Shown: one piece after another, positions 1 through 39,455 of the stretch
Layout of the letters: each line of letters starts with the position of its first letter
Position numbering within the stretch: the stretch's first letter is position 1
From: Ministeria vibrans ATCC 50519
Lineage: Eukaryota > Protista > Filasterea
Reading direction: 5' to 3'
Assembly: GCA_943704425.1 (NCBI GenBank)
Contig: CALSCP010002753.1
Location: 1-39,455 of the forward strand
DNA: 39,455 nt
Program-made: the position numbers and the translations under genes
Notes under the pieces: generated by a model
Told to the model about the DNA's origin: nothing
Databases searched by the model: none
What the model saw: the letters and a program-made list of their open reading frames with translations, nothing else

Positions 1-204
1 CAGAAGCCAACAGCAGTCTCACAGCGCTGTCCAACAAAGCCAGGCAGGCAGATGCAGACATCAGCATCGCAGGTGGCGCCGTTAGAGCAAGGAGACGAGT
101 CACAGAAGCCAACAGCAGTCTCACAGCGCTGTCCAACAAAGCCAGGCAGGCAGATGCAGACATCAGCATCGCAGGTGGCGCCGTTAGAGCAAGGAGACGA
201 GTCG
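1..204. repeat. Near-perfect 102-bp tandem repeat (one 34-aa EGF unit per copy)
   Basis: cagaagccaacagcagtctc... begins at 1 and again at 103; the copies are identical up to about 202. Confidence 0.9.
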
Positions 205-742
205 CAGACGCTTTGGAAATGGTCGCAGAAGTCGCCTACAAACCCTGGCGCACAAATGCAGGTATCGGTGGCGCAGACGCCGCCGTTGACACATGGCGAT
301 GAGTCGCAAAAGCTGCCAATGGCCATGATGTCAATTTCACAAAGATCCCCCGAAAATTCGGGAGGACAGTCACAGCCGATCGGATTGAGGGTGCACGTCC
401 CTCCGTTCATGCACACACACGGTCCGCCAACAGAAATGCCGCAAAACGGTCCGACAAAGTCGATGTTGCACATGCACATGCCTTCAACGCATGTCCCTCC
501 ATTTTGGCAGTCGGGGTCCACAGTGCACTGAAAAATTAATGTCGATTATCAAATTATTCAAAATGTCAAGTCTTGCTAATGAAACATTTACACGCTGCGT
601 AGACGGTAAATGCCATTGTGCCAAAAAAAAAAATGTGTTTGTAACATCTTCTCATATATGAAGAGAGTGTGTGCGCATCAATGGCGTTTACCTGAGCAGC
701 TGCGATCGAGAGAAACAGAAGAAAAGTTGCGAAGCGCAACAT
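1..742 (-). CDS. Secreted/cell-surface EGF-repeat protein, 5' part (continues beyond left edge). Exons 742-692, 527-<1
   Basis: Exon 1 encodes the signal peptide MLRFATFLLFLSIAAAQ (51 nt, phase 0, GTAAAC donor). A TTTTTCAG acceptor precedes tandem EGF units such as CDSSPCSNGATCDADVCICLPGFVGQRCE. Confidence 0.85.
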
Positions 743-1390
743 TTTGACGTAGAAAGGGGAGCTGTGCTCTCTGCGCGGTACAATGAAGGCTAAAGACTGA
801 AAAGACAGTGTAGTGTTTGTAGACAGAAAGGTCAAAGGCTGCGAAAAGAAGAAATAGAGTGTTGTTCAGGAGTTGCGTTTACTCTTGACTTATGTTTTAC
901 GGTCCAAATAAAGAATCATGTGTCTCCGAGAGTTCGTGAGAATCAACCCGTCTCGGCGCAGCATTGCCCGTCGCACCCCACAGCACACACTGTTATGGCC
1001 TACTGGCGTATTTTAACCCGAAATTGAAGCGAATATCGTCTATTGTGCGGGGCTCTGTCAGCTTTCTCTCTCCCTCTCTTTTTCGTTGTGATGCGATGTC
1101 CAACTGCTGATGATGTGCGAGAAGGGCATGCGTGGCACCAACAGATGCGATGTTGTAAAAAAAAAAAAAAAGCGACAAGCCCCCGACAACAGCAATAGGA
1201 CTGGCCGCACGTGCCGTGCATACGACTTGTGGATGTTGTGTTACGCTATTGTTGACTTTAAGTGTTCTATTTGTCACGCAGTCGATTCTGGAACGTGAAG
1301 GAAGATCACGACTCATTCTGCAATCCTACTCACATACAACTCATTGCAAAGCTGCCATTTTTAATTTTATCATTATTCGTGTCTAAGAAT

Positions 1391-2066
1391 ATGCGCTCAA
1401 TCGCCACTTTGTTCCTGGTGATTGCCTGTGTGGCCGCCGAGCCTCTGCGCTCAGACGACTTTTGCCGAAACAAAACCTGCGAATACAACTTCAATGTCTT
1501 CTCCAAACTCGTACGCACACACAAAGCAATGCCGATCCCCTGCCACGGCCTCCTTGCCTAGCCCCGCCACTGTGTGTTGTGCTGGCTCCATTGGCAGCCG
1601 TCCGCCATGCCCAAATGCACCCAATGGCCCACTCACTTGACTGTCGGATGACACTCACGCACACTCACGCACACTCACGCACACAATTTCGTCGTTTGCG
1701 CCAACCCTTACCCTTCCCGCGCTTCCTTTCCCACCAGGTCATGGGCTACGGTCAGAACCTCGCCTGGGCCGACCCGGGCGGGCGTCTCTTCTACCACGAA
1801 AACAATCCTCACGGTACAAACACAGCGAGTGTCATCCAAGCCACACAATGGAATCATTAATAATGTTTTACTTCTTCATCGCACAGACAAGAGCGACATG
1901 ACTGTTTACCCTGTCCCCGACGCGGATCTCCCGGGAGTTCTTGTTCTCGATGGCTACGAGCGCACAGTCATGTCCATCAACGGACAGGTAAGACATAACA
2001 CCCCAAGACAATTATTATTACATCAATACATTGAAAATCCTTAATTTTCACAATAATAATAATAGC

Positions 2067-2141
<75 letters not shown>

Positions 2142-3903
2142 TGTGGTTTTATATCTTCAGCTTCCTGGTCCGACTATTGAGGTGTATGAAGGCACGGAGA
2201 TTGTTGTCCATGTGACAAACAACATGGAGAACGAGGGTGTGACGTTCCATTGGCACGGCATGTACCAGCGCGGCACACCGTACATGGATGGCGTCTCGAT
2301 GATCACGCAGTGCCCCATTCCGCCCTACACCACATTTACCTACCGATTTATTGCCGAGCCCGCCGGCACACACGGCTACCACTCGCACCAGGGCATCGAG
2401 CGGCCCGACGGACTATTTGGTGCGCTCATTGTGCACCCGCGACCGGCGCCTGAGAGGGAGGAGAAGGGTCAGTCGGAGGAGACGGTTGTGCGCGATGTGC
2501 ACGCAGAAATGTGCGACGAAGACCGATTTGTGATGATCATGAATGATTGGTACCACGAGTCGAGTGACGAGACCATGTGGAAGCGACTGGGTCCGGGCTT
2601 CTTCCCGCAGGGCCCGCATGCGCAGTCGTACAACTGGACACGCGGACCCGACCACAAACTGGTGGGCGAAGTGCCCTTTGTGGCGGGTCTCATCAACGGA
2701 CGAGGCCGCTCGGTGGACGCGCACACGGGTCTCGACACAAACACCAACTACACGGTGTACAATGTCAAGTCGGGAGGAGTGCGTGTGTGCTTCCGTGCGA
2801 TCGGTGCGATGATGGAGAAGGCTTTTCGCGTGAGTGTGGACGGACACCTGCTGACGGTCATTGCGTCCGACGGTGCGACCATTGAGCCGGTTCAAGTTCA
2901 GTCGGTCATTGTCCATCCGGGCGAGACGTACGACTTTATGGTGGAGACGCGCGCCAGTCGCTCGGCCGCAGGCAACGGCAACTTCTGGGTGCGTGCAGCG
3001 ACACTGGCCTTGAACGTAACCCACGAGGCGCGCGCCATTGTCCGTTACGAAGACAGTCCCGAGCAGGACCCCACCACGTCCCCCGACAACTGCGCTCAGG
3101 CAGCCAAACCCTGTCTGGTTATGAACTGCCCCTTTGCGCTCTTCCCGCGTGCCATGAACCTCGACTGCATCTTCATTGACCAGCTGCGCAATGCCGACTC
3201 GGCCGATCCAGCCCCAGCCTTCCCCGCCGCCCAGTCTACTGAAAAGTTTCTCAACTTTGCCTTTGCACCTCTTGGCGTGAACCGCCGTGAGTTTGTCTTC
3301 CCGACATCGCCCCTGCTGACTCAGCCTCTCGACGCACACACAGTCCCCTGCGACCAGCACCGCTGTGACTTTGACGCGTGCAATTGCACCCACACACTGG
3401 ATGCCCCCTTCAACACGTCACTCACGATGGTATTCACCAACTTGGGTGCACACGACTACGGTATGCACCCCGTGCACTTGCACGGCCACCGCTACTGGGT
3501 GCTCAAGGTGGGCAACCCCATTGCGGATCCTGTCACTGGCCTCATCATCAACTCCACACGCGACATCACCTGCGTCGACGGAACCGACTGCGGCGTCGCA
3601 CACTGGACCAACAACACGGCACCCGCCTTCAACTACGACCGCCCCATCCGCAAGGACACCGTTGTGGTCCCGCCCGGCGGCTACGTTGTCGTCCGCATTC
3701 TCATCGACAACCCGGGTGTCTGGCACATGCACTGTCACATGGCTCACCACCTCTTCTACGGCCTTGGCATGCTCATCAACGCCGCCCCTTCCCTCCACAG
3801 CCACTTCCCGGCCCCCGCCGACTTCCCCAAGTGCGGCAACTACGACCCCCACTCGAACCCGTTGACAGCGCGAGCTGCATGGGCTTCCCTCGTCCGCAAC
3901 TGA
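1391..3903 (+). CDS. Secreted multicopper oxidase (laccase-like), ~679 aa. Exons 1391-1510, 1738-1813, 1887-1987, 2161-3903
   Basis: Signal peptide MRSIATLFLVIACVAA. All four Cu-binding motifs are present (HWHG, HSH, HPVHLHGH, HCHMAHH), plus TQCPI and RKDTV. Intron phases are consistent. Confidence 0.93.
2052..2140. repeat. (AAT)n microsatellite in laccase intron 3
   Basis: Direct reading of the sequence. Confidence 0.95.
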
Positions 3904-4055
3904 AGAGTAGTGTATTAAAATAAGATAATAATAAAATTAATTATTATTATTACTATAATTATGGTGGCTTTTTCAAGAAGCACTGTACATTAGGAGAGAC
4001 AGAGATGGAGAGAGAGAAAGAGAGAGAGAGTGTGTGTGTGTGTGAATGAGAGCGA

Positions 4056-5632
4056 TTACTGAAGACGAACATCCATGTCAAAGAGCTCGTCGCCCAGGAA
4101 GCCATCTTCGGCATCGATGGAGATGCTCTCGGCGCCACTGTACGCATAGCACATGAGGCACAGCCCCAACAGCGAAAAGATGGTCACGGCCGCTCCGCCA
4201 ATCTCGGCCACGATCTGTACCCACTCAAACACGGGCGATTGTCTGCAAGTCATTACATGTGTGCAGTGTGAGTCAACAGTCCACGCACACACACACACAC
4301 ACACACACACAATTTATATGCTACATTTTGTCACTCTTACTTGACTGAGGCTTTGAAGCGCGCGAGTTTGAGGAAGTAGCATGCGCCTTGAATGACTGTG
4401 TAGCCCGATCCGGTAATGTCATTAGTACATTGTTCGTCGTTGAGGCTCACATACGAAATGCTCCAGTCGTCCACTACTCGATTAGCAGTCTAAATCATGA
4501 AAACCAAAAAAAAAAAAAAAAAAATGAAATGGGGTTACACTCTTTTTAGTAATATTTTATTTCTCCTGGTGTGTCTTACGTCTTGTCGTGCAGTGTAGTC
4601 CATCATGGTGACACGACGGTAGAGCGCCGTGGGTCGTGCGGCGTCAATGACGGGCACAGGGAAGGGCACCTCAACGCCATTTGCGGTAAACGTCACAAGA
4701 GTGCTTGTGGGCACTGCAGTCGAGCCGGTGAAGGTCGACGTGGTCGGAAAGGCTGAAAAGAGCAACAAGAAAACAAAAGCAACAGATCAGTTCTGAGCGC
4801 TTGACGAATTTCCCCTTACTGTCGACATAAGTTGGCACAGTGATGCGCACTCCGTCCTGCCAACTATCCGAGTAGCACAGCACAGCAGAGCCTGTGTTGC
4901 CCGACGTGACAACGGATGCGGTGGCAGGGACAAGTGCGGCACACGCTGCACTGTCTGGAAAGGTGTGTTCGATGTAGCAGTCAAGGGGACTTGCGCCGTT
5001 GTGGCACGTCACTGTCAGAGTCAGAGCTGTGCATCACACACAATACAACGAATATTGTGTAAGTATGATATTTTTGTGTTTTGGCCTTTCGACAAGAAAA
5101 ACGTCGCGGGAAAGACGCGCGCAGAGGTCTCCGCAGACCATACAACGCCACACACCCAAACTGGATGACGAGCAATGAGAGTGCCTCGAGAACTTTGATG
5201 AATTTGGTGTGTGTCTATAAAAAGACAAATGTAGTTTTTCGCAAAGCGCAGCGACACATGAGTCGCTCCCGACGAATGGAGAGGGCCAGCGTGGCGCATA
5301 AAAGAGATGGAGAAGTGAGACGCCCTTGACAATGCGCCGTGTCGACCAGGAGACGCCGGAAACGAAAAAATACAAAAACGAAAAGAAAAAAAAAAAGGGG
5401 AGAAAGTAAATATAAATGGCATACTTGTAGCACCAGTAGAGGTGGTGGCGAGGTGGGAGGCATAGGGGTTGGTGGACCAGGCGTAGCAGAGCCAGCCAGC
5501 ATAAGCGGCAACCAGAAGACCCGACACGATCGACACGACAATGCCGGCCGTCGTCGGTCTTCTTGGAATCACGGCGTAGGCATCAAAGATGCCTGCCCAT
5601 CGGCGATCCTTGATCCGCTGTCGAGCGAGCAT
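4056..5632 (-). CDS. Two-TM protein with a large Cys-containing loop, ~307 aa (ENaC/DEG- or ERGIC-like topology). Exons 5632-5425, 5026-4820, 4752-4580, 4489-4341, 4242-4056
   Basis: Five GT-AG bounded exons sum to an open 924 nt. TM1 is GIVVSIVSGLLVAAYAGWLCYAW and TM2 is IVAEIGGAAVTIFSLLGLCLMCY. The family assignment is tentative. Confidence 0.75.
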
Positions 5633-6011
5633 GAAATTGAGTTTTTGATGATTTGATCAATTTGATGCCTGAACTTTCAACGTGTTTTTGTGATAGAAAA
5701 GTGTGAATAATATTATGTATTTTCCTTAAGGTAATAATGACAATAATAATAGAGAATCAAGAGCTGCACTCAATGTCAAACAAGACTATATATATATACT
5801 ATTCAAATTTCAAGATAATCTCTTCGCTCACACACACACACAACAGACCGAATACACCTGGACAGCGGTCCACAACGCCAACTGTATACTGTATGTGATA
5901 TTCGGGTGTTATAAATTATATTGCACTATTGGGTTTTAAATGTTTCCACTCTTTCAATGAAAAAAAGAATAAAATATAGTGTACAAAACGTAAAAAAAGA
6001 CGATAAAATTA

Positions 6012-6404
6012 TCATGCTTCAGTCTCGCCAAAGCGACCGTCAAGACTAGGGGTCTCGTTGCTTTTTGCAGCTGTGTCGCGCTGGATTTGTTTCTGAAGCT
6101 CGATCCTGCAATGCAAAGAAAGACATATCAACAACCAAATTGGGAACAAGACAAAGACCGTGAACACAAATATAGGGTACCTCGCTTCTCGCTCTTCTTG
6201 CAGGGCCCCCTCAAGAGCATCAACGCGCTCGACCAGAGACGAAACAAGCTTCTGGAGGCCCTCGGTGCTGTCCATAAGGACACGCAATGATGGAAGACGG
6301 GGCTTGGCACTGCCAGGAGAGCCAGACGCAAGGGCACCCGTAGGACTGGCTGGATTGGACGCAGCTGCTGAGAGAGGCACCGCACCAGTCGGCGATCCTC
6401 CACT

Positions 6405-6450
<46 letters not shown>

Positions 6451-9234
6451 TGCTGCTGTTTCTGTTCGGTGAAGGAGAGACGCGCGCCATGCCCACTCCC
6501 ACCAGCTGCAGCGACGGCAACCCACTTGCGTTGACCCATCCCGCTGCCCGCTCCACTCCCTCCCGTCGCGTCCATGGGCACTGTTGAGGTGAGGGGTCGT
6601 GCCACTTTTGAGCGTGCCGTTTCCGGTGTGATTCGCTCAAATTGATCGTCGTCCATTGTTTGCTAAGAAGACAATCATAGAAAATCAACATAAATGACAA
6701 CCAGCAAAGTCTTCCTACCACCTTCGCAAACGTGTTGGGAGAGGTACTCTTGATGACACGCTTACGGAGAAGACGACCCCCAAGACCCTTGCTGTGTGAT
6801 GATGAGGTGGAATTAGAGTCGGGCGCAGACGAAGATGTGACGAGTGACGAAGAGCTGTTTGCGCTGGCGCTGGTGGGGGAGGCGGAGGAGGAGGGCGTCG
6901 CCGACGCGGTGTTGCTGGCCGCCATGTAGTTATGATGGGCGTTGTTGGCATTGCTGTTGCTATTACCACCTGTGGAGTTTGTGGTGGAGGAAGAGGATAG
7001 AGGTGCGACGCTGAGCTGTGCGTCAGCGCTGGAGCGACGAATGGCGGCGGCACTGGAGAAGCAGTCGAGGACGGTGGTTTTGTCGAGGGCGCTGTTAAAG
7101 CTGAGTACAACGCGCCGCCTCCGACCTACATACTGCATGTCGACGCAGTGGTCCAGACCGCCCGTTGTGGGCGCGTCCACTGCAATGGTGCTGCCAATGG
7201 GCCATCGCTCTGACATGGCAAAGCTCGTGACACCGTTGACCTGTTGCATTGCGAGCAACAGCATCTGCCCTTGCTCGCGATACACTACAAGAGCACGCTG
7301 TCCCTGCGCCCCTGACGACGACGACGCCGCACCGTTGGCCACTTGGTGCTCGCTATTGACGAGCAATGCAAAAATGACGAGCTCGGGGGTGCCCATCTCG
7401 TCGCGATCCTGCCAACCTTCGACCTCGCTACACATAACAGTGACCTCTTGCTCTTTGACACGTCGCAACACTTCTAGGTCCGATGCCGCCTTGTCACACA
7501 TGTCGGCGGCCTTTTCCAGCGCATTCGCATCCACATGTCGTTTGGGCAGGTTGCGCAGGAGATCACGCAAGAGCACACGGTAGCGCGCAAAACGGCGCAG
7601 TGGCATCACCAAATGAGCGGTAATGGCGAGTGTGCACGGACCTGTCGACGACACCGGCGACCCTTTTGCTTGCTCAATGAATGCCGCCAGTTCGGCGTTG
7701 TGCGCGTACTGTTTGAGTGCGCGCAAAGCATAACCATGGCGCGACACAAACGTCTTGTAGGCGGGCAAGAGACGCGGTAGTGCCTCCATCATACAACGAC
7801 CAATGCGACAGGGCTTGCCATCGCGTGGCGCTGCCTCCTCCATGGCCTGCAACAGAGCCAGATGCAACGCATACAACTCACCAAGGCCACAGGGCCGCTC
7901 AAACACCGCCTGTCGGTCCTTTTCTGTCATTAGATCGCGTCGCTCCAGCAATGGCGTCACGTACGTGCGTCGGTAGTTGCCCATGTCCTGCACATACGTG
8001 CGCTCCTCTTCCAACAGTTCCTAAAAAAAAATTAAGTTTACTTTTTCTTTCCATTTTGCTCAGTCACTCACTCACTCTCTTACACACACACAGAGATACA
8101 AGTATATATATATATATTATATCACTTTGTTTCTTTTCTTCTTTCTCCTCTCTCTCTCTCTCTCTCTCTCACTCTGTGCTCTTTTCACCTCTGAAACCAT
8201 AGTAAGATAACGAATGGCATCGGGAGACATGGAGTCATCAGGGGAGTCTGAGTCGGCGCTCTCGCCTGCAGCAGTGAGAGTAACGTAGTTGGAAGGGAAC
8301 CAGCCACGGGCGCCGTTGCACTCGCCCTCCCACCAGCCACCGTCGGGCATGGAGAGAATCTTCACAGGGGCACCCTCGCTGAGAGTCAACTCGTCTGTTT
8401 TGGTGGCTGCATAGTCGTACTCGGCAAGGGCCATTTGCTGTGGCTTTGCCGTGGTCGATTTGATGGCGGACGCCCCTGCCGAGGGTGTGATGTCGCCGTC
8501 TCCCACGAGTGCCGCAAGTGCCGCCGTGGTCGACGCACCGCTTGTGGGTGTAACGTGGTGTTGATTGGTTTTGGCAGAGAGTGCTGCAATAGCTGCGCTT
8601 GGTGTCTTGGGTGTGGCGGGGGACTCCTCGCTGACGTTTGTAACGGCCGCCTCCTTGGAACGACTGAGTAATGCCAGGGTACCGGGAGATGAAGCTTTGC
8701 GCCCTTTGGCATTAAGCAAGTCAACGCCGAAACTGACACTTCGCGAGCTGCCATCGAGACGGGTCACTTCGGGGTTGACGAGCGACGACGATCGTTTGTT
8801 TTGCAACGACGTAGCACGTCCACCACTACTACTCCGCGGCACTGCCGCCGCCACCTCCTCCTCTTCCTGAAGCTCGCTCTTCTCCGGAAATCCAGCGCGA
8901 AGTGCAAGCAAGACCGAGGCGACGGTGGACATGGAGACCCCGCCATTGAGGCTTGTTGGTGTGAAGGGTTCGCTCACGCCAAACTTGGCCCAGGTGAAGG
9001 CGTCAAGGAAGCGTGACACGTTTGCCTGCTCCGCTCCCTCTGACATGGGCGGATCCTCAAACAAAGGAATGCTTCCGGGGCCAAGTGCGTTCGCCAGGCG
9101 ACACAGAACGACACCACTTTTCAATACCTATGATGAGATCAAAAAAAATCAAAAACAAGACGTAACAATGATTGTCTCGTTTTGGGCAAGTTCACACACA
9201 CATACACACACTCATTCACACACACACACACACA

Positions 9235-9271
<37 letters not shown>

Positions 9272-11591
9272 ACTCACTCACTCACTCTCTCTCTCTTGAA
9301 AGAATCAAGGAAACACGAATGTCTCGATGGACTGTAGGGTACTCAGGCTGCCAATATGCAGCAACAAGCGGGTACGATCAGGGTGTGGGGTGCTCGTGGG
9401 AGACGCGACGGCGTGGACTCGAAAAAAGTAATCGACATGACGCAAAATGGGGTAAAACAAAAACGTCTGTGTAAAGGAAAGGGGAGATAATGGATAGAGT
9501 CGAGAAGCACTTGGGCTGCGTAAGAGCCCAAATGGAGTGTCCGTGGCCAGCGTGGCGACTTGACGACGTCGGGGACAGTCTCATTGGCGAAAAGACAAAA
9601 AGGATAAGAAAAAAANNNNNNNNNAATCACAGCCGGGCAAATGGTCCGTCAGCAGATTGCTGCGAGGCCCAACCCAGTCGCATCCGCTGGCTTTGTTCGA
9701 GCAGTACACTTTGGCCTTGCCCAGTAGTTTGAGCACGGCACTCGCCACAGGCTTGACGTCTTCCTGCGGCACGACGGGCTTCCGATCGACGGGGCACGCG
9801 TGCTTCTGGGCGAGGGCGCTTTGCAGGCACACGGCGCAGAACATGTGCTCGCAGGCGAGCATTCGCGGGTCAACGAGCGGCTGATGGCAAATGTGGCACA
9901 GAAGCTCGTCATCGACCGGATTGCGCGAAACGTAGTCAAACGCTGCAGAGAGCGAGCGAGAGAGACGAACAAGAACAAAACAGAGACGGATAAGTCGCAC
10001 AGTATGAAGGATGGCGCGAGGGAACGGCAGCGGAAAGAGAGCGAGGCGGAAAAAACGAAATGAACCGAAAATGAAAAAAAGACGGGAAAAAAAACACCAC
10101 TCTCAGTCTGTACAAAAATTTGGAGAGTTTTTTGAAGAGCTCATGATGGGCTATGGCCAAGGCAAGACGGTAGACTACGCTAAATCAGCTTAGCAAGAAA
10201 ATGATTGAAAATGGCTCAAAATGTTCAGAATAATAAAATTATTCATTCTTTCTAATAATTTGACATTCTGGCATGTCCACTGACTTGAAGATCACGGTGA
10301 AGACGTCGCAAGGGAAGCAGTTCACGACGGTGGCGCAGTCGTCGTGGACGGTCCTGCAGTTCAAAGGGGCCATTGTAAACGACTGTGACGTGCCCGCCGC
10401 AGCACAGCGCATCATATTCTCGGGTCGCATCCTTGAGGATGGAGACACCCTTGAGTCTTGTGGTAGGCGCGAAAAGAGCGTGAGGGAGCGAGAGAGTTTT
10501 ATTTTTTTGTCATCGTTCACGAACTTTCGACGCGAATGCCACATTTTAGGCATCAAGGAGGGCCACACCGTCCATCTTGTGCGACGACAAACCGCCCCGA
10601 CTGCACCAGCACCCACAGCGACCCCTGCGGCGGCGTCTCCCGCAGCGACTGGCGCGCAAGCTCCGCTCTTTAATGGCCTGCCTTCCTTTGGCGCGCCCGC
10701 CGCCGGCGCTGGTGCTGCGGCCGCCGGCGGGTTGCCTGGACTTGGCGGGATGACTCAAGAGCAGATGGCGCAGGCGATGCAGTCGCCCGTCATGGAGGTA
10801 GATGCAATTTCTTGCTATATCCCATTCGCCTGCTAAATGTTTCCTAAATTACTATTGCCTATAATGATAATTATTATTCATATTATGTGAAGCAGCTAAA
10901 GCAGCAATAGCAGCTAAGGCAACAGCGCAACATGGAAAATTTCGATTCTCTATTTATTTTCTTATTATTCATATTAATCGAACTAACGTTTCATTGTCCC
11001 TGTATCGACTAGGCACTTATGAACAACCCCGAGCTCATGCGCTCCATGATGGAAACTATGGCCACGACCAATCCACAGATGCAACAAGTGATGGAGCAGA
11101 ACCCCGAGTTGCGCCAGGCGCTCAATGACCCCGCCACAATGCGGCAAATGATGCAGGTAACATTCAACTTGTCGTGATTGCACAACTAATTTTTTGTTGG
11201 TGTTTTTCGTAGATGATGCGCAATCCATCTTTGCGTGCCGAAATGATGCGTAATTCTGATCGAGCCATGAGCAACCTTGAAATGATGCCAGGCGGCTTTG
11301 ATGCACTGCGTCAAATGCATACGCAGGTGCAAGAGCCCATGATGCGCGCGGCTGAGGAGCAAGCGCAGGCACAGACCCAACAGGCGGCCAATCCGTTTGC
11401 GCTTTTGATGGGTGGTGGTGCAAATGCGGGGGGAGCAGGAGCGACTCCAGCAGCGCCTACAGGCGACGGGAGAGCTGGTGATGCCATGCCAAACCCATGG
11501 GGTGCACCCGGTACGTTCCGCACGTCTGTCACTGTCTGCGTGGTATGTGTTTGCGTGTGTGTCTTATTTAGTTTTGTATATATATATAGCT

Positions 11592-11647
<56 letters not shown>

Positions 11648-12867
11648 GCCAGCGGCGGGTGCTGGAGGGATGTTTGACCCAGCGAGTATGTCGGCGATGC
11701 TAGAGAATCCCATGATGCAACAGATGATGACACAAATGACACAAGACCCCAACATGATGCGCCAGCTTATGCCGCCAGGGATGGCTGAGAACCCCATGGC
11801 ACTCGGCATGATGCAGAACCCTAATCTGATGCGTCGATTGATGGAGCCGGCCAACATGCGGGCAATGATGCAGATGCAGGAGGCAATTCGCCACTTGCAG
11901 AGTGTAGGGTTGCTCGAAGAGTAAGTGTGATATAAATATATATGCGCGTCTTTGTGGTGCCTGTCAATTGCTGATTGTGCCTGATAGGATGATGGCCATG
12001 GGCGGTGGAATGGGTGGAATGGGTGGAATGGGAGGAATGGGAGGGTTGGCAGGGGGCCTCTTTGGTGCTCCCGCTGCTCCCGGCGCGGCTCCCACTGCTA
12101 CACCAGCTGCCAATGCGGAGCAAGTGTATGCGTCGCAGTTGCAGCAGCTCAATGACATGGGCTTTGTGGATCGTGCCAGTAACATTCGTGCTCTCCAGGC
12201 AACATCTGGCAATGTCAATGCTGCCATTGAGCGCCTTTTGTCCGGCCTCTGATATCATTATTAAATACTTTTTGTTGTTTTGATTTTTCTTTTTTCTTCT
12301 TCATTTGAGTTTTTTTGGGGGGGGAATATGAGAAACAAAACGAAGAAAAAAACAACGTGACACGCACAAAAAAAAGGAAAAAAAAACAAACACAGACAAG
12401 ACGCAAAAGGAAAAAGCACCAGATCACATGTCATTGAGATCAGCAAGAGTCTGATCGAGCTCGGCCTTGACCTCGCTGTACTTGATTCGGTTCTCTTCGG
12501 CTGCGTCCTCGAGCGCCTCAATCTTCTTCTCTTGGTCACGCACTTTTCGCTCCGCTGCCTCCGCACGCAAGTCCGCCTCACGGAACCTACCGGGACAGAC
12601 AAATGTGTTAAAAAACAGTCGCTCACAATACATGAGTGTTATGTGTGGGGTGTGTGTATGTTCGTACTTCTCTTCCGTCTCCTTGAGCTGATCGTACAGC
12701 TCGTCGCTCTTGTCCATCTGTGCGCCCATTCGGCTTGCCGTTGGGTTAGCGCCCATTTCGCTCAGCTCGCGCTCAGTCTCCTTCAGCTTGTCCTCAAGAT
12801 CAACAACACGCTCCTCAGCGCGCTCCTGAAACACCAAGGAAATAATATTATTATTATTATTATTAGA

Positions 12868-12917
<50 letters not shown>

Positions 12918-13830
12918 GATAACTAGACAAAACACGTACCAAGTCGCCCTCGACAAGGAGGAGCTTTCGCTCTGCGCCGTTGGCACGGTTCTCTGCGTCG
13001 TTAAACTGCTCCTTGAGCGCGGCAATCTCGTCACGGAGCACCGACAACTTGTCCGTGTCCGAGTCCTGCTTGTTCTCAAAGATCCTAAGAGGAATAACCA
13101 AGATGTCAACAGGTGGTGAAGCGGCAATCTTTGTATGTTTGTTTGTTGCCGGTTTACTTCTTCTCACGCTCAAGCTCATCACCACGCTTGTCCGCGTCTT
13201 CAAACTACGCAAATAGTTTATATGTCAGCATATGAAGCGAGTCGCGTCTAGGCCATCCCTCTCGCTGTCGCTGTCTCTCTCGTGTCTCTCTCACCTTGAC
13301 CGCGAGTTCCTGGGCTCGGGACTGTGCGGACTCAAGCTCGTCCTCGAGGAGCTGAACGCGCCTTGACAGGCTCTCAAGCTGTTTCTCGGCCTCGTCGGCG
13401 CGCGACCTCTCCTGTGCCAGGTCAGCCTCCGCCGCCTCAGCGCGATCCTTGGCGTTGTCACACTCGTCGCGGAGCGCCGCCATCTTCTTCTTGATTGCTT
13501 CCATTGCTGTATGTGTAGGTGGTTGGAGATACAAAAAATATAACTACAAAGAGAGAGAGAGAGAAAGAGAGGTTTAGCCTCAAAAAATGTGACAAACAAT
13601 CCAAAAAAAAAAAAAAAAAAGAAGAGAAGCAAAAGGGAAAACGGTTTGACGAGACTTGCGGGGAGCAACTCCAGGGAGGAAAGACATCAGAGAAGGCTAG
13701 GACGGCGCTTGATGCGGCTCACCTTGTGCAGGTAGCGCTCGTCGACACAGGCGGGGGCTGGTTCGCTTGGTGGAATCGCTTGGAGCTTTCGCAGCCATTG
13801 GACGACCACACCGCAATCGCTGCCGCTCAT
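6012..13830 (-). CDS. PIX/Cool-type Rac/Cdc42 GEF (ARHGEF6/7-like: CH-SH3-DH-PH-coiled coil). Exons 13830-13723 (proposed), 9127-8189, 8020-6719, 6662-6181, 6105-6012
   Basis: CH core [19 protein letters not shown]; SH3 ALAEYDY...ELTL...[20 protein letters not shown]; [12 protein letters not shown]...[16 protein letters not shown]; C-terminal coiled coil [13 protein letters not shown] and tail ETEA resemble beta-PIX. Exons 2-5 are solid; the distant exon 1 is inferred from homology and phase. Confidence 0.85.
6406..6458 (-). repeat. (CAG/CAA)n encoding polyQ in PIX
   Basis: tgc/tgt repeats on the + strand. Confidence 0.9.
9625..10144 (-). CDS. RING-HC plus partial TRAF/SIAH-type Zn finger protein (RNF41/TRAF/PDZRN-like N-terminus); 3' end lost at N gap. 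Exons 10144-10114, 9942-~9625
   Basis: [10 protein letters not shown]|S joins in phase 1 to [38 protein letters not shown]...CPVDR...[14 protein letters not shown]...DHLPGC. Confidence 0.8.
10273..12252 (+). CDS. UBQLN: Ubiquilin/Dsk2 (UBL-STI1-UBA), 6 exons
   Basis: UBL ([16 protein letters not shown]...[11 protein letters not shown]); Met/Gln-rich STI1 repeats ([26 protein letters not shown]); UBA ([38 protein letters not shown]). Confidence 0.93.
12424..13504 (-). CDS. TPM: Tropomyosin, 240 aa. Exons 13504-13295, 13204-13158, 13084-12940, 12825-12668, 12586-12424
   Basis: N-terminus [11 protein letters not shown]...[11 protein letters not shown]; [11 protein letters not shown]; EGDLERAEERV; C-terminus [12 protein letters not shown]. 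Exons sum to an open 723 nt. Confidence 0.92.
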
Positions 13831-14175
13831 GACTGTGACTGGGATGAGATGTATTGAACGATGGTGGGCCGCGTTAGACAAGTAACTAACTAAAAGTAAG
13901 TAAAAAGTGTGAATTGTGAAAGACTGAAAGTGTGAAAACAAACTTCGTAACCATTTCGTGAATGTTTGGATCGGGAATAAAATTCGGGACTGATTGTCAA
14001 GAAAATCACAGCCTTTGTGAGGGAGTGTAGAACCCTAAGAAAAGGGGCGCAATCCAGGAGCGAAGCCCAGTAGCCTACCTCAAAGCCTCAAACAAACTGT
14101 GAAACAGTGTACCAAATAGGTCTCGCATGTTATTCAACTTATATTATTATTATTACTTTTGTCTCCCCCAACTTC

Positions 14176-14706
14176 ATGACGTGGCTCCAACAACTAATTG
14201 ACGACATTACACCGACTTTGTGGATGGCAGGGCGCGTCAACGCGCTTCTGTTGGTCGTCTTTGTCGTGTCGGCCATTCTCATCAATTTTTACTCGCGCGC
14301 TGTGGGTGCTCACGACGATGCCCCGACCGCACCGCCCTCGCGCCCGACGCACCCAACGGAGGAGGAGCATTTGCTCGACGCGTCGGCGCCCGCGAAAGCC
14401 AAGCGTGCGAGCCGCCGCACCACTTCAACAGAAGAGGGCTCTTCGCATGTCGCAGCCACCGCAACGCGTCGCAGCCGTTCGCCAGCGCGCCAGCACACCT
14501 CTGCCGCACGCACTCGCAGCGTGTCCCCAGTGCGCACCCGCAGCTCGTCGCCTGCTCGGTCGCGTAGCAAGTCTCCCTCAAGGGCAAAGCGAGCGACTAC
14601 CGCCACTGCATCGACAACGACCACATCAACAACAACTTTAAACGTGCTGGAGAGACAGCCTCGACACCGCAAGACTCCCTTGAAGATATTGAGAATGTAC
14701 GAGTGA
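14176..14706 (+). CDS. Hypothetical single-TM protein with Ser/Arg/Thr-rich basic tail
   Basis: GC-rich intronless ORF from ATG 14176, with hydrophobic ALLLVVFVVSAILINFY followed by repeated RS.SP motifs. No family recognised. Confidence 0.6.
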   Translation: MTWLQQLIDDITPTLWMAGRVNALLLVVFVVSAILINFYSRAVGAHDDAPTAPPSRPTHPTEEEHLLDASAPAKAKRASRRTTSTEEGSSHVAATATRRSRSPARQHTSAARTRSVSPVRTRSSSPARSRSKSPSRAKRATTATASTTTTSTTTLNVLERQPRHRKTPLKILRMYE

Positions 14707-14821
14707 GACAAGGGCAAGGCACCTTGCTTCACTGCCGCTCTCCTTCTCACTCGTTCACACTCAAGCAATGTTTAATGTATAGCTATTATTATTACTATTA
14801 TTATTAATTTTGTTGTTATTA

Positions 14822-15875
14822 TTATTGATTCTTCTTCTGAGCAGTCGCATTCCAGTACCACACAATCTGTGCAGCCAACACAAAATTCAGCGCAACCGCC
14901 GAGACGAACCCAGCAAGAATAAGCTGGTCGTCAACCTCCTGGAGCGTGGTGAAGACGCGCGCAGCAGTGCCACCCAGGTTGAGAAACGCCGTAATGGCAC
15001 TGAGCACTCCCGTGTTGCCCGCCACAAAGTTTTGAATGATCTACACACGCTACAGATTAGCCTCCTCCCACCTTGGTGTATTGGTGTTTCGTGGGTTACT
15101 TGAGGGACTTTGCTTGCGGCCACAATGAAAATGGTGGAGGCTTGGAGGTACTGAAGAATCTCAAGGGAGACGTATCCGCTGTAGATAAGCCCATAGACCA
15201 GTGCAGCAATCGCACCAAGTGCAACAACGCCCGCGACCGACTTGCCGCCCAGGTGGAGCATCAGGAAGAGGATCACTGCGTTGCCAAACACGAGGAATAG
15301 CGATTCGCCCCAAGTGCTACATGACAATGTGTGAGAGAGATATTGATAGAGAGAGAGAAAAAAAAAATGTATGTATGTGTGTGGGTGTATGTATGTGTCT
15401 TGTTAGACAATGTATGTTGGACAATGTACCTAAACGCAAACTCGTTGGCGACGTTGTAGGCGACAATAAAGACACAGGCAATGATCTCCAGGAGCACCGA
15501 CAGCAAACTCAGTCCCTTGCCCGAACCAGCGCGCACAATGTTCACAATCTGCGGCAACTTGACTAGACAGCGTGAGAGTGGAGCGTGTCACAAGGCGTCG
15601 AGGATCAAGGAGACGCGTGTGCACTCACCAATCAGCGCACCCAGCACAACAACAAGCCCAAGCGCTTTGCTCACGGCGAGCTTCACACACGGCACTACAG
15701 AGAAGCGGAGTGAGGCAGAGAGGAGAGCGGCGTGTGTGGCATGGGAGGATCAGACGGTAGGGCGTTCACGCGTGAGTGGCGAGTGCAGTGGTATACCGTC
15801 GATTTCGACATTGAGAAACTTCTCGGCGCACTCGGCACCGATGAATTCGGAAAGTACTGTACTGATCGCCTCCAT
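14822..15875 (-). CDS. MPDU1: Mannose-P-dolichol utilization defect 1 (PQ-loop) protein, 5 exons
   Basis: CVKLAVSKALGL...VKLPQI...SGKGLS...FSTWGESLFL...SKVPQIIQNF...NTGVLSAIT...ARVFTTLQEVDD; two PQ loops; dilysine-like end KKNQ. Confidence 0.9.
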
Positions 15876-16127
15876 TTGTGGTGTGAAGGAGGTAGGAAGA
15901 CGGAAAAGAATAAGAAATACTCCAAAGTCCAATGACTTATTTATTTTACTTGACTAAGATGATGTAAATCATTATCTGCCAGTAAGTGTAAGCTGTAAGT
16001 GTCATTAGTGAATATTCAATAGTGATTAGTCATTACTGTCAAGCGTCAACCGAGTGGTCTGAGTCCCATTGCCTACAACTAAATCAATCATAGGATCATT
16101 TCAAAAATCAAAATCATTCATGTTTGT

Positions 16128-18210
16128 ATGTTCCCCTCACCAGTACGACTGCCTCCCTGCCTTTCCGCACAGATTAAAACTATTCCACTATACACATAGA
16201 TCCCCGCGGTGACAAGGGTCCGCGCTCCCGTGGAAGACGTCACTCGAATAGAAAGAGTGCCAAGAACAAGTGATCAGTTTGTCGCTCTTGCCGATGCCCC
16301 CGTCAACAACGTGTACGTGCGTCAACTTCCAGGCGATGCGGACACGCAGGACACGTCGGCACGACAAGTGCGGGGCGTGTGTTACTCCTCCGTGCGTCCC
16401 TGTGCCTTTCCCAAAGCCCAAATGGTAACACATCTTTTTTTGTTCTTTGGTCTCTCACCGCAACAAAGTGCAGCTCCATGTCAGCGCATCAGCCGGATCC
16501 CTGCTAAGCATTTATCCGTCAGAGTTTGAAACGGACGAATTCCTTCGCCTCATCTCAGGCACGGATCTTTCAGGTACCAACAAACAAACAAACAATGTAA
16601 TCTCCCACCCCCAAGCGCAACACAAACCGCCCTCCCCGCTCCCCCCACCGCTGCCACCGCTGCCTGCCTTATGCACTCGAAGTTTTGTGGTGTCATCGAT
16701 CTGCACGCAGACCCGAACAACCCGCACGGCCTCAAAAAGGAGTCATCTACTGAATAACAAAGTAACTCCCTAGCCATTCCCGATTGCCAACCGTGGGCCA
16801 GTGTCTACGCAGGTCATCAGTTTAACATATTTGTCCCTCAACTGGGCGACGGGCGAACAGTGACGCTTTGTCAACTCACACCAAGACAAGAGCCTTTACT
16901 CGAGCTGCAACTCAAAGGTTCGATATTATAATTGTTTGTTTTTTCATCACCCGTTCTTACTCTATGCAATTAGGGTGTGGTCGAACACCGTTCAGTCGCA
17001 CCGCAGACGGCCGGGCAACTCTACGCGGGTGTGTGCTAGAGTATGTGATGAGCGAGGCGCTCTTTCATCTGCGTCTGTTTCCCGCAGTGCGCGCAGTGTG
17101 TCTTGCGGCTACACACGAACAGCTCACGCGCGACTGGACCCTCCCCGCCCACACCCTGCTCCCCGGTGGTCTTCTCTGTCGCGCCGCTCCCTCCTTCATC
17201 CGCTTTGGATCCTTTGAGCACCATTCGGCTGCGCGTCAGACGGCCCTTGTACGTCGTCTCGCAGACTACTCTATTGCCCACCACTTCCCTCACATTCCCA
17301 CTGACTCTCCCGATCGCTATGCCCTCTTCTTTGCCTCTGTCTGTGCCGACACTGCAAAACTTGTTGCCACATGGCAAGTGTACGGCTTCATTCACGGTCA
17401 GAAAAGGGGAACCACGCACGTTTGAAAGTGAAGTTCGCTAAATATTTTTTTTTCTCGATAGGCCTGATGAATAGTGACAACATGTCCATCTGTGGAATCA
17501 CACTTGACTTGGGCACAAGCTCGTTTCTGCGCGCATACACACCCAAAGCAGTTTCGTGTGAGCAGCACAGCGATGCAGCGGGTTTGTATGCGTACGAGCG
17601 ACAGCCAATTGTGGCCCACCTCAACCTGACTCGACTGGGGAGTGCGCTTGGAAGTGTTTTGCCGGGTTCATTGGCACAGTTGGCGCTTGATGCGTACTGG
17701 GAAACGGTCAATGGGTTGTTTTTGGAAGGAATGCGACGCAGATTAGGATTGGAAGGAGCCGAGAACGTGCGCGAGGATCGGTCGTTGGTGGTGGCCCTGC
17801 TAAAGGCTCTTGAAAGTGCACAGGTGGACCTCAATGTATTCTGTCGCACGCTTGCCACTGCATCCGAAGGGTGTGTTGCATACGCACATGAGGCGCTTGT
17901 GGACTGGCTTGGTCTGTACCACAAGCGAATTGGTCCTGAGACGACTGAGGAACGTGAGACGCGACGCACTCGCATGTGTGCCGTCAATCCCGCAGTGATT
18001 GTGCGCTCTGCACACATTGACCATATCATGGCCGCACTCGATGATGACACTAATGATGACGATCAACTCGGCGAGCATAATAATGAGGATCGACTGGGCG
18101 AGCATTGTCGTCTTCCGCGTCGATATGCAGAGTTGAAGCGTCGCTGCACTGCACTCATTGATCGTCTCTCGCGTCCCTTTCAATCAGAGTCATCTCTTTT
18201 TGACCTGTAG
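16128..18210 (+). CDS. SELENOO: SelO/YdiU-family pseudokinase (AMPylase)-like, ~551 aa. Exons 16128-16142, 16200-16424, 16474-16573, 16774-16917, 16974-17396, 17462-18210
   Basis: YAGHQF...QLGDGR, ELQLKGCGRTPFSRTADGRA, PSFIRFGSFE, WQVYGFIHGLMNSDNMSI.GITLDLG, MCAVNP. Exon 1 is less certain. Confidence 0.88.
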
Positions 18211-18381
18211 CTCTTTTTATAGTATATTACAAAGGTGTACTCAACCATTGTCGTTAATCAAAACATCATAATTATAAAAATTTAAAGTTAGTATAAACAG
18301 AGAAAGAAAGGGTGTATTCATGTGAACAGTTGTGAATTGGGATTGTTGCTGTTGTTGTTGCTGATGATGTTTTTTTTTTTT

Positions 18382-19732
18382 TTACACGGCGAGTGGACGC
18401 ATCTGCTGGGCACGCTCACGCTTCGCTTCGTCAGAGAGGGGTCGCTTGAAAATGAGCACATGTGGCTCGGGTGTGTGGATCATGTAGTGTACCCACCCAA
18501 GTGACTGTTGAACTCCCTAAACATAACTCACATATTTGAGTGTCGAAGTGAGGAAACAACATGCCGCTCGGGCTCTTACCAAATTTCGCCATTCTGTCTC
18601 AGACATCAGTCGTTTCGGAACAAGCTTTAGCAGACGGCGCGGCAAAATAACATGTCTATAAAACAAAAACAACCCCTCATAAGAAGTGCACAGATTCGAA
18701 AGCACTGGGCAAACAAAATAATATATATATACCCTTGCACCCAAGGATACAAGTGTACGGAGAGCAAAAGACTCTCCACAACAACGTTCAAATCACAACA
18801 AACTTGCATCTCCTCGGTTACAATTCGAATGACATGTGTCCTCCAACAAGAGATTTCGAATTCTCAAAAATGCGAATTTGTACATCCATGTCAAAAGAAG
18901 AAACCTCGTCACGCACAGCAAAGAGAACAGAAAGACTCAAATTCTGAGAAAACAGCATTTTTGACAGGACCAGATGTCTGCGATTTTTTGAAAATTCAAA
19001 TATGGGGAAAAGCCAATTTGGCTCTTAGAGAACGAACATGCAGTAACGTATACGTATGCAAATAGACTTAATAGCTATTTTCGTGGCAGTCGCTTGGCCA
19101 TAGCACCTTGGAGCTGGCGAAGAAATGCGAAATCGCATAAAACACACTTTTTCAAAAAAAAAACCACGGCAGTCCAAAATAAAAGACACAATAGCTGCGT
19201 AGATATCCACGCCGGGATGGCAGCACGATCGCCTCGGAAAGGAGGGGCAGGCGGGTGAAACGCGGCAAAGGATGGCTGTCGAAGGGCACAACACACAAAA
19301 AGAAGGAACGCGAAAAAAAAAATTATTATTATACTTTTTGTTTGGCCAAAAAATTTGCCAGAAAAGACTAATGAGCATACGGGTGAGGGGCTTATGGCGG
19401 GACACACCGCCCACGAATGCGTCAGGCAGCCATGCACGCGGGACCGCTGCGCGGCGGGATCGACGACAAAGAGGATTGCGCGCGCGTTTCAAAAAAAAAA
19501 AAAAAAAATTCGAAACACATATTATCGCAAGAGACAAGCCCAAACAGCACAAAGGGAGGGGGGCGAGGGGGCTCGGAACACAGCGGGCGACGGGGCAGGC
19601 CCGGTGCAGGGCGGCAAGACGCGCAGCGCATTTGAGTTTCGAGCGTGTTTCGTACCGGTACTCAAATTCTTCGTCGTAGTATTTGTCAGAGTACTTGATG
19701 CGTTCTTCTTCGGCGTATTCGTCGTCCGACAT
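18382..19732 (-). CDS. CKS1: Cyclin-dependent kinase regulatory subunit, 95 aa. Exons 19732-19656, 18655-18580, 18516-18382
   Basis: [15 protein letters not shown]|HVILP...[11 protein letters not shown]|[26 protein letters not shown]. Confidence 0.95.
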
Positions 19733-20165
19733 GGTATGTATATAGTATATTATATAGATTCACAAAAAAAAAGCAGAGAGAATTAACTGAAAATATTTGA
19801 ATTTTTAATTTTTAATTCAAAGATTCAAGACGTAGTTGATTGATCCTCTCTCCTCCAAACTCTCTCTTCTAAACTCAAATATGCTAAGCTGCTAATCGCT
19901 CCTTGATCGCTATTTATTCGCTCTTCATGCACGAGGCACACGATCAGCTTCAAGAACAACGTCCAAGGTGTGAAGGATCTGAAGGTGATCTGAACGAACA
20001 ATACAGCACAAGTGCAATCGAAGTGCAATCACACCCATGTCCCCAGAGGCCAGAGCAAGCTTAGTATTTGGCTTACAGCTTTGACAAGCTGTAACAAGAT
20101 TTAGTGGCTGAAACCTTCAAATGAATCATAAAAAAGTGAAAGATTTGTATTATTGGTTCAGAAAT

Positions 20166-22293
20166 TCAGAAAATCTCTGCCTTGTCGAGGGACACCATCT
20201 CAAGCACACGCCAGGCAGAGCGCGGGTCAAAGATAGACTGGTCGCGACACAGGGCCATCACATACATCACAAGATCAATCTTATCCTACAAAAGTATGAA
20301 GTCAGTGCACATTGCAGTGCATTAATGAGTGAGCGAGCGTGTTCTTACGACATCTCCTTCAATAATCTTTCCAGCTTTGTCGCGCAGAACACTGTTCTGT
20401 TGTGCTCCAAATGTCATAATCATCACTGGTCCCTGGTCCAAAATCTTTCCCGACAGAATCTGTCACAGCACAATAAGTGAGTCACACAGAGAGTGTGTGT
20501 GTGGTGTGTTTGTGTGAATAAGCAGCTTACGTTGACATCGCGAATATCGAGAATCTTCACATCGGGTTTAAGACCGTCGCGACAACTGTACTCGTAATTG
20601 GACTTGAGCATATTGAATGCCTAACCAGAAAAGAGAGACAGAGAGAAAGAGAGAGTTAGTGGAGAGAGTGAAAGAAAGACATAATCACAAAGAGTGAAAC
20701 AGATGAGTGAGCACGACCAACAATGACCAAAACAAGTGAGAGCGCAATCAAAAAAAAAACAAGTGAGAAAGCGCAAAAGGAAAAAAAAAAACACCCAGTC
20801 GCTACCCCTTCATGACACCAGTCCTTGAGCGTCGGCAGATCGCCTTGCACAAAAGCCTCGAGAACCGTCGGAATAATCCTGCGCTCCACATCATCCAGAA
20901 AAGCGTCTTCACTAAACGACGGGTCGATCTTGGTGATCTCCCGCAGTGCTGTTGCCGTTTCCGTCTCACTGAACATCTGCCCAAACGAGCCAGTGATGCG
21001 CTCGCCAATTGAACGGGTTGCGCGCGCAAACAGTGAGTCGCTCTCGTCAAACCCTTTCTTGGCATCAAACATCCGCTGCATCAGCACGGAGTTGTCGCGC
21101 CACTCCTGCCACTGCGTCTGCCACGTCGAGTCCTTGTGCAACGTCACCTGCTGCTCGTCCGTGTTCTCTTTGTACACCTTCACTGGCTCTTCTTCGACTC
21201 CTTCCGCACTTGCAGACTCTGCACTCCCCTCCGCACCTACACAAAGAGTCCATCAGCATGTTGTGATGGCTATCCGCACACTCATACTGCGCTTTTGGAG
21301 TCGCTCTGGCTTCTGATACGGTGCAGACGATCGCGCTGCCTTGTCAAACAGCTCTTCCTTCACCTTCGAAACTTTGCCAGTGACTCCTAAAACACAATCA
21401 GTCCAGCTCCTCTATCACTTTTGGTTTCTTTCCCTCTTTTATTTTATTTTATTCACTCTCACTGTGTTTCTTCTCCCTTCTTTTTCACTCTCTCTCTTTA
21501 TCACTGTGTTTCTTCTCCCTTCTTTTTCCCTCACACGCACACGTATTGACAACGTACCTTTCACAAGAGGGTTACTAGCAACCTTCTCCGTGGTCTTGGC
21601 AGCCGCCTCAGCAGCTTTACGTGCCCTCTCGGTGGTCGAGCTCATGTTGGGCATCTCAGGCATCTCCTTCGAAATGTCCTTGGTCACTTCCGACGCCTTG
21701 CCCATCGTGGCCGACACCGCTTTGCTCAGGGCCTCGCGTAACTCGGTGAACCGCGACGACACGGTCGATGATACAGTCGTCCGCACGGTGTCTACGCCAA
21801 ACATACATGAGCTGTGAGTTGTCGACATCTTTCTCTCCTCCCTCTCCCACCTGTTGCTTGTCCAAGAGTCTCTTTCGTCTTCTGCACAGACTCACTCTTG
21901 GCAATGGACTCCTTCTGCTTCTGCAGCTCGGCAAGCCCTTCTTTGATGTCCTACACGCGCACAGTGACCCGTCTCCATCAGCCACAACGTGACACAATCG
22001 CCAAATCGCCCACCGCACCTTGTTCTTCTTCAATTCTGTCTGTAAATTGTCCCAGAAGTTCTTAAAAATGTCGCTTCGATGGCGCACGGGCTGTCCGAGA
22101 CAGGGAAGCGCGCTGGATGCCGGCGAAATCGAGCCGGTCATTTCTACACGGAAAAAGTGTGTTAGCTCACGAAATCCTGAGACACAGGCAGTCTCCAGGC
22201 ATCACGAGAGTGATCCCACCACAAGAATCAACGCAGGCCAGCAGCACACAGATCACACGAAAGGGGTTCGTGCAAAACGATATTTTGTCAGGT

Positions 22294-22325
<32 letters not shown>

Positions 22326-22406
22326 GTCATTGTTGCTTGTCGCCTCACCTGATCTCCCGGCCGCACGTACGCCGCGCAATGTAGTTGAGGCACACAGTCG
22401 AAACAT
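20166..22406 (-). CDS. TIM44: Mitochondrial import inner membrane translocase subunit Tim44, multi-exon
   Basis: Arg-rich presequence MFRLCASTTLRGVRAA; LHKDSTWQTQWQEWRDN; FSETETATALREITKIDPSF...IIPTVLEAF..GDL..LKDWCHEG; LCRDQSIFDPRSAWRVLEM. Confidence 0.92.
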
Positions 22407-22522
22407 GTCAAAATGAAAAATTAACTGAAGAAGAAAGACATTTCCAATTTATTATCACAATTATTGTGTTTCTTTTCTTTAGTTCTACAGGGGAATACCA
22501 AATATCAAACATATAACAAACG

Positions 22523-22524
<2 letters not shown>

Positions 22525-22601
<77 letters not shown>
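22525..22601. repeat. (CA)n microsatellite abutting an N gap
   Basis: Direct reading of the sequence. Confidence 0.95.
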
Positions 22602-23014
22602 NNNNNNNNNNGGAAAAAAAAAAAAAAAGAATAGAACGGAAAGGGAGGGCGAGAGAGGGAGAAGAGACGGGCACATCGCCAGACTATGGGCGATTTTCCA
22701 AACGTACCTGTAAAGAAAAAAAAAAACAGTGCGTAATGAGATGATTTATGAAATGATCAACACAACACAACACAAGAGAACAAAATTATTTATTTCTCAC
22801 ATCACGTCTATGAGCGTACCTCGACACCTTGAGAAATACATGTGTCTACTGATTCCCCCCTGATGAGTGATGACCAGCGCTATTACGACAATTTTCATTT
22901 TTGTGTCTTCAATTGAGTGTCCATTTCAAAAAAATAACAAGTTCATTATAATAATAATAAATTATTCTGTTCATACAACCGTGAGAAGGGAGCTCGGGCG
23001 GGGTTCCCTCATTC

Positions 23015-23973
23015 TCATAAGGCATCATAGTCATCGGCGTCATCGTCATCATCGTCGCCAACAAGCACAGGATCGTCCATGGGCACCGTCTCCATGCGAT
23101 AGACACTGCGCTCTGCCTGGCGCGCACGTCGCTTCAAGTGTGGTACACTCATAGCACTGGACGTTACCACTGTACGACGTGCACTGCCACTGCCACTGCC
23201 ACTGCCACTGCGACTGCTGCCACTAGTGCTTGCAACAGTGGCAGTAGCAGTGGTGGTGGTAGTCGTGGACGCACTGCTCTTCACAATGGGTTTGATGCTG
23301 TTTGACTCGGTGGCACTCTTGCGACGTCGCTTCCTTGGCGAACGTCTCCCACTGCTACTACTTCCACCAACACCACCTCCATCACCGCTCTCCCCATTCT
23401 CATACTCATCTTCACCCTCCTCGTCCTCATCCTCGTCGTCGTCCTCTCCTGAGCCATACGAGTCACAACCCAATTCCACACTCGACGCATCCTCCTCCTC
23501 CACTCTCTCCCTTCTCACACCCATATTCTGAATTCTACAAAAAAAAAAAACCTTAATCACACACATACACACACCTGTCATATCCACATTCAATATACCT
23601 CTCTTCCAGCTCGCGAATCCGGCTCTTCTTTGTGTTGAGCAGATCGGCAAACGATGCCCAAACGGGCATTTTCAGTGCCTTGAGCATTTCGGCCACACGC
23701 CCCGTCTCTTCCACCGCCTCTTTCTTCTGTCGCTCCATCTGGTCCTTTTCTTGTTTCATTGCCGATAATGACTGTCGCAGTCGACTGACAATCACATTAA
23801 TAAGAAAAGGCGTGTTTTTCTCTTTTTCTTCTCTTGCGTCTTACACAACGTTTCGAAACACAGTCGTTAGAAAGGCAGACTTCTTCTCACGCGTCGTCTC
23901 TTGAGTTAGTTTCATAAACCCCGTTCGCACCCAACCACTGACAAACGTCTACACAAGAATATACAATATTATT

Positions 23974-24008
<35 letters not shown>

Positions 24009-24082
24009 TATTATTGTTAATACAATTTTGACAATCATAAAATTATTATAAATATTATGGAAAACACAAACTCTTTACGAGA

Positions 24083-24115
<33 letters not shown>

Positions 24116-24545
24116 TGAAGAAGAAAAATGCAATAATAATAATTGAACTGCTAAGCAAACAATGATATTATAATAATATGTGTGAAACAGAGCTCACTCA
24201 CACAAACAGTACGAGTACCTTCCATTCGAGTCCTAGATGCTCTCCTTGCTTGTCGGGAACACAGTTGACGGCGTACAGGTCGCTTTCCGGAGCGGTTTTT
24301 GAGCTTCGCGTTGCAGAAGCGAAAATGTCGAGCGTTTTCTTGCAAAACTCCTCAGCACTGCGTTTTTCCAGTCGAAAAGGATCCGCGTCGACCGCGTGCG
24401 TATCGCCCGTCCACACATCCTCCCCATCGCTCACTTGCGCGAAGATCCGTTCATTAGAAACCCGCAGAGAGACAAAGAAGACACCGTAAGCATCACTCAG
24501 TTGAGTCATCGCGCTCTGTCCGCCGTCTCCATTATCGATCTGCAT
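23015..24545 (-). CDS. XRCC4: XRCC4-like NHEJ factor, ~378 aa. Exons 24545-24219, 23948-23845, 23784-23599, 23534-23015
   Basis: Head-domain motif VSDGEDVWTG; coiled coil with the ligase IV-binding-region signature FADLLNTKKSRIREL (cf. FILVLNEKKTKIRSL); acidic disordered tail. Exons sum to an open 1137 nt. Confidence 0.78.
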
Positions 24546-24698
24546 CGAAGACCCAGTCAGCGACACAGACCAAATGGCAGACTTGTACGGCAAGGAAGAA
24601 TAATAATTGTGGCGCGAATAAGTCAGATTAAGTCTGCGCGATCAATTAACTTAAAACAAAAGACACAGTCACAAGGCGACCGAGTCAAACCTTTTCTT

Positions 24699-26592
24699 AT
24701 GTTCTTGCGGAAACGCCGCTCGGCCGCTGAAGAATCGCTGATCAAAGCGGTTGAGGCGAGTGATGCAGAGGCGGCCAAAAAGGCCCTTGAAGCCGGTAGA
24801 GTTTCGAAACCATGGCGACCGTCCAATTCTTGCTCTTTCCCCTTTTTCGAATAGGAGCCAACGTCGACATGATTGACGACGAGACCGGCCACACTCCTCT
24901 TGTGCTTGCTGTGGATTTGGAGAAGTCAGAGGTGTGCAAATCAATTGATATACCTTCGAATGACCGCAACGGGTTTAGATGGTACGTTTCTTGCTTGATA
25001 ACGACGCCAGAGTGAACGGGCGCAGTCGAAACTACGCCCTGCCATTGTGCGTGGCAGTCAAGAAGCGCAATCCGCTGATTGCGCGGCTGCTTCTCATGGC
25101 GGGTGCGAGTGTCCACAAGTTCGACTCACACGGCACTCCGTTGCACTATGCCGCTGCCTCAGGCGACTGGCAGTCCCTTCCCTTGCTCCTTCAAGCCGGT
25201 GCTGATCTTGAGAAACCCGCCGCCCGTGGCTTTATGCCCCTGCACTCTGCGGCGTACGCAGGACGTCAGCGCACAACAAGACTCTTACTTGAAGCAGGTT
25301 TGGATTTTGAGGTTTTTGTTTTGATTATAGTTCGGATGTTTTCGTTTTCTTTTTGTTTTGATTATAGTTGCAGTAATTTGTTGTTTTCTTTTTGTTTTTT
25401 TTTATTATAGTTGCAGTAATGTTGTTGTTTTCTTTTTGTTTTGATTATAGTCGCAGTAATGTTGTTGTTTTCTTTTTTTGTAAAACAGGAGCAAATGTAA
25501 ACAGTCTCGACCGTGAAATGTGTACCCCACTTCATCGAGCTATGCGCAAAGGGCGCGTCTCAGTGGTCAAACTTCTACTAAAGGTATAATTATATTATTA
25601 TAATTATTAGCTAACAAAAAAAGCAACAACGATGTCTGTTGTTTAATTTAGAGCGGAGCTGATACTCTTGTGGCGGATATGCGGGGAGAAACAGCACTTG
25701 CGCGTGGACTGCGCTCTTCAAAACACGCCAAAGGTCATTCTGTAGCGCTCATTGGTAAACTATATAAAATAACATCTGACTTTGATTGATTGATTGGTTT
25801 GTATTTTGTTCCCAGAGAGATATTACCGAGAGCAAATTTTGAAACAGACATTGGAAGAACGACATCGAACGCAAAAGAAGATCGAAGAGAGTACCGAGGA
25901 AAAGAAGTCGGAAGAAAAAGACGACGAAAAAGGAAACAGGACCGATTTGCAAACGGAACGGGAGCAGAGAAAACGCAGTATAATGGAGAAGATTGTCGGA
26001 AGATTTGCTGAGAGCAGCGAGCCATTGCCAGTGAGTCCCTGTGCGTGGTGTGCTCGGTAAAAAAAAATCGCTTCTTTAATGCCATAAACGGAAAGTTTTT
26101 TTTTTTAGGCCGTGTTTGAAATTGAGGAAATGTCCACATTGCGGGAAGAGGAAGAGTGATGCTGCTGCTGATGAAGGTGCTGATGAGGGGGCGGGGTATG
26201 TGAAGTACTGTTCGCGAGAGTGTCAGTTGGTTCATTGGGAGTTGGAACATCAATTTAAGTGTGGAAGGCCAAAGAGGAAGAAGACGATGGAAAGGGAGGA
26301 GAAGGAGGTGAAAGAGACATTGTCGGATGCGATGGAGGCGAGCGGAGGGCCGCTGCTGCGTCAATCACCGTCTACGCTGGTTGTGGACGACTCTCTGTTG
26401 GCGCCATCGACTGCTGCGGAGAGTGCACTCAACACGCCAAACTCATCGACGCTCTCAACGACTTTCCCTTCGCTGCCCAAACCGCCGACACGCGAAGAAG
26501 CACTGCTTATTCAGCAACATCACAAGAAGAGCAGGCTGAAACAACACAGCCACACGCACAGTCTATTACCTTCACTCAATGCTAAAGTATAA
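24699..26592 (+). CDS. Ankyrin-repeat plus MYND zinc finger protein, 7 exons
   Basis: Ankyrin repeats (GHTPLVLAV, GTPLHYAAASG, FMPLHSAAYAG, CTPLHRAMRKG) and MYND CAWC...CPHC...YCSRECQLVHWELEHQFKC. Confidence 0.85.
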
Positions 26593-26678
26593 TAATAATA
26601 AACACACAACCTGTACACTAACTCACACCTCGCGTGCGAGTGCTTTCCTCTTCTCTCCCCGTGCCTCTCTCAGTCAAG

Positions 26679-27495
26679 TCAATCCATGACAAAAACACGC
26701 GAGGCAACATCGTATATGGCCCAATCGAGTCCATTGAGTAGGTTTTCGCCCGTGACTGCCGACGACGACATGATTTTCCAGTGGTGCGTTCGAATTGCGT
26801 CTAGTTCGAGTGCGTCCGCAATCTCGTCGAGTCCCAACGCACCCGAAAGGTCTTGCTTGTTGGCGAAAACAAGCAAAGTTGCTCCCGCTAGTCTCTACAG
26901 CAAAAACACCACACAAGTGCAAGTGCACCCAACAACGGATGAGTGTTACACACACTCCCACACACACACACACCACAAAGACACACACACATACACACAC
27001 CACCACCACAAAGGCACACACAGACACACACCACCACAAAGACACTCACACAAACACACCACCACAAAGACACACACACACACACACACACTTACCTCTT
27101 CAACCAGCAACTGAAACAACTCCGCCTTGCAATCGGCCAGACGTCGCCGGTCGGTCGAGTCCACAACCCAGACAATGGCATCCGTTTGCTCGTAGTAGTT
27201 CTTCCAGTACGAGCGCAGACTCTTCTGTCCTCCTGTCAAGCCCAAAATGTGTTGTGTGTGGCGCTCTCTTTCTGCCTCTCAAAACCCTCTTACCAATATC
27301 CCACACGTTGACCGTGAATCCATTGTGCTCCAACGTACGTATGTTGAAGCCGAGCGTGGGGCTGATGGTGTCCGTTGGCTCACCGTTGATCTTCTTCAAA
27401 ATGGTTGTCTTGCCGGCATTGTCCAAGCCCAGCATCAGCAGACGCATCTCCTTCTCCTTCTGTCGAACCTTCTTCAATATAGATAGTAACCCCAT
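26679..27495 (-). CDS. ARL2: ADP-ribosylation factor-like protein 2, 3 coding exons
   Basis: [30 protein letters not shown]...[18 protein letters not shown]...[21 protein letters not shown]...THHW. Confidence 0.96.
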
Positions 27496-27642
27496 ACTGA
27501 AGTTTTGAAGACAAAAAAAAAAAGTGATCATGAATGACCTGAGAGTGAACTGTGAAGTGGGAACTTGGACTTATTAGTTAGATCGTACGTCTTTTCTTCA
27601 AAGTTCGATTTTTTGATTTTCGATAATTATTTTTCTCAAAAG

Positions 27643-33063
<5,421 letters not shown>

Positions 33064-33227
33064 TATGTATTGTGAATTATAGTAAGTTATATCGATAAAA
33101 ATATATTAGTATAAATATTATCATTATTATCAAAGGTTGGTTGATTGTAATCAGGAAGGGAAGAAAGGAAAAAAAGTGTGTCACGCAGTTGAAAGGAAAA
33201 GAAAAGTGTGTGGAAACGGGAAAAGAG

Positions 33228-36365
<3,138 letters not shown>

Positions 36366-36581
36366 AGTCTGCAGGTCCACACGAGATGCTAGTCCACTGG
36401 ATCCACCAGAGACACGAAAAGGCAAGGAAGAGAAATGACTTATCAGTTAATCAATATTCACTATTAAGTTAATCACAAATCCAGTCGATCGAGTCGATGA
36501 ACTTTTTAGTAGTATTATTTTTACATTTCAACGACTTAATCACTTAACAAAAGAGAAGAAAAAAAAAACCCCTTGCTGAAG

Positions 36582-37893
36582 ATGGCGTCGTCGTCACCGT
36601 CACCGTCGTACAACCTGAAGAGTCCTGCTGTGAAGCGCATCCTGCGGGAAGCCGCTGAACTGTGCGAACGGAGCGAAGCTTATTATGCACAGCCACTGGA
36701 GGACAACCTCTTCCACTGGCACTTCACCATTCGAGGTAGGCACGGGGCTGTTGTGTGGCTGCGCTGCAACGCTTGCGTCTATGTCGACTCGTTTTCCCCC
36801 AAAAATCAAAATATGTTCGACATTTTTTTTATAACCTGTCAATGTTCTTTGTGTGGACTTTTCTCGTTGAATCACGCAATATGCGCCCTCTCTTGCCGCG
36901 TGCGGGGTGCTATTGGCACAGAGAGACGGGGCTGTGGGGGCCCACGGGCCGTCTGGTGGGCTCGTCCGGCTGATGTGGCAGCTCAATGCGCACTCACCGC
37001 ACTTCCCGCACTTCCCGCACTTCCCGTGCCCCGTAGGCGTGCCCAAGTCCGATTTTGACGGCGGCATCTACCACGGACGCATTCTGCTGCCCAACGACTA
37101 TCCGTTTAAGCCGCCAAACATCATTTTGCTGACGCCCAATGGGCGTTTTGAGGTGGGCAAGAAGATCTGTCTGAGCATTTCAGCGCACCACCCGGAGCTG
37201 TGGCGCCCGTCGTGGAGTCTGCGCACAGTGCTGCTTGCCATTCGAGCGTTTATGGAGACGGAAGGGGCGGGGGCCATTGGGGCGTTGGACCATCCGGCCA
37301 AGGAGCGGCAGAGACTGGCCAAGCTGTCGGTGCGGTGGAAGTGTCCGACGTGCGACAAGGAAAACGGGGATTTGGTGTTGGCCGAGGGCGACGAAGGGGG
37401 CGCCAGTGTGGCGGAGCCGACTGAGGAAGACCGTGAAATGATGGCGCAAATCAGCTTCAAGGTGAAAGCGCGCGACACAGAGTCAACGAGTGGCGGAGAG
37501 GCCGCGAGTGACGCACAACAGGTAGTCAGTGCGCTCGAAGCGAACGGGGCAACGGTGGACGAAGACGAAGATGATGATGAAGATGAAGAAGCGGCAAGGT
37601 CACCATTGCAAGTGGGGACACCACCGGAAACGCCCACGACCACCACTACCACCACTACTACGACTACGACTACGACTACTCAACCGTCACCTACCACTCC
37701 TGCTTCTCCTGCTACTCCTGCTACTCCTACTACTACTACCACTGTCACTGCTGTTCGCACCCCTCCTGCCCCCCCGTCCGGCGCCAATGTCTGCGTGTCC
37801 ATTCTCGTGTGGCTTTTGGGCGTTGCCTTGGGTCTGCTGTTTATTCGAAGGGCCCTTCGTGATGCTCCTGCTCACGACAATCTTGATCTGTAA
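36582..37893 (+). CDS. UBE2J1: Tail-anchored ER ubiquitin-conjugating enzyme (Ubc6/UBE2J1). Exons 36582-36735, 37037-37893
   Basis: YNLKSPAVKRILREAAEL; GGIYHGRILLPNDYPFKPP; TPNGRFEVGKKICLSISAHHPELWRPSW; C-terminal TM ILVWLLGVALGLLFI. Confidence 0.94.
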
Positions 37894-38058
37894 AGTAAAA
37901 CATAATTAAAACAACCCTATTGACTATCAATAATCAATATTGATCTGTTATTTGATCAAAAAAGATTTCGAAGCTTCGAGAAGTCAATGGCAAGATTTAC
38001 AAGACTGAATAGATTCATTCCAACTCACTTCACTTTTTTTTTCACATAGTTATTAGTT

Positions 38059-39174
38059 ATGTCTCTAGACGACGAATTTGCCAAGTACGTTGAACAAGGC
38101 CACGCCATGTCTTGACACTTGCCCTTGTGTTCTTCCATCTTCATTGTAGGTTCACGCAGGAGCTTGCGTCGCTCGATGAAGGAGATAAAAACGCCCAAGC
38201 GACGAAACCAGCAAAGCCCTCAGGACCGTCTGTGATCAAAGCAGCGCCTACCGTCACTGTCGCTGCCGCTCCACGTGTCGCCAAGGCGCCGGCTGCCCCC
38301 CCAGCGGCGCCTGCAGCGGCCCTTTCGGCTGCGTCGTCGTCCTACACGCCTCCCACGCCAATGCCATCGTCGTGGTCGCAAGTTCCTCCTCCAAGCGCCG
38401 CCGTCTACTCCACCCCCGCCCCCTCAAGCACCCCGCACCCCTGGCTTGCCTATGCCCAGTCGTCGACGCCCTCAGCGGCCCCGATGGGCTCGGCAGGAGC
38501 CGCCAGCGCAAGTTCATCCAAATCCAAACCAGCCAAAACCAAAGGCAAAACTGCTCCTCTCCAAACAGTGCGCCACGGCGGCGGCGAAACATGGGAAGAT
38601 CCCTCCATGACAGAATGGGACCCAAGTAAGAAGAGCAACACTCATAAAAAAGAAGAGAGAGAAAGTATTCATATTATTGTGTGTTTCTCCCTCAGATGAC
38701 TATCGCATTTTCGTCGGAGACATTGACCCGTGCATTGCTGAGCCGGCTCTCATTCGCGCATTCCAACAGTATCCATCCTTCAAGAAGGCCAAATTGATTC
38801 CGCATCGAGTTAACAAAGTCAAAGTAAGTCCTTATTATTATTATCATTGTGTTATATTATTGTATTGTACGATTATTATTCTTTTATTTTGTGTTGATTT
38901 TTTTTTTGTATTTTGACACGATTGTTTTGATGTTTTGTAGAACAGAGGCTTTGGCTTTGTGTCGTTTTCAGATATCAAAGATTATGTTCGAGCAATGCGA
39001 GAAATGAACGGTACGACATCAAAATAGGAATGTTGAATGTTCTGATTAAGTTTGGTTTTCTTCATAGGAAAGTATATTGGAAATCGACCCATTTCACTGC
39101 GAAAAAGCGATTGGAAAGACCGACAGTTGACGGAAGCGAAGAAGAACGGAACGTACCGCAAGCCGAAGAAGTAA
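38059..39174 (+). CDS. RBM42: RNA-binding protein 42-like (RRM), 5 exons
   Basis: GGETWEDPSMTEWDP|NDYRIFVGD...AFQQYPSFKKAK...GFGFVSF...YVRAMREMN|GKYIGNRPISLRKSDWKDR. Confidence 0.92.
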
Positions 39175-39455
39175 ATGAAGAAAAGAGAAAGAGAAGTGTA
39201 CAGTTATTTCTTTCAGATTATCTTTTTGTGCCTCTCGAATTTCTCGAATCTTTGTACGCTTGCTGCGAGAGCGTCTCTGTGGGTCTATGGTCTATGGGAC
39301 AGTGAGTTATGGGTATGAGTGCTTCATTTTATTGGGGCTAGTCTATGGCGGAAGAATTGTATTACTCCTCATTGTATTATAATATTAATAATAATATTAT
39401 ATTTTCCTGTTTTCCTGTTTACGAACTTTTGTCTTTATGTTCCTATCCCCCCCCC

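Follow-up and report, generated by a model that had tools for sequence, protein, structure and literature searches.

How does a gene obtain its beginning when the second exon opens in the middle of a domain and the only candidate for the first exon lies beyond several other genes? This question is raised by the gene for a PIX-type RhoGEF of Ministeria vibrans ATCC 50519, located on contig CALSCP010002753.1, whose entire 39,455 nt are referred to as the window in the following. According to the initial annotation, the first exon of PIX is located 4.6 kb upstream of the second, so that the first intron would harbor genes for tropomyosin, ubiquilin and a RING protein. Complete genes within introns of host genes, on both strands, are known from animal genomes (PMC11694760, PMC3192792), and in the cholinergic locus VAChT is situated in the first intron of ChAT in the same orientation (PMC3053374). 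We analyzed whether the PIX locus is such a case or a product of the assembly.

Results

The PIX gene requires an upstream coding exon

The predicted protein resembles alpha- and beta-PIX (ARHGEF6/ARHGEF7, Cool) in the order of its parts, with calponin-type CH sequence at the very N-terminus, then an SH3 domain and a DH domain; a full CH domain would depend on helix A being provided by exon 1. Residues 2-72 of exon 2 correspond to positions 31-100 of the 109 positions of the Pfam CH profile, and the score of 22.1 bits falls below the Pfam cut-off of 26 bits because the first 30 profile positions are absent. The best match of this part among solved structures in the PDB is the CH domain of ARHGEF6 (E 1.6e-7, beginning at chain residue 39), and ARHGEF7 is matched as well. 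An SH3 domain (PF00018, SH3_1, 56.2 bits) occupies residues 235-279 of exon 2, and the DH domain follows in exon 3, where it covers residues 1-181 (PF00621, 88.3 bits). All five exons of the gene are open, and the CH, SH3 and DH motifs are intact. In contrast to alpha- and beta-PIX, the linkers of the Ministeria protein are long and of low complexity, and PH, GIT-binding region and betaPIX coiled coil are not detected by Pfam: no match to PH or betaPIX_CC was obtained in exons 3-5 at E ≤ 5, and exons 4-5 yielded low-complexity matches only. Read from the sequence, exons 4 and 5 (6012-6662, minus strand) contain a stretch rich in Gln and a tail resembling a coiled coil; by eye only, the region following DH and the heptad-like tail look compatible with a PH domain and a coiled coil. 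Protein searches for PIX orthologues or transcripts of the same species, using the whole of exon 2, the DH region and the CH region, gave no match. The search of representative proteins was dominated by SH3-domain matches, and the seven records examined are multi-SH3 proteins of the CIN85/CD2AP type. A metagenome scan exclusively returned calponin-type CH proteins with 29-48% identity.

Immediately upstream of exon 2 the sequence reads tcatcatag/GTATTG, and its TAG is in frame, so that the reading frame cannot extend further upstream. As the exon opens at CH profile position 31 directly after this stop, an upstream coding exon is needed. Pfam, the open reading frames and the CH profile hence uphold the earlier observation that exon 2 begins within the CH domain at tcatcatag/GTA with no first-helix exon nearby; besides the candidate described below, no helix-A-like exon was present among the open reading frames of 9128-9615, and a CH profile revealed none elsewhere in the window.

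A 108-nt exon is the candidate for the start of PIX

The isolated exon proposed earlier as the start of the gene is indeed present, with ATG, an AAG/GTGAGC donor, phase 0 and the translation previously given (Table 1). Its GC content is 62% (GC3 69%) compared to 39-44% in the flanks. Its codon log-odds fall inside the coding range, a result of little weight as the same model calls tropomyosin exon 1 non-coding. We further applied a motif-and-register test, with motifs picked after the sequence had been seen, which asked for W[LIVM]xx[LIVM] at 22-30 residues from the exon end together with an aromatic-aliphatic pair in register with FLQAS/LKDG of ARHGEF7. Both motifs occurred in the candidate exon alone, among 3,703 ATG../GT phase-0 candidates in the window and 118 in the interval, for which about 0.01 matches are expected by chance. 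In addition, the Met precedes the Trp by 10 residues, and the length of the sequence before LKSG suits an N-terminal CH domain of the PIX type. Since all junctions at the locus are phase 0, agreement in phase is weak evidence.

Similarity searches with the 36-residue peptide were negative throughout: there was no match in Pfam, no phmmer match in the PDB at E ≤ 10, although this library includes the CH chains of ARHGEF6/7, and no match in the CH scan of the own genome at E ≤ 10. A custom calponin-type CH profile built from metagenome proteins did not see the exon either, which is a weak negative because, as PDB alignments indicate, calponin-type CH profiles fail to align helix A of PIX as well. 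A hand alignment to the N-terminus of human PIX scored at about 10 bits and thus below significance. Exact-pattern scans of genome contigs and viral contigs produced no match. The CH scan revealed no orphan helix-A exon elsewhere in the genome; a PIX-type helix A may escape this profile. Based on its position as the sole candidate and on the fit of strand, phase, length, coding-like composition and motif register, we assign the exon to PIX, for which it probably provides the start codon and CH helix A. The idea that these 36 residues are the start of PIX is reasonable, while the supposed similarity to CH helix A is statistically undetectable.

Table 1. Features of the PIX locus and of the sequence between its first two exons (window coordinates).
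Feature	Position	Strand	Characteristics
Candidate PIX exon 1	13723-13830	minus	ATG...AAG/GTGAGC donor, phase 0, 108 nt, 36-aa peptide; would supply CH helix A and A-B loop
Intron sequence following exon 1 donor, up to T-run	13621-13722	minus	unique in genome
T18 homopolymer, upstream border of tropomyosin-ubiquilin-RING block, possible false join	13603-13620	minus	18 T
Acceptor-like site and 39-nt leader	13505-13546	minus	CTAAA branch-like motif, CT tract, tAG at 13546-13544
Tropomyosin, five coding exons, ATG at 13504	12424-13504	minus	PF00261, 58.5 and 54.2 bits
Ubiquilin	10273-12252	plus	ubiquitin-like N-terminus PF00240, 53.6 bits; UBA C-terminus PF00627, 36 bits
5' 580 nt of RING-zfTRAF-BTB-pentapeptide copy, cut by gap	9625-10206	minus	match to other copies
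9-N scaffold gap	9616-9624		RING coding sequence on one side, T-run on the other
Non-coding stretch upstream of PIX exon 2	9128-9615	minus	unique in genome; T7 start; (GA)n(GT)n arrays; acceptor tcatcatag
PIX exon 2	8189-9127	minus	CH from profile position 31, low-complexity linker, then SH3
PIX exon 3	6722-8020	minus	RhoGEF (DH) domain and region after (PF00621, 88.3 bits)
PIX exon 4	6662-6181	minus	splice sites inferred
PIX exon 5, stop included	6105-6012	minus	splice sites inferred

The intervening genes and the scaffold gap

Of the three genes initially described between the exons, tropomyosin and ubiquilin are real as judged by Pfam, whereas the RING gene comprises its first 580 nt only and is truncated by the gap. 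Met1 of tropomyosin aligns to position 1 of the Pfam Tropomyosin profile. A tropomyosin paralogue is located on another contig (C1478), where the upstream region was uninformative. From the donor of candidate exon 1 to the acceptor-like site in front of tropomyosin an intron would measure 179 nt, and the 39-nt leader, which is free of stops and translates to 13 residues, keeps the frame from exon 1 into the tropomyosin ATG. The sequence would allow the acceptor at 13546-13544 to be used for splicing to tropomyosin. A 13-mer, CGCCACGCTGGCC, that is common to the stretch upstream of PIX exon 2 and the first intron of the neighboring gene did not turn out to be a genome-wide element.

The truncated RING gene belongs to a RING-zfTRAF-BTB-pentapeptide family with at least five copies in the genome (9626-10206 as the repeat), the full copies of which encode RING, zf-TRAF, BTB_2 and pentapeptide repeats in a gene of about 2.5 kb. 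The copy in the window is 100% identical to that on C2431 over 9626-9950 (325 nt) and 97-98% identical to those on C1670, C2404 and C1570; its first exon presumably spans 10144-10114 and is followed by an intron and a RING exon starting at 9942. A stray contig of 129 nt (C2597) bears the window copy's own combination of variants and extends 19 nt further into the coding sequence, so that the 9 N do not represent what the gap really contains. No separate contig carries the missing remainder of this copy. Exon 1 and exon 2 are therefore not connected by uninterrupted DNA, as the N9 gap lies inside a repeat of at least five copies. Beyond the gap, the T-rich start of the PIX contig resembles that of the 3' UTR of the RING family.

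Both borders of the block are formed by T-runs, T18 at 13603-13620 and T7 + N9 + TT at 9609-9626, and every assembly gap inspected coincides with a homopolymer or a microsatellite. On C2457, a 4.5-kb block (138822-143349) between direct (GA)43 and (GA)44 repeats, with N9 at one border, likewise splits the gene for V-ATPase a; a corresponding check of a chitin synthase gene showed nothing. The assembly contains no contig that bridges the flanks of the two T-runs. RNA-like sequencing runs contain 0.58-0.59 of the words, and DNA-like runs 0.94-0.96.

Discussion

We tentatively prefer the explanation, itself held with some doubt, that the 108-nt exon is the true first exon of PIX and that the three-gene intron was created by draft assembly. 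Both the membership of the exon in PIX and the falseness of the join are inferred here. If so, exon 13830-13723 would contribute the start codon of PIX, helix A of the CH domain and the loop that leads to the conserved LKSG motif, and the first intron would in reality have a length of about 0.6 kb, consisting of 102 nt, one T-run and 481 nt, and would be removed by ordinary splicing; the sequence ...GCTTCTCTTC(T)n would run straight into CTTATCC... The 4.6 kb with tropomyosin, ubiquilin and RING would reside elsewhere in the real genome or have another form there, and the downstream end of the block (13602-9625) would represent a contig that broke within a gene present in several near-identical copies and was afterwards linked by 9 N to the contig of PIX. 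The locus resembles known misjoins of draft assemblies at collapsed repeats and low-complexity DNA in its gap within a near-identical multi-copy gene, in the stray read-sized contigs, in the block edges at homopolymers or microsatellites and in a pattern that is repeated elsewhere in this assembly. The nesting is made doubtful by the position of the N gap inside a collapsed multi-copy gene in combination with the T-runs at both borders and the similar arrangement at V-ATPase a.

Several aspects argue against an artefact. One of the two false joins that would be needed, that between exon 1 and tropomyosin, differs from typical misjoins as it has no N and crosses only 18 T, which ordinary reads can span; for a false join at this position, a merger of contigs on a homopolymer overlap has to be assumed. 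To leave a gene and return to it takes two wrong joins, and such a detour is not the commonest kind of misassembly. Moreover, the resemblance of the PIX contig start to a RING 3' UTR is compatible with a correctly placed join, the gap then concealing a RING gene in full. The lack of any contig joining the two T-run flanks also speaks against an artefact. Finally, statistics do not support homology between exon 1 and CH helix A, and the motifs of the register test were defined post hoc.

Some of these points directly favor the arrangement as assembled, in which the three genes are truly located between PIX exons 1 and 2 and PIX is expressed by cis-splicing over at least 4.6 kb, or over about 7 kb should the gap hold the remainder of the RING copy. 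We consider this unlikely, even though exon 1 and tropomyosin are contiguous across the short T18, the PIX contig begins like a RING 3' UTR, and it would be an odd coincidence for a random scaffold join to place exon 1 on the neighboring contig, upstream of PIX and on the same strand. The good acceptor 179 nt from the exon 1 donor, in frame with the tropomyosin ATG, would fit a first exon, and possibly a promoter, which may be common to PIX and tropomyosin in analogy to ChAT/VAChT, and animals are known to possess nested loci as well as loci with a shared first exon (PMC3053374, PMC11694760). However, transcription would have to pass the 3' ends of tropomyosin and RING, and a splicing event that spans 4.6 kb or more and ignores a poly(A) site as well as the five acceptors of tropomyosin on the same strand appears implausible in a genome whose introns in this region measure 70-410 nt. 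A shared exon would also introduce an upstream in-frame ATG and thereby a 49-residue N-terminal extension of tropomyosin, yet Met1 of this protein already matches the first profile position. With the N gap in a collapsed repeat, T-runs at both borders in the same design as at V-ATPase a, and a truncated RING gene, the initially proposed 4.6-kb intron nesting three genes is unsupported as it stands. Nothing in the analysis spoke for or against trans-splicing. A broader version, which we regard as rather improbable, takes the arrangement for a genome-wide habit by which blocks of one to five genes are moved into introns through recombination between like microsatellites or homopolymers. Such insertions would leave direct low-complexity brackets, the T-runs here and (GA)43/(GA)44 at V-ATPase a, and hosts such as PIX would rely on long-range splicing for their expression; the promoter and first exon at 13830 might then be common to PIX and tropomyosin.

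Two further explanations concern the identity of exon 1 and the state of the gene. The 108-nt open reading frame might not be part of PIX at all, the true first exon being unassembled, either hidden in the gap or, if the N9 join is wrong, located on another contig; the exon at 13830 would then be a 5' exon of tropomyosin or belong to an unannotated transcript from a divergent promoter that also serves the plus-strand gene at 14176. Consistent with this, none of the searches recognized a CH domain in the peptide, the donor together with the branch-like CTAAA, the CT tract and the AG constitutes a typical 179-nt intron into the tropomyosin leader, agreement in phase carries little weight where every junction is phase 0, and nowhere is the scaffold less reliable than at the join beside PIX. 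In contrast, the register test picks out exactly this exon with about 0.01 chance matches in the interval, the spacing from Met to Trp and the length to LKSG fit a PIX-type CH domain, and GC3 is coding-like amid AT-rich flanks. As a tropomyosin leader, the exon would bring along one upstream ATG in frame and another out of frame, and the genome scan identified no orphan helix-A exon elsewhere, with the reservation that the profile may miss helix A of this type; we consider it quite unlikely that the exon is foreign to PIX. Very improbable in our view is that the arrangement is real and has recently broken PIX, leaving exon 1 as a stranded relic, perhaps now used by tropomyosin only, and the remainder silent or translated from Met28 of exon 2 into a protein without a working CH domain. 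The identity of the RING copy to another one over 325 nt would indicate a recent rearrangement of the region, and exon 2 does possess an internal ATG at residue 28. However, the five exons have remained open with intact CH, SH3 and DH motifs, the 27 residues ahead of Met28 hold the most conserved CH motif, and neither tropomyosin nor ubiquilin is a recent duplicate, each being a single and unique gene here.

As assembled, the locus resembles the host/nested pairs of animals in that complete genes on both strands reside in an intron of another gene. It differs from these in the number of two or three genes, one of which is a multi-exon gene on the same strand with its own poly(A) site, and in the use of the host's first intron in a compact genome with introns of roughly 100-400 nt, features that apply to the arrangement as assembled only. 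With the cholinergic locus it would share a same-orientation gene, tropomyosin, in the first intron of the host and, judging from the sequence, possibly a common 5' exon or promoter; VAChT, however, is encoded by a single exon and functionally coupled to ChAT, whereas tropomyosin has four introns. We know of no functional link between tropomyosin and PIX.

If the nesting were true, a compact protist genome with introns of about 100 nt would splice a signaling gene over a distance that holds several entire genes, including one of the same orientation, and PIX and tropomyosin might share their first exon, which would bear on the pairing of splice sites and on the scrambling of gene order. In the likelier case of an artefact, gene models and claims of nested or split genes at low-complexity borders or small N runs of this assembly would be untrustworthy without support by reads. 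Under either of these two explanations, the PIX model of M. vibrans gains a probable start codon and CH helix A.

Results

In exon 2 of the gene annotated as PIX, Pfam aligns residues 2-72 to the CH profile (positions 31-100 of 109) and places an SH3 domain after it within the same exon. Among solved structures, the CH part of this exon has as its top match the CH domain of ARHGEF6 (alpha-PIX), aligned from chain residue 39, and ARHGEF7 is also among the matches. Domain order, structural matches and the mid-CH start of exon 2 therefore identify a gene of the PIX type (CH-SH3-DH), with a second exon that begins in mid-domain. The gene is like alpha- and beta-PIX in its domain order and its best structural relative, whereas Pfam found neither a PH domain nor the C-terminal PIX motifs. 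As the TAG preceding exon 2 reads in frame with PIX, an upstream extension of the exon 2 frame is impossible, and an upstream exon must provide the start codon together with about 30 residues, helix A among them, as the initial annotation had maintained. Its statement that no exon for the first CH helix lies nearby held for the 488 nt that separate the gap from exon 2, which are unique and in which no helix-A-like exon was found.

Within these 488 nt, the stretch at 9480-9615 upstream of exon 2 shares with the first intron of the neighbouring 2-TM gene (5280-5410; minus strand) a T-run, then CTT(A/T)TC..TTTTTGT..TTTTCG, and the 13-mer CGCCACGCTGGCC. The three further genomic occurrences of the 13-mer are all in coding-like sequence; a genome-wide element was therefore rejected in favour of local similarity. 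Positions 8122-8160 fall in the intron between PIX exons 2 and 3, which is GA/TA-rich.

Features of the PIX region and of the loci compared with it (window positions unless a contig or locus is named)
Feature	Position	Strand	Remark
Candidate exon 1	13830-13723	minus	ATG, 36 codons; donor AAG/GTGAGC, phase 0
Tropomyosin	13504-12424	minus	own Met at family profile position 1
Ubiquilin	10273-12252	plus	confirmed
RING-family gene, 5' end	9625-10206		ends at the 9-N gap
Gap	9616-9624		9 N; stops the window RING copy
PIX exon 2	starts 9127	minus	directly after tcatcatag
PIX exon 3	8020-6722	minus	RhoGEF domain (Pfam)
Other N runs	22602-22611; 35672-35706; L034 5244-5251; L036 5377-5386		
RING-family relatives	L034 (contig C1670); L035 (C2404); L036 (C2431); L026 (C1570)		
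Tropomyosin paralogue	C1478:58986-59273 (L037)		shorter; first-exon DNA 81% identical
V-ATPase subunit a gene	G000:C2457:138134-146620		locus L038 covers 137800-143900

The ATG exon with its phase-0 donor was found on sequence reading as annotated. It is single-copy in the genome and forms a GC-rich island (62% GC, GC3 69%; flanks 39-44% GC), and a divergent plus-strand gene starts 345 nt from it. Its peptide gave nothing in Pfam at E ≤ 1 or in a phmmer search of all PDB chains at E ≤ 10, though that library includes the ARHGEF6 and ARHGEF7 CH chains, and the exon was matched neither in a six-frame CH profile scan of the whole genome (E ≤ 10) nor by a custom profile from 15 metagenomic calponin-type CH domains. 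These negatives weigh little, since alignments of this kind to real PIX CH domains (1wyr, 2l3g) begin only at chain residues 34-40 and omit helix A. We also compared all phase-0 ORFs of at least 15 codons running from ATG to a GT on both strands of the window (n = 3,703, with 118 on the minus strand of 9128-14170). W[LIVM]xx[LIVM] at 22-30 residues from the exon end occurs in 27 candidates and an aromatic-aliphatic pair at -4/-3, the register of ARHGEF7 FLQAS/LKDG, in 53; exon 1 alone combines both, against a chance expectation of about 0.01 in the interval 9128-14170. Because the motifs were set after viewing the sequence, this is suggestive and not proof. We consider it likely that exon 1 is the first exon of PIX. 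Database searches for transcripts or for independent assemblies gave no matches.

Three genes had been placed between the PIX exons. Tropomyosin and ubiquilin are confirmed, and are unique in the genome save for one tropomyosin paralogue; the RING piece proved to be the gap-cut 5' end of a multi-copy gene. The family has at least five copies with RING exons 97-100% identical, the window copy matching that on C2431 at 100% identity over 325 nt and those on C1670, C2404 and C1570 at 97-98%. Full genes of about 2.5 kb encode RING, TRAF zinc finger, BTB (BTB_2) and a variable pentapeptide-repeat array. Its middle part is present in the assembly only in the three complete copies and in the opening 109 nt of C1570, a contig that breaks off at this point. 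Several copies are interrupted by assembly breaks, and the read-sized stray contigs C2597, C599 and C1574 derive from the same spot. C2597 (129 nt) carries the exact variant combination of the window copy and continues the RING coding sequence for another 19 nt. The near-identity of the copies and this continuation thus indicate that the contig ended inside a collapsed repeat. The true content of the gap is other than 9 bases, and nowhere is the scaffold less reliable than at the join to the PIX contig.

On the gene strand, 102 nt separate the exon 1 donor from a T18 run (13620-13603), while the PIX contig opens with T7 at the gap, whose other edge is also a T, so that the block 13602-9625 is flanked by T-runs on both sides. 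Low-complexity DNA marks the breakpoints of this assembly: every gap examined (N8, N9, N10, N10, N35) lies at a microsatellite or homopolymer, these small runs (8-35 N) adjoining (CA)n, (GA)n or A15-A22, and the sole large gap, of 370 N, falls within the tandem repeats of one RING-family member. In the one other split gene checked, that for V-ATPase subunit a, the highly conserved last exon (profile 704-815) lies 4.9 kb from the remaining exons, and the intervening block sits between direct arrays on C2457, (GA)43 at 143359-143444, which an N9 gap adjoins, and (GA)44 at 138734-138821. This split repeats the design of the PIX case. A compact V-ATPase a paralogue is present on C1656.

Discussion

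The intron at 13722-9128, reported to nest three genes, is probably not real. The gap within a collapsed repeat, the T-runs at both borders and the design repeated at V-ATPase a all argue for a false arrangement, as does the biological implausibility of the splicing required, which would span at least 4.6 kb, or about 7 kb were the RING gene complete, and bypass five same-strand acceptors as well as two 3' ends. Tentatively, we favour the reading in which exon 1 would belong to PIX and the block would be misplaced; with the block and one T-run taken out, PIX intron 1 would measure about 0.6 kb, the first intron of the neighbouring gene being about 410 nt. Such an artefact, however, requires two wrong joins returning to the same gene, and a real arrangement would also fit the junction between exon 1 and tropomyosin, where only 18 T and no N are crossed, the T-rich start of the PIX contig, which is like the start of the RING 3' UTR, and the PIX-like exon upstream on the same strand, which argues for truly neighbouring contigs. 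Real nesting with long-range splicing appears unlikely, and a real arrangement in which PIX was recently broken highly improbable.

Exon 1 could, on its sequence, also be used by tropomyosin alone or be shared with PIX. A sequence with a branch-like CTAAA, a CT tract and a terminal AG ends at 13544, 179 nt downstream of the exon 1 donor, and the 39 nt from there to the tropomyosin ATG are in frame and stop-free. Exon 1, this acceptor-like site and the leader (within 13505-13830, minus strand) give a frame open up to that ATG. The interval from the donor to 13544 looks like an ordinary intron of this genome, so that exon 1 is possibly a tropomyosin leader. Splicing to tropomyosin would add, from an in-frame upstream ATG, a 49-residue N-terminal extension, and would also bring a second, out-of-frame ATG, both of which would be odd given that the tropomyosin N-terminus matches the family profile from position 1 on. 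In the C1478 paralogue the introns are rich in (CT)n, and the upstream region is AT-rich and lacks an acceptor-like site. That exon 1 is not of PIX, the true exon being unassembled, seems quite unlikely.

Nested genes are known in animals, including the ChAT/VAChT locus, whose first intron holds a same-strand gene (PMC3053374, PMC11694760, PMC3192792). As assembled, the putative arrangement in Ministeria vibrans would resemble that locus in holding a same-strand gene, tropomyosin, in the first intron of its host, PIX. Were the nesting real, it would thus be of a kind already known, and unusual mainly for a compact genome and for the number of genes.
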